Part shown: positions 1 through 31,845 of the stretch, piece after piece | How the letters are laid out: the number at the start of each line of letters is the position of its first letter | Numbering within the stretch: position 1 is the first letter of the stretch | NCBI GenBank assembly: GCA_016869895.1 | Contig: VGDC01000001.1 | Span: 1-31,845, forward strand | Direction of reading: 5' to 3' | Length of the DNA: 31,845 nt | Source of the DNA: Alphaproteobacteria bacterium | GTDB taxonomy: Bacteria; Pseudomonadota; Alphaproteobacteria; Rickettsiales; VGDC01 | The notes under the pieces: generated by a model | The model's database searches: none | The model's input: only the letters and a program-made list of their open reading frames with translations | Told to the model about the DNA's origin: nothing | Made by a program: the position numbers and the translations under genes

Positions 1-387
1 GAGTTTTACCGTGTCGCGGATGAGGTCAAGCACCGCGTCCTGCGTCATCTTGAACTGGTATTTCAGATGGATATCGCTGGTGGACATGAAGGTGTGAATG
101 CGGCCTTGGCGCGCGGGCTTGATGGCCTCTGCGGCGCGTTCGATGTCGATGGCTTTTGCGCGGGCGAGCGAGCAGACGACGGCGCGTTTGGTCACTTCGG
201 CGATGGCTTTCACGGCCTCGAAATCACCTTGGGATGCGATGGCGAAACCCGCTTCGATGACGTCCACGCCCATGTTGTCGAGCACTTCCGCGACGAGGAG
301 TTTCTCCTCGCGGGTCATGGACATACCGGGGGACTGTTCACCATCACGCAGGGTGGTATCAAAAATGACAATGCGGTTCTTGCTCAT
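1..387 (-). CDS. leuA: 2-isopropylmalate synthase, N-terminal part (runs off window edge; absent from ORF track)
   Basis: Manual translation from ATG at 387: [21 protein letters not shown]...GVDVIEAGF...SLARA...[12 protein letters not shown], carrying the DTTLRDGEQ and HTF motifs of LeuA. Confidence 0.95.
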
Positions 388-491
388 ACATCCATCTCGT
401 TTTGCTCGTTGTTTTCGCCTGCCTTTTTGGCATTTTTTATTGCGGGTAGCTTAGGGTTTTACGCTTAAAAAGCAAGTGAATTAGCAGCCCG

Positions 492-573
492 AAACAAGGA
501 AGGGCGGTCAGAAGACCGCCCTTGCCGAGTAGTAGGATGGTGATTGTGGGCGTTGGTGCGGTCAGCAGACCGC
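492..573 (-). promoter_or_regulatory. Candidate leucine-responsive attenuator in the leuA leader
   Basis: ATC CTA CTA CTC codons (538..527) lie just before a 10-bp hairpin AAGGGCGGTC-TTCT-GACCGCCCTT (523..500) with a CCTTGTTT tail. A second hairpin GCGGTC-TGCT-GACCGC lies at 573..558. No canonical start codon was found in the Leu-codon frame. Confidence 0.5.
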
Positions 574-642
574 GTGAGCCATCAGCCCGCGAAGCGGCGC
601 GCCATTGAGAAATCAGGAGATTTCGCAGGGCGCAATCAAAGC

Positions 643-2260
<1,618 letters not shown>

Positions 2261-2271
2261 GTGCGTTCCCC

Positions 2272-4113
2272 TTAAACCTGATCGCGGTCGAGTTTGAGTG
2301 CGGTGGCCTTCTTCTTCGACAGGCCGGGGTGCAGCACCAGTTCGTTATGCGCTGCGCCTGCGGGAATCATGGGATACACGTTCTCGGCGGGATCGACGCG
2401 GATGTCCAGCAGCACCGCGCCGTCATAATCCAGCGCGGCTTTGATGGATTTATCCAGCTCGGCGACCTTGTCCACATACATGCCCTTGATGCCGAATGCC
2501 TCTGCGAGTGGCGCGAAATCAGGCAGGGAATCCATGTAGGATTCGGAATAGCGGCTGCCGTGGAACATCTCCTGCCACTGGCGCACCATGCCCATATAGC
2601 GGTTGTTCAGCAGGAAGATTTTCACGGGCAGGCGATACTGCACGGCAGTGGAAATCTCTTGGATGTTCATCATCAGCGAAGCCTCACCCGTCACGCAGAC
2701 CACGAGGGCTTTCGGGTGTGCCACCTGCACGCCGAGCGCGGCGGGAAGGCCATAACCCATGGTGCCGAGACCACCGGAGGACATCCAGCGGTTCGGCTCT
2801 CTGAATTGCAGGAACTGCGCCGCCCACATCTGGTGCTGACCGACATCGGTGGTGATGTAGCGGTCGGCTTTCGCGGTCAGTGCTTCCAAACGCTCAAGCG
2901 CGTACTGCGGCTTGATGACCTTGTCGGTCTTCTCATAGTAATGGCTGAGCTTGGCGCGCCAGCCGTCCACCTGTTTCCACCAGTTGGCCAGTGCGCGTTT
3001 GTCGGGCGTGTTGCGCTTCTCTTTCCACGCCTTGGCCATCTGCGCGACCACTGCGCCCGCATCACCCACCAGCGGAATATCCACCCGCACGTTCTTGTTG
3101 ATGGAGGAGGGGTCGATATCCACATGGATTTTCTTGGAGTTCGGCGAGAAGCCATCCAGACGACCGGTGATGCGGTCATCGAAACGCGCGCCGATGCAGA
3201 TCATCACATCGCATTCCGCCATGCACATATTGGCTTCCAGCGTGCCGTGCATTCCCAGCATGCCTAAGTATTGTGGGTCGTTTTCGGGGAATGCACCCAA
3301 GCCCATCAACGTTGCGGTGACAGGATAACCCGTTTCGCGGATGAATTTGGTGGTCGCGGCGCAGGCTTTCGGGCCGGAATTGATGATGCCGCCGCCGATG
3401 TAGAACACGGGGCGTTTCGCGCCAGCCATCAGTTCCACCGCGCGTTTCACAGCGGTTTCATTGGCTTCAACGGGCGGGTTATAGGTCGTGCGGGTGAACT
3501 TCGTTTTGCCTTCGTATGGCACGGCGATGTTCATCAGGTTCTTGGGAATGTCGATGACCACGGGGCCGGGGCGACCCGTGCGCGCGATGTGGAAGGCATC
3601 ATGCAGCCCGGGGCCGATTTCTTCCGTGGCTTTGACAAGGCGGTTGTATTTCGTGCAAGTGCGGGTGATGCCCGTGGTGTCGGCTTCTTGGAACGCGTCC
3701 GAGCCGATCATATGGGTGGGCACCTGTCCGGTGATGCAGACCATGGGGATGCTGTCGAGCATCGCGTCCGTCAGTCCGGTGACGGCGTTCGTCGCGCCGG
3801 GGCCGGAGGTCACCAGCACCACGCCGACCTTGCCGGTGGAACGGGCATAGCCCTCTGCCGCATGGGTCGCCGCCTGTTCATGGCGCACGAGCACATGGCG
3901 GATGCGGTTCTGGCGGAAGAGCGCGTCATAGATGGGGAGCACTGCGCCGCCGGGGTATCCGAAGACCACTTCCACGCCTTGGTCGGCAAGTGCCTGCACG
4001 ATAATGTCGGCGCCGAGCATCGGCTCGTTCCGGCGGGGTGCGGCAGCTTTCACAGCAGCGGGCTTTTTAGCGGCGGTTTTTGCGGGGGTCTTTTTCTTGG
4101 CGGCAGCGGTCAT
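2272..4113 (-). CDS. ilvB: Acetolactate synthase large subunit, biosynthetic type (ilvI/ilvB)
   Basis: VFGYPGGAVLP, RHEQAATHAAEGYAR, TSGPGATN, DVGQHQMW, SGGLGTMGYGLP, GMVRQWQ motifs; GAGGA RBS upstream of 4113. Confidence 0.96.
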   Translation of the reverse strand: MTAAAKKKTPAKTAAKKPAAVKAAAPRRNEPMLGADIIVQALADQGVEVVFGYPGGAVLPIYDALFRQNRIRHVLVRHEQAATHAAEGYARSTGKVGVVLVTSGPGATNAVTGLTDAMLDSIPMVCITGQVPTHMIGSDAFQEADTTGITRTCTKYNRLVKATEEIGPGLHDAFHIARTGRPGPVVIDIPKNLMNIAVPYEGKTKFTRTTYNPPVEANETAVKRAVELMAGAKRPVFYIGGGIINSGPKACAATTKFIRETGYPVTATLMGLGAFPENDPQYLGMLGMHGTLEANMCMAECDVMICIGARFDDRITGRLDGFSPNSKKIHVDIDPSSINKNVRVDIPLVGDAGAVVAQMAKAWKEKRNTPDKRALANWWKQVDGWRAKLSHYYEKTDKVIKPQYALERLEALTAKADRYITTDVGQHQMWAAQFLQFREPNRWMSSGGLGTMGYGLPAALGVQVAHPKALVVCVTGEASLMMNIQEISTAVQYRLPVKIFLLNNRYMGMVRQWQEMFHGSRYSESYMDSLPDFAPLAEAFGIKGMYVDKVAELDKSIKAALDYDGAVLLDIRVDPAENVYPMIPAGAAHNELVLHPGLSKKKATALKLDRDQV

Positions 4114-4199
4114 GGGGGCATCCTCAGGGGCTTAAGGATGACCGAATCTAGTGAAACCGCCGCCTTCGGTCAACCACAAACCTGTGGATAAGTACGATT

Positions 4200-5105
4200 T
4201 TATACGAGGTTAGGGAATTGGGAATCAAAGCCATCGTAAGGGTATGTAATGAGGGTCGCATCGGGGAACTGGTTGCGCATCCACGTGAGCTGGCGTTTGG
4301 CGTAATTCCGCGTGGCCTGCTGCGCCTTTGCGAGGGCTTCTTCCCGCGTGGATTCCCCACGAAGATACGCCGCCAGTTCGGGCACACCTACGGCGCGCAG
4401 TGCGGGAAGCGAACTGGGCAGATTGCGGTTCAGCAGGGCTTGCAGCTCGTCGAGCGCGCCGTTCTCCATCATCTGTTGCAGCCGTGCATCGCAGCGTGCA
4501 TACAGCAATTCTCGTGGCAAATTCAGTCCAAAAAGATGGAATTCCGCTTCAGGAATGGGCGATTCCGGCGTGGTTTCTTGCCAGAGCGAGAGGGGTCTTT
4601 GTGTTTCCATGAACACTTCATAGGCACGGGCGAGCCGCTGTGTATCCCCCTCTTTCAACCGTGCGGAAATGGCAGGGTCGGCTTCTGCCAGCCGCGCGCG
4701 GATTTCCTCCAGCGGCATCGCCCGCACGCGCTCGCGCACTTCAGGGGAGATTTCGGGGATGGGCGAGAACCCTTGGGTCAATGCTTTGATATACATCCCC
4801 GTGCCGCCGACCACGATGGGCAGACTGCCTGCTTGCCAGCAACGGCGGATTTCGCGGGCGGCATCCTCTGCCCAACTGGCGGCGGAGGCGGGCGTGGCGG
4901 GGTCGATATAGCCATATAACACATGCGGTGCTTGTGCCATCTCCTCGGCAGTCGGCGCGGCGGTGAGGATGGGTAATCCTGCGTAGGCCTGCATGGAATC
5001 GGCGTTGATGACCGTGCCGCCGCGTTTCACCGCCAAATCCAACGCCAGAGCGGATTTGCCGCTGGCGGTGGCTCCATAGATGACGATGACACTGGATGCG
5101 GGCAT
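4200..5105 (-). CDS. miaA: tRNA dimethylallyltransferase
   Basis: GATASGKS P-loop, INADSMQ, VGGTGMY, TRNYAKRQLTW. Confidence 0.96.
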   Translation of the reverse strand: MPASSVIVIYGATASGKSALALDLAVKRGGTVINADSMQAYAGLPILTAAPTAEEMAQAPHVLYGYIDPATPASAASWAEDAAREIRRCWQAGSLPIVVGGTGMYIKALTQGFSPIPEISPEVRERVRAMPLEEIRARLAEADPAISARLKEGDTQRLARAYEVFMETQRPLSLWQETTPESPIPEAEFHLFGLNLPRELLYARCDARLQQMMENGALDELQALLNRNLPSSLPALRAVGVPELAAYLRGESTREEALAKAQQATRNYAKRQLTWMRNQFPDATLITYPYDGFDSQFPNLV

Positions 5106-5150
5106 GGTTATCTGTTAAAAAGCGGCTTCATTTTTCAAAAAGAGGGTGCT

Positions 5151-6053
5151 ATGGCCTCCGAGATTCCTACCCACGTTATCACATTGGTCGCTTTGCCGTC
5201 ACAGGGAAAAACGCTGACGCAAGGCGCGTTGGATGCCGCCTGTGATGCTGCCGCTGCGGCGGGCTTCACCCCCACCAAACCCCTTTGGCTGGAAGCGGGC
5301 GAGGCGGCGGATATCGGGCTGTATGCCAATGGCGGCACGAGCATTGCCATAGATGAAGCGGGGGTGGATGCCATTCTCCAGCCGCTCGACGGTTTCCGTC
5401 ATCGCCGTTTGCTGGTGAGCGATATGGATTCCACCATCATCCAGCAGGAATGCATCGACGAGCTGGCCGATGAACTCGGACTGAAACCGCAGGTCTCGGA
5501 AATCACCGAACGCGCCATGAACGGCGAGCTGGATTTCAAAGCCGCGCTGCGCGAGCGTGTTGCTTTGCTGAAAGGTTTGGAAGTCGCCGCGTTGGAGCGG
5601 GTCTATACGGACCGCATCACCCTCATGCCCGGCGCGAAGACGCTGGTGCAGACCATGCGCGAAGACGGTGCGCAGTGCCTCCTCGTTTCCGGTGGATTCA
5701 CCTATTTCACCGAGCGCGTGCGTCGCGCCGTGGGCTTCCACGCCGACCACGCCAACACGCTGAACCTGCATGCGGGCGCGCTCGACGGCACGGTGCTGGA
5801 GCCGATATTGGACAAGGAATCGAAGCTGGCTTCGCTGAAAGGCGCGGCAGCGCAGATGGGCATTCCGCTGGAAGCGACCCTTGCGCTGGGCGATGGCGCG
5901 AATGACCTGCCGATGCTGCAAGCGGCGGGGTTGGGCATCGCCTATCACGCCAAACCCTCCGTGCGCGCGGCGGCCAAAGCCTGCATCGATCATGGCGACC
6001 TCACCGTCGCGCTCTTCGCGCAAGGGTATCGCCGCAGCGATTGGGTAGAATAA
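5151..6053 (+). CDS. serB: Phosphoserine phosphatase
   Basis: DMDSTIIQQECIDELA, ITERAMNGELDF, VSGGF, GDGANDLPML. Confidence 0.96.
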   Translation: MASEIPTHVITLVALPSQGKTLTQGALDAACDAAAAAGFTPTKPLWLEAGEAADIGLYANGGTSIAIDEAGVDAILQPLDGFRHRRLLVSDMDSTIIQQECIDELADELGLKPQVSEITERAMNGELDFKAALRERVALLKGLEVAALERVYTDRITLMPGAKTLVQTMREDGAQCLLVSGGFTYFTERVRRAVGFHADHANTLNLHAGALDGTVLEPILDKESKLASLKGAAAQMGIPLEATLALGDGANDLPMLQAAGLGIAYHAKPSVRAAAKACIDHGDLTVALFAQGYRRSDWVE

Positions 6054-6108
6054 GAGAGGTAAAGTATGGTGGCGCAGTCAGCAGACCTCGCCTTCCTACT
6101 TCATCGCC

Positions 6109-7560
6109 TCATTCAACCTTCGCGTCAGTCGGAATGGTCACGAAGGAGTTGTTGCCCGAACGCCAGACACGCAGCAACACATGCTTGCGCCCTGCCTTCT
6201 TGGCGGATTCGATGGCTTTCTTGTATTCTGCCAGTGAAGCCACATCCGCGCCGTTCACCTGCTGCACCACATCGCCGAAATTCAGGCCTTGTTTGGCGGC
6301 TTCGCTCTCGGCTTTCAGCTCCACGATGACCAGACCTTTCACATCCTCCGGCAGCGCGAATTTCTTGCGCAGCGGCGCGTCGATGGGCGCGATGCTCATC
6401 CCCGCGACCGAATAGGTCTCCATGTCCTGCTTCTCGATTTTCTGGCCTTTGTCGTCTTCCTTCACGGCGACGGTCTCTTCCTTCAATTCACCGAGGGTGA
6501 CGGGGATTTTGGTCTCCTTGCCATTACGCAGCACGGTCAGCTGCACCTTCGCGCCGATCTTGCTTTCGGCGACCATCCGCGGCAGGAAGCGCATCTCGGC
6601 GATGTCCTTGCCATCGAATTTGGTGATGACATCGCCCGTCACGATGCCTGCTTTCGCGGCAGGGCCTTCGGCGTTCACATCCGCCACCAGCGCGCCGTTG
6701 GTGTTCTTCAGGCCGAGGCTATCGGCGATTTCAGGGGTCACGGGCTGGATGGTCACGCCCAGCCAGCCACGGAAGGTGCGGCCATGCTCCTTCAGCTGCG
6801 CGATGACCGATTTGGCCAGCGTCGCAGGCACGGCGAAGCCGATGCCGATGCTGCCGCCCGTGGGCGAGAAGATGGCGGTGTTGATGCCGATGACTTCGCC
6901 TTTCAGGTTGAACAACGGGCCGCCGCTGTTGCCACGGTTGATGGAGGCATCCGTCTGGATGAAATCATCGAAAGGCCCTGCATTGATGTTGCGCGCGCGG
7001 GCGGAGATGATACCCGCCGTCACCGTGCCGCCGAGGCCGAAGGGGTTGCCCACCGCGATGACCCAATCACCCACGCGGGCGGTGTCGGAATCACCGAAGC
7101 TTACAGCGGGCAGGGGCTTCTCGGTCTTCACTTTCAGCAGCGCGATGTCCGTCTTCGGGTCATGGCCGACGATCTCCGCATCCAATTTCGTGTTGTCGCT
7201 CAGGGTCACATGCACTTCCGTGGCATCGGCGATGACATGGTTATTGGTGACGATGTAGCCCGTGGGGTCGATGATGAAACCCGAACCGAGGGATTGCACA
7301 TCGCGCTCCTGAGGCATAGGCGTCGCGCCGGGGGGCATCATGCGTTCAAGGAACTGGCGGAGCTGTTCGTCGTTCTCCAGCCCTTCGATGCTCGGCACGC
7401 CAGCGCGTCCTTTCACCTTCTGGGTGGTGGAGATGTTCACGACCGCAGGGGTCATGGTCTCCACCTGATCGGCGAAGGATTCGGGGGCGGGTGCGGCGAC
7501 TGCGGCAAGCGGAGTGGACACACACAGCAGTGCGGCGGCGACGAGAAGCGAGCGTTTCAT
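6109..7560 (-). CDS. degP: Do/DegP-family periplasmic serine protease with two PDZ domains
   Basis: Signal peptide MKRSLLVAAALLC (start placed at 7560); GSGFII, TNNHV, D-x-ALLK, IQTDASINRGNSGGPL; follows hflKC as in other alphaproteobacteria. Confidence 0.93.
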   Translation of the reverse strand: MKRSLLVAAALLCVSTPLAAVAAPAPESFADQVETMTPAVVNISTTQKVKGRAGVPSIEGLENDEQLRQFLERMMPPGATPMPQERDVQSLGSGFIIDPTGYIVTNNHVIADATEVHVTLSDNTKLDAEIVGHDPKTDIALLKVKTEKPLPAVSFGDSDTARVGDWVIAVGNPFGLGGTVTAGIISARARNINAGPFDDFIQTDASINRGNSGGPLFNLKGEVIGINTAIFSPTGGSIGIGFAVPATLAKSVIAQLKEHGRTFRGWLGVTIQPVTPEIADSLGLKNTNGALVADVNAEGPAAKAGIVTGDVITKFDGKDIAEMRFLPRMVAESKIGAKVQLTVLRNGKETKIPVTLGELKEETVAVKEDDKGQKIEKQDMETYSVAGMSIAPIDAPLRKKFALPEDVKGLVIVELKAESEAAKQGLNFGDVVQQVNGADVASLAEYKKAIESAKKAGRKHVLLRVWRSGNNSFVTIPTDAKVE

Positions 7561-7770
7561 AGGATGTGACTCCCTAGGCGGTGGTTTGTCGGATGACATA
7601 CGTCGAACATTCTTCATTTTGCCGTGCGCTTCGTTATCCTTCGGATTCGCCATGCTCATGTATGGATATACACTCCGCATGGCTCACCTCGGCTGCCTAG
7701 CGCACAACAAAAGCAAACATGTTCTAACCGACACATAATCCTCCTCGGAGGACATTTCAAGACGGAAGAC

Positions 7771-8709
7771 TTACGGTTTGACTTCCTTCAGGTACTTCAG
7801 GAACTCGTTGTCGGGCGTGAGCACCATGGTGGTGTCCTTGCCGTCCAATACCTGACGGTAAGCTTGCAGCGTGCGGTAGAAGTCATAGAACTCCTTATCG
7901 CGGCTGAAGGCCTCGGCGTAGATCTTGGTGGAGACGGCATCGGCCTCACCGCGCGTCACCTCGCCGGTCTTGCGGGCTTCGGCGATGATTTCGGCGCGTT
8001 CACGTTCCGCACGGGCGCGGATGCGCTGTGCCGCTTCCTCACCCTGCGCGCGCAATTCCTTCGCTTCGCGGGCACGGTCGGTCTGCATACGCTGATAGAT
8101 GGCTTCGCTGTTCGTCTGCGGCAGGTCGGCGCGTTTGATGCGCACGTCCACCACTTCGATGCCGAAACCGCCCAGTTTGGCGACCTGACGCGCCGCATCG
8201 GAGACGTTCTCGTCATCGGCGCGGAAGGTGCCGCTCGCCTGCTGGTTCACCTCGGCGAGAATATTCTCCATGATTTTATTACGGGTCGGCGAGAGCAGCG
8301 CGTTCAGCGGATAGCTGCCCACGACCTTTTTCAGCGACGATTCCAGAATGTCGTTCAGGCGGTCACGCATGCCGCGCTCGTTCTGCACGGTCTGATAGAA
8401 ACGCAGCGGGTCGGTGATGCGGTAACGCACGAAGGCATCGATGATGACGCGTTTCTGGTCGGATGCGTTGATCTCCTTCGATTCCGCATTGAAGTCTATC
8501 AGGCGGTTATCGAAGATGATGACGTTCTGCACGAAGGGCAGTTTGAAGTGCAATCCGGGTTCTTTCTTCACATCCACCGCACGGCCGAATTCAAGGACTA
8601 AGCCCTGTTCCACCTGCGTGACGATGAATAGCGAGTTCAGTGCAGCGAATGCACCGATGACGAGGACGGCGATAAGCCCATAACGGGTATTGCTACGTTT
8701 CGCGGCCAT
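7771..8709 (-). CDS. hflC: FtsH modulator HflC (SPFH domain)
   Basis: N-terminal TM, EPGLHFKLPF, YRITDPLRFY, GIEVVDVRIKRADLP, RMQTDR, FYDFYRTLQAY. Confidence 0.95.
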   Translation of the reverse strand: MAAKRSNTRYGLIAVLVIGAFAALNSLFIVTQVEQGLVLEFGRAVDVKKEPGLHFKLPFVQNVIIFDNRLIDFNAESKEINASDQKRVIIDAFVRYRITDPLRFYQTVQNERGMRDRLNDILESSLKKVVGSYPLNALLSPTRNKIMENILAEVNQQASGTFRADDENVSDAARQVAKLGGFGIEVVDVRIKRADLPQTNSEAIYQRMQTDRAREAKELRAQGEEAAQRIRARAERERAEIIAEARKTGEVTRGEADAVSTKIYAEAFSRDKEFYDFYRTLQAYRQVLDGKDTTMVLTPDNEFLKYLKEVKP

Positions 8710-9782
8710 TACTGCTGCCCTCCCTGTCTTTTCTTGATTTCAGGCAATGCCATATACGGTACCACGCCTGCGCCACCCTCACCGAGGATGACCTTATCCA
8801 TGCCCTTCATCGTCTCTTCCAGCGTCTCTAGGTACAGACGCTTGCGGGTGATGTCCTTGGCTTGGCTGTATTCGGTGTAGATGGCTTTGAAGCGCGATGC
8901 GTCACCTTCCGCACGGTTGGTCACTTCGGCGCGATACGCCTCGGCTTCCTGCAACACACGTTCCGCTTCACCACGGGCGCGGGGCAGGATTTCGTTCGCG
9001 TAAGCCTGCGCTTCGTTGATGGAGCGTTCCTGGTCGGCCTTCGCCGCCTGCACGTCACGGAAGGATTCGATGACAGCGGATGGCGGGTCGGCGCGCAGCA
9101 GCGTCACGCGGTCGATCTGGATACCTGCCTTATAGCTGTCGAGCGTCGCTTGCAGCAGGGCCTTGTTCTCGTCCTCGATGTCCTGTTTACCACCGGTCAA
9201 CGCGCTGGTGAGCGGGCGTTTGCCGATGACTTCGCGCATAACGCTTTCCGCCACGTCACGCACGGTGAGTTCGGGGTTGCGCAGGTTGAAGAGGAAGTTC
9301 TTCGCGTCCTTGATTTTCCATTGGACGTTGAAGGTGATGTCGATGATGTTCTCGTCGCCCGTCAGCATCAGGCCTTCTTCGGGCACGCTCTGCTCACGGC
9401 CAGTGCCGCTGCCGCCGTAAGTGCGGTAACCGATTTCGATACGCTGCACGCGGGTCACCGGAGGGGTGAAGACGGTTTCGATAGGGGATGGCAGGTGATA
9501 GCGCAATCCGGGTTCGGTGGTGCGGTCATACTGACCGAAGCGCAGCACGACGCCCTGTTCTTCCGGCTCGACGCGGTAGATGCCCGATGCCAGCCACAGG
9601 CCGACGGCGGCCAAGGCCACAAGGCCGATGAGTTTGCGGTTGCCGCCACCGGGCACGAAGTCGCGGAATTTCTCCTGACTGCGGCGGATGATGGCGTCGA
9701 AATCATCGTTGGACGGGGGAGGGGGCGCGCTGGGGCCTTTGCCCCATGGTCCACCGGAGTTGCCGCCTCTGCCTTTATTCAT
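8709..9782 (-). CDS. hflK: FtsH modulator HflK (SPFH domain)
   Basis: Start MNKGRGGNSGGPWG with GAAGGAG RBS; GVVLRFG, MLTGDENI, FRDVQAAKAD, TRKRLYLET; stop overlaps the hflC start. Confidence 0.95.
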   Translation of the reverse strand: MNKGRGGNSGGPWGKGPSAPPPPSNDDFDAIIRRSQEKFRDFVPGGGNRKLIGLVALAAVGLWLASGIYRVEPEEQGVVLRFGQYDRTTEPGLRYHLPSPIETVFTPPVTRVQRIEIGYRTYGGSGTGREQSVPEEGLMLTGDENIIDITFNVQWKIKDAKNFLFNLRNPELTVRDVAESVMREVIGKRPLTSALTGGKQDIEDENKALLQATLDSYKAGIQIDRVTLLRADPPSAVIESFRDVQAAKADQERSINEAQAYANEILPRARGEAERVLQEAEAYRAEVTNRAEGDASRFKAIYTEYSQAKDITRKRLYLETLEETMKGMDKVILGEGGAGVVPYMALPEIKKRQGGQQ

Positions 9783-9897
9783 CTTCGTCTCCTTCACTGG
9801 TCTTCGGTGCGCTTCTGTGGTGTGGGCTTGAACCCGCGCCCGAAATGGCCTATGGTCTGCACCCTGTTTAACGAATAATCCAAGGACTGGCAAGGAA

Positions 9898-10935
9898 ATG
9901 TCGCCCCTTTCGCGTGAAACCGTCCTCTCTGCGCTGCGCGCCGTGGCTGATCCTGCCACAGGGCAGAATGTCGTGGATTCCGGCATCGTCTCCGGCGTGG
10001 TCGTGCGCGGTGGGAATGTGGGCTTCCTCGTGAATGCCACGCCGGATTCCGCTGCCGCCATGGAACACATCCGCCGCGAATGCGAGCAGAAAGTCTCGCT
10101 TCTGCAAGGGGTGGAGAAGGTGACGGCGGTGTTGACCGCCGAGCAGCAATCCTCTGCTCCCGCGCCGGAAAAAGAAAAACCCTCCCAGTGGAACCGCACG
10201 CCCATCGAAGGCGTGAAGCATTTGGTGGCCGTGGCATCCGGCAAGGGCGGAGTGGGGAAATCCACCACCACGGTCTGCCTCGCTCGCGCCTTCGCGGAGA
10301 AAGGGCTGCGCGTGGGCATCTTGGACGCCGATATCTACGGCCCGTCCATCCCCCTTATGCTCGGCTTGAAAGGCCAACCACAGGTGAAGGACGGCAAGCT
10401 CGTGCCCGCCGTTTCGCGCGGCATTTCCTGCATGTCCATGGGGCTGCTGATGGGGGATCAAGCCGCTGTCATGCGCGGGCCGATGATCACCAAAGCCCTC
10501 AACCAGATGCTCCGCGCCGTGGCATGGGGCGAGTTGGACGTGCTCTTAGTCGATATGCCCCCCGGCACGGGCGATGTGCATCTTTCATTGGCGCAGCAAG
10601 CGCCCCTTTCCGGCGCAGTGGTGGTGACGACCCCGCAGCGCGTGGCGACCATCGATGCGCAAAAAGCCGTCGATATGTTCCGCAAAGTCGGCGTTCCCGT
10701 GCTCGGTATCGTCGAGAACATGAGCTATCTCGAAGCGGAAGGGCAGCGCGTTCAGCCCTTCGGGCAAGGCGGTGGCGAGGCATTGTCCAAGCAGATGGCC
10801 ACACGCTTCTTAGGCGACGTGCCGCTGGTTCCCGTGCTCGGCGCCGCACTCGATGGCGGGCAGGAATTCGCCATTCCTGAAGCGTTAAGCGACATCGCCG
10901 CAAAGATTCTGGAGCAGCTCCCCTTCCGGATGTGA
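9898..10935 (+). CDS. mrp: Mrp/ApbC (NBP35 family) Fe-S cluster carrier ATPase
   Basis: VASGKGGVGKST, DADIYGPSIP, DMPPGTGD, VTTPQ, GIVENMS; N-terminal DUF59-like segment. Confidence 0.94.
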   Translation: MSPLSRETVLSALRAVADPATGQNVVDSGIVSGVVVRGGNVGFLVNATPDSAAAMEHIRRECEQKVSLLQGVEKVTAVLTAEQQSSAPAPEKEKPSQWNRTPIEGVKHLVAVASGKGGVGKSTTTVCLARAFAEKGLRVGILDADIYGPSIPLMLGLKGQPQVKDGKLVPAVSRGISCMSMGLLMGDQAAVMRGPMITKALNQMLRAVAWGELDVLLVDMPPGTGDVHLSLAQQAPLSGAVVVTTPQRVATIDAQKAVDMFRKVGVPVLGIVENMSYLEAEGQRVQPFGQGGGEALSKQMATRFLGDVPLVPVLGAALDGGQEFAIPEALSDIAAKILEQLPFRM

Positions 10936-10986
10936 GGTTTCCCTGTTTAGCTGGAAAGACAAACCAGCCAGAATAAGGAAAAGAAT

Positions 10987-11505
10987 ATGGCCAATCCGCA
11001 CCGCGGCGAGGTGACACTCACCTTCGCCGGAAGAACTTGCACCCTCCGCCCCACCTTCCATATCCTCGCTACCTTAGAGCAACGCCTCGGCCTCACCCTT
11101 TCGCAGCTGCTTTGCAGGGTCGAAGATAAGGGATTATTGGCGAGCGAAATGCTCATCATCCTTTCCCTCGCCACGCGGCATGATGGCTCTGCGCCATTCG
11201 ATTCCGATGCAGCGATGCGTCTTCCCGCCGAAGACGATTCCCTCAAAAAAGCCATGCCTTTTATCGCGCGTTTTCTCATCGGCGCGATGGGCGGTGAACC
11301 CTCCCTCGATTTTCCTCGCCTGATGCATCTGGCACAGGTGAATCTGGGTATCAATCCCGAAGAATTCTGGAAAATGAGCATTGTTGAATTATCCGCGCTC
11401 CTTGCACCCGTTTCGGCTAGGGTCGATGCTTCAAGAGGCGCAGAAATACCGCAGTCAGAGCTATATGCCCTGATGGCACAATTTCCCGATAATCATGCAG
11501 CATAA
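10987..11505 (+). CDS. GTA-type tail assembly chaperone: RcGTA g10-like N-terminus fused to g10.1/TAC-like C-terminus
   Basis: N-terminus MANPHRGEV...LRPTF..LA.LE resembles g10; C-terminus LDFPRLM...LGINPEEFWKMSIVEL...LMAQFPD resembles g10.1 chaperones. Confidence 0.8.
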   Translation: MANPHRGEVTLTFAGRTCTLRPTFHILATLEQRLGLTLSQLLCRVEDKGLLASEMLIILSLATRHDGSAPFDSDAAMRLPAEDDSLKKAMPFIARFLIGAMGGEPSLDFPRLMHLAQVNLGINPEEFWKMSIVELSALLAPVSARVDASRGAEIPQSELYALMAQFPDNHAA

Positions 11506-12002
11506 TGGGGGTAAGTATGAGTGAATTGCGATTAAGCGATGTGGTGCGCACGGAAGTCGAACAATTGGAACAATACGGCGAAGCGGCACAGGAATTTTTC
11601 ATCACTTTGTCAGGTGAAATCCGCGAAGAGTTCAGCGCGTCCTTAAACAAAATCCTCACAGGTGAATTGGCGAATTTCCAGACGCAGGCCAACCGTTCTT
11701 TGGCGACTTCGGGTTATACCACGGCAGGCAATCTGCTCGGCAATCTCGCGGGGGATTTGCTGGGAGGATTACTGCCCGATAACCTTTTCGGCGGGGTGTA
11801 TGGCGCGGCCATCAACGGCGCGGTGCGCGCGGCGGTGTCGGATTATCTGCGCACCGGATCGGTGGATATGCGCCGTGTGGTGACGGGCGCGAACAGCAGC
11901 GGCGGCAGCGTGCTTTCCCGCCAGAACAGCCTGAATCTCAGCGCAGGCCAACAATCCGCCGAAGCCGCCGCCGCGCTCCAGCGCGCACAGCGCAATCTTT
12001 AA
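11505..12002 (+). CDS. Short GTA-like tail tape-measure protein (g11-like)
   Basis: Coupled to the chaperone gene (TAATG overlap); Gly/Leu/Ala-rich middle; C-terminus SAGQQSAEAAAALQRAQRNL resembles g11 C-termini. Confidence 0.65.
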   Translation: MGVSMSELRLSDVVRTEVEQLEQYGEAAQEFFITLSGEIREEFSASLNKILTGELANFQTQANRSLATSGYTTAGNLLGNLAGDLLGGLLPDNLFGGVYGAAINGAVRAAVSDYLRTGSVDMRRVVTGANSSGGSVLSRQNSLNLSAGQQSAEAAAALQRAQRNL

Positions 12003-14065
12003 GGCAGCACCTGCACATCGCGCTTCACCGCAGGGGGCAGGGCTTCCGATTTCGGATTCACTTCTTCCTGCGGTGTTTCTGCGGGTTTGGCGGGTTCACT
12101 CACTGCTTTCGACGTGTTCTCATTGGCGGGGATGAGTGCCTTCTCGCCCTTGCGGGTCGTCTCCGCCTTCGCCTGCGCGATGAGGGCTTTGCAGTTGCTA
12201 TCCTTGCCTTGACCGGGGTCGATGAACGCGAGGATACCCGCCACCGGAGTCAACACCGCCGACAAAGCCAGCGCCGCCCCGCCGCGCGCCGCCAGAGGCA
12301 TCGCTTCCACCCCCGGACTGGGGGATTTCAGCGTGCCTTTCACCGTGATGGGCGTGCGCAGCGACACCAGCGACACGTCCTTCGGCTGCGGCACGAAACG
12401 CAGGTTCATCGCTTCCGTCTCAAGGTCTATCGTACCTTCGCCTTGGATGTTCGTGTCATCCGTATCGATGACGAGGGTTTTCGAGTTCAACACCCCGTCC
12501 TTCACATCGAAATGCCCGAGGATGCAGTTCACCGCCACGGTTCGGTCGCCGCCGCCGAGGAACACCCCGACGGACTGGAAGACGTCCAGCCCCGCCAGTT
12601 CCACCAGCAGGTGGCTGATGCGCCCACCATCCATGCCGATGCCCACCGTGCCGTTGGAGGTGGAGAGGATTTCATGCAGGCTCGCACCTTTCCCCTCCAG
12701 CTTCGCCGCCCCGCCGATGTACCCTTCCGCTTCGCCGAGGCTTCCCAACAGTTCATTCAGCGACAGGCGCGTGAAGCGGAAATCCGCCTGTGCGGCCATC
12801 GGCTGCTGGCGCGAATCCACCCGCATGGTCAAGGCCACATTGCCTTTCGCCGTCCCGAATTTCACGGGGTCGATGCGCAGGATGCGGTCATCCAGCGTCA
12901 CATGCAGGAAGAAATCATCCAGCGGCCAGCCCGGCGCGATGATGGATTTGCCGGTCAGCGTCACATCCGCATCCATCGCGGAAAGGCGGCTGACATCCAG
13001 CGGCACATCGGGGATAGCGCGCGGGCTTTGCGCCTGTTTCGCGGCTTCTGCCTTCTGTTCTGGGGTCACCGCCTCTTCCGGCGCAAGGCCGATGAGCGGG
13101 CCAAGGTCGTTGAAGTCCAGCTTCTGCGACACGAAATGCGCCGTCAGTTTCGGGCGGTCGCCGGTGGGATCCCACGTCAGATCCCCGCCGATATCGCTAT
13201 TACCCATCGTGCCTTTGAACGGGTTGAACCGCCAGATAGCATCCGCATAGTTTAGCTGTCCAGTCACCTCATAAGGGGGGGTAGGGGGCAGGGCGATACC
13301 GAAGATGGGGAAGAGGTCAGCTGCGTTGCCGCCTTTGATGGATAGGTTGATGTCCATCCCTGCGAAATTGGTGGGGTCTTGCACCGTGCCTTTGGCTTTG
13401 ATGTCCGTGTGGCCGATGTTCAGCGCGATGTCCACGGGGAAGGGCTTGTCCTCCTGCACGGTCAGCAGCGAGCCGCCGGTGGCCTTCAGCAGGAACGGGT
13501 TCTTCTGGTAATTCCCCTTGCCGCTCACATGGATGTTCTCACCCTCGGTGCGCGCTTCGATGTTGATGTCGATGTCCTGCAAGGCATCCAGATATGCCAC
13601 GCTGCTATTTTCGATATGCAACTGGCCGATGACGGGCATATCCGCCTCATCCTGATTACCGCGCTCCGGCTTCTCTTTACCCAGCGACCAGTTCGCGTCG
13701 CCATCGCCTTTGCGCTCCAGCGATACTTGGCTATCCACCAGCACGATTTTCGGGAACACCAGATCGCCGATGAGCAGCGGCAGCGGCTTCACGGAAATCT
13801 CGAACCGCCCGATATCCGCCATATTCTCCGCGCGACCGCCCTCGAAATTGGCGATGCGCAGTTCCGTCACCCGCAAGGTCGGTGGCCACGCGGGCAGGAA
13901 TCCGATGCCGCCTTTCAGCTCCACCTCGCGGTCGAGCGCGTTCGTGGCGATTTGCGAGATGTGTCGCTTGCCGCTGTCCGTGTTCGCATAGAGCAACACC
14001 CCTGCGGTGAGGACAAGCAGAAGAACGAGCAGACCGAAGAGGCCGAGGAGGATTTTTTTCAGCAT
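11999..14065 (-). CDS. AsmA-family (YhjG-like) membrane-anchored protein
   Basis: N-terminal TM, R..DG.ANW motif, G..G.SD..G.L, C-terminal DT.DT.I.G.G.IDL..E...L...P.PKD.SL.SLRTPI.V.GT. Confidence 0.88.
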   Translation of the reverse strand: MLKKILLGLFGLLVLLLVLTAGVLLYANTDSGKRHISQIATNALDREVELKGGIGFLPAWPPTLRVTELRIANFEGGRAENMADIGRFEISVKPLPLLIGDLVFPKIVLVDSQVSLERKGDGDANWSLGKEKPERGNQDEADMPVIGQLHIENSSVAYLDALQDIDINIEARTEGENIHVSGKGNYQKNPFLLKATGGSLLTVQEDKPFPVDIALNIGHTDIKAKGTVQDPTNFAGMDINLSIKGGNAADLFPIFGIALPPTPPYEVTGQLNYADAIWRFNPFKGTMGNSDIGGDLTWDPTGDRPKLTAHFVSQKLDFNDLGPLIGLAPEEAVTPEQKAEAAKQAQSPRAIPDVPLDVSRLSAMDADVTLTGKSIIAPGWPLDDFFLHVTLDDRILRIDPVKFGTAKGNVALTMRVDSRQQPMAAQADFRFTRLSLNELLGSLGEAEGYIGGAAKLEGKGASLHEILSTSNGTVGIGMDGGRISHLLVELAGLDVFQSVGVFLGGGDRTVAVNCILGHFDVKDGVLNSKTLVIDTDDTNIQGEGTIDLETEAMNLRFVPQPKDVSLVSLRTPITVKGTLKSPSPGVEAMPLAARGGAALALSAVLTPVAGILAFIDPGQGKDSNCKALIAQAKAETTRKGEKALIPANENTSKAVSEPAKPAETPQEEVNPKSEALPPAVKRDVQVLP

Positions 14066-14174
14066 GGCTTTAAGCGGCTTTGTTTAGGTTTCGGGCATGG
14101 GGTCGAATAATAACAGTAGGAATCATCACCTAAATTTACTATTAGGATGACAACACCAACCGTTCAGGCCACAC

Positions 14175-14975
14175 ATGCTTTCCTATCAACACATCTATCA
14201 CGCGGGCTGCATCGCCGATGTGCAGAAGCACATGGTGCAGGTGGCGGTGCTGCGCGCGCTGCTGGCCGAGGGCGGCGATGTGACCTATATGGAGACGCAC
14301 GCAGGCCGCGGGGTCTATGACCTCTCTTCCCCCGAAGCGCGCAAGACCGGCGAAGCGCGGGACGGCATCCTGCGCCTGCTGAAAGACAGGAAACTGGCGG
14401 CTGACCATCCCTATCTTTCGCTCATTTCCAAGACCCGTGGCATCTTCGGTGAGTCGTCCTATCCCGGCTCGCCCCTGTTGGCGCGTTTCCTGCTGGCAGA
14501 CCATTTGAAACAAGGCAAAGGCGAGATGCACCTGCATGACCTCCACCCGCAGGAATTCCGCGCTTTGCAGGAGAATGTGCACGGCAAGAACATCTATTTG
14601 CGTAAAGAGAACGGCTATGTCGGCACCATGCGCCATTCACCGCCCAAACGCGGTGGCAAAGGACTGGTGCTGATAGACCCTAGCTATGAGATAAAATCCG
14701 AATATGAGGAAGCTGCCTATTTCGTGCTGGATTTGCACGAGCGCTGGCCGGAAGCGGTGATTCTGCTGTGGTATCCCATGCTCAAGAATTTCCTCTTCGA
14801 GGACTTGGCGGATTATCTAGGCGATGCGGGATTACCCGGTTATCTGCATCATGCAGTGCGATTCGCCGACCCTGAAGACGTGCGCGGGATGTTCGGCAGC
14901 GGCATGATCGCCGTGAACCTTCCCAAAGGGCTGGATGCGGAGTTGAAGCTCATTTCAGGGCTGTTGAACGTGTGA
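14175..14975 (+). CDS. rlmJ: 23S rRNA m6A2030 methyltransferase
   Basis: MLSYQHIYHAG..ADV.KH, ETHAGRG.YDL, YPGSP, LIDPSYE, LWYP. Confidence 0.93.
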   Translation: MLSYQHIYHAGCIADVQKHMVQVAVLRALLAEGGDVTYMETHAGRGVYDLSSPEARKTGEARDGILRLLKDRKLAADHPYLSLISKTRGIFGESSYPGSPLLARFLLADHLKQGKGEMHLHDLHPQEFRALQENVHGKNIYLRKENGYVGTMRHSPPKRGGKGLVLIDPSYEIKSEYEEAAYFVLDLHERWPEAVILLWYPMLKNFLFEDLADYLGDAGLPGYLHHAVRFADPEDVRGMFGSGMIAVNLPKGLDAELKLISGLLNV

Positions 14976-15788
14976 CTTAGGTGGCGCAAACATCTTTTTT
15001 AATACTGGTTCGGATATAGTGCCAACCGCAAAAGAGCCCATGTTCAAAGAAGTTATAAATTTGTTTTCCGATGCAAAAGTGAATCGATCCTGGCCCGTTC
15101 TTCCTTTGTATAATTTCTTGTCGTATTCTAACAACCAAGGCAACTCTTTATCGATTCCTTCTGTTACCGAATCATCCGTCATTTCGATGGTGATGCTGTG
15201 CAGCTTCACGCCTTCGCCGAAGAACGCGGCGAAATTATCTTCTTTTACTTGCCTCTCTCGCCAACTAATCAATGGTTTCCCCCTTTTATCTTTAATAGGT
15301 TCAACTCCATAGACGTATTTGGCGCTCGCAGGGTCATTCATATCCGCGAACGTGACAAATGTGGGGTGCAAATAGACGGGTAAATCAGCTTTAGCTTTCA
15401 AATTAGAATAGTATTTAATAGCTGGCTTCAAGCATTGTCCGCCAGGGCCATGTGGATTCTCAAAAGTGTGATATACCAGTCTTGCAGCTTCGTTTGAAGG
15501 GTCGCTGCCTCCCAGAATTGCGAAGACCTTGCCGCGTGTGCCAAGGTCAACCACTACTGCTTCGCCTTTTGTTCTAAACGAGCATCCGCCGCTTAAGCCT
15601 ACAATCAAATTGTGCTGGCTTGTATTGTCACGCGAAGTCACCTTCCGCACGGCTGAACCGGATTTGATTCCTTCAGGCGTTTCCACCTTTACTGTGAGGC
15701 GGTAGTTATAGGTATCCGAATAACCGAAACCGACGCACCCTGAAAGGAGCATGGCCGATAGGCAGAGGAGGGCGAGGCGAAGTATCAT
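14955..15788 (-). CDS. Hypothetical lipoprotein, AT-rich
   Basis: Lipobox LLSGC after a hydrophobic signal; YRLTVKVETPEG..SGSAV motif; sampled 60-nt lines have 20/60 and 24/60 G+C. Confidence 0.75.
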   Translation of the reverse strand: MILRLALLCLSAMLLSGCVGFGYSDTYNYRLTVKVETPEGIKSGSAVRKVTSRDNTSQHNLIVGLSGGCSFRTKGEAVVVDLGTRGKVFAILGGSDPSNEAARLVYHTFENPHGPGGQCLKPAIKYYSNLKAKADLPVYLHPTFVTFADMNDPASAKYVYGVEPIKDKRGKPLISWRERQVKEDNFAAFFGEGVKLHSITIEMTDDSVTEGIDKELPWLLEYDKKLYKGRTGQDRFTFASENKFITSLNMGSFAVGTISEPVLKKMFAPPKSHVQQP

Positions 15789-15911
15789 AACAATCCTTGA
15801 AGGTTGCAAAGGCGGGCGGATTGCACTTACCCTAGCATGATGCGTAGCCTATGACAAATAGCCTCTTTATGCCTGCTCGTCATAGGCTTGCAGGATAACA
15901 AAGGTATTCCC

Positions 15912-16841
15912 ATGACTTTGAAGATTCTCGCGGCATCCGCAGGACAAGCCGTTAAAGACCGCTATACACAGACCGTGCACCGCCATCCCCGCGCCACGCG
16001 GCATCCCCGCGCGCTGGCCTTCACCCTGCGTGACCTCTTCATGACGGATTTGTTGATTTACGGTGGCTATGCGGCCTATACCATCATCCTCGCTCTGTTT
16101 CCCTTCATCATCTTTCTCCTCGCGCTGGCAAGTGTGGTCGGCACGCCGCAGCTGGCCAATGAGGTGATCGATTATGGCTTCGAGATTTTCCCCGAAGAGC
16201 TGGTGGGCATCCTCGCTCCCGTCGTGCGGGAAATCATGGCGAATAACGACACAGGCGTGATGACCGTCGCCGTCTTCGGTATCCTCTGGATTGCTTCATC
16301 GGGCGTGGAGGGCATGCGCTTCGGGTTGAACGTGATGTATGAGGCCACCGAATGCCGCCCGTTCTGGAAGCGCCGCTTGCAGAGCCTCGGTTTCGTGGTG
16401 CTTTCGGCGCTTGCGTTCCTGCTGTTGGCGACGCTGCTCATCATCTGGCCGGTGGCGGCGAAATGGCTGGGCGATTCGCTGCCCTTCCTCCATTCCTCCG
16501 CGCTGAACGTGTTGCGCTATCTGCTCGCCTTCGGGCTGCTCACATGGGGGCTGTCGATTCTGTATCGTTATCTCCCCTTCGGTCGCCGCCATATGAAAGA
16601 GGTCTGGCAGGGCGCGATAGCCGCCGCCATATTGTGGCTCATCATCGTCAGTCTCTTCGCGCTGTATCTCGTGAATTTCGAGGAATATACCCTGCGTTAC
16701 GGCAGCTTCGCGGGCGGCATCCTCACGCTGGTTTTCCTGCAGTTCACGGCTTCTGCCGTGCTCTTCGGCGGGCGGTACAATTTCCTCCTGAAGAAGATAC
16801 GCGAGGGCGACGCGGCGCGTAAGCCACTAAAATCGCTTTGA
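15912..16841 (+). CDS. YihY/virulence factor BrkB family membrane protein (start uncertain)
   Basis: AAYTIILALFPFIIFLL, LWIASSG...LN.MY, RPFWKRR, LYRYLP, Y...YGSFAG. Confidence 0.88.
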   Translation: MTLKILAASAGQAVKDRYTQTVHRHPRATRHPRALAFTLRDLFMTDLLIYGGYAAYTIILALFPFIIFLLALASVVGTPQLANEVIDYGFEIFPEELVGILAPVVREIMANNDTGVMTVAVFGILWIASSGVEGMRFGLNVMYEATECRPFWKRRLQSLGFVVLSALAFLLLATLLIIWPVAAKWLGDSLPFLHSSALNVLRYLLAFGLLTWGLSILYRYLPFGRRHMKEVWQGAIAAAILWLIIVSLFALYLVNFEEYTLRYGSFAGGILTLVFLQFTASAVLFGGRYNFLLKKIREGDAARKPLKSL

Positions 16842-16872
16842 TACGGGCAGGATTTAGCGTACAAATCCCTCC

Positions 16873-18501
16873 ATGGAACATCTGGATACGATACTGCTGC
16901 TGATGGCGCTGCTGGTGGGGCTATACTCCGTGGCGGATCGCGTCGGCGTGTCCTATCCCATCCTGCTGGTCATCGCGGGTCTGGGCATTAGCCTCATCCC
17001 TGAATTGCCGAATATCGAGCTTTCCTCCGAAGTCGCGCTGCTGCTGTTCCTGCCGCCCCTGCTGTTCGATGCGGCGCGCAACACCTCATGGCATGACTTC
17101 AAGCGCAACCGTGATTCCATCGGTCGCTTAGCGATTGGTCTGGTGCTGTTCACCACGGCGGGTGTGGCGGTCGCGGCGTATTACGTCATCCCCGGGTTCA
17201 CATGGCCTCTGGCCTTCGTGCTGGGGGCGATCGTCTCTCCGCCGGATGTGGTGGCGGCGACCAGTGCGCTCAAAGGCCTGCATCTGCCCAAGCGCTTAGT
17301 GGCGATTCTGGAAGGGGAGAGTCTGGTGAACGATGCCTCCGCGCTGATAGCGTATCGCTTCGCCGTAGCGGCGGTGGTCACGGGCAGTTTCGCCTTTTGG
17401 GACGCGGCGTTGGAGTTCGTGCTGGTGGCGGTGGCGGGTGTCGCCATGGGCGTGTCGCTGGCCTATGTCTATACCCAACTCCAAAAGAAATTCCTGAACA
17501 ATCCTACTGTCGAGACGGTGACGACGGTGCTGCTGCCCTTCGTGGCCTATCTTTTCGCGGAATACCTGCATGTGTCGGGGGTCTTGTCGGTCGTTGCGGC
17601 GGGGCTGTATGTCTCGTGGCGCGCCCATGAGCTATTCTCCTTCCAGACGCGCATGCAGATGAACAATTTCTGGGAGACGATGATTTTCCTGCTCAACGGC
17701 TTCGTGTTCATCCTCATCGGCTTGCAGCTGCCCGACATCATGGACGACCTCGGCAACCGCCCCGTGCTGGAGATGGTGGGTTACGGCCTGCTCATCAGCG
17801 CGGTGGTCATCGTCATCCGCATCCTCTGGGTCTTCCCCACCGTCCACATCGCTAACTGGCTCAGCCGTAATCGCGGGGGTATCTCCGGCGGTGCGGCGGT
17901 CACGAACAACCGCCACCTCTTCCTCCTCAGCTGGGCGGGCATGCGCGGCGTGGTCTCGCTGGCGGCGGCGCTGGCTTTGCCCGTCACACTTGCCAACGGG
18001 GTGGATTTCCCCCAGCGCAATGTCATCCTCTTCATCACCTTCGTGGTCATTCTGGTGACGCTGGTGTTCCAAGGTCTCACCATCCCGTTCCTCGTGCGCT
18101 GGTTAGGGATAGAAGAGCCTGAGGAGAAGACCACCACCGAGGAACGCCGCCTGCGCCTTGCTATGGCGAACAGCACCCTTGCGCTCATTGATGAATCTCT
18201 CGCCCATCACACGCCTAAAGCCGTGCTGGACGAAGTGCGTGGCCGTCTGCAACGTCAGGTGAGTTACTTCAACGGCGTGTTGCAGACCAAGGCCAACTGC
18301 AAGACGCTGGAAGCGCAGCGCGAGCAGTTCCGCCATTACCTTCAATCCGAACGCGCGGTGATAGACCACCAGCGCGCCTTCCTTGTGCAGATGCATAAGA
18401 AGGGCGTGTTCAGCGCGGAAGTGCTGCGGAAAATCGAGCAGGATCTCGACACCCGCAGCATGGATTTGCAGAGCAAGATTAAAGCCTTCGCCAGCGAATA
18501 G
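16873..18501 (+). CDS. Na+/H+ antiporter, CPA1 family
   Basis: LFLPPLLF, LGAIVSPPD, ILEGESLVNDAS, SGVLSVVAAG, AGMRGVVSLAAAL. Confidence 0.94.
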   Translation: MEHLDTILLLMALLVGLYSVADRVGVSYPILLVIAGLGISLIPELPNIELSSEVALLLFLPPLLFDAARNTSWHDFKRNRDSIGRLAIGLVLFTTAGVAVAAYYVIPGFTWPLAFVLGAIVSPPDVVAATSALKGLHLPKRLVAILEGESLVNDASALIAYRFAVAAVVTGSFAFWDAALEFVLVAVAGVAMGVSLAYVYTQLQKKFLNNPTVETVTTVLLPFVAYLFAEYLHVSGVLSVVAAGLYVSWRAHELFSFQTRMQMNNFWETMIFLLNGFVFILIGLQLPDIMDDLGNRPVLEMVGYGLLISAVVIVIRILWVFPTVHIANWLSRNRGGISGGAAVTNNRHLFLLSWAGMRGVVSLAAALALPVTLANGVDFPQRNVILFITFVVILVTLVFQGLTIPFLVRWLGIEEPEEKTTTEERRLRLAMANSTLALIDESLAHHTPKAVLDEVRGRLQRQVSYFNGVLQTKANCKTLEAQREQFRHYLQSERAVIDHQRAFLVQMHKKGVFSAEVLRKIEQDLDTRSMDLQSKIKAFASE

Positions 18502-18555
18502 GCTTCCCCCGAAGCATATGGAAAATTTGCGCGGGCAAACGGCATAGTGGGTGCT

Positions 18556-19614
18556 ATGTTGCACCAGAACCCGACAGAACCCGTCACCTCCCACTACTCC
18601 GAAGCCATCTGCCGTGATGTCGCTTCCGAGGCGGGCTTGCGCTATGTGAAGGACACCATCCCCGGCATCCGCCGCAAGCGCGCGGGCAAGGGGTTCACCT
18701 ATGTCGATGCCAAAGGCGCGAAGGTGACAGACCCTAAGACCCTTGCGCGCATCCGCTCTCTGGTGTTGCCTCCGGCGTATGACCGCGTGTGGATTTGCCC
18801 TTACCCGAACGGTCATCTGCAAGCCACGGGGTTCGATGCCAAAGGCCGCAAGCAATACCGCTACCATCCCGATTGGTCTGCCGCCCGCGATGGCAGCAAG
18901 TTCGACCGTCTGGTGGAGTTCGGCGCCGTGCTCCCCGCACTCCGCGCCCATGTCGAGGCGCAACTGCGCAAGCAGGAGCTCACCCGCGAGCGCGTCCTCG
19001 CGGGGCTGATTTACATCATGGACAAATGCTACATCCGTGTCGGCAACCCCACCTATTCCGAGCAGCACAACACCTTCGGGTTGACGACCCTTCGCCGCCG
19101 CCATGTGCAGGTGCAGGGCGACACCGTGGCCTTCACTTTCAATGGCAAGAACGGCACGCCGTGGGACATCTCCCTCAAAGACCGCCGCTTGGTGCGGTTG
19201 CTGAAGCAATGTTCTGAGATTCCGGGCTATCAGGTCTTCAAATACCGTGACGAGAACGGCGCGAAGCAGACCGTCAGCTCACAGGATTTGAACGAATACC
19301 TCCGCGAAGTCACCGGCGGTGCTTTCACCGCGAAGGACTTCCGCACATGGGCGGCCTGTTCCGAAGCCTTCAGCCGCTTCTCCGCCATGCCCGTGCCCCA
19401 GACCGTGAAGGAGCGCAAAGCCATCTCCCGCGCCATCGTGCGCGAGGTGGCCAACACCTTGGGGCACACGCAGGCCGTCTGCAAGAAGGCCTATCTCCAC
19501 CCCCAGCTCGTCACTTCATGGGAAGACGGCGCGCTCAGCGCATGGTGCGCCCAGCGCAAAGGAAAACAGGGGGAGGAGCTCTTCCTGCTCTGGTGGAAAG
19601 CCCATATACTTTAG
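18556..19614 (+). CDS. DNA topoisomerase IB (bacterial/poxvirus-like)
   Basis: PPAY..VWIC....GHLQATG.DAKGRKQYRYH, IRVGN, GKNG, TAKDFRTW, LGHT...KKAY; alternative GTG start at 18547. Confidence 0.94.
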   Translation: MLHQNPTEPVTSHYSEAICRDVASEAGLRYVKDTIPGIRRKRAGKGFTYVDAKGAKVTDPKTLARIRSLVLPPAYDRVWICPYPNGHLQATGFDAKGRKQYRYHPDWSAARDGSKFDRLVEFGAVLPALRAHVEAQLRKQELTRERVLAGLIYIMDKCYIRVGNPTYSEQHNTFGLTTLRRRHVQVQGDTVAFTFNGKNGTPWDISLKDRRLVRLLKQCSEIPGYQVFKYRDENGAKQTVSSQDLNEYLREVTGGAFTAKDFRTWAACSEAFSRFSAMPVPQTVKERKAISRAIVREVANTLGHTQAVCKKAYLHPQLVTSWEDGALSAWCAQRKGKQGEELFLLWWKAHIL

Positions 19615-19630
19615 GTAAAAAACCGCTTTT

Positions 19631-20365
19631 TCAGGATGCGGGCTTGTCGCGCATGCCCACGCGCCCCACGAAGGGCAGTTTGAATGCGGGGCGCAGCACG
19701 TCCACGCCGAAGTTCAGCCCCAGCACATTCACTTCCACGCCTTCGCCCAATCCCACCGTGCAACCCAGCACGCCGAAGAGCGACAGCTGCACGCCCGTGC
19801 CGGATTCGGAGCGCGCGAAGACTTTCCCGTGGTTTATCCAGTCCTTGCCGATGGCGTTGGAGGGAAGCTCCACGCCGATTTCCGGCGTGTTGCGCAGGAT
19901 ATGCGAGATGAACGTGTTGCTGTTCGGCCCTGGCCAAACGCGATAGCTCATCGGATAAGGATAGCTCTTCGCCGCCGCCGCGATTTTGGGGATGGCCGCC
20001 TCTGCGCGCGCACCCTTCAATTCCGCGACGAGGCTCGGTTTCGCACCATACCACGCGCGGTCGGGCACATCCTGTTTCACATCCACCACCGACAGGTTGC
20101 GGCGCAGGTTGAACCCCATCACATGATAGGTCGTATAGAACTCCGCGTCCTTCTCCTTCGTCGCTATCCAGCTATGCACCGCGAAATAGCCGCGCCAGTC
20201 GAATGCCCGCGCCGAATAGACATGCACGATGGCATCCCGCTCGATCTGCGGCGAGGGGGCTAGGCCTGCGCTGGAGCGGTCTGCCGTGCGCCAATCGGGG
20301 CGGTTGCATGCCGAAAGCACGAAGAGCATGGCGAAGAAGGCGAGCGAGATGGTCAGGAATTGCAT
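19631..20365 (-). CDS. DUF3750-like protein with lipoprotein-like signal
   Basis: W..A..SSAGLAP, VY.ARAF.WRG.FAVHSWI, YRVWPGPNSNTF, LPSNAIGKD; lipobox-like LSAC. Confidence 0.8.
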   Translation of the reverse strand: MQFLTISLAFFAMLFVLSACNRPDWRTADRSSAGLAPSPQIERDAIVHVYSARAFDWRGYFAVHSWIATKEKDAEFYTTYHVMGFNLRRNLSVVDVKQDVPDRAWYGAKPSLVAELKGARAEAAIPKIAAAAKSYPYPMSYRVWPGPNSNTFISHILRNTPEIGVELPSNAIGKDWINHGKVFARSESGTGVQLSLFGVLGCTVGLGEGVEVNVLGLNFGVDVLRPAFKLPFVGRVGMRDKPAS

Positions 20366-20500
20366 CAGAGTGTCCCAAAAAGAGAATTGCAGCGCAGTAT
20401 AGTGAAAAAATGACGAAAATCAGCCAAAAAATGCACGAAAAACTAATTAAATCGATGCAGATTTTGCTGTTTTTTGCACGTTTTTTTCTGCTAGTGTGGG

Positions 20501-21706
20501 TTGCATCGACGTAAAAATGGAATCACGGTTTTGGAAAAATCCCTTCTCATTCTGCTGCAAAACGCCCAGATGCTCGCGCTCTATAAGCCGCTTCTGGCCT
20601 CGCTTTCCGACCATTCGGTGGTGGTGTATATCCCTGCCAAACGCGGGCAGAAATTGCTCTCCTTGGCGCGTAGCCAGCCCGCGCATGTTTCGTTGTGCGA
20701 TGAGCTGGAGACTATCCTGTTGAATATGCACCGTTTTGGCGTGGTGCTGACCTCGCTTGCCATCCCTTGTCGCGTGCAGATGGAGCAGGCGGGATTATTG
20801 CTGGAAGCCGCGCATAAAGCCGGTTTGAAGGTAGTCGAGGTGCAGCACGGTTTGTTCCAGTGGGGGCATTTGTTCGAGGACAAAAAACCCATCCTTTCCG
20901 ACCCCGCGCGCTGCGGCGGCGAGCGCGGTCTTGGAAAATCGGTAAATATATCCGATGCTTATCTTCCGTGGTTCGGCGAGGGCGGCATCGGTTATCCGCT
21001 GTCGGGCATCGGCGATGTACCGCTGGAGACCCGCAAGGATACGGTGCTCGTCGCCACGAATCTGCACTGGACGATTTACGGCGCGCATGAACGCCGCGCC
21101 TTCTTCGCCGCGGTGGGATACGCCGCGCGCAAACACCCGCAGACAGCCTTCATCTGGAAGGCGCATACGGGCGACCATGAACTGGTGAAGCAATGGCTGC
21201 GGAAAAAGAAATATCGTAATATCAGCCTGATTCCTGCCGACGATGCGCGGAGTTTCGAGGACATCGCTTCCGGCTGTGCGCAGGCCATTTCCATGCCATC
21301 GACGGTGCTGTTGTCTCTGGAAGTCTTGCGCAAACCCACGGCCATTTTCCGCTGTGAAGGCAACGCCGAACTGGTGGGTAAACTGGCGGAAAGTCATGCA
21401 TTCACCGATGGTCGCGCGCTGGATGCCTTCCTGAGCGAATCCCCCGCTCTGGCGGCCAGCGGCCTTCTTGAGCCTTTCGACGCGGGTGTATTCCGCGCCG
21501 CAGTGGCCAAGCATTACACCGAAACGCGCAATCCCTTCGGCAATCTGGCGGTGTGGAATGCCTATCGCCTGAGTCATGACCGCGAGGCGGGTTCACGGGT
21601 GAAAACCCTGCTCATCGGCCTTTACCGGAAGCTATCGCGCTTGCCGCTGCTGCGCGAGCTGCTCCACTGGCGACCCTTGCGGCAATGGCTGCGCGACCGC
21701 CGATAA
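20501..21706 (+). CDS. Putative polysaccharide biosynthesis / GT-B-fold transferase (start uncertain; TTG at 20501 or 20531)
   Basis: VVEVQHG, WKAH and STVLLSLEVLRKP resemble motifs of capsule-biosynthesis and glycerophosphotransferase-like proteins; directly upstream of wzm. Confidence 0.55.
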   Translation: MHRRKNGITVLEKSLLILLQNAQMLALYKPLLASLSDHSVVVYIPAKRGQKLLSLARSQPAHVSLCDELETILLNMHRFGVVLTSLAIPCRVQMEQAGLLLEAAHKAGLKVVEVQHGLFQWGHLFEDKKPILSDPARCGGERGLGKSVNISDAYLPWFGEGGIGYPLSGIGDVPLETRKDTVLVATNLHWTIYGAHERRAFFAAVGYAARKHPQTAFIWKAHTGDHELVKQWLRKKKYRNISLIPADDARSFEDIASGCAQAISMPSTVLLSLEVLRKPTAIFRCEGNAELVGKLAESHAFTDGRALDAFLSESPALAASGLLEPFDAGVFRAAVAKHYTETRNPFGNLAVWNAYRLSHDREAGSRVKTLLIGLYRKLSRLPLLRELLHWRPLRQWLRDRR

Positions 21707-21727
21707 GGCGAATCCTAGGCAAAAGGG

Positions 21728-21756
21728 TTGCCCCCGCAACCCTCGGGGGGTATAAG
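21728..21756 (+). promoter_or_regulatory. Sigma70-type promoter for wzm-wzt, overlapped by an inverted repeat
   Basis: TTGCCC-N17-TATAAG ending 29 nt before the wzm ATG; IR AGGGTTGC-CCCC-GCAACCCT at 21724-21743. Confidence 0.55.
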
Positions 21757-21784
21757 GGATTTTCCTGAAAACCACGGACATCCC

Positions 21785-22588
21785 ATGCCCGATAAGCTGC
21801 TTTTCATCACCCGATTCCTCGATACGCGCCGCTCGCACCTGTTGCAGCTGATGCTGTTCAAGGCCTATGCCGACCTGAAGACCGAATCGGCGCGCAGCAC
21901 GGCAGGCGTGCTGTGGTGGGTGCTGGAACCGGTGCTGCATATGGCGGTGTATTATCTCGTCTTCGCGGTGCTGATGCAGACGAAGACCGATCAGTTCGTG
22001 GTGTTCCTGCTCATCGGGCTGGTGGTCTGGCGGTGGTTCTTCTCGACGGTGACGCAGGGCGCGGCGTCCATCATAGCGGGCAAGAACCTGATGCAGCATG
22101 TGCATATCACGCCGTCTTTCTTCCCCTCGGTGTCGCTGATAAGCCAAGGATTCAAGTTCGTCATCACCTTCCTTATCCTGCTGGTGTTCATCTGGCTATA
22201 CGGCCTTGCGCCGAGCGTTGCTTACACTGCTCTTCCGGTCGTGCTGGCGGTGCAGTTTCTGTTCATCGTGGGCACGACCTATCTGTGCTCAGCCATCGTG
22301 CCTTTTCTGCCCGACCTGAAAATTCTGTTGGGGCATTTCCTGCGCGCGGTGATGTTCGTCAGCGGTATCTTCTTCGACGGCGACCATATCCCCGAACACC
22401 TGAAGAGCTGGTTCTTCGCCAACCCGATGGCGGCGCTCATTGAAGCGTACCGCGATATCCTCATCGACGGTGTGCTGCCCGACTGGGGGCATCTGAGCTA
22501 TGTCGCGTTGTTCGGTTTATTGCTGTTATTGGTGGGCAAGCGGCTGCTGGCAAAAGCGGAATTCCTGTACCCCAGAGTGGTGATGTGA
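21785..22588 (+). CDS. wzm: Polysaccharide ABC transporter permease (Wzm/KpsM-like)
   Basis: G.LWWVLEP, FLLIGLVVWRWF, F.SGIFF, NPMA.LIEAYR.IL; about 6 TM segments. Confidence 0.92.
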   Translation: MPDKLLFITRFLDTRRSHLLQLMLFKAYADLKTESARSTAGVLWWVLEPVLHMAVYYLVFAVLMQTKTDQFVVFLLIGLVVWRWFFSTVTQGAASIIAGKNLMQHVHITPSFFPSVSLISQGFKFVITFLILLVFIWLYGLAPSVAYTALPVVLAVQFLFIVGTTYLCSAIVPFLPDLKILLGHFLRAVMFVSGIFFDGDHIPEHLKSWFFANPMAALIEAYRDILIDGVLPDWGHLSYVALFGLLLLLVGKRLLAKAEFLYPRVVM

Positions 22589-22595
22589 GGGCAAA

Positions 22596-23336
22596 ATGAA
22601 CGCAAAAACCACCCAAAAAACCGAAAAACCCATCCTCTCCCTCAAGGGCGTGGGCGTGAACTATGGCAAATCCTTCTCCTTCCGCCGCAAGCGGCTTGAC
22701 CGCTGGGTGCTGCAGGACATCAGCTTCGACCTGATGCCCGGGGAATCGCTTGGCGTGTTGGGGCGCAACGGCATCGGCAAAAGCACGCTGCTGAAGACCA
22801 TGGCAGGTGTCATCGCACCGGATGCGGGCGAGGTGAAGCTGAAGAAAGGATGCAGCGCATCGCTGCTTGCCTTGGGCACGGGCTTCATGCCGGAATTGAC
22901 GGGGCGAGAGAACGTGTTCCTCGGTGGGATGCTCATCGGCATGAAAGCAGGGGAAATCCGCAAGCGTTTCGATGAGATTGTGGCCTTTGCGGAGCTGGAA
23001 GAGGCCATCGATATGCCCTATTACACCTATTCCAGCGGCATGAAATCGCGCCTCGGATTCGCGCTGAGCATCCAGCGCAATCCCGATATCCTGCTGCTCG
23101 ACGAAGTGCTGGGCGTGGGCGATGTGGCTTTCCGCAAGAAATCCGCCGATGCGTTGAAAGAGCGCATCCTCGGCGAACAGACGGTGGTGCTGGTGTCGCA
23201 CAACGGGCAGACCATCCGCGAACTGTGCAACCGCGCCATCTGGATAGAACAGGGTGTCATCCGCATGGCGGGCGACCCCGACCAAGTGGTGACGGAATAT
23301 GAGGCGCAGATGCTGGCACTGGAACAAAGCAAATAA
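22596..23336 (+). CDS. wzt: Polysaccharide ABC transporter ATPase (Wzt/KpsT-like, no C-terminal carbohydrate-binding domain)
   Basis: GRNGIGKST, ELTGRENV, YSSGMKSRLGF, LLLDEVLGVGD.AF, VSH. Confidence 0.94.
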   Translation: MNAKTTQKTEKPILSLKGVGVNYGKSFSFRRKRLDRWVLQDISFDLMPGESLGVLGRNGIGKSTLLKTMAGVIAPDAGEVKLKKGCSASLLALGTGFMPELTGRENVFLGGMLIGMKAGEIRKRFDEIVAFAELEEAIDMPYYTYSSGMKSRLGFALSIQRNPDILLLDEVLGVGDVAFRKKSADALKERILGEQTVVLVSHNGQTIRELCNRAIWIEQGVIRMAGDPDQVVTEYEAQMLALEQSK

Positions 23337-23375
23337 ACCGATTATGTTCGGATAAGAACAATAAAGAGAGGCCGC

Positions 23376-23735
23376 ATGAGGCAGTATAAGGTCGGAGAAG
23401 AGGACGCGCGCCCTTGGGGTGGGTGGAAGGTGCTGGATGTGCATCCGGATTATGTGGTGAAGCATATCCATGTGCTGCCGGGAAAACGCCTTTCCCTGCA
23501 GCGTCACCGCTATCGCGAGGAGGTCTGGGCCATCACCCGCGGTATCGCCCAAGTGACGCTGGACGAAGAGACGCTGACCCTGAAAGTCGGAGAGAGCATC
23601 CGCATTCCGCTGCGCGCGTGGCACCGCATCCACAACATCGGCGAGGAGATGCTGGAGTTCGTGGAGACGCAGACGGGAAGCCGATTCGATGAAGATGACA
23701 TCGAACGGAAAGAGGACGATTTCGGGCGCGCCTGA
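23376..23735 (+). CDS. Stand-alone cupin, type II phosphomannose isomerase C-terminal-like
   Basis: RPWG, SLQRH..REE.W, HRI.N.G, QTG..FDEDDIER..DDFGR. Confidence 0.85.
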   Translation: MRQYKVGEEDARPWGGWKVLDVHPDYVVKHIHVLPGKRLSLQRHRYREEVWAITRGIAQVTLDEETLTLKVGESIRIPLRAWHRIHNIGEEMLEFVETQTGSRFDEDDIERKEDDFGRA

Positions 23736-23832
23736 TTTCCTGCGCAGGAATTTGGCATGACAAGAAGGCCGTTCTGCGCTAGAAAGGCGGCTTATCAATC
23801 TGCGCATATAAACAAAAAATAAGGAAATTGTC

Positions 23833-24717
23833 GTGGTACAGGTCATCGCGGAAGTCGGCTGCAATCATAAAGGCGATATGGACATTGCCAAGGAACTCAT
23901 CAACGTCGCCGCCCATGTGTGCAAGGCTGATGTGGTGAAATTCCAGAAACGTCACAACAAGGAATTGCTGTCGCCGGAGCAGTATAACGCGCCGCATCCG
24001 AACCCTGCTAATTCCTACGGCGATACTTACGGCGCGCACCGCGAATTCCTCGAATTCTCCACCGAGCAGCACGCCGAATTGAAAGCCCATTGCGAAGCGA
24101 ACGGCATCATCTACTCCACCTCCGTGTGGGATTTGACCTCCGCCAAGGAAATCGCGTCGCTCGACCCCGTGCTCATCAAAATCCCTTCCGCCACGAACCT
24201 CCACTGGCCGCTTCAGGGCTGGCTCTGCGAGAACTATAAGGGCGAAATCCACGTCTCCACCGGCATGACCACCAAGGACGAAATCGAAGAGATCGTGAAG
24301 TTCTACGAGAAGCATGGCCGCGCGAAGGATTCGCTGGTGCTTTATGCCTGCACGTCCGGCTATCCGGTCGCTTTCGACGACCTCTGCCTGAACGAGGTCA
24401 GCCGCATCAAGGAACTGTACGGCGACCGCGTGAAAGCCATCGCTTTCTCCGGCCACCACCTCGGCATCGCTGCTGACATCGCTGCTATGACGCTGGGCGC
24501 AAGCTGGGTGGAGCGTCACTTCACGCTCGACCGCACCTGGAAAGGCACCGACCACGCCGCCAGCCTCGAGCCGGATGGACTCCGCCGTCTCTGCCGCGAC
24601 CTGCGCAATGTGGAGAAAGCGCTCACCTTCAAATCCCGCGATATTCTGGAAGTGGAAGCCGTGCAGCGCCGCAAGCTGAAATGGGGCGAATACACCGCAG
24701 AAACCAAAGCGGGCTGA
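23833..24717 (+). CDS. neuB: NeuB-family nonulosonate synthase lacking the C-terminal antifreeze-like domain
   Basis: IAEVGCNHKGD, DVVKFQKR, KIPSA, STGMTT, CTSGYP, SGHHLG, VERHFTLDR..KGTDH.ASLEP; 294 aa. Confidence 0.92.
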   Translation: MVQVIAEVGCNHKGDMDIAKELINVAAHVCKADVVKFQKRHNKELLSPEQYNAPHPNPANSYGDTYGAHREFLEFSTEQHAELKAHCEANGIIYSTSVWDLTSAKEIASLDPVLIKIPSATNLHWPLQGWLCENYKGEIHVSTGMTTKDEIEEIVKFYEKHGRAKDSLVLYACTSGYPVAFDDLCLNEVSRIKELYGDRVKAIAFSGHHLGIAADIAAMTLGASWVERHFTLDRTWKGTDHAASLEPDGLRRLCRDLRNVEKALTFKSRDILEVEAVQRRKLKWGEYTAETKAG

Positions 24718-24720
24718 TTC

Positions 24721-25860
24721 ATGCGCGTCGTCGCCGTCATCCCCGCGCGCGGAGGCTCGAAAGGCGTTCCGAACAAGAACATCCGCCCTGTCGGCGGCGT
24801 GCCGCTGGTCGGCCGCAGCATCATCGCCGCGCTGGAAAGCGAGACGGTGGGCGGCGTTTACGTCTCCACGGATGATGTCGGCATCGCGGCGGTGTCCACC
24901 GCCTTCGGCGCAAGCGTCATCCAGCGTCCGGCGGAAATATCGGGGGATACGGCCTCTTCCGAAGCCGCACTGCTCCACGCACTTGACCACATGCCCGAAC
25001 AGCCGGACGTGCTGGTGTTCCTGCAATGCACCTCGCCTTTCACCACGCCTGCGCAGATAGACGCCGTGGTGCGCAAGCTCATTGCGACGGATGCCGACTG
25101 CTGCTTCGCGGCGGCGGAGGATCATGGCTTCCTGTGGCAGGAGAACGGCGAGGATGCGGTGGGCGTGAACCACGACCACACCCAGCCGCGCAAACGCCGG
25201 CAGGAACTCACCCCGACCTACCGCGAGACGGGCAGCATCTATGCCCTGCGCGTGACGGCTTTCCGCGAGAAACAGCAACGCTTCTGCGGCAAGACGGTGC
25301 TGGCGGTGGTGGATCAGGCGCCGTTGGAAATCGATACGCCCGATGAACTGCGCTGGTGCGATGCCATCGCCTGGACGCGGAAAGAGAACGTGCCGCTGAA
25401 ACCGCGATTGGAGGCCATCAAAGCCCTCGTCTTCGATTTCGACGGGGTGATGACCGACGACCATGTGACCGTGAGCGAAACGGGCGAGGAGAGCGTGCGC
25501 TGCTCGCGCTCGGACGGGATGGGCATCACGCTGCTGAAGGAGAAGGGGCTGAAGCTGTTCATCCTCTCCAAAGAGAAGAACCCCGTGGTGCTGGCGCGCG
25601 CGAAGAAGCTGGGCATTCCCGCGCAGAATTCCACCGATAGCAAACTGCCCGCGCTGCAGGCATGGGCAGCGGAGAACGGCGTGAGCCTTTCCGAAATCGC
25701 CTATATGGGCAATGATGTGAACGATGTGGAAGTGATGGGGCAGGTAGGGCTCGCCATCGCCCCCGCCGATGCCCACCCCTCGGCCAAAGCCGTTGCCCAT
25801 TACATCACCGCGAAGGATGGCGGCAAGGGCGCCGTGCGGGAAGTATGTGATTGGTGGTGA
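24721..25860 (+). CDS. neuA: CMP-nonulosonate synthetase fused to a KdsC/YrbI-type HAD phosphatase
   Basis: IPARGGSKGVPNKN, VSTDD, LQCTSPF, ETGSIY, EIDTPD; then FDFDGVMTD, SDGMGI, YMGNDVND, GG.GAVRE. Confidence 0.92.
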   Translation: MRVVAVIPARGGSKGVPNKNIRPVGGVPLVGRSIIAALESETVGGVYVSTDDVGIAAVSTAFGASVIQRPAEISGDTASSEAALLHALDHMPEQPDVLVFLQCTSPFTTPAQIDAVVRKLIATDADCCFAAAEDHGFLWQENGEDAVGVNHDHTQPRKRRQELTPTYRETGSIYALRVTAFREKQQRFCGKTVLAVVDQAPLEIDTPDELRWCDAIAWTRKENVPLKPRLEAIKALVFDFDGVMTDDHVTVSETGEESVRCSRSDGMGITLLKEKGLKLFILSKEKNPVVLARAKKLGIPAQNSTDSKLPALQAWAAENGVSLSEIAYMGNDVNDVEVMGQVGLAIAPADAHPSAKAVAHYITAKDGGKGAVREVCDWW

Positions 25861-25927
25861 GAATTCACCCCTTCCGGGTTTGCTGTTATCGCCTCAAGAT
25901 GGATGAAACATTCATGATGAGGTCGTT

Positions 25928-26773
25928 ATGCACTCAATCCATCCATCGGATTATCAAAAAGCCTTCGTGCGTTATCTGCGCAAAGGAATTCCCCTTGATG
26001 TCGCATTAAAGGCGCCATCAAGCGAACACACTACAACTCACTACATCTGGCGCACGTCTGGTGATGATAAGGTTAGGAATGCCCACGCGGTCAACAACGG
26101 CAAACTATTTCGTTGGGATGTGCGTCCATCCACCGGACATCCGGGCGAGGATTATAATTGTCGTTGCAAAGCGGAGCCGTTCATTCCAGGTGAGAGTGAG
26201 TATGCATATCAAATACTATTGCAGCCAGAGCGTGATGTGGAAAATAAATGGACAGCAGCCAAATTCATTAGACATTACTACTTTGGTGGCGGAAGAACAC
26301 TTGAGTTACAAGAAACGGGGCATCTCCTAGCGATTATCAATTACTATTTATACTATATAAAACGTCAGGGAGCGGACAGTAGAAGCCGGGTGAATTCTGA
26401 AATAATTACTGCTGCTCGTAAGCGACAGAGTGGGGGTTTCACCCATAATTTTTATAATTCATACACCGAGTTTGGTGATTATTTTTGGCCGTTTGGTGGT
26501 GGAAAGGTAAGCGGCTTATTCACAGGAGACGTTCATCATAAAAACGGCATGCTAAGTATCCAAGGAACTATTAATTACAAGTATGCAGATATTTTCACAG
26601 ATCCGGTTAATTTGAGAGAAGATTTTTACCATGGCACATCAGACCCAGCCGAAGCATCTATATTGGCTCTAATGGTAACTGATGCGCTTGGTGTGCACTT
26701 TGATGTAGTCGGGCGGTGGGAGACGCAATTCTCAGCGGAAGTAAGATTAGATGCTGAAAATAGCATGTACTAA
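25928..26773 (+). CDS. MuF (phage head morphogenesis) domain protein with a C-terminal extension; candidate polymorphic toxin
   Basis: YIWRTSGDDKVR..H..NNGK.F.W......HPGEDYNCRC.AEP MuF signature; GAGGT RBS; sampled lines have 23/60 and 24/60 G+C. Confidence 0.82.
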   Translation: MHSIHPSDYQKAFVRYLRKGIPLDVALKAPSSEHTTTHYIWRTSGDDKVRNAHAVNNGKLFRWDVRPSTGHPGEDYNCRCKAEPFIPGESEYAYQILLQPERDVENKWTAAKFIRHYYFGGGRTLELQETGHLLAIINYYLYYIKRQGADSRSRVNSEIITAARKRQSGGFTHNFYNSYTEFGDYFWPFGGGKVSGLFTGDVHHKNGMLSIQGTINYKYADIFTDPVNLREDFYHGTSDPAEASILALMVTDALGVHFDVVGRWETQFSAEVRLDAENSMY

Positions 26774-27243
26774 GAAGCTAGTTCTAAAATCAGTGTGCTG
26801 ACCATCATGCAAATGGGGTAAATGACGAATATGAGTGTGCCGATAGCTATCAGAAAGTTCGCGAACCATCCCTTCTTGAAGTGCCCACCCATGGTTTTGA
26901 TGGTGCGTCTGTGCCGCATTTGCCAAGCAAATTCACACAATCCCGCATATCCCGCTGCGAAGACCCAGCCAATCAGCGGGTAGAAGAATAAGCCTAAGCC
27001 TTTCGGCGGCTTTCCGCATTCGGGATGTTGCTGGAGAGAGCCGTCAGCGAATTGGCTTTGGCAAATTTCATAATCGTGCCAACCTAGATGATAGTGTGAG
27101 TAAATCATCGCATTCAGCGCCGCATACCCTAAAAGAATCGCGCCGATGAGCCGCCACGTGCGGAACTTCGCACTATCTTCTGGCTTTGCGGCGAAGACCA
27201 GCACGGGAATCAGCATCACGAATAACCAGAAAAACGGGTTCAT
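26770..27243 (-). CDS. 157-aa four-TM membrane protein; candidate immunity protein
   Basis: Start MNPFFW, coupled by ATGA overlap to the upstream GT29 gene; four hydrophobic segments; Cys pair in the loop between TM2 and TM3; stop overlaps the MuF gene stop. Confidence 0.72.
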   Translation of the reverse strand: MNPFFWLFVMLIPVLVFAAKPEDSAKFRTWRLIGAILLGYAALNAMIYSHYHLGWHDYEICQSQFADGSLQQHPECGKPPKGLGLFFYPLIGWVFAAGYAGLCEFAWQMRHRRTIKTMGGHFKKGWFANFLIAIGTLIFVIYPICMMVSTLILELAS

Positions 27244-28301
27244 TCCCCTGCTTCCCCCATCAGCTTCCTGAAGTAAGCCGCTTCTTTGTGCCAATCGTGG
27301 GGGCTGCTGATGGTGAATTTCTCGAAATAGTGTGATTTCGCGCCGGCTTGCAGATGGTCGGTGAAGCTGAAACCGTAGCAATCGGGTTTCGCATCCGGCC
27401 CGATGATGTCACACACAGCACGGATGGCGAGCAGCCCTGTGCTGGGCGGTGAGCCAAGCTCTTCAAACAAGGCGTCATAGGTCTTCTGGAAGGTCAATGT
27501 GCCCGTGCCTTTGCGCTGCTGCGCTTCGATGGCCGACCAATCGGCGGGATGGGCGAAAAGGTGGGAGACGCCATAGCCAATGAAGGCGAATCTTTCATCT
27601 GGTCGCTCCTGTGTGCGGCGGTTGCGCCCACGGAACCAGACGGTGGCTTTCGTGCCGTAATCCGCTGCGAAACGCGAATCGGCGGCGAAATTGTTGAAGC
27701 GGATGACGACGGCGTGGCGGTCTATCTCCGCGCCTCTGGCCTTGCCGACTTCGCAGGGGGAATTGCCGACCAGCGCGATATTGAAGCGGTTAGCGAGGAG
27801 GTATTCGCGGAAGCGGTCGTGATCCAGCGCGAAGCGGATGCGCTGGCGGTTGGTGGGGTCGAAACAGGCATATCTGCCTTCGATGTCTTTCGCGCCGGGG
27901 AAGGTGATGGCGGCGGCATCGCGCAGGCCGAGGTCATAGAGCGCGGCTTTCAGGCGAAGGCGTTTGGCGGGCGCGCGCACGTTGCCCATGCGGGGTAGAT
28001 AGGATGCGGCGGTGGGGGCATCCAGTCGGCCAGAATCGAAGAGGTCGAGCAGGTAATCCGCCAGATAATCCCCGTTATGGGGGGCGAGTTCAGCCGCCTT
28101 CAGGAAGAGCGGCGCGGCGGCGAGGGAATGCCCGCCCGCATAACGATGCGCCTTGGCGGATGTGTGGAAATCCGCCGCAGAACGAGGCGGGAAACGGCGA
28201 TAACCCGCCCGCACAAGGCCAAGAACCACAGAAAGCGCACGGTTGCACTCTAACCGGCTCTGGATGCGCGCTATCTGATATAATCCCTGAAGCAAAATCA
28301 T
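27240..28301 (-). CDS. GT29-family (eukaryote-type) sialyltransferase-like protein (start 28301 or 28316)
   Basis: Sialylmotif L-like [28 protein letters not shown]...DYGTKAT; S-like PSTGLLAI...CYGFSF; III/VS-like HYFE...HDWHKE. Confidence 0.85.
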
Positions 28302-28426
28302 GGCTCTGGATAACACGGATTGTCAGCTTTTTCCACGGAAAATGCTTTGGATTCCTTGACGTTGCAGGAATTATGCTTATGATGCTGCCATTGCCTGCGG
28401 TGGGCGGTTATTTCAAGGTTTTTTGT

Positions 28427-29761
28427 ATGCGTATCGGTATTTTCGGGACGGGTTATGTCGGCCTCGTGCAGGCGGCTGTGCTGGCGGAAACGGGCTATAG
28501 CGTGCTGTGCGTCGATGTGGATGCGTCGAAAGTGGCGCGACTGGAAGCAGGCGAAATCCCCATCTATGAACCCGGTCTAGAAGGGCTGGTGAAGCATAAC
28601 CGTGCGGAAGGCCGCTTGAAATTCACCACGCAGGCCGCCGATGCGGTGAAGCATGCGGGCATCCAATACATCGCCGTGGGCACGCCGCCCGATGAGGATG
28701 GCTCCGCCGATTTGAAATATGTGTTGGCTGTGGCGGAGAGCATCGCCATCCATATGGAATCCCACCAGATCGTCATCAACAAATCCACTGTACCCGTCGG
28801 AACAGGGGACAAGGTGCGCGCGAAAATCGCCGAGACGCTGAAAGAACGTGGCCGCGAAGACCTGACCTTCGATGTGGTGTCCAACCCCGAATTCCTCAAG
28901 GAAGGCTCGGCGGTGGGCGATTGCATGAAGCCCGACCGGATCGTCATCGGCACGAACAGCCGCGAGACGGAAGCGGTGATGCGCGAGCTTTATGCCCCCT
29001 TCAACCGCAACCATGAGAAAATCATCGTGATGGATGTGCGCAGTGCGGAAATGACCAAATACGCCGCGAACTGCATGCTGGCGACCCGCATCACCTTCAT
29101 GAACGAGATGGCCAACCTCGCCGAGAAGCTGGGGGCGGATATCGAACAGGTGCGCCATGGCATCGGGTCTGACCCGCGTATCGGCTATCACTTCATCTAC
29201 CCCGGCATCGGCTATGGCGGCTCGTGTTTCCCCAAGGACGTGCGCGCGCTCATCCAGACGGCGAAGGCGGTGGGCTATGAAACCACGCTGCTGAACGCGG
29301 TGGAGAACCGCAATAACACGCAGAAAACTGTACTCTTCAACAAGCTGAACGCCTATTTCGGTGGCGACCTCAAAGGCAAGGTCATCGCACTTTGGGGGCT
29401 GGCGTTCAAGCCGAATACCGATGATATGCGCGAAGCACCGTCGCGCGTGTTGATGGAAGCGCTGTGGGAAGCGGGCGCAAGCGTGCGCGCTTTTGACCCC
29501 GAAGCCATGCAGGAAGCCGAGCGGGTGTATGGCAAAAGCGACCGATTGACGCTGGTGGAGAACAAGGAAGCCGCGCTGGAGGGCGCGGATGCGCTGGCCA
29601 TCGTGACCGAGTGGAAAGCCTTCCACGCGCCGGATTTTGCGCGCATCAAAAACACGCTGCGTGAGCCTGCCATCTTTGACGGACGCAATATCTATGACCC
29701 CGCCGTCGTCGCGCGCCACGGCATCGACTATTATGCTATCGGGCGCGGAAAGACCATTTAA
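28427..29761 (+). CDS. ugd: UDP-glucose 6-dehydrogenase (444 aa)
   Basis: True start [12 protein letters not shown]; [57 protein letters not shown]. Confidence 0.96.
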
Positions 29762-29781
29762 CCCCTAAAAATTCGAAATAG

Positions 29782-31719
29782 ATGAAAAAAGAACAAGAAA
29801 AATACTGTTTCACCACCGTTGTTTCTGACAATTTCGTCCACGGATTCATCGTGATGCTGTGCTCGCTGCGGGAGAAGAACCCGTGGATGAATGCGCCGTT
29901 CTACGTGTTCCACCATGAGCGCGAATGCCCGCTTTCCGAAGCCAGCATGACGGAGATGCGGAAGTATTACGACAACATCATCTTCCACCGCGTGGACATC
30001 GAGAAGTTCGAGCGCATCCTGCATGCGCGCGACAATGTCATCAAGACACCGGAGCGCCTCGCTTCCGCCTTTTTCATCATGGAAGCCTTCACTTTCAGCG
30101 ATTACGACCGCGTCATCTGCATCGACAGTGACATGCTGGTGCTGGGGGATATTTCCGAGCTAGTGCGCGTGAAAGCCGACCTCGCGGTGGTGCATGAATA
30201 CGATAGCCGCACCTATCAGCAGAAGAAGCATTTCAACAGCGGCATCGTGGTCATCGGCAAGAAATATCTGCATGCGGATAGTTTGAAGGACATCAGCGAT
30301 TCGCTGGACCGTTTCGACCTGAAAGCTAAGCACGGCAAGGCTGATCAGGCGGTGCTGAACTGCTATTTCGCCGATAAGGAGCTCACCTTCCTACCCCATG
30401 CCTTCAACTGCCTGAAACGGCTTTATGGCGATTCCTATGCCAAGCCCTACAACGATTTGCACACAGGCAGCCGGAAAATCGCTGCGAAACTGCAGAAGGA
30501 TGGCATCCGCATCCTGCATTATGTGGGCGAGAAGCCATGGAACCTGAAGCGTAAGCCGGTCGAGATGCGCTATTACTGCGCAGAGGAGCTGTGGCACGAT
30601 GCCTTCCGCAAATATGCTTCGCCGGAGGCGCAGCACCGCTACCTGACCGATTTCCGCCGTCATGCGGATGAGCAGGTGGCGCAGTTGACCAAACGCATCG
30701 AGAAATACCGTGCCTTCTGGCCGTATCGTCTGCAGAAGACGCTGGAGAACCTGAGCGACAGCAAGTCCATCGGTGAACTTGGCGAAAAGCTGGTGAAATT
30801 GGCTGTGCATGTGGCGAAACGCCTGCGCGTGAAGGTCATCCACGCATGGATGCGCTATCGCCAGCTGGACGAGAAATCGCTGGAGAAGCGTCAACGCGAA
30901 CAGCGGATGGATGTGCAGCGCAGGGCGTTCCTCGATTCCGGTGAATACGACCGTCTGCGCGCCCGATTTGAGAACAAATACGAAGGCCAGCGGTGCTTCA
31001 TCATCGGCAATGGCCCGTCGCTGAACCAGCAGGACTTGTCGGTGTTGAGGGATGAGCAGGTCTTCTGCACCAACTGGTTCATGAACCATCCGCAATACCA
31101 CGACATCAATCCGCAGTTCTATGCCCTCTGCTCCCACCAGATTTTCGGTGGCTGGTCGCACGAGCATATCCAGCTGGAGAAGGGCATGGAGACCGCGCTG
31201 GCCACACATACGCGTGATTCTGTCAAGTTCTTCTCCCACGTGTTCAAGTCGCATCTGGAGAGCCAGACGGCACTGGCCGACCACGAGCTGTATTATCTGA
31301 TGTTCGACAAGCCGAAGAACTTCATCCATAAAATCGACGACATGAATCTCGACCTCAGCCGCAACATGGACGATGGGCACACGGGGGTCATCACCTTCTG
31401 CATCCCGCTGGCCATCTTCATGGGGTTCAAGGAAATCTACCTGCTCGGCTGCGATTGTGATTATGGCATCGACGACGGCAAGACGGATGTGCAGTATTTC
31501 TACGAGAAAGAGAAACACACCACCCAGCTCACCGATATGGACAGCCTGCGCCGGACATGGTCATACCCCGACGGAGCGGCATTCAAGGCTTATGCAGTGG
31601 CAAAGCGCAAGGCCGACGAAGCGGGTGTGCGCATCGTGAATCTCACGGCAGGCGGCAGGCTGGAGGTCTTTCCGCGGGAATCCTTAGAGGACGTGGTGAA
31701 ACAGCCGGAAGCCGCTTAG
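29782..31719 (+). CDS. Bifunctional glycosyltransferase: GT8 domain plus DUF115/Maf-like (CstII-related) domain
   Basis: N-half IDSDML, FNSGIVVI, DQAVLN, LP.AFN, HYVGEKPW; C-half RCFIIGNGPSL, FCTN, LAIFMGFKEIYLLGCD. Confidence 0.85.
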   Translation: MKKEQEKYCFTTVVSDNFVHGFIVMLCSLREKNPWMNAPFYVFHHERECPLSEASMTEMRKYYDNIIFHRVDIEKFERILHARDNVIKTPERLASAFFIMEAFTFSDYDRVICIDSDMLVLGDISELVRVKADLAVVHEYDSRTYQQKKHFNSGIVVIGKKYLHADSLKDISDSLDRFDLKAKHGKADQAVLNCYFADKELTFLPHAFNCLKRLYGDSYAKPYNDLHTGSRKIAAKLQKDGIRILHYVGEKPWNLKRKPVEMRYYCAEELWHDAFRKYASPEAQHRYLTDFRRHADEQVAQLTKRIEKYRAFWPYRLQKTLENLSDSKSIGELGEKLVKLAVHVAKRLRVKVIHAWMRYRQLDEKSLEKRQREQRMDVQRRAFLDSGEYDRLRARFENKYEGQRCFIIGNGPSLNQQDLSVLRDEQVFCTNWFMNHPQYHDINPQFYALCSHQIFGGWSHEHIQLEKGMETALATHTRDSVKFFSHVFKSHLESQTALADHELYYLMFDKPKNFIHKIDDMNLDLSRNMDDGHTGVITFCIPLAIFMGFKEIYLLGCDCDYGIDDGKTDVQYFYEKEKHTTQLTDMDSLRRTWSYPDGAAFKAYAVAKRKADEAGVRIVNLTAGGRLEVFPRESLEDVVKQPEAA

Positions 31720-31844
31720 TCGCAGCCGCTTGTTCGTGAATCGGCGAGCTTATAAAGCTCTCTCGCCGGAACGCCATACTCCAGCGACGTATCTGCTTCA
31801 AAAGTGATGACTTTCCGGTAGTCGGTTAAAGCGGTCACTTCCTT
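31716..31844 (-). CDS. 3' end of an unidentified convergent gene (partial)
   Basis: Only open minus frame from the window edge: KEVTALTDYRKVITFEADTSLEYGVPARELYKLADSRTSGCD*; its stop overlaps the GT8 gene stop. Confidence 0.4.
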   Translation of the reverse strand, partial: KEVTALTDYRKVITFEADTSLEYGVPARELYKLADSRTSGCD

Positions 31845-31845
31845 T

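What the first reader, a model, noticed from the sequence alone, without database searches (positions are those of the whole stretch)
10987..11505. GTA tail chaperones g10 and g10.1 fused in frame (a hard-wired gpGT)
Seen: one uninterrupted ORF joins an MANPHRGEV g10-like domain to an LDFPRLM...LGINPEEFWKMS.VEL...LMAQFPD domain, with the junction near GAMGGEPS. Established: long-tailed phages make gpG and gpGT through a programmed frameshift, with G in excess, and RcGTA encodes g10 and g10.1 as separate ORFs. Inference: this lineage makes only the GT form, or makes the short form in reverse by shifting at CTC AAA AAA (about 11242-11250). Either would be an unusual tail-assembly solution.
Basis: partly seen in the sequence, partly recalled or inferred. 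Interest (0 to 1): 0.65.

Follow-up and report, generated by a model that had tools for sequence, protein, structure and literature searches.

The report
Fused GTA tail chaperone gene
In this lake bacterium, the two tail-assembly chaperones of a domesticated phage-like particle (a gene transfer agent) are permanently joined in one gene beside their client, a small tape-measure gene; this is a real, conserved variant of a system that normally uses a ribosomal frameshift or two separate genes, but it is not unique.

Summary
ORF 10987-11505 (172 aa) carries GTA g10 (PF11836, residues 6-102) and g10.1 (PF09550, residues 107-169) in one frame.

It is not an assembly error:
- Contigs from four runs show no indel.
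- Seven orthologues (about 44-86% identity) from independent assemblies have the same fusion. Five share the hflK-mrp-[fusion]-[~160-aa ORF]-asmA neighbourhood; in the two most distant ones, two genes lie between mrp and the fusion and the downstream neighbour differs.
- Both halves are under purifying selection.

The next ORF is a miniature g11 tape measure. The pair is an islet of a GTA dispersed over at least four loci.

In 50 class-level g10/g10.1 loci, g10.1 lies in the -1 frame in 41. These have either a slippery heptamer and no start codon (lambda G/GT style) or an ATGA overlap (RcGTA style). Only this genome and one same-order genome were fused.

The fusion is still not unique. About 39 of the 150 best 50%-identity protein clusters are fused. 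The cultured Rhodobacter phage RcapNL has an unannotated single-ORF 190-aa equivalent.

The proposed reverse shift at CTC AAA AAA is not supported: it is out of register, lies inside the g10 domain and is not conserved.

Earlier scan reports found the -1 frameshift form in other genomes, and one unchecked note describes another in-frame case.

Verdict: a new variant of a known kind, of moderate interest.

The parts
10987..11505 (+). Fused tail assembly chaperone gene g10::g10.1 (172 aa), one open frame
   Evidence: ORF list and sequence; both Pfam domains; orthologues carry both domains; no indel in contigs of 4 runs; dN/dS 0.07-0.19 for the N half and 0.11-0.5 for the C half in most pairs
11002..11292 (+). 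g10 (gpG-like) domain, PF11836
   Evidence: the AF2 model has a beta-hairpin at 9-20 followed by helices; BFVD matches to annotated 110-130-aa tail assembly chaperones
11293..11304 (+). Junction or linker (…GAMGGEPS…). Orthologues carry 0-26 extra residues here
   Evidence: Alignment A1; codon alignment
11305..11493 (+). g10.1 (gpT-like) domain, PF09550, ending in the conserved LMxxFPD motif
11242..11250 (+). CTC AAA AAA run proposed as a reverse shift site; not a conserved or in-register slippery site
   Evidence: Sequence; codon alignment of 8 orthologues and heptamer scan
11517..12002 (+). Miniature g11 tape measure gene. 161 aa from ATG 11517, which matches the start of the closest orthologues; the frame is also open from ATG 11505 (165 aa)
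   Evidence: Sits directly after g10.1 as in canonical clusters, where g11 is 160-235 aa. hhalign against 20 canonical g11: probability 91%, E 1e-6, with a shared C-terminal ...QRNL end. dN/dS 0.04-0.24
10921..10929 (+). CCCTTCCGG motif about 55 nt upstream of the start codon; possible promoter element, function unknown
   Evidence: Present upstream of the fused gene in 7 of the 8 orthologous loci whatever the upstream gene, with L045 carrying the one-base variant CCCTTCCGC. Not enriched genome-wide
9898..10935 (+). Upstream flank: mrp/apbC (a host gene, not part of the GTA)
   Evidence: Pfam ParA/NUBPL plus FeS_assembly_P
11999..14065 (-). Downstream flank: asmA, convergent (a host gene, not part of the GTA)
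   Evidence: ORF; AsmA Pfam annotation of the orthologous gene in L048, L049 and L051

Best explanation
The gene encodes a hard-wired gpGT-type tail assembly chaperone of an RcGTA-like gene transfer agent. The g10 (gpG-like) and g10.1 (gpT-like) domains are joined by a short flexible linker and translated as one polypeptide, with no recoding.

It forms a two-gene module with the next gene, a miniature g11 tape measure. This module separated long ago from the rest of a GTA gene set now scattered over several chromosomal loci, and it has been inherited vertically next to mrp.

By analogy with lambda G/GT, the N domain would hold the tape measure and the C domain would recruit the tube protein g9. 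Here every chaperone copy carries the recruiting domain.

Shown: the fused architecture, its conservation, purifying selection, the absence of a conserved shift site or internal start, the g11 identity of the neighbour, and the dispersed but complete-looking GTA gene set.

Inferred: that only the long form is made, the binding roles of the two domains, and that particles are still produced.
For: - Both domains are over the Pfam cut-offs in one frame.
- There is one copy in the genome.
- Seven orthologues at about 44-86% identity from independent assemblies are all fused. Five share the neighbourhood degP-hflC-hflK-mrp-[fusion]-[160-166-aa ORF]-asmA; in L045 and L046 two genes lie between mrp and the fusion, the next ORF is 173-174 aa, and the downstream neighbour is not asmA.
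- No gaps in contigs of 4 runs.
- dN/dS is well below 1 in both halves and in the neighbour.
- No in-phase X_XXY_YYZ heptamer occurs in the window gene and none is conserved among orthologues. The Met at the junction is Leu, Ala or another residue elsewhere, so there is no conserved internal start.
- The neighbour is g11: hhalign probability 91%, with a shared ...QRNL C-terminus.
- The other GTA genes are intact elsewhere: TerL on C50; portal to g9 on C65, ending against a convergent host ORF 4 bp after the g9 stop; g12-g13 on C91; g14-g15-DUF2793 on C74.
- A fused form is compatible with working tails. Cultured phage RcapNL has a single 190-aa ORF at the chaperone position that matches the model over 185 columns (TM 0.67) and the family profile over 162 columns.
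- The fused form is widespread.
Against: - There is no protein or transcript evidence. The one RNA-labelled run that holds the locus cannot show transcription.
- In lambda, both gpG and gpGT are needed in a skewed ratio (established knowledge, not tested here), so a GT-only system needs explaining.
- The C half evolves faster in one lineage (L048 against L049, dN/dS about 1).
- Two orthologues (P0008, P0009) lack the C-terminal LMxxFPD motif.
- Proteolysis in the linker, or non-canonical recoding, cannot be excluded from sequence.
- The genome is an 89.75%-complete MAG of 377 contigs, so some of the locus splits could be contig breaks. The islet itself and the 3' end of the head locus are bounded by host genes.
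Confidence: 0.72

Rival explanations
1. Both a long form and a short form are still made, by a route other than the canonical -1 shift into g10.1. Candidate routes are a reverse shift to an early stop (as in dnaX), internal initiation that gives free g10.1, or proteolytic cleavage in the variable linker.
For: The linker is variable and probably exposed. In G001 the linker holds A_AAA_AAT followed by TAA in the -1 frame, which would give a 125-aa product. L048 and L049 have T_TTT_TTG at residue 96. About 10 of 26 canonical loci already make g10.1 as a free, ATGA-coupled protein, so a free T domain is tolerated in this family.
Against: No in-phase slippery heptamer exists in the window gene, and none is shared across the eight orthologues. 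The A6 run is out of register, lies inside the g10 domain and is not conserved. The junction Met is not conserved and has no Shine-Dalgarno sequence. Six A's are too few for efficient transcriptional slippage (general knowledge).
Confidence: 0.15
2. The islet is a decaying relic of a lost GTA or prophage and has no function.
For: It is isolated from the other tail genes. Loss of GTA tail genes is reported in related reduced genomes (PMC9254644).
Against: dN/dS is 0.04-0.24 in most comparisons. The frame stays intact across orthologues down to 44% identity in a stable chromosomal position. All other head-tail genes in the genome have intact frames.
Confidence: 0.04
3. The chaperone plus mini tape measure pair has been taken over for a host function unrelated to GTA tails, for example one linked to the neighbouring AsmA-type envelope genes.
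For: The islet is stably linked to asmA here. A distant fused homologue (P0074) sits next to a YdbH-like (AsmA-family) operon.
Against: In L045 and L046 the neighbours differ. Other fused homologues sit directly after g9. The rest of the GTA set, which needs a chaperone and a tape measure, is present, and no other copy exists.
Confidence: 0.05
4. The fusion is an assembly or sequencing artefact, namely an indel at a former slippery site.
For: Single-contig fused proteins elsewhere in databases could arise this way. P0012, from the same clade, looks frameshifted.
Against: Eight independent assemblies and four runs agree with no gap, including variants at 92% and at 86-44% identity.
Confidence: 0.01

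Closest known systems
Phage lambda gpG/gpGT tail assembly chaperones (conserved -1 programmed frameshift of long-tailed phages)
   Same: Two-domain logic, with a G-like domain followed by a T-like domain, and a position immediately upstream of the tape measure gene. Annotated phage tail assembly chaperones are the best fold matches.
   Different: There are no overlapping ORFs, no slippery heptamer and no frameshift, so no built-in G:GT ratio. There is no detectable sequence similarity, and the solved HK97 chaperone 2ob9 matches only at Z 3.0. The gene is not next to the major tail gene.
RcGTA g10 (rcc01692) and g10.1 (rcc01693)
   Same: The same Pfam families, PF11836 and PF09550. The gene is followed by a g11 homologue.
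   Different: In RcGTA-type loci the two are separate ORFs with an ATGA stop-start overlap. In many other Alphaproteobacteria g10.1 has no start codon and lies behind G_GGA_AAG or a similar heptamer. Here they are one ORF, away from g9 and g12.
Rhodobacter phage RcapNL gene RcapNL_00016 (190 aa, annotated as hypothetical)
   Same: A single ORF at the chaperone position after a GTA-orfg9-like tail gene. PF11836 covers the N half. The profile and the fold match across both halves.
   Different: It is a free phage with a longer tape measure region. tblastn with the window protein found no match in the phage collection. Its C half does not reach PF09550.
Small-cluster (dispersed) GTA gene sets of Rickettsiales and Rhodospirillales
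   Same: GTA head-tail genes are split into several chromosomal loci and kept under purifying selection (PMC9254644; here).
   Different: The papers I could read do not mention the chaperone genes or a fusion. They report tail genes as often missing, whereas here the full tail set is present.
E. coli dnaX tau/gamma (a frameshift to an early stop makes the short form)
   Same: An A-run is followed by a nearby out-of-frame stop.
   Different: The window's run is not in the A_AAA_AAG register and is not conserved. No stimulatory structure was sought, given the lack of conservation.

Membership tests
PF11836 Phage_TAC_11 (GTA g10) | Profile match above the curated cut-off | tested here: met
   51.3 bits against 27.8, residues 6-102, profile positions 1-95 of 96
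PF09550 Phage_TAC_6 (GTA g10.1) | Profile match above the curated cut-off | tested here: met
   46.2 bits against 23.4, residues 107-169, profile positions 1-58 of 58
TIGR02216 rcc01693 family (equivalog of RcGTA g10.1) | Score above the equivalog cut-off | tested here: not met
   27.5 bits against 56.1. It is a related domain, not a strict equivalog
Lambda-type G/GT chaperone pair | Two overlapping ORFs joined by a -1 frameshift at an X_XXY_YYZ site | tested here: not met
   Single ORF. No in-phase heptamer in the window gene and none conserved in 8 orthologues
Lambda-type G/GT chaperone pair | Located between the major tail gene and the tape measure gene | tested here: inconclusive
   Directly upstream of g11. 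However, g9 lies on another locus that ends against a host ORF
Lambda-type G/GT chaperone pair | Tail assembly chaperone fold | tested here: inconclusive
   BFVD matches to annotated chaperones have probability 1.0, E 5e-3 to 1e-2 and TM 0.5-0.6 over the target. Foldseek against the PDB finds nothing. HK97 chaperone 2ob9 scores Z 3.0, within noise
Lambda-type G/GT chaperone pair | The G domain binds the tape measure; the T domain binds the tube protein | not testable with these tools
   Needs binding assays or complex modelling
RcGTA-like gene transfer agent | Homologues of the head-tail genes are present with intact frames | tested here: met
   TerL on C50; portal, protease, capsid, g6, g8 and g9 on C65; g10::g10.1 and g11 on C1; g12 and g13 on C91; g14, g15 and DUF2793 on C74
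RcGTA-like gene transfer agent | One contiguous head-tail cluster of about 15 kb | tested here: not met
   The islet is flanked by mrp and asmA, and the head locus ends at g9 against a convergent ORF. This is the small-cluster type
RcGTA-like gene transfer agent | Particles that package random host DNA | not testable with these tools
   The organism is uncultured (a lake-water MAG)
GTA g11 tape measure (the neighbouring ORF) | Homology to the g11 of canonical clusters and a position after g10.1 | tested here: met
   hhalign probability 91%, E 1e-6, columns 20-165 against 35-213, with a shared ...QRNL terminus. The HMM built from 20 canonical g11 scores only 8-21 bits. No Pfam family matches

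The most novel reading that the evidence does not exclude
A GT-only chaperone is sufficient to build a short GTA tail. If so, the skewed G:GT ratio that the frameshift enforces in lambda-type phages is not a universal requirement. The way the two chaperone domains are expressed (frameshift, coupled ORFs or covalent fusion) would then be evolutionarily interchangeable, with the fused chaperone and its mini tape measure acting as a self-contained, relocatable tail-length module.
Probability: 0.5. Interest if true: 0.55.

Novelty: new variant of a known kind. Interest (0 to 1): 0.42.

Why it matters
The G/GT frameshift is one of the most conserved recoding events in tailed phages. In lambda, both products and their ratio matter.

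A conserved natural fusion, under purifying selection in a genome that keeps all other tail genes, argues that the ratio rule can be bypassed, at least for short tails with a tape measure of about 160 aa.

The survey also shows that GTA-type chaperones switch among three expression modes. This bears on how these genes should be annotated: many g10.1 genes have no start codon, and some "hypothetical" 170-200-aa proteins, including RcapNL gene 16, are single-chain chaperones.

RcapNL and its laboratory host offer a practical system for testing whether a covalent GT alone suffices.

Tried and rejected
- **Reverse shift at CTC AAA AAA:** rejected. It is out of register, lies inside the g10 domain and is not conserved.
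- **Internal start at the junction Met:** rejected. The residue is Leu, Ala or another residue in the orthologues and has no Shine-Dalgarno sequence.
- **Assembly artefact:** rejected.
- **Pattern scan of genome contigs with the family alignment:** returned only a spurious 25-residue Kocuria match.
- **tblastn of the protein against 50,697 phage records:** no match. The RcapNL link came from fold search only.
- **PDB sequence search and Foldseek against the PDB:** nothing. VIA-align returned only weak rows, with 2ob9 at Z 3.0.
- **Sigma-70 promoter and intrinsic terminator scans around the islet:** none found.
- **CCCTTCCGG upstream motif:** not enriched genome-wide (49 found against about 36 expected by my own base-composition estimate). 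The longer form did not single out GTA loci convincingly.
- **Plain HMM of canonical g11:** scored the neighbour only weakly. Profile-profile comparison was needed.
- **Literature:** searches found no description of a g10/g10.1 frameshift or fusion in GTAs. The library lacks most subscription journals, so this is not proof of absence.
- **G-domain tree:** weakly resolved (107 columns, 8 starred branches), so the number of independent fusions is bounded only as 3 or more, and at most about 15.

Full report
**1.

The window has an uninterrupted ORF from ATG 10987 to TAA 11503-11505, 172 aa.
- Pfam places PF11836 (Phage_TAC_11, GTA-gp10) on residues 6-102 (E 1.3e-13) and PF09550 (Phage_TAC_6) on residues 107-169 (E 6.1e-12). 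Both are well over their curated cut-offs.
- The NCBIfam model for rcc01693, the RcGTA g10.1 protein, matches residues 108-168 but scores below its equivalog cut-off.
- It is the only copy of either domain in the genome, a MAG of 2.09 Mb, 377 contigs and 89.75% completeness.
In an alignment of ten family members, all length variation (0-26 residues) falls just after ...GAMGG, as expected for a linker between two domains.

**2. It is not an artefact, and it is maintained by selection**

- A search of 5.8 billion proteins found eight relatives at 44-86% identity, all annotated with both Pfam domains.
- I fetched the DNA of six of them, and of the same-family genome G001. All come from different assemblies.
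- Five of these loci (L048, L049, L050, L051 and G001) share the neighbourhood degP-hflC-hflK-mrp-[fusion]-[160-166-aa ORF]. A convergent asmA follows in L048, L049 and L051, where rsmJ, brkB and a Na/H exchanger lie beyond it; in L050 and G001 the sequence ends before the downstream gene can be named.
- In the two most distant loci (L045, L046) two extra genes lie between mrp and the fusion, the next ORF is 173-174 aa, and the downstream neighbour is a giant protein, not asmA.
- Contigs from four sequencing runs laid on 10700-12100 show no insertion or deletion inside the ORF. These include a 92%-identical strain that spans the whole gene with 65 substitutions and no gap. The source is a lake-water metagenome.
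- Nei-Gojobori dN/dS is 0.07-0.19 for the g10 half and 0.11-0.5 for the g10.1 half. One pair reaches about 1 for the g10.1 half. The downstream ORF gives 0.04-0.24.

**3. What surrounds it**

The downstream ORF is a miniature g11 tape measure. It is most likely 161 aa from ATG 11517, the start used by the closest orthologues.
- It sits where g11 sits in canonical clusters.
- Its size is at the low end of 20 canonical g11 proteins that I extracted from loci next to g10.1 (160-235 aa).
- Profile-profile comparison gives 91% probability (E 1e-6) over residues 20-165. The two families also share a distinctive C-terminus ending ...QRNL.

The flanks are host genes: mrp upstream and a convergent asmA downstream.

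The rest of the GTA gene set is present with intact frames, but elsewhere:
- TerL is on contig C50.
- Portal, protease, capsid, g6, g8 and g9 are on C65. A convergent non-GTA ORF ends 4 bp after the g9 stop, so no g10 follows g9.
- g12 and g13 are on C91.
- g14, g15 and a DUF2793 gene are on C74.

This matches the "small cluster" GTA organisation reported for Rickettsiales and Rhodospirillales (PMC9254644). The chaperone and its client have stayed together as one unit.

**4. What is normal for this family**

I searched 401 genomes of the same class with both Pfam models and compared frames.
- Of 50 loci with both domains, g10.1 lies in the -1 frame relative to g10 in 41, in the +1 frame in 5, and in the same frame in 4.
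- Of the 4 same-frame loci, only this genome and G053 (same order) share one open frame.

I inspected 26 of the -1 loci and found two layouts:
- About ten have an ATGA or GTGA stop-start overlap, so g10.1 has its own start.
- About fifteen have no start codon in the g10.1 frame but do have an in-phase slippery heptamer in the overlap: G_GGA_AAG, C_CCT_TTC, A_AAA_AAG, A_AAA_AAA or A_AAC_CCT. This is the lambda G/GT arrangement.

Earlier reports of this scan reached the same reading of the frameshift form in other genomes. So three expression modes exist, and the fusion is the rare one in this sample.

Within the window's own order, 251 genomes were sampled and 32 had a match:
- Full-length single-frame fusions occur in six genomes of three families: G000, G001, G467, G053, G541 and G493.
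- Other members have adjacent separate genes.
- Several AT-rich genomes have g10 directly after the capsid gene and g10.1 one to two kb away.

**5. The fusion is not unique**

- An exhaustive profile search of 1.84 billion representative proteins gave 643 hits.
- With domain HMMs built from the canonical loci, 39 of the 150 best clusters carry both domains in one chain. Pfam confirms this for several.
- A tree of the g10 domain is weakly resolved. The fused state is strongly clustered on it: 15 changes against 41 when the labels are shuffled, and well-supported branches force at least 3 changes.
- The window sits in a 17-member clade with 15 fused members. A second clade of 16 is entirely fused.
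- Contexts vary: directly after g9 (P0031, P0019, P0016) or as an islet (P0074).

**6. Structure and a cultured example**

- AlphaFold2 with 40 fused sequences gives a confident model (pLDDT 90.4, pTM 0.78): a beta-hairpin followed by helices.
- Solved structures gave nothing significant. The HK97 chaperone 2ob9 scores only Z 3.0.
- The viral model library returned annotated tail assembly chaperones of 110-130 aa for the N half.
- The top hit was a 190-aa protein of Rhodobacter phage RcapNL, aligned over 185 columns with TM 0.67.
- In the RcapNL record this is gene 16, annotated as "hypothetical". It is a single ORF directly after the GTA-orfg9-like major tail gene and before the tail and tape-measure genes.
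- It has PF11836 in its N half, and it aligns with the fused-family profile over 162 columns, including the T part (probability 89.8%).
- So a single-chain G+T chaperone exists in a phage that makes working virions.

**7. Can a short form still be made?**

The proposed site CTC AAA AAA (11242-11250) fails on four counts:
- It is read as C_AAA_AAA, so the P-site tRNA would not re-pair fully after a -1 slip.
- A slip there would end at TGA 11295-11297 and give a product of about 102 aa.
- The site lies at residues 86-87, inside the g10 domain, and a slip would replace the domain's last helix.
- None of the seven orthologues keeps it.

No in-phase heptamer exists in the window gene, and none is shared by the family. 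The Met at the junction is not conserved.

G001 has A_AAA_AAT followed by TAA in the -1 frame inside its longer linker, but this is a single case. Cleavage in the linker cannot be judged from sequence.

**8. Conclusion**

This is most likely a functional, hard-wired GT-type chaperone that works with the adjacent mini tape measure in a dispersed GTA (confidence about 0.7).

The reverse-shift idea is not supported, and the rarity is overstated.

I found no paper describing a fused g10/g10.1, or the frameshift, in GTAs, but the searchable library is incomplete.

I class it as a new variant of a known kind, of moderate interest. The main value is as a natural test of whether the G:GT ratio is needed. 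Phage RcapNL offers a tractable system for that test.

Noticed in passing
window 10921-10929; L048, L049, L050, L051, L045, L046, L004 upstream of the fused gene: CCCTTCCGG lies about 50-70 nt upstream of the fused gene's start in 7 of the 8 orthologous loci, whether that DNA is the end of mrp or intergenic DNA after a different gene; L045 has the one-base variant CCCTTCCGC. A yTTAG-like element follows about 16 nt later. This could be a dedicated promoter for the islet.
   Followed up: partly
window 25869-25881; G000 C65:509 and C65:1032: The longer form CCCCTTCCGGnTT also precedes the MuF-like ORF at 25928. It occurs twice, within a roughly 60-nt repeated element, upstream of the GTA head genes on C65. 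The 9-mer is not enriched genome-wide, so the link is unproven.
   Followed up: partly
G000 contigs C50, C65, C91, C74 (loci L062, L013, L014, L015): The GTA gene set is spread over at least four or five loci. A lipoprotein-like ORF on the opposite strand sits between g14 and g15 on C74. Three large ORFs (557, 559 and 419 aa) with no Pfam match precede g12 on C91.
   Followed up: partly
L016-L044 (canonical g10/g10.1 loci of the class): Two canonical layouts coexist. One has g10.1 with no start codon behind an in-phase slippery heptamer (G_GGA_AAG is the commonest). The other has g10.1 with its own start in an ATGA overlap. Five loci have g10.1 in the +1 frame; I did not examine these.
   Followed up: partly
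L053 (G048), L054 (G016), L055 (G028): AT-rich genomes of the same order have a rearranged cluster: capsid, then g10, then an ORF of about 190 aa, then a separate 66-69-aa g10.1 (seen in G016 and G048; in G028 it lies outside the fetched stretch), then g6-g7-g8-g9 where these could be read. The chaperone genes therefore sit ahead of the connector and tube genes.
   Followed up: no
L004 (G001:C117) 593-1219 minus strand; G001:C75:16039-16647: The same-family genome has a 26-residue longer linker containing A_AAA_AAT followed by TAA in the -1 frame, which is a possible dnaX-like truncation to 125 aa. It also has a second full-length fused copy on another contig, plus partial copies nearby.
   Followed up: no
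L061 (JQ066768, phage RcapNL) 10354-10926: Gene RcapNL_00016, annotated as hypothetical, is a single-ORF 190-aa tail assembly chaperone with a G-like and a T-like half. The record annotates no frameshift.
   Followed up: partly
L059 (P0074 locus) 7238-9600; window 11999-14065: A distant fused chaperone islet lies just downstream of a YdbH-like (AsmA-family) gene, a lipoprotein gene and a DUF1318 gene. The window's islet abuts asmA. This may be coincidence.
   Followed up: no
L052 (G053:C3) 8108-10639 minus strand: In G053 the fused chaperone is followed by ORFs of about 183, 152 and 331 aa. The last contains a DDAFRHAY motif, which resembles a GTA tape-measure unit with an exchangeable head described in an earlier scan report (e1-3554833).
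   Followed up: no
P0008, P0009 (L045 10001-10423): Two fused orthologues are only 140 aa and end right after the FWxMT helix. They lack the conserved LMxxFPD tail of the g10.1 domain.
   Followed up: no

What the first reader, a model, noticed from the sequence alone, without database searches (positions are those of the whole stretch)
23376..25860. Compact candidate KDN pathway: PMI cupin, NeuB and NeuA-HAD
Seen: three adjacent co-oriented genes, with no NeuC epimerase, NeuD or Pse/Leg dehydratase or aminotransferase in the window. Established: KDN is made as Man-6-P + PEP to KDN-9-P to KDN to CMP-KDN (Bacteroides thetaiotaomicron, vertebrates), while bacterial Neu5Ac, Pse and Leg routes need no phosphatase. 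Inference: the cupin supplies Man-6-P, and the locus makes CMP-KDN or another 9-phosphate-derived sialic acid, which is rarely described in alphaproteobacteria.
Basis: partly seen in the sequence, partly recalled or inferred. Interest (0 to 1): 0.72.

Follow-up and report, generated by a model that had tools for sequence, protein, structure and literature searches.

The report
Probable CMP-Kdn sugar-acid gene cassette
Three neighbouring genes in a lake alphaproteobacterium most likely make the activated sialic-acid-like sugar CMP-Kdn from fructose-6-phosphate through phosphorylated intermediates; the two-gene core of this cassette is common across bacteria but has never been tested biochemically.

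Summary
Three co-oriented genes encode a 119-aa type-II PMI cupin (23376-23735), a 294-aa NeuB synthase with no SAF domain (23833-24717), and a CMP-sugar synthetase fused to a KdsC-type HAD phosphatase (24721-25860).

The 9-phosphate/Kdn reading is the best-supported one, but it rests on indirect evidence:
- The HAD domain has the Glu56/Lys67 pair of the B. thetaiotaomicron Kdn-9-P phosphatase. E. coli KdsC has Arg/Thr there.
- The synthase falls in one strongly supported split with the two other phosphatase-linked NeuB lineages, the BT1714 type and the Streptomyces type. Both are tied to Kdn.
- Its nearest reviewed relatives are animal 9-phosphate synthases (35% identity).
- The ~90% complete genome shows no NeuC, NanE or ManA, and the cupin is its only recognisable PMI.

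Caveats:
- The synthase is not an orthologue of BT1714 (32-35% identity). It belongs to a separate, very conserved clade (65-79% identity across phyla, at least 585 species genomes).
- In 118 of 144 related loci that clade sits beside the same NeuA-HAD fusion, so the core is ordinary.
- This scan has already noted look-alike modules in 27 other genomes.
- The dedicated PMI cupin, which is CBS-fused in Bacillota, is the only fresh element.

No enzyme of this clade has been assayed.

The parts
23376..23735 (+). Stand-alone type-II phosphomannose isomerase cupin (119 aa). Proposed step: Fru-6-P to Man-6-P.
   Evidence: PF01050 at 102.9 bits against a cut-off of 23.6, covering profile positions 7-116 of 116. 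The RPWG, SLQxH, E and H motifs are present. It is the only PF01050 hit in the genome, and no ManA was found.
23833..24717 (+). SAF-less NeuB-family synthase of clade A (294 aa). Proposed step: PEP + Man-6-P to Kdn-9-P.
   Evidence: PF03102 at 224 bits with no SAF domain. It scores below the NeuB and PseI equivalog cut-offs. It is 65-79% identical to homologues across phyla. Residues matching N. meningitidis NeuB E25, K53, Q55, K129, H215, E234 and H236 are kept. The AF2 model has pLDDT 92, and its best reviewed hits are human and mouse NANS.
24721..25395 (+). N-terminal CMP-nonulosonate synthetase domain of the fusion protein. Proposed step: Kdn + CTP to CMP-Kdn.
   Evidence: PF02348. TIGR03584 PseF aligns to residues 4-211 at 124 bits, below its cut-off. 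PDB hits are CMP-Neu5Ac synthetases 6ifd, 1eyr and 1qwj.
25396..25860 (+). C-terminal C0-type HAD phosphatase domain of the same protein. Proposed step: Kdn-9-P to Kdn + Pi.
   Evidence: KdsC/YrbI family hits. It is the only such domain in the genome. The DFDGV nucleophile motif is intact, as are Lys80, Glu56, Arg64 and Lys67 in BT1713 numbering. The best PDB hit is Streptomyces avermitilis 3mmz at 133 bits.
21728..23336 (+). ABC-2 permease (21728-22588) and ATPase (22596-23336), the likely exporter of the glycan.
   Evidence: PF01061 and PF00005. The genes are co-oriented and end 39 nt upstream of the cupin gene.
27240..28316 (-). GT29-like candidate sialyl/Kdn-transferase.
   Evidence: Weak PF00777 hit, 3.7e-10, over residues 181-227. 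An earlier scan note, e1-5289397, examined it. I did not study it further.
28004..29761 (+). UDP-glucose/GDP-mannose dehydrogenase. Its domains begin at residue 142 of the long ORF, so the true start is probably near 28427.
   Evidence: PF03721, PF00984 and PF03720.
29782..31719 (+). GT8 fused to an MptE-like/DUF115 domain, a candidate glycan-building transferase.
   Evidence: PF01501 and PF01973.

Best explanation
The three genes form a self-contained four-activity cassette for CMP-Kdn:
1. The cupin isomerises fructose-6-P to mannose-6-P.
2. The SAF-less NeuB homologue condenses Man-6-P with PEP to give Kdn-9-P.
3. The HAD domain of the third protein removes the 9-phosphate.
4. Its N-terminal domain activates Kdn with CTP.

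The product would then feed the neighbouring transferases (GT29-like, GT8-DUF115), and the glycan would leave through the ABC-2 transporter.

Shown: domain identities, intact catalytic motifs, gene linkage, and the distribution and phylogeny of the parts.

Inferred: all substrates and the product.
For: 1. Domains and order are as stated.

2. Phosphatase type.
- The HAD domain has Glu56/Arg64/Lys67 (BT1713 numbering). These are invariant in 105 clade-A fusions, 118 Streptomyces fusions and 17 BT1713-type proteins.
- E. coli KdsC has Arg and Thr at positions 56 and 67.
- PDB entry 4hgq differs from the wild-type BT1713 chain 3e81 by Ala in place of Glu at position 56, consistent with that residue having been probed by mutation.

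3. Not the housekeeping KdsC.
- None of 30 same-order relatives has a KdsC-type HAD.
- A separate KdsB lies on contig C4.

4. Tree.
- Clade A, the Streptomyces type, the BT1714 type and a Nitrospirota sequence that also sits beside a HAD form one split (100/99).
- That split is apart from the SAF-bearing NeuB/PseI/LegI-like sequences.
- BT1714 is a characterised Kdn-9-P synthase (PMC6200933).
- Streptomyces walls carry Kdn teichulosonic acid made by the SCO4873-4882 cluster (PMC11481543, PMC13011467).

5. The best reviewed structural and sequence hits are human and mouse NANS (35% and 34% identity, TM 0.87). C. jejuni NeuB is at 22%.

6. The core needs no dedicated precursor enzyme.
- In 144 related loci only NeuA-HAD is conserved next to NeuB (118 loci).
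- All other neighbours are generic glycan genes.

7. PMI link.
- PF01050 cupins lie beside clade-A NeuB as stand-alone genes in Methylopila.
- In five Bacillota loci they are CBS-cupin fusions.
- In three loci they are full ManC genes.

8. Own genome.
- No NeuC, no NanE, no ManA.
- There is only this one PF01050 domain.
- There is a GMP-only ManC without a cupin on contig C299.
Against: - No member of clade A has been assayed.
- The synthase is only 32-35% identical to the BT1714-type and Streptomyces-type enzymes. Function is therefore transferred over a long distance.
- The tree has long branches, has no root, and lacks animal NANS and BT1714 itself.
- The HAD pair separates nonulosonate-9-P from Kdo-8-P. 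It does not separate Kdn from Neu5Ac.
- The position matching BT1713 residue 103, the first Asp of GDD, is Asn here. The same is true of all Streptomyces fusions.
- All NCBIfam equivalog cut-offs are missed.
- The genome is about 90% complete, so absences are provisional.
- Methylopila has both a full ManC and the cassette cupin, so the cupin is not merely filling a gap.
Confidence: 0.62

Rival explanations
1. An animal-type Neu5Ac route. The synthase would use ManNAc-6-P to give Neu5Ac-9-P, followed by dephosphorylation and CMP activation. The cupin would serve only GDP-mannose synthesis.
For: The nearest reviewed homologues are animal Neu5Ac-9-P synthases. The fusion has the architecture of vertebrate CMP-sialic acid synthetase and matches both mouse halves, 1qwj and 3ewi. 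A GT29-like gene is nearby. A GMP-only ManC on C299 could be the cupin's client.
Against: No NeuC/WecB-type epimerase and no NanE were found in the genome. No ManNAc-related enzyme is conserved in the 144 related loci. ManNAc-6-P is not a general bacterial metabolite (own knowledge). PMI cupins are operonic with this synthase in two phyla.
Confidence: 0.1
2. A different, undescribed ulosonic acid. Clade A would condense PEP with some other sugar phosphate, possibly made by the cupin acting as a non-PMI isomerase or epimerase. The HAD and CMP-transferase steps would be the same.
For: Clade A is a separate, long-branched lineage with its own invariant residues, such as the R-x-W-K-G-T-D block after the second metal His. 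The residue matching N. meningitidis NeuB Glu134 is not conserved. Undescribed CMP-ulosonic acids are still being found in alphaproteobacteria (bioRxiv 10.64898/2026.04.20.719630).
Against: The cupin has the full type-II PMI motif set and scores far above the PF01050 cut-off. The other two HAD-linked lineages are tied to Kdn. Parsimony favours a central metabolite, because the two-gene core stands alone in most loci.
Confidence: 0.15
3. A legionaminic or pseudaminic acid synthase whose precursor genes lie elsewhere in the genome.
For: A PglF/CapD-like dehydratase lies on C49, and DegT aminotransferases lie on C135, C211 and C155. LegI is the third-best reviewed hit at 32%.
Against: Those routes need no phosphatase, yet the HAD is fused and conserved. 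No NeuC/LegG-type hydrolysing epimerase was found. The C135 aminotransferase sits with a C-methyltransferase, a WbqC protein and a formyltransferase, which is a different amino-sugar pathway. The PseI model scores 135 against a cut-off of 340.
Confidence: 0.04

Closest known systems
Bacteroides thetaiotaomicron Kdn pathway (BT1714 Kdn-9-P synthase, BT1713 Kdn-9-P phosphatase; Wang et al. 2008, as cited in PMC6200933)
   Same: The logic is the same: a NeuB-family synthase next to a C0 HAD phosphatase and a CMP-synthetase. The HAD carries the same Glu56/Arg64/Lys67 residues. The synthases fall on the same side of a 100/99 split.
   Different: - The synthase is only 32-35% identical.
- BT1714-type enzymes are about 346 aa with a SAF domain; this one is 294 aa without one.
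- The phosphatase here is fused to the CMP-synthetase.
- A PMI cupin is added.
- The NF058599 cut-off is not reached (88 against 180).
Streptomyces teichulosonic-acid (Kdn) cluster, SCO4873-SCO4882 in S. coelicolor (Ostash 2014, as cited in PMC13011467); HAD structure 3mmz of S. avermitilis
   Same: It has the same NeuA-HAD fusion, 44-45% identical in both halves, next to a SAF-less NeuB. It has the same GND variant of HAD motif IV. 3mmz is the best PDB hit for the HAD domain.
   Different: The NeuB is about 34% identical and forms its own clade. No cupin was found in the 80 Streptomyces loci scanned by tblastn. The product there is a Gram-positive wall polymer.
Vertebrate sialic acid enzymes: NANS (Neu5Ac-9-P/Kdn-9-P synthase) and CMAS (CMP-sialic acid synthetase with a C-terminal HAD-like domain)
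   Same: NANS is the best reviewed match of the synthase (35%). The domain order of the fusion equals that of CMAS, and both mouse halves match.
   Different: NANS has a SAF/AFP domain. The mouse CMAS C-domain has Asn in place of the nucleophile Asp (alignment), whereas both Asp residues are intact here.
KdsD/KpsF-KdsA-KdsC-KdsB pathway for CMP-Kdo
   Same: The four-step logic is the same: sugar-phosphate isomerase, PEP aldolase, C0 HAD phosphatase, CMP-transferase. The CBS-plus-isomerase architecture of the Bacillota cupins parallels the SIS-plus-CBS architecture of KdsD (KdsD architecture from own knowledge).
   Different: The aldolase belongs to the NeuB family, not the DAHP/KdsA family. 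The HAD has Glu/Lys where KdsC has Arg/Thr. The isomerase is a cupin, not a SIS protein.

Membership tests
NeuB family (PF03102) PEP-dependent ulosonate synthases | TIM-barrel NeuB domain above the Pfam cut-off, with the metal and PEP residues of N. meningitidis NeuB (E25, K53, Q55, K129, H215, E234, H236) | tested here: met
   224 bits against a cut-off of 22.1. All seven residues align to E7, K36, Q38, K116, H208, E227 and H229, and these are invariant in 22 clade members.
Classical bacterial Neu5Ac synthase (TIGR03569 NeuB_NnaB) | Score above the equivalog cut-off, a C-terminal SAF domain, and a NeuC partner | tested here: not met
   204 bits against a cut-off of 400. There is no SAF domain. 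No NeuC was found in the genome.
Kdn-9-P synthase of the BT1714 type (EC 2.5.1.132) | Orthology with BT1714, the gene next to BT1713 | tested here: not met
   The NeuB gene beside a HAD that matches the shown part of the BT1713 chain at all but one residue (L179) is only 33% identical to the window's synthase and carries a SAF domain. It forms a separate clade within a shared 100/99 split.
Kdn-9-P synthase (functional class) | Specificity for Man-6-P + PEP | not testable with these tools
   Only context is available: HAD linkage, the PMI cupin, and no ManNAc source.
C0-type HAD nonulosonate-9-P phosphatase (BT1713/KDN9PP type) | DxD nucleophile motif, Ser/Thr motif II, Lys motif III and acidic motif IV, plus Glu56 and Lys67 rather than the Arg and Thr of KdsC | tested here: met
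   The motifs DFDGV, ILS, SKL and GNDVND are present. E56, R64 and K67 are present. Caveats: residue 103 is Asn, and NF058599 scores 88 against a cut-off of 180. The marker pair is recalled from Lu et al. 2009. It is supported here only by the KdsC contrast and by the Ala-for-Glu difference at position 56 in PDB entry 4hgq.
KdsC (Kdo-8-P phosphatase, NF007019 / TIGR01670) | Score above the cut-off, and the KdsC-type Arg at position 56 | tested here: not met
   110 against 208 and 103.6 against 106.95. Position 56 is Glu, not Arg.
CMP-sialic acid synthetase (PF02348 CTP_transf_3) | Cytidylyltransferase domain above the Pfam cut-off, with full-length similarity to solved CMP-Neu5Ac synthetases | tested here: met
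   79.9 bits against 22.6. It aligns to 6ifd over residues 3-213 at 104 bits. Sugar specificity was not tested.
Type II phosphomannose isomerase (PF01050) | C-terminal PMI cupin domain with RPWG and the Gln-x-His, Glu and His metal motif | tested here: met
   102.9 bits against 23.6, covering nearly the whole profile. The motifs ARPWGGW, SLQRH, REEVW and WHRIHN are present. The ligand assignment rests on own knowledge of PMI structures. Activity was not tested, and some ManC proteins with this domain are reported to lack PMI activity (own knowledge).

The most novel reading that the evidence does not exclude
Clade-A synthases do not make Kdn-9-P. Instead, the very conserved SAF-less enzyme, helped here by a dedicated cupin isomerase, would use a different sugar phosphate. 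The widespread two-gene core would then produce either animal-type Neu5Ac without any NeuC/GNE step or an undescribed CMP-ulosonic acid in hundreds of environmental and gut species.
Probability: 0.2. Interest if true: 0.7.

Novelty: new member of a known kind. Interest (0 to 1): 0.4.

Why it matters
Kdn is detected widely in environmental biomass, for example in granular sludge EPS (PMC10483923). Genome annotation, however, cannot separate Kdn synthases from Neu5Ac synthases.

This work marks out a very conserved, uncharacterised synthase clade found in at least 585 species genomes across many phyla. The clade is nearly always paired with a vertebrate-CMAS-like synthetase-phosphatase fusion, and it is the likeliest main bacterial Kdn route.

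It also points to a possible fourth pathway enzyme, a dedicated PMI cupin that is CBS-fused in Bacillota and is analogous to KdsD in Kdo synthesis.

One set of in vitro assays on this cassette, or on the Methylopila copy, would allow hundreds of genomes to be annotated.

For this organism, the cassette suggests a Kdn-bearing surface glycan exported by an ABC transporter.

Tried and rejected
- **Fetching B. thetaiotaomicron BT1714 itself.** Two related-loci scans, a search of 121 Bacteroides genomes and a peptide-pattern scan did not return a record named B. thetaiotaomicron. I used L179, an uncultured Bacteroides, as a proxy. Its HAD matches the shown part of the BT1713 PDB chain at all but one residue.
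- **Papers not held.** Wang 2008, Lu 2009 and Daughtry 2013 could not be read. The Glu56/Lys67 rule is therefore partly from memory.
- **Swiss-Prot.** It holds no BT1714 entry among the hits.
- **Serratia marcescens KL1 neuA/neuB (Kdn producer, PMC9000132).** These could not be placed because no sequence was reachable.
- **The 401-aa ORF at 20501-21706.** It has no Pfam or NCBIfam hit, even at E 0.1. It is not related to the DUF6716 protein found upstream of the Methylopila cassette.
- **Idea rejected: the HAD is the housekeeping KdsC.** None of 30 relatives has one, and the specificity residues differ.
- **Idea rejected: the DegT gene on C135 belongs to a Pse/Leg route**.
- **The SugarBase preprint on higher-carbon CMP-ulosonic acids in Magnetospirillum.** It gave no gene link to this module.
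Full report
**Observation**

The window is the whole of contig C1 of a 2.09-Mb, 377-contig, 89.75% complete assembly. Three co-oriented ORFs lie at 23376-23735, 23833-24717 and 24721-25860.
- The first ORF (119 aa) matches PF01050, the C-terminal cupin of type-II phosphomannose isomerases, over nearly the whole profile (1.6e-29).
- The second ORF (294 aa) matches PF03102 NeuB (2.1e-66) and ends without a SAF domain. It scores 204 bits on the NeuB equivalog model (cut-off 400) and 135 on PseI (cut-off 340).
- The third ORF (379 aa) joins a CTP_transf_3 cytidylyltransferase (residues 4-211) to a KdsC/YrbI-type C0 HAD domain (residues 229-377). Both halves match the two solved halves of mouse CMP-sialic acid synthetase, among other structures.
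- The gaps are 97 nt and 3 nt. The synthase starts at GTG behind AAGGAAA.

The surroundings form a glycan locus.
- An ABC-2 permease and ATPase lie directly upstream.
- Downstream lie a GT29-like gene on the minus strand, a UDP-glucose dehydrogenase, and a GT8 fused to an MptE-like/DUF115 domain.
- A low-GC MuF-type insert separates the cassette from those genes.

**The core of the cassette is widespread**

- A scan of one genome per species found more than 585 relatives of the synthase. The best 80 are 66-79% identical and come from Alphaproteobacteria, Bacteroidota, Verrucomicrobiota, Bacillota, Myxococcota, Thermodesulfobacteriota and Mycolicibacterium.
- An alignment of 22 diverse members has 66% mean column identity.
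- In 144 such loci, the only gene regularly found within 6 kb is the same NeuA-HAD fusion (118 loci, median 387 aa).
- The next most frequent neighbours are GT2, GT4, an NAD-epimerase, pyruvyl transferases, a flippase and DUF6716.
- No precursor-supplying enzyme is conserved, so the two-gene core must draw on a common metabolite.
- Among 30 genomes of the same order, seven have NeuB-family genes. All seven are long forms (open frames of 336-395 aa), and the seven sequences compared directly are only 24-33% identical to the window's synthase. None of the 30 genomes has a KdsC-type HAD.
- The cassette is therefore sporadic in this lineage, and its HAD is not a housekeeping KdsC. A separate KdsB lies on contig C4.

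**The synthase is not an orthologue of the characterised enzyme**

- I searched for the B. thetaiotaomicron locus with a peptide taken from the BT1713 chain in the PDB.
- The hits include an uncultured Bacteroides locus, L179. Its HAD matches the shown part of BT1713 at all but one residue.
- These loci carry an adjacent NeuB homologue of about 346 aa with a SAF domain. It is only 32-35% identical to the window's synthase.
- Streptomyces makes Kdn-containing teichulosonic acid from the SCO4873-SCO4882 cluster (PMC11481543, PMC13011467).
- In 80 Streptomyces loci, a NeuA-HAD fusion 44-45% identical to the window's sits next to a SAF-less NeuB that is again only about 34% identical.
- At least three synthase lineages are therefore linked to C0 HAD phosphatases.
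- A maximum-likelihood tree of 59 sequences joins all three, plus a Nitrospirota sequence also next to a HAD, on one side of a branch with 100/99 support. The SAF-bearing NeuB/PseI/LegI-like sequences of relatives and second copies lie on the other side.
- The tree has long branches and no true root, so this is support, not proof.
- An AlphaFold model (pLDDT 92) finds human and mouse Neu5Ac-9-P synthases as the best reviewed matches (35% and 34% identity, TM 0.87). LegI follows at 32%, and C. jejuni NeuB is at 22%. According to PMC7845648, the human enzyme also makes Kdn-9-P from Man-6-P.

**The phosphatase**

- The HAD domain keeps both Asp residues of DFDGV, the Ser of motif II, the Lys of motif III, and GNDVND.
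- At the two positions that, as I recall from Lu et al. 2009 (not readable here), separate Kdn-9-P from Kdo-8-P phosphatases, it has Glu56 and Lys67.
- These two residues, with Arg64, are invariant in 105 clade-A fusions, 118 Streptomyces fusions and 17 BT1713-type proteins. E. coli KdsC has Arg and Thr there.
- The PDB holds a BT1713 entry, 4hgq, whose chain differs from the wild-type 3e81 chain by Ala for Glu at position 56. This fits the residue having been probed.
- The residue matching BT1713 position 103 is Asn here, in 19 of 105 clade-A proteins and in every Streptomyces protein. Together with the intact nucleophile, this suggests a tolerated variant rather than decay.
- These residues argue for a nonulosonate-9-phosphate substrate. 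They do not distinguish Kdn from Neu5Ac.

**The cupin and the Man-6-P argument**

- The cupin carries RPWG, SLQxH, a conserved Glu and the WHRxxN His. From my knowledge of PMI structures, this is the Gln/His/Glu/His metal set.
- Its closest relatives (50-52% identical) are stand-alone cupins in the same position upstream of the synthase in two Methylopila species.
- In five Bacillota loci, a 250-aa protein made of CBS domains and the same cupin lies 30-70 nt after the synthase or the fusion gene.
- Three other loci have a full ManC.
- A CBS-linked sugar-phosphate isomerase next to an ulosonate synthase parallels KdsD in Kdo synthesis.
- In the window's own genome there is no ManA, no NanE, no NeuC/WecB and no second PF01050 domain.
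- A ManC-like guanylyltransferase on contig C299 ends after 332 aa without a cupin. The cassette cupin is therefore the only recognisable PMI. It may serve both GDP-mannose and the synthase.
- Five other carriers of the core all have a full-length ManC elsewhere. This fits the core needing Man-6-P, but it also shows that the extra cupin in Methylopila is not simply filling a gap.
- The DegT aminotransferase on C135 sits with a C-methyltransferase, a WbqC protein and a formyltransferase. The one strong Polysacc_synt_2 hit is a long PglF/CapD-like protein. Neither makes a Pse/Leg set.

**Conclusion**

- The most economical reading is Fru-6-P to Man-6-P (cupin), then to Kdn-9-P (synthase), then to Kdn (HAD), then to CMP-Kdn (cytidylyltransferase). 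The neighbouring transferases would use the product, and the ABC-2 transporter would export the glycan.
- I put this at about 0.6.
- The main rivals are an animal-type Neu5Ac route, which has no visible ManNAc-6-P source, and an unknown sugar phosphate acceptor.

**Novelty**

- The 9-phosphate Kdn pathway is known from B. thetaiotaomicron and a haptophyte (PMC6200933).
- Kdn glycans are known from Streptomyces, Sinorhizobium fredii, Klebsiella ozaenae and Serratia (PMC7845648, PMC9000132).
- This scan has already noted look-alike modules in 27 other genomes. One earlier follow-up reached the same 'probably Kdn, uncharacterised, widespread' verdict.
- What this window adds is the operonic PMI cupin in a genome that has no other PMI, plus the observation that cupin or CBS-cupin genes recur with this synthase clade.
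- It is a new member of a known kind, with a modest, testable extension.

Noticed in passing
window 23737-23750: A perfect 14-nt palindrome, TTCCTGCGCAGGAA, starts 2 nt after the cupin stop codon, within the 97-nt gap before the synthase gene. It could be a small hairpin or a protein-binding site between the cupin and the two-gene core.
   Followed up: no
G000 contig C299:1137-2132 (minus strand): A ManC-like mannose-1-phosphate guanylyltransferase of 332 aa lacks the C-terminal PMI cupin. The usual bifunctional ManC therefore appears split in this genome, with the only cupin located in the Kdn cassette.
   Followed up: partly
L076:5753-6508, L116:4881-5657, L121:4919-5698, L138:6045-6800, L149:6033-6782: Bacillota carriers of the same synthase clade encode a 250-aa fusion of CBS domains with the PF01050 cupin, placed directly after the synthase or the NeuA-HAD gene. 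I know of no description of this architecture.
   Followed up: partly
window 25928-27243: A low-GC (0.45) insert lies between the cassette and the transferase genes. It contains a Phage_Mu_F-like gene and a convergent small ORF. Earlier scan notes read it as a MuF-tagged toxin with an immunity gene.
   Followed up: no
window 28004-28426: The long ORF of the UDP-glucose dehydrogenase would overlap the minus-strand GT29-like gene by about 300 nt. The dehydrogenase domains begin only at residue 142, so the real start is probably near 28427.
   Followed up: partly
L162, L163, L164 (Bacteroides timonensis genome G001): One Bacteroides genome holds three NeuB homologues: a clade-A one with NeuA-HAD, a BT1714-type one next to a HAD, and a third. 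The two phosphatase-linked lineages therefore coexist and are not simple replacements for each other.
   Followed up: partly
window 20501-21706: A 401-aa ORF at the head of the ABC-transporter operon has no Pfam or NCBIfam match, even at E 0.1. It is a candidate unknown glycan-assembly protein.
   Followed up: partly
30 same-order genomes (G122-G151): None has a KdsC-type HAD phosphatase, although this genome has a KdsB. The order seems to make Kdo without a recognisable KdsC.
   Followed up: no

Follow-up and report, generated by a model that had tools for sequence, protein, structure and literature searches.

How a gene for the core of a phage head protein comes to stand among housekeeping and capsule genes, and what its product does there, is the question raised by a 281-codon gene on contig VGDC01000001.1 of an alphaproteobacterial assembly. 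The whole stretch analyzed, referred to here as the window, is 31,845 nucleotides long. An initial annotation, made from the letters alone, had read the gene as an orphan minimal MuF protein with a colicin M (ColM)-like C-terminal domain, that is, a lipid II-targeting or ColM-fold toxin on a prophage-independent MuF chassis. The gene and its parts are as follows.

25928..26773, + strand: MuF-core/ColM-fold toxin gene (P0001), 281 aa, ATG start and TAA stop
26024..26173, + strand: minimal MuF core, aa 33 to 82, match to Pfam PF04233
26228..26770, + strand: predicted ColM-fold C-terminal domain, aa ∼101 to 281 (∼190 aa), from structure comparison
26273..26293, + strand: H116-Y-Y-F-G120-G-G122 motif, paired by hhalign with H135-Y-L-W-G139-N-G141 of ColM
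26588..26617, + strand: candidate catalytic signature D221-I-F223-T-D225-P-V-N-L-R230 (D-x-[FY]-T-x5-R), from conservation

The open reading frame (ORF) is intact and is preceded by a ribosome-binding site (GAGG, 6 nt 5′ of the ATG). Its residues 33 to 82 match the Phage_Mu_F model (PF04233) above the gathering cutoff, with an E value of 5.4e-11. The initial annotation had placed a short MuF core at aa 35 to 85, and the word was well chosen, since the match spans only profile positions 61 to 111 of 112, i.e., the C-terminal half of the domain. TIGR01641 (SPP1 gp7) scored slightly below its cutoff, and phage minor capsid proteins in BFVD matched the toxin over the MuF-core part. Across the family, residues D46, V49, R50, H53, G58, P72, C78, R79, and C80 of the core are invariant in the alignment. 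Elsewhere in the assembly (2.09 Mb, ∼90% complete), no other gene matches the MuF domain, so that a count across it yields a single MuF protein and no paralogues.

The ∼190-residue region that follows the core contains the two motif strings quoted in the initial annotation, RHYYFGGGRTLELQETGHL at aa 115 to 133 and FGGGKVSGLFTGDVHHKNGMLSIQGTINYKYADIFTD at aa 189 to 225. The ColM strings given there for comparison are real as well: ColM of plasmid pAPEC-O1-ColBM, the source of our ColM sequence, has AHYLWGNGAERSVNIANIGL and GAYLGNITLKTEGTLTISANGSWTYNGVVRSYDDKYDFN. The region is not named by Pfam, NCBIfam, or PHROGs, and Pfam has no model for it in any of 118 family members. In particular, Colicin_M (PF14859) gave no match at an E value of ≤1 for the toxin, and hence none above its gathering score, nor did it match any of the 118 members; DUF3289 (PF11692) and DUF6402 likewise had no Pfam match in these sequences. 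A phmmer search of the PDB sequences returned nothing matching the toxin. The toxin does match phrog_31798, a family of unknown function, over aa 103 to 228. In a profile search of 400 genomes of the phylum, PF14859 was absent.

The likeness to ColM appears at the level of the fold. AlphaFold2 modeled the whole toxin with a pLDDT of 91.7 and aa 88 to 281 alone with a pLDDT of 93.7, and each of the two models was compared exhaustively with 48,161 representative PDB chains using VIA-align. For both models, ranks 1 to 5 were taken by pectocin M1 (8jc1), syringacin M (4fzl), PaeM (4g76), BtpeA-CTD (9jdi), and ColM (3da4). These matches aligned 130 to 144 residues (model residues ∼104 to 275, about 72% of the domain) with Z values of 5.2 to 7.0 and an rmsd of 4 to 5 Å, a range in which, as the tool warns, a match can stem from a shared arrangement only. 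Taken singly, the Z values are thus unremarkable; the persuasive point is that five ColM-fold entries twice fill the first five ranks. As independent support, structure matching in the ESM Atlas gave a TM score of 0.60 for a cluster with DUF3289 in 11% of its members and of 0.50/0.54 for a Colicin_M cluster, and an RHS-toxin cluster was matched as well. A language-model feature search matched ColM and DUF3289 clusters at 0.93, together with a DUF6402 cluster, and the AFDB cluster matches for the toxin include DUF3289 proteins and one eCIS-cargo protein. At the profile level, hhalign aligned the C-domain with a 27-member ColM alignment over 123 columns (ColM 133 to 258; E value of 3.1e-4, probability of 39%), while its alignments using the full-length alignment or a single ColM were weak (probability of 3.6 to 8.8%). 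Foldseek found no ColM-like match in the PDB at an E value of <0.1 with either the full or the C-domain model. The ColM fold proposed in the initial annotation is supported by VIA-align, by the structure and feature matches in the Atlas, and weakly by hhalign, with Foldseek against it; membership in Pfam Colicin_M at the level of sequence is not supported. We conclude that the C-domain, as modeled, belongs to the structural superfamily of ColM and DUF3289 as a distant relative that lies outside Pfam Colicin_M.

Both motifs of the domain are conserved. The H-x3-G-x-G motif is kept in most family sequences (H116 in 99 of 107, G120 in 89, and G122 in 101), and so is the second signature (D221 in 107 of 107, F/Y223 in 106, D225 in 104, and R230 in 84). 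G200 and D221 are the invariant columns of the C-domain in the family alignment; D221, the sole invariant acidic residue there, is followed by [FY]223, T224, D225, and P226. ColM activity requires DXYDX5HR, and a burkhocin carries the degenerate form DXFKX5R, whose spacing is identical to that of D221-x-[FY]-T-x5-R230 in our family (PMC5821083). The second Asp and the His of the ColM motif are missing, in agreement with the earlier remark that D-x-Y-D is only partly matched. Because hhalign favors a different register, which places D228 and E231 of the family onto D226 and D229 of ColM, we infer a candidate catalytic role of D221, F223, and R230 from their conservation and spacing. Three residues of the window copy differ from those usual in the family: K112, where 83% have Asp; E158, where 94% have Gln; and N228, where 51% have Asp.

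A word-indexed search retrieved at least 315 homologues of the toxin, nearly all of them 250 to 330 aa long and alignable end to end at 35 to 57% identity. A hidden Markov model (HMM) of the C-domain alone, searched against 1.84 billion representatives at an E value of ≤1e-3, found 576 proteins (representatives at 50% identity). When ten longer C-domain relatives were scanned with Pfam, eight contained a MuF domain, with profile coverage reaching positions 21 to 111; of the remaining two, one had no Pfam match and the other was an unrelated repetitive protein. Given these eight of ten, the C-domain appears, as far as HMMER reaches, to occur almost exclusively after a MuF core. At the 80 best loci, every genome that has a name is alphaproteobacterial, with carriers in Phyllobacterium, Rhodobacterales, Hyphomicrobiales, and metagenome-assembled genomes labeled Rickettsiales; cultured carriers include Phyllobacterium brassicacearum STM 196, Cereibacter ovatus JA234, Rhodobium orientis DSM 11290, Tropicimonas isoalkanivorans DSM 19548, and Thiosulfatihalobacter marinus GL-11-2. 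Of 400 genomes sampled evenly across the class, 5 carry the family, which is therefore sporadic and accessory.

Two relatives depart from the common layout. In one (P0300), a peptidoglycan-binding domain (PG_binding_1) precedes the MuF core and the ColM-like domain, which would fit action in the envelope. In another genome (G687, which carries locus L005), a stand-alone fragment on contig C48 (positions 8018 to 8299, − strand) matches C-domain positions 95 to 188 only; it lies ∼0.8 kb downstream of a full toxin gene and could be the tip of a toxin, displaced or left as an orphan.

At the window locus, the toxin gene and its neighbors are arranged as follows.

24721..25860, + strand: cytidylyltransferase (NeuA/PseF-like)-KdsC-like phosphatase fusion, host capsule gene, from NCBIfam
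25861..27243, no strand: low-G+C two-gene island (toxin gene and convergent immunity gene), from G+C and GC3
26770..27243, − strand: candidate immunity gene, 157 aa, four predicted transmembrane (TM) helices, homologues convergent with the toxin gene
27240..28316, − strand: GT29-family sialyltransferase-like protein, host capsule gene, Pfam PF00777 (E value of 3.7e-10)

The contig carries housekeeping genes (ilvI-like, miaA, a DegP-like protease, a Band-7/SPFH protein of the HflK/C-like type, AsmA, and topoisomerase IB) and capsule genes (KpsM/KpsT-like ABC export, recognized from translations, NeuB, the NeuA-KdsC fusion, GT29, and Ugd); Pfam assigned the 10 ORFs upstream of the toxin gene to housekeeping families, and the downstream genes are capsule genes. 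GT29 sialyltransferases form a family mostly known from eukaryotes. The two-gene island has a G+C content of 44 to 50%, compared with 60 to 64% in its flanks, and GC3 values of 0.40 and 0.60, compared with 0.71 to 0.81. The toxin gene itself measures 44.1% G+C (41.3% in the C-domain part; GC3 of 0.40), so that the figure of about 40% given in the initial annotation was slightly low but the contrast with the flanks that it pointed to is there. Since this base composition is foreign, we read the cassette as horizontally acquired. The partner gene fits tightly into its place: its stop overlaps that of the toxin gene, and its start codon overlaps the GT29 stop codon (ATGA, 27240 to 27243), so translation of the imported partner seems to be coupled to that of a host capsule gene. 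Pfam and annotation revealed no gene for a portal, capsid, terminase, tail, or integrase in the 31.8-kb contig, and tblastn with phage and GTA queries gave no match in the window. This bears out the earlier observation that no portal or capsid gene lies nearby, and the toxin gene here does not sit beside a portal gene in a prophage head module.

Positions 21728 to 31719 of the window make up a sialic-acid-type capsule locus in this ∼2-Mb alphaproteobacterium, which also includes a cupin gene and the gene for a 645-aa protein that has, in its N-terminal part, a weak match to a lipopolysaccharide galactosyltransferase model. A second low-G+C patch (48%, compared with ∼60%) lies at 14500 to 16000 and contains an ORF without a Pfam match (14955 to 15809, − strand, 284 aa).

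Could the gene simply be what is left of a minor head gene of a prophage, in decay and without present function? Half a MuF domain, the lack of a phage nearby, the foreign base composition, and the substitution of several conserved positions are what such a remnant might show. Decay would, however, have had to spare the ORF, the ribosome-binding site, and the partner gene, all of which are intact, and the same architecture recurs in hundreds of proteins that have diverged to 35 to 57% identity around invariant residues, which argues for a family in its own right and not a truncation. We therefore regard a functionless remnant as very improbable.

Clustering the neighboring ORFs at the 80 best loci revealed four families of partner genes directly after the toxin gene, and 64 of the 80 loci have such a small adjacent gene. 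The convergent 4-TM family accounts for 22 loci, the window among them, and its window member has a two-Cys loop that is predicted to face the periplasm. The other three families (27, 14, and 5 loci) are encoded on the same strand as the toxin and combine a single TM helix at the N terminus with a soluble domain that contains Cys. None of the four is matched by Pfam. The 4-TM type accompanies toxins that are mostly ≥41% identical to that of the window, and the 27- and 14-locus types accompany toxins that are mostly ≤39% identical to it. Because the type of partner tracks the subtype of toxin, and because arrays of partner genes occur, the toxin and its partner follow, on the sequence evidence, the pattern of a toxin/immunity pair. 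All partner types are located in the envelope, which leads us to argue that the toxin would act from the periplasmic side, like ColM, PaeM, and DUF3289 proteins. ColM-type toxins are countered by anchored periplasmic Cmi or four-TM-helix PmiA proteins (PMC5821083); DUF3289 is reported to be a ColM-like, periplasm-acting type VI secretion system (T6SS) effector, for which toxicity in the periplasm, rounding of cells, and small immunity proteins in the membrane are documented (PMC11148199, PMC12135965). A complex prediction for the C-domain and the 4-TM protein gave scores of 0.38, 0.00, and 0.00 and was counted neither for nor against the pairing.

Diverged 4-TM genes stand in tandem behind one toxin gene at two loci, three at L018 (9436 to 9888, 10253 to 10732, and 10950 to 11459, − strand) and two at L005 (8809 to 9336 and 9879 to 10382, − strand), resembling the orphan-immunity arrays of polymorphic toxin loci. 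The single-TM families (L036:8878-9399, L025:8783-9316, and L045:8819-9304) show an L-P-N-G-like motif immediately behind the TM helix and, given this shared start of their soluble parts, could be remotely homologous, with a single immunity fold.

The position within a capsule locus, the coupling of the partner to a sialyltransferase gene, and the degenerate catalytic signature could also be taken to mean that the ColM-like fold has another role here, either acting on another polyprenyl-phosphate-linked intermediate (of capsule or O-antigen) or serving the virion, without being toxic, by helping DNA to cross the envelope. It is relevant in this regard that the gene transfer agent of Rhodobacter capsulatus (RcGTA) binds capsule and that its recognition genes adjoin capsule/exopolysaccharide genes (PMC5026251). 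On the other hand, the window is the only one among the 80 loci with a capsule context, and the covariation of toxin and partner, together with the tandem partner genes, is typical of a toxin/immunity conflict and not of a virion enzyme with a housekeeping role. We consider such a role improbable.

The description of the gene as prophage independent applies to the window locus but not to the family, whose members lie repeatedly inside structural modules of prophages and gene transfer agents (GTAs). At six loci, the cassette is inserted between GTA g15 (GTA_TIM plus Rcc01698_C) and a DUF2793 gene, which is followed by a cell-wall hydrolase gene; DUF2793 is the RcGTA tail-fiber family (PMC5026251, PMC10883770). 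At a further locus (L082), it lies between the GTA-type g7 (head completion) and g8 (tail completion)/g9 (tail tube) genes. At ten loci, it occupies the head-tail junction of a lambda-like prophage, away from the portal gene, as in L035, where the order is terminase, capsid, gpW-like, DUF6441, toxin, immunity, tube, tape measure, and DUF2460. Eight loci have the cassette directly after an integrase gene, with the terminase 4 to 5 kb away, and five have it between recN and ligA, as in Phyllobacterium.

The genome of the window has its own GTA genes, distributed over three contigs: C65 (portal to g8), C91 (g12 to g13), and C74 (g13 to g15). On C74, the DUF2793 gene follows g15 immediately and without an insert, and the insertion site used in six other genomes is therefore empty in this one; the cassette is unlinked to the GTA genes. 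The sole portal of the assembly is of the HK97 type and lies on C65, and neither an SPP1-type portal nor a T6SS sheath gene (TssC) was detected in this genome. GTA g15 was found in 46 of 55 carrier genomes, compared with 33 of the 400 genomes of the class sample, and in 4 of the 5 carriers within that sample, a cooccurrence that is only suggestive because the contrast is inflated by shared ancestry. Upstream of the toxin gene, neither the window nor any of 79 related loci has a CtrA box (TTAA-N7-TTAA).

The explanation that best accounts for all of these data is an imported toxin-immunity cassette with ColM-like action in the periplasm and delivery by a phage-like particle, and we consider this reading, taken as a whole, reasonably probable. 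The toxin would join the C-terminal core of MuF/gp7 (aa 33 to 85) to a domain of the colicin M/DUF3289 fold (aa ∼100 to 281). By analogy with ColM, this domain would most likely work at the inner membrane on its periplasmic face, where it would cleave the undecaprenyl-pyrophosphate link in lipid II or in a similar lipid-linked precursor and thereby block cell-wall synthesis, and the convergent four-helix membrane protein would protect the carrier from incoming toxin. The vehicle would most likely be a phage-like particle, which in this genome would be the resident RcGTA-type GTA; the MuF core may place a few copies of the toxin in the capsid, to exit with the DNA into the periplasm of the recipient. 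The data show the architecture, the likeness of fold, the conserved gene pairing with its covariation, the foreign base composition, and the orphan position; substrate, catalytic residues, and route of delivery are what we infer beyond these. DNA carried by RcGTA is delivered to the periplasm and is then taken up by competence proteins, so a particle-borne ColM-like toxin would land just where it could act. ComEC, ComF, and DprA are noted as required for RcGTA uptake (PMC10883770), and MuF/gp7 proteins are internal to the capsid and leave it with the DNA (PMC5512222). Half a MuF domain, the lack of a CtrA box, and a cassette unlinked to the GTA genes in this genome are points against delivery by particles. 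Nor are RcGTA and lambda/HK97-type heads known to use MuF proteins.

A ColM-fold periplasmic toxin could also reach its target without being carried by a particle, released by lysis (GTA or prophage) or by another export route and entering cells as bacteriocins do, in which case the MuF-derived N terminus would be a receptor-binding or translocation module. The classical ColM-family proteins are indeed released bacteriocins with N-terminal uptake domains (PMC5821083), the window locus is an orphan, many relatives stand among housekeeping genes, and only half of a MuF domain is left. However, an N terminus of 85 residues is very small for crossing the outer membrane and has no TonB-box-like or receptor domain, the part of MuF that it retains is the most conserved part of a virion protein, and the repeated insertions are within particle structural modules and not beside lysis genes. 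Bacteriocin-like entry, with the N-terminal role that it entails, therefore seems unlikely to us.

Returning to delivery by particles, the more specific proposal that RcGTA-type GTAs and related alphaproteobacterial siphophages package a MuF-core/ColM-like toxin and release it with their DNA into the recipient's periplasm is one that we put forward tentatively and hold to be possible rather than probable. If it is true, exchange by GTAs would be policed, in that only cells with the matching membrane immunity gene would survive receipt, and orphan cassettes such as that of the window would arm the resident GTA in trans. GTAs would then be weapons or kin-discrimination devices besides DNA couriers, which bears on the long-standing question of why they are maintained.

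Neither MuF toxins (PMC3482391, PMC5576092) nor ColM-family polymorphic toxins (PMC5821083) nor DUF3289 effectors (PMC11148199) are new in themselves. With the polymorphic MuF toxins that temperate phages carry (Zhang et al. 2012, PMC3482391; Jamet et al. 2017, PMC5576092), the family shares an N-terminal MuF/gp7 module, a C-terminal toxin that varies, a small immunity gene next to it, and the idea of a capsid-borne toxin ejected together with the DNA. Those toxins have been described as encoded exclusively in temperate phages and prophages (PMC5576092). Unlike them, the window toxin has MuF N terminal to the toxin domain in partial form only (the C-terminal ∼50 residues of the profile), its gene stands away from a portal gene and outside a prophage, and its C-domain is of the predicted ColM fold and presumably periplasmic, with immunity proteins in the membrane or periplasm. 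The term "lipid II" is absent from the survey of MuF toxins, and "colicin" occurs once, in the background (PMC5576092).

The Colicin M family (ColM, PaeM, syringacin M, and pectocins; PF14859) provides the best structural match over the whole catalytic domain, and it shares the H-x3-G-x-G motif and TM-anchored or four-TM-helix immunity; the candidate D-x-aromatic-x...R signature of our family resembles that of the burkhocin variant. Different from that family are the absence of N-terminal TonB-box and receptor-binding domains (hhalign aligns only ColM 133 to 258), in whose place stands a MuF core, the alphaproteobacterial distribution, and the lack of sequence membership at the Pfam level. The review of the ColM family mentions neither MuF nor Alphaproteobacteria (PMC5821083). 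The DUF3289 T6SS effectors (PMC11148199, PMC12135965) and BtpeA-CTD of Bacteroides fragilis (9jdi) share the use of a ColM-like domain as exchangeable cargo. In our family, the carrier is a phage-head module and not a T6SS spike or adaptor, and the likeness lies at the level of the fold, below the reach of HMMER, with neither a PF11692 match nor T6SS linkage. The RcGTA-type GTAs (PMC5026251, PMC10883770) contain relatives of the cassette within their clusters, and the window genome has such a GTA but carries its cassette elsewhere.

We found no publication describing a MuF-core/ColM-like toxin pair, and nothing relevant in the literature on GTAs with MuF or with polymorphic toxins. The family, which would be a distant branch of the ColM/DUF3289 superfamily with a degenerate catalytic signature, links the phage-borne MuF toxins with ColM-type enzymes, known as released bacteriocins and as T6SS cargo. 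It would represent a toxin of the type that attacks cell-wall precursors, by analogy, mounted on a phage-head chassis, paired with membrane immunity, and spread through the Alphaproteobacteria both as orphan chromosomal cassettes and within the structural modules of GTAs and prophages.

At one of the related loci, a GTA cluster is closed by another toxin-like cassette. In L017, a 208-aa protein (11264 to 11887, + strand) with a CdiA-CT RNase A-type toxin domain (PF18431, E value of 7e-12) is encoded just after the GTA tail-fiber and cell-wall-hydrolase genes and is followed by a 101-aa ORF (11887 to 12189); a homologue is present in L016.

Follow-up and report, generated by a model that had tools for sequence, protein, structure and literature searches.

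A convergent four-helix membrane protein gene as the probable immunity partner of a short-MuF polymorphic toxin with a ColM-like domain

In this study, we analysed a window of 31,845 nucleotides, by which the whole stretch of DNA is meant, and found at positions 26770-27243 of the reverse strand a gene for a membrane protein of 157 aa that is probably the cognate inner-membrane immunity gene of the polymorphic toxin gene adjacent to it, with protection deduced from the linkage of the two genes. The gene and its protein family are called TM4 here. Its partner, at 25928-26773 on the forward strand, encodes a short-MuF protein of 281 aa, in which a conserved N-terminal stretch of ~30 aa precedes the MuF core and a C-terminal domain that is ColM-like (C-domain). 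In the model that we propose, a phage-head MuF core of ~50 aa would bear a domain of ~180 aa with the ColM catalytic fold, TM4 would reside in the inner membrane with a disulfide-capable loop in the periplasm, and incoming toxin would be blocked at or in the membrane, as by PmiA, BmiA and Cmi. The two-gene cassette would have been inserted between two convergent host glycan operons, and because it landed there each of its genes would extend a host operon, TM4 being expressed by read-through and coupling from a GT29-like gene whose stop codon its start overlaps.

Boundaries and composition of the cassette

The assignment of TM4 is based on its homologues, an AF2 model and a conserved TM3 motif. 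Its ATG is located at 27243-27241 and its TAG stop at 26772-26770. The open frame runs on in the 5' direction to a TTG at 27381, which was rejected as the start; the alignment shows the homologues beginning at the methionine at 27243, and the start was fixed there for this reason. The ORF is regarded as a real gene because homologues exist, with E values down to 1e-37.

The preliminary description of this DNA had pointed to a stop-codon overlap of TM4 with the MuF gene, to an ATGA overlap with the GT29 gene and to a lower G+C content of TM4, and all three features are present. The TAG of TM4 (26772-26770) and the TAA of the MuF gene (26771-26773) overlap convergently by 4 nt at 26770-26773, so that zero intergenic space is left between the 3' ends and the toxin and TM4 transcripts must overlap. 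On the reverse strand, the TM4 ATG (27243-27241) and the TGA of the GT29-like gene (27242-27240) share the ATGA at 27240-27243. The G+C content is 50.0% in TM4 and 44.1% in the MuF gene, compared with 60-64% in the flanking glycan genes (60.6% in GT29 and 64.1% in neuA-HAD) and 58.3% in the whole window.

The TM4 protein and its family

The AF2 model of TM4, built on 65 homologues, has a mean pLDDT of 95.7 and contains four long hydrophobic helices (residues 3-17, 25-62, 83-110 and 126-156) and a short amphipathic helix (112-121). The four TM segments and the two-Cys loop read earlier from the sequence agree with this model, with Cys61 and Cys76 placed in loop 2 (residues 51-84), which is net acidic; Cys76 is at least 90% conserved among the 65 homologues. 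Loops 1 and 3 contain four and six Lys/Arg residues, respectively, and should be cytoplasmic because they are rich in these residues. The model predicts an N-out/C-out topology for TM4, with the Cys loop in the periplasm. Across the family, the Cys pair is usually kept and a TM3 motif, GW.PA..Y.G.WE..WR, is strongly conserved; this intramembrane/cytoplasmic-side motif, not the periplasmic loop, is the best-conserved region, a point that counts against the immunity reading.

An exhaustive profile search collected about 180 representative clusters of TM4 at E<=1e-3 and 108 at E<=1e-10, and a word-indexed search gave a single homologue of 44% identity. There were zero matches for TM4 in Pfam and NCBIfam. 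Foldseek found nothing for the model in the PDB and unconvincing matches among the AFDB clusters (best E 0.15), and a feature search of the ESM Atlas gave no usable relative. Its four TM helices and the lack of a Pfam domain also set TM4 apart from the Cmi/PmiB/BmiB layout. TM4 is thus an undescribed family without a known fold relative.

Linkage of TM4 and the toxin

In a sample of 400 genomes from the same order, the C-domain was present in 24 and TM4 in 23, and both occurred together in 16 (Fisher p about 1e-17, for a sample whose relatives are not independent). The co-occurrence anticipated in the preliminary description was borne out, with the homologues following the toxin and not GT29 or glycan loci. 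At least 15 TM4-toxin pairs in same-order loci are directly convergent, abutting or overlapping; other arrangements are two loci with an additional gene inside the pair and one pair divided between contig ends. Three more convergent pairs are located on unrelated metagenome contigs (L001, L098 and L101), and some 20 convergent-abutting loci are distributed over many families of the order and unrelated metagenomes.

The single close TM4 homologue, on L001, adjoins a TM4 paralogue, and this paralogue overlaps tail-to-tail a 281-aa MuF protein that is 37% identical to the toxin of the window; these genes border on lon instead of on a glycan gene. Five representatives from the global TM4 search have a convergent downstream gene, which in L098 and L101 encodes a homologous MuF protein. 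The divergences of TM4 and the toxin are correlated (Mantel r 0.50, p 0.0003, 15 pairs), which shows joint movement of the two. Taken at the level of sequence, the cassette is a low-G+C, horizontally mobile element of two genes in a fixed tail-to-tail orientation. Canonical immunity genes of polymorphic toxins are co-directional with the toxin, and paired TM4 genes never are, which also speaks against the immunity reading. The conserved abutting or overlapping architecture could be used for finding further toxin-immunity pairs.

Orphan TM4 genes and alternative partners

Polymorphic toxins are marked by a constant N-terminus, swappable tips and retained orphan immunity genes (PMC3482391, PMC5576092), and TM4 loci present corresponding features. 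Five loci (L070, L071, L074, L076 and L100) contain an orphan TM4 whose 3' end abuts a remnant of the toxin gene's final ~30 codons; in L070, L071, L074 and L076 the remnants lie in the convergent frame and are individually weak (E 6e-4 to 0.04), at the same position in all. In L079 and L083, a small acidic ORF separates the same MuF core, here with a DUF4258-like tip, from the convergent TM4. L100 contains three MuF-core/Colicin_E5 cassettes, each with an ORF of 83-89 aa, followed by an internally deleted toxin copy that abuts TM4. L001 and L079 each contain TM4 paralogues in tandem. It is because the tips are replaceable and orphan TM4 genes persist that we favour immunity rather than a release factor.

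A role of TM4 as a toxin accessory, acting in holin-like release, export or activation instead of as an antidote, appears improbable. The toxin has no signal peptide and might need such help to leave its producer, linkage shows a partnership and not its sign, and the conserved TM3 motif suggests a role beyond the binding of a fast-evolving toxin surface. Against this, TM4 outlasts the decay or replacement of its toxin and is found as tandem paralogues, both of which are expected of immunity genes and not of a release factor, and some toxin copies lack TM4 and have other membrane partners. Most toxin copies are paired with the convergent TM4. In seven, the partner is instead a protein encoded in the same direction, with one TM segment and two cysteines in a periplasmic domain, and further copies are followed by single-TM ORFs of 57-78 aa. 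The partner types are interleaved in the toxin tree and not clade-specific, which would weaken strict specificity of TM4 for its toxin, yet resembles by analogy the situation of ColM.

The ColM-like fold of the toxin C-domain

In the C-domain (aa ~102-281; 26231-26770, forward strand), an HYYFGGG motif is present, and two aspartates, D221 and D225 (DxFxDP), are invariant across the family. The toxin model, built on 25 sequences, has a pLDDT of 82.5. An exhaustive structural alignment of the C-domain (VIA-align 2) against 48,161 PDB clusters ranked Pectocin M1 first (8jc1, Z 7.2), Syringacin M second (4fzl, Z 6.3), the C-terminal domain of a Bacteroides T6SS effector third (9jdi, Z 5.7), PaeM fourth (4g76, Z 5.7) and Colicin M seventh (3da4, Z 4.8). 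These Z values of 4.8-7.2 belong to the range classed as common by the alignment tool; five of the top seven matches are in, or possibly in, the ColM family, all over residues ~102-281, and a ColM-like fold was accepted because the entire ColM family ranks together at the top, unlike chance matches. In the ESM Atlas, the Colicin M cluster matched the C-domain over residues 104-273 (TM 0.54), and Foldseek returned nothing from the PDB for the toxin model.

At the sequence level, the C-domain was compared by hhalign with a ColM family alignment, for which the ColM reference came from pAPEC-O1-ColBM (NC_009837). The match was collinear over 119 columns (E 0.0021, probability 13%), and it paired HYYxGxG with HYLWGNG and a GxFxGxV...I.G hairpin with GAYLGNITL...I, and placed D225 opposite the essential D226; against one ColM sequence, the probability was 1% and uninformative. 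Zero matches to PF14859 (Colicin_M) were found at E<=10 in the genome of the window, and zero Colicin_M matches in 400 genomes of the phylum. The C-domain profile retrieved no ColM chain from the PDB sequences, and the word-indexed search found zero homologues of the C-domain. In the catalytic motif of ColM, DxYDx5HR, the residues D226, Y228, D229, H235 and R236 are essential (PMC8469651). The C-domain retains only the equivalent of D226, namely D225, and Y228, D229, H235 and R236 have no conserved counterpart; because four of the five essential residues are missing in this way, the target is possibly not lipid II.

On these models, the C-domain may be described as ColM-like in fold and not as a member of the ColM family by sequence, and its substrate may be different. 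The earlier proposal of a ColM-type toxin as the partner of TM4 therefore stands as regards the fold match and falls as regards sequence membership, with PF14859 not matching and DxYDx5HR absent. The toxin was also considered as a pore-former, which was rejected, since it lacks a hairpin of hydrophobic helices and folds like ColM. A ColM-like tip on MuF toxins is not reported in PMC3482391 or PMC5576092, and the present case would extend ColM-like domains to MuF-tagged polymorphic toxins of uncultured freshwater and wastewater Alphaproteobacteria.

Comparison with known immunity systems

Immunity to ColM-type toxins is provided by polytopic proteins, namely PmiA with four TM segments and BmiA with three, and by single-anchor periplasmic proteins with two cysteines, namely Cmi, PmiB and BmiB (PMC5277000, PMC5821083). 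The statement from which the preliminary description had started, that membrane-anchored Cmi or multi-TM PmiA confer such immunity, is documented in these reports. PmiA is a close parallel to TM4 in architecture and setting. Both are small (about 137 aa in PmiA and 157 aa in TM4) with four TM segments and periplasm-exposed loops, and both are encoded beside a toxin, which in the case of TM4 is ColM-like by fold only, are found on mobile islets at varied sites and occur as orphans with toxin remnants. However, PmiA ends in the cytoplasm and its first helix may be a signal that is cleaved off, whereas TM4 is predicted to be N-out/C-out, and PmiAs are barely conserved, in contrast to the strong TM3 motif and Cys pair of the TM4 family. 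The partners differ as well, with a receptor-binding bacteriocin for PmiA and, for TM4, a protein with a MuF core and without the ColM catalytic motif.

The split of the toxin family between TM4 and single-TM two-Cys partners parallels the mix of ColM immunity types (PMC5821083). ColM and Cmi themselves resemble the present pair in that the genes are convergent and close, the toxin domains have a common fold (Z 4.8 to 3da4) and immunity would act on the periplasmic side of the inner membrane. In pAPEC-O1-ColBM (NC_009837), cma and cmi are convergent and 49 nt apart; a separate promoter on the opposite strand drives cmi, whose expression is independent of the toxin (PMC8469651). Unlike TM4 with its four TM segments, Cmi combines one TM anchor with a YebF-type domain in the periplasm, and ColM has DxYDx5HR and a TonB/FhuA import domain, whereas PF14859 fails on the toxin of the window.

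A four-TM architecture is typical of the immunity proteins of pore-forming colicins (PMC5821083), which are likewise small polytopic inner-membrane proteins with three to four TM segments encoded convergently to the toxin; the difference is in the toxin, since that of the window lacks a hydrophobic hairpin and has the fold of ColM and not of a pore-former. If the prediction is right, TM4 adds a conserved membrane family, with about 180 clusters and a confident model, to the few neutralisers of ColM-type toxins.

The MuF core and possible delivery

The MuF core of the toxin (aa 33-82; 26024-26173, forward strand) was identified by a match to the PF04233 profile, which aligns only at positions 61-111 of the 112 and scores 43.7 bits against a cut-off of 29.6. 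PF04233 is matched by all 25 toxin homologues, and the toxin of the window is its sole match in the genome. Beyond the core, the C-terminal extension amounts to ~195 aa. On the evidence of these matches, the toxin is assigned to the class of minimal MuF polymorphic toxins. It shares with the MuF toxins of phages an N-terminal MuF domain, an extension of 100 aa or more at the C-terminus, interchangeable tips and an adjacent immunity-like gene (PMC3482391, PMC5576092). It differs from them in retaining just the second half of the MuF domain and in lying where no prophage, portal or terminase gene was found nearby, and TM4 is convergent and membrane-embedded, whereas their immunity-like proteins are small and cytoplasmic and are encoded downstream. 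In the window, the toxin gene is sited between neuA-HAD and GT29 and not in a phage head or packaging module, and the only portal and HK97 capsid genes of the genome are together on another contig.

Two relatives (L031 and L083) have their short-MuF cassettes between head-tail connector and tail-completion genes. Given this placement and the loss of the ColM catalytic motif, the MuF protein might be taken as a non-toxic component, structural or ejected, of the heads of a phage or of a gene transfer agent (GTA), with TM4 as an entry blocker of the superinfection-exclusion type. We consider this quite unlikely, as the same core bears Colicin_E5 and DUF4258-like tips accompanied by small immunity-like ORFs, the same C-domain is also found on an eCIS-core carrier and by itself, as is usual for toxin modules, and most toxin-TM4 pairs are distant from phage genes.

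For a toxin with a cognate immunity protein, the connector-module placement in the two relatives is consistent with packaging into the heads of phages or GTA-like particles. RcGTA-type particles reportedly empty their contents into the periplasm of the recipient, and the catalytic domain of ColM cuts lipid II on the periplasmic side of the inner membrane. It is conceivable, if rather unlikely in full, that minimal MuF-core proteins are cargo of GTA-like or phage heads, that TM4 is the matching membrane immunity and that the 3' overlap adds antisense control. If this were true, a head-packaged ColM-like enzyme would be delivered to the place where its target lies, and GTAs would be weapons as well as DNA carriers. 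The link to the connector module, together with a genome in which this toxin is the sole MuF protein, offers a way to test the delivery of protein toxins by GTA-like particles.

Expression of the cassette and the host glycan operons

The toxin gene is co-directional with the host operon upstream (neuA-HAD), from whose stop it is separated by a spacer of 67 nt (25861-25927, forward strand). On the other side, the GT29-like glycosyltransferase gene (27240-28316, reverse strand; PF00777, E 3.7e-10) is outside the cassette and lies upstream of TM4 in the same direction. No promoter-like site was found in the 67-nt gap, and a simple scan of the 450 nt upstream of TM4 found no sigma-70-like site; because such sites were not found, each cassette gene may use the adjoining host operon. 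From the arrangement of the genes, TM4 is probably expressed via read-through and coupling from GT29, an arrangement specific to this locus. The gene upstream of TM4 varies from each locus to the next. A co-directional gene (gatB-like, eda and others) ends -4 to 48 nt from TM4 in 8 of the roughly 23 loci, and in the remaining loci the upstream gene is divergent or distant. As the neighbours vary by locus, insertion behind a host gene is recurrent and not obligatory, with GT29 incidental. At the GT29/TM4 junction, a hairpin that had been marked as resembling a terminator was not significant (z -1.39).

Two RNA-type libraries contain 100%-identical contigs that extend from 26630 or 26669 to 27260. 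Template-switch-oligo sequence is joined at the 26630 and 26669 contig ends, and the end at 27260 is a genomic CCCCCAT, a possible priming site of the oligo. We infer that these contigs represent toxin-sense RNA, antisense across the entire TM4 gene; none of the RNA contigs of the two libraries spans the GT29/TM4 junction.

Such apparent toxin-sense RNA across TM4, together with 3' ends that abut or overlap and a cassette that forms a mobile low-G+C islet, would also suit an intracellular toxin-antitoxin or addiction module regulated by convergent antisense transcription. We give this explanation very little probability: the MuF core, the swappable tips and the orphan immunity genes are typical of polymorphic toxins that are secreted or packaged (PMC3482391, PMC5576092), and a cytoplasmic toxin would not require a membrane antidote with a periplasmic Cys loop. 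That TM4 instead belongs to the host glycan locus, perhaps as a small membrane subunit, an acceptor or a modifier that acts together with the GT29-like transferase, and adjoins the toxin by coincidence, was suggested by the ATGA overlap and the 450 nt without a promoter-like site and is close to refuted, since a GT29 gene is nearby in 0 of about 25 homologous TM4 loci, the only other GT29 homologue of the order (in G030, among 400 genomes) is accompanied by neither TM4 nor the toxin domain, and the G+C content of TM4 is 50% against 60-64% in the glycan genes. As a side observation from public runs, DNA of the window is present in a lake-water metagenome.

Candidate Immunity Genes and RNA at the Toxin Loci

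A second candidate immunity family was identified at seven loci (L025, L030, L035, L043, L055, L056, and L061), where its gene is co-directional with the toxin gene and overlaps the toxin stop, as at L030:5374-5862, L025:5677-6228, and L061:693-1286. Its members consist of one N-terminal TM helix and a periplasmic domain carrying a conserved Cys pair (motif YYxICxYGxxCS), and the family had no match among Pfam families. This layout is analogous to that of Cmi and PmiB, immunity proteins of ColM-type toxins, in which one TM helix precedes a two-Cys periplasmic domain.

Over the four-helix candidate immunity gene (TM4) of the window, 100%-identical cDNA-like contigs lying within 26630-27260 were found in RNA-type public libraries from a source coded as 'organism A'. 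These contigs carry template-switch-oligo ends, and the contig ends suggest an RNA of plus sense, which would be antisense to this candidate gene. A 92%-identical homologue of the GT29-like glycosyltransferase gene, which diverges from the window at 27252, was present at high depth in the same RNA-type library.

Modular Organization of the Toxin

The fold of the toxin C-domain was also present in AFDB A0A2T4V8H5 and A0A0A2ZVC4, fused to an eCIS-core domain, which is a contractile injection system cargo domain, or to another carrier of 403 aa; therefore, the C-domain is a module common to several delivery systems. The Logan contig L100 (1-2971) is a textbook polymorphic-toxin array based on the ~50-aa MuF core: three tandem cassettes fuse this core to a Colicin_E5 tRNase domain, each followed by an 83-89-aa acidic ORF, and after them lies a minus-strand ColM-like MuF remnant with an internal deletion (585-806), which abuts an orphan plus-strand TM4 gene (107-574).

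In two relatives, short-MuF toxin cassettes lie inside GTA-like or phage clusters (L031:3979-7402 and L083:977-3443), with gp6-like connector or head-completion genes on one side of the insertion site and the tail-completion gp17 gene on the other. In the window's own genome, the toxin is the only MuF-domain protein, and the only portal and HK97-type capsid genes occur together on another contig (G000:C65:1903-5007), where their spacing matches that of a GTA-like head module.

Copy number and C-terminal structure also varied. At G071:C1:47730-51079 (L046, L060, and L066), a single TM4 gene lies amid 3-4 tandem ColM-like MuF toxin copies, some truncated or with stops. In a 414-aa toxin variant (L051/L074, G070:C14:20150-22836), the ColM-like domain is retained over its first ~160 residues, but its end is swapped for a longer Ala/Gly-rich tail with a hydrophobic segment; 1.6 kb downstream lie an orphan-like TM4 gene and a toxin 3' remnant.

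Follow-up and report, generated by a model that had tools for sequence, protein, structure and literature searches.

A bacterial GT29-family glycosyltransferase encoded with a putative CMP-KDN pathway and an ABC exporter in an alphaproteobacterial genome

Gene organization of the locus

The window analyzed here is a stretch of 31,845 nucleotides (GCA_016869895.1, VGDC01000001.1:1-31845) from an alphaproteobacterial genome that is 89.75% complete (2.09 Mb in 377 contigs). The source DNA came from a lake-water metagenome, and the acetolactate synthase of the genome is closest (70-72%) to those of MAGs labelled Rickettsiales bacterium. The gene under study occupies the minus strand at 27240..28301 (353 aa plus stop) and encodes a glycosyltransferase of family GT29. 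At lower coordinates, on the plus strand, lie a 401-aa ORF with no family match in Pfam (20501-21706), the ABC-2 permease Wzm (21728-22588; PF01061) and the ATPase Wzt (22596-23336; 246 aa, PF00005 together with Wzt/TagH-like NCBIfam matches), and Wzm and Wzt are encoded together with glycosyltransferases, as is expected for ABC-transporter-dependent export. These genes are followed on the same strand by a stand-alone mannose-6-phosphate-isomerase-type (PMI) cupin that would provide the first step of the donor pathway (23376..23735; PF01050, E 1.6e-29), a short NeuB-family synthase of 294 aa (23833..24717; PF03102, E 2.1e-66) and a gene in which profile matches identified a NeuA-type cytidylyltransferase fused to a KdsC-like HAD phosphatase (24721..25860).

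The donor-pathway genes are separated from the GT29 gene by an insertion of low GC content (25928..27243; GC 0.45 vs ~0.59 around it), which carries a MuF-like gene on the plus strand (PF04233 match) and a 4-TM gene on the minus strand, the latter joined to the GT29 gene by an ATGA stop/start overlap. The GC content of the GT29 gene itself is native. On its other side, a divergently oriented UDP-glucose 6-dehydrogenase gene (ugd; 28427..29761, plus strand) was recognized by profile matches, and it is followed by a gene for a GT8 domain fused to an MptE/Maf-like domain (29782..31719, plus strand; PF01501, E 4e-18 and PF01973, E 6.2e-10). This fusion is a second candidate nonulosonate transferase and the sole PF01973 match in the source genome. 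That the GT29 domain and this Maf-like domain, which is encoded 1.5 kb away, are recent paralogues was considered and rejected, since no significant similarity was detected (E 0.64). No initiating transferase or ligase was found in the window.

Identification of the GT29 gene

An earlier note on this DNA, made from the sequence alone, had assigned the ORF to GT29 and proposed a search with the Pfam model as a check. The product matched PF00777 (Glyco_transf_29) with an E-value of 3.7e-10, and its score of 40.1 bits exceeds the curated cut-off of 23. A PF00777 search of the whole genome led to the same place as its single match. The match is far beyond chance; the ORF is a GT29 homologue, and the assignment stands with identical coordinates. 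The start codon is taken as the ATG at 28301, which is backed by three orthologues and by the public gene call, while a GTG farther upstream at 28316 is also open (ORF 27240-28316, minus strand). The scan for promoters and terminators around the gene returned counts no higher than those in shuffled sequences. A contig of 237 nt identical to part of the gene was present in a wastewater metatranscriptome library, which indicates presence only and may reflect DNA carry-over.

All four sialylmotifs could be located on the minus strand, and their canonical order, which had been claimed before, was recovered within a few bases of the ranges then given. Motif L corresponds to residues 175-222 (27636..27779), aligned to motif L of ST3Gal-I, and motif S to residues 285-313 (27363..27449; PSTG ... 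YGF), placed by profile alignment. Motif III is SHYFE at residues 323-327 (27321..27335), aligned to HHYWE of ST3Gal-I, and motif VS is H335-x4-E340 (27282..27299), aligned to H..E of ST8SiaIII and containing the putative catalytic base. Eleven residues were invariant in 62 family members (G179, N180, G190, I193, D194, R201, G216, G289, G310, H335 and E340), and Y325 of motif III was nearly so. The columns of the cysteines that form the disulfide between motifs L and S in pig ST3Gal-I are occupied by Ile175 and Asp303, the latter being the motif-S column six residues before the tyrosine of YGF; cysteines are present instead at positions 183, 297 and 308. No TM segment was detected in the protein, the maximal Kyte-Doolittle mean over 19 residues being 1.1. 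The absence of a membrane anchor and of cysteines at the usual disulfide positions agrees with the earlier reading.

Fold and domain architecture

A model of the protein was built with AF2/AlphaFold on a 48-member family alignment (pLDDT 90.5, pTM 0.88). It comprises an all-helical N-terminal domain (residues 1-140; 27882..28301, minus strand; DSSP helices between residues 2 and 133) and a compact C-terminal catalytic domain (residues 160-353; 27243..27824, minus strand) that was delimited by HMMER and by structural matches. When the model was compared exhaustively with 48,161 representative chains, independently of Foldseek, the top four were ST6Gal1 (Z 14.6), ST3Gal1 (14.6), ST6GalNAc2 (13.6) and ST8SiaIII (12.2), which represent the four mammalian GT29 subfamilies. 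An MptE-like kinase (8SD5) had a Z of 9.2, and the GT42 enzyme Cst-I (2P56) ranked 36th with a Z of 8.4. Cst-I/Cst-II (GT42) and the Maf/MptE-like proteins (PF01973), which are bacterial cytoplasmic CMP-nonulosonate transferases of a related GT-A variant 2 fold, are thus weaker structural matches than GT29. Foldseek gave the same picture, all of the 15 best matches in the PDB (probability 1.00) and all 30 matches in the Swiss-Prot part of AFDB being GT29 proteins. When the 48-member family profile was searched against the PDB, only GT29 chains were matched (E 4e-14 to 6e-9), and no GT42 chain was among them. In the model, the catalytic domain adopts the GT-A variant 2 fold known from experimental GT29 structures.

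Compared with mammalian ST3Gal-I (2WNB/2WNF), ST6Gal-I (4JS1), ST6GalNAc-II (6APJ/6APL) and ST8Sia-III (5BO6-9), the protein shares the same fold (Z 12-15), the same four motifs and the putative catalytic histidine of motif VS, and by analogy the same inverting, metal-independent mechanism with a CMP donor would be expected. On the other hand, identity to the mammalian enzymes is only 18-25%, and the bacterial catalytic domain is compact (~190 aa). Unlike the Golgi enzymes, it has neither the type II anchor or stem nor the L/S disulfide, is predicted to be cytoplasmic rather than luminal, and carries an additional N-terminal helical-repeat domain.

This N-terminal domain is amphipathic. The earlier description of a helical and possibly TPR-like N-terminus is supported by the model, in which residues 1-138 resemble TPR arrays with Z values of 9-11, a range that helical repeats can reach by chance; a Pfam scan of the protein gave no TPR match. 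The term 'TPR-like' should be understood as a description of the predicted shape only.

A putative KDN pathway in the neighborhood

The short NeuB lacks the C-terminal part of full-length NeuB proteins, and TIGR03569 covers only positions 2-271 of its 329. It is the single NeuB of the source genome, which also contains a single PF00777 gene and a separate KdsB, and in which no match to Epimerase_2/NeuC (PF02350) was found at 89.75% completeness. In the fusion protein, the N-terminal cytidylyltransferase domain matched CMP-sialate synthetases with E-values of 1e-23 to 1e-29 vs 1e-6 for KdsB, and these scores point to a NeuA-type rather than a KdsB-type enzyme. The second-best PDB match of its HAD domain was the C-terminal domain of mouse CMAS. 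The HAD domain also matched BT1713 (E 4e-20), a member of the same KdsC-like HAD family, and it remained below the curated cut-offs for KdsC (110 vs 208 bits) and for KDN-9-P phosphatase (88 vs 180 bits), scores that do not discriminate between a C8 and a C9 substrate.

The locus and the genome thus present the gene set of a phosphorylated route, that is, a NeuB-family synthase, a KdsC-like HAD phosphatase and a NeuA-type cytidylyltransferase, with NeuC not found. Such a route has been described for KDN in Bacteroides thetaiotaomicron and Prymnesium parvum, in which Man-6-P and PEP are condensed to KDN-9-P, followed by a HAD phosphatase and a CMP-KDN synthetase (PMC6200933). Enzymes of the same three types would be supplied by the genes neighboring GT29; the differences are an extra PMI cupin and the joining of phosphatase and cytidylyltransferase in one protein, which is the architecture of vertebrate CMAS. 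In the literature found, no KDN transferase had been assigned for B. thetaiotaomicron or P. parvum. The earlier proposal that a donor pathway is encoded next to the GT29 gene is well supported by the NeuB and NeuA-HAD genes.

Orthologous loci

Only three relatives share the N-terminal domain of the GT29 protein, and all of them are located on metagenome contigs. No close orthologue was found in species-representative genomes in a single-protein search, and only one domain-level match was seen among 40 relatives. The protein belongs to a small, long-branched subclade (SH-aLRT 99, in a quick tree of the bacterial-type family only) for which metagenome contigs are the sole source to date.

The three contigs were compared with the window. 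In L001 (P0004, 55% identity), nothing separates GT29 from the NeuA-HAD gene, beyond which come NeuB, the cupin, a DUF6716 gene and Wzt/Wzm, and ugd lies divergently on the other side; neither the low-GC insertion nor the GT8-Maf-like gene is present. The 401-aa ORF of the window (20501-21706) showed no significant similarity to the similarly placed DUF6716 putative glycosyltransferase of L001 and was rejected as its homologue. In L003 (P0003, 58%), ugd is again divergent, and the NeuA-HAD gene, inside which the contig ends, follows after one inserted gene of 519 aa. In L004 (P0008, 30%), NeuB, a triple fusion of NeuA, HAD and PMI cupin, and GT29 are encoded in this order on one strand. Thus, the NeuA-HAD gene lies within one or two genes of GT29 in the three closest relatives, the short NeuB and the PMI cupin were seen on two of the three contigs (L001 and L004), and the divergent ugd/GT29 pair is kept in L001 and L003. 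In all four loci, GT29 is the transferase that has been retained next to NeuA-HAD, and its association with the donor pathway persists down to 30% identity. In addition, Wzm and Wzt are located directly downstream of another GT29 gene (L106).

Sequence conservation differs among the genes of orthologous loci, with identities of 55-58% for GT29 vs 91% for NeuB, 78% for NeuA-HAD and 81% for ugd. Judging from these values, the faster divergence of GT29 would fit an acceptor-specific, serotype-like enzyme.

Proposed function and alternative explanations

Family membership, motifs, fold, topology and conserved synteny are established for the GT29 protein. With regard to function, we consider it probable that the protein is a soluble cytoplasmic CMP-nonulosonate transferase, likely using CMP-KDN, which contributes to a glycan exported by Wzm/Wzt. 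The PMI-type cupin would generate Man-6-P, and the short NeuB would join it to PEP, giving KDN-9-P; after dephosphorylation by the HAD domain, the NeuA domain would form CMP-KDN. By homology, motifs L and S of GT29 would hold the CMP moiety of the CMP-activated ulosonic acid, with His335 of motif VS acting as the general base and His324 and Tyr325 of motif III assisting the departure of the phosphate; the transfer would be metal-independent and proceed with inversion to an alpha-ketosidic (alpha-KDN) linkage. The most probable acceptor is a lipid-linked glycan containing glucuronate, which would be built on the cytoplasmic face and then exported by Wzm/Wzt. Since the 246-aa Wzt has, from its length, no room for a C-terminal carbohydrate-binding domain, KDN is more likely a residue of the repeat unit or of a branch than a terminal export signal. 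The helical N-terminal domain may dock to partner proteins or to the acceptor; its role, like the linkage, we infer.

CMP-KDN is the most likely donor because of the conserved association in the locus, the single NeuB, the lack of a NeuC match and the published Man-6-P route (PMC6200933), an argument that draws on gene neighborhood. An enzyme of the same class could instead use CMP-Neu5Ac or another nonulosonate of the Leg/Pse type. The family assignments of NeuB and NeuA do not tell these donors apart, and the best NCBIfam matches of the two proteins were the NeuB_NnaB and PseF models, both below cut-off; moreover, genes for DegT aminotransferases and dehydratases lie upstream of NeuB in L004. 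Against this, neither aminotransferase nor dehydratase genes were found in the window, NeuC/Epimerase_2 was not found in the incomplete source genome, a phosphatase domain is required solely by the phosphorylated route, and in three loci a PMI cupin is either a neighbor or a fusion partner. We therefore regard a different nonulosonate donor as rather unlikely.

Because membership in GT29 does not fix the donor, a sugar that has nothing to do with the neighboring genes, such as CMP-Kdo or a UDP-sugar, should also be considered, in which case the Maf-like domain would be the real KDN transferase. Plant GT29 proteins are of interest in this respect. Members of the family in plants have been linked to Kdo transfer (RG-II synthesis), and the top structural matches in Swiss-Prot included rice STLP1-3, which are putative RG-II Kdo/Dha transferases, and Arabidopsis GALT29A, for which galactosyltransferase activity is listed; GT29 enzymes are thus not restricted to sialic acid donors. 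The presence of KdsB in the source genome, of the GT8-Maf-like fusion in the locus and of several GT29 copies in two genomes of the class without NeuB (G052 and G118) would also be compatible with such a donor. The plant proteins are Golgi membrane proteins, and the activating enzyme adjacent to the gene studied here is of the NeuA and not of the KdsB type. Against such a donor, the transferase gene that accompanies NeuB/NeuA-HAD in L001, L003 and L004 is GT29 and not the Maf-like gene. A donor unrelated to the neighborhood is considered unlikely.

It is less probable still that the protein glycosylates a protein such as flagellin, with the TPR-like domain recognizing the acceptor as in FlmG or OGT. 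Its N-terminal domain is a helical repeat in the model, FlmG binds flagellin by a TPR domain, and a flagellin-family match exists in the source genome. Nevertheless, the catalytic domain combined with the TPR in FlmG is a GT-B domain and that of our protein is GT29-like, the flagellin-family gene is on a different contig, the conserved neighbors are ugd and Wzm/Wzt rather than flagellar genes, and the resemblance to TPR lies within the chance range noted above. Finally, the protein might have lost its activity or serve an assembly complex only as a structural subunit, for which the low conservation of GT29 relative to its neighbors between orthologous loci might speak. This is very improbable, as the reading frame is uninterrupted in the three diverged orthologues and the family-invariant residues are all kept, including H335 and E340.

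The wider bacterial GT29 family

When 1.84 billion cluster representatives were searched exhaustively with HMMER, 868 relatives were obtained at E <= 1e-3, of which 359 had E <= 1e-10. Nearly all of them, including every one of the best 150, align only to residues 160-350. All 62 relatives that were scanned matched PF00777; among these, Pfam TPR was found in 10 (N-terminal to GT29), pyruvyl-transferase in six and Capsule_synth in five. In 154 members, the catalytic domain was almost always located at the extreme C-terminus and was preceded by an extension with a median length of 260 aa. Many bacterial and some phage GT29 clusters are present in the ESM Atlas, and relatives are already labelled 'glycosyltransferase family 29 protein' by NCBI.

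Within a sample of the class, the family was carried by six of 401 genomes. A general rule that bacterial GT29 is always accompanied by NeuB could be ruled out. NeuB was absent from two of the five other GT29-bearing genomes of the class (G052 and G118), the minimal GT29 gene of the genome G030 adjoins ManC, GT4 genes and an asparagine-synthase-like gene with no NeuB pathway beside it, and two further members (P0014 and P0100) adjoin GT2 genes. Another arrangement was observed for P0007, a fusion of Capsule_synth and GT29, after which come an HMGL-like gene and then a cytidylyltransferase gene.

Bacterial GT29 proteins have been described previously by Petit et al. (2018; Sci Rep 8:2946, PMC5811610), who reported 23 bacterial sequences, 19 of them alphaproteobacterial, that lack both a TM segment and the L/S cysteines, and who proposed a bacterial origin of eukaryotic GT29. 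Gene neighborhoods were left aside in that study, and function could not be predicted. The protein analyzed here resembles those proteobacterial (mostly alphaproteobacterial) PF00777 sequences in its motifs L, S, III and VS and in having no TM segment and no L/S cysteines, and it differs from them in its own helical N-terminal domain of ~160 aa and in the link to a KDN-type pathway. As a sequence observation, a bacterial GT29 without anchor and without L/S cysteines is already published and repeats what was known; what appears to be new, from the comparison of gene neighborhoods, is the conserved link of GT29 to a KDN-type donor pathway. In the literature searched, we found no report of a biochemically characterized bacterial GT29.

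The earlier note had stressed the relevance of this find to the origin of eukaryotic sialylation; this weight was overstated, the point having already been made by Petit et al. (2018). That a gene set of this kind was passed as a whole to an ancestor of eukaryotes, and not just GT29 as suggested in 2018, is a speculative extension that we think improbable.

The subclade provides a concrete hypothesis for the donor of a bacterial GT29, namely CMP-KDN made by the products of three adjacent genes. The protein, being soluble and free of disulfide and anchor, should express well in Escherichia coli. If the proposed transferase activity is true, it would be the first activity for the bacterial branch of GT29 and a possible biocatalyst for KDN or sialyl transfer, and it would give the discussion of how sialylation reached eukaryotes a functional reference point.

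With respect to gene content, every part of the eukaryotic sialylation module has a bacterial counterpart in this locus, the three lying side by side: a NeuB/NANS-type synthase of the phosphorylated route, a CMAS-like NeuA-HAD protein and GT29.

Variation around the GT29 gene and its donor genes

Comparison of the window with the orthologous locus on metagenome contig L001 revealed a difference in the enzymes predicted to polymerise the glycan. In L001, the GT8-Maf-like fusion of the window (29782-31719) is replaced by a fusion of Capsule_synth (KpsC/S-like) and GT2 domains (L001 16645-18954), which also gave a weak match to the GT99 N-domain. Thus, the polymerising enzymes vary, whereas GT29 and the genes for the donor pathway are retained. 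At the start of the glycan locus, a 401-aa ORF (20501-21706) had no match in Pfam or NCBIfam, and its identification with the DUF6716 putative glycosyltransferase at the comparable position of L001 was rejected, as no similarity was found between the two. Elsewhere in the window, we observed a gene for a bacterial type IB topoisomerase (18547-19614) and an isolated GTA-like tail-chaperone gene, a single ORF containing both PF11836 and PF09550 (10987-11505).

The GT29 and NeuA-HAD genes are separated by an inserted pair (25928-27243) that consists of a MuF-like gene and, convergent with it, a 4-TM gene. The pair has a low GC content (0.45), and the ATG of the 4-TM gene overlaps the stop codon of the GT29 gene (ATGA). 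Since the pair is absent from L001, and the same junction in a second orthologous contig, L003, is occupied by an unrelated gene of 519 aa, the convergent GT29/NeuA-HAD junction seems to tolerate insertions. Three runs labelled as RNA (X2, X3 and X14), all from one coded organism, contained identical contigs for the 4-TM gene region (26800-27260). A further contig of X2, ∼92% identical, covers most of the GT29 gene (from 27511 upward) and ugd, and is probably derived from a related strain.

GT29 relatives in other contexts

Within the class, three GT29 paralogues of ∼380 aa each are arranged in tandem in genome G288 (C47, 78242-81019; L089, L094 and L097). A second genome of this class, G052 (93% complete), contained five GT29-like matches in four ORFs, and NeuB was absent from the whole genome. 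The occurrence of several GT29-like ORFs without any NeuB suggests that these proteins may use a different donor, for example, CMP-Kdo. In L101 (850-6507), a record whose source assembly comprises millions of contigs, a Capsule_synth-GT29 fusion of 1106 aa, in which the GT29 domain was matched twice by tblastn, precedes an HMGL-like gene of the aldolase type and a CTP_transf_3 gene; together, these genes may represent another ulosonate pathway. Finally, clusters of phage (Uroviricota) proteins in the ESM Atlas showed GT29 fused to a methyltransferase or to GT8, the latter pairing being reminiscent of the GT8-Maf-like fusion that adjoins the GT29 gene of the window.
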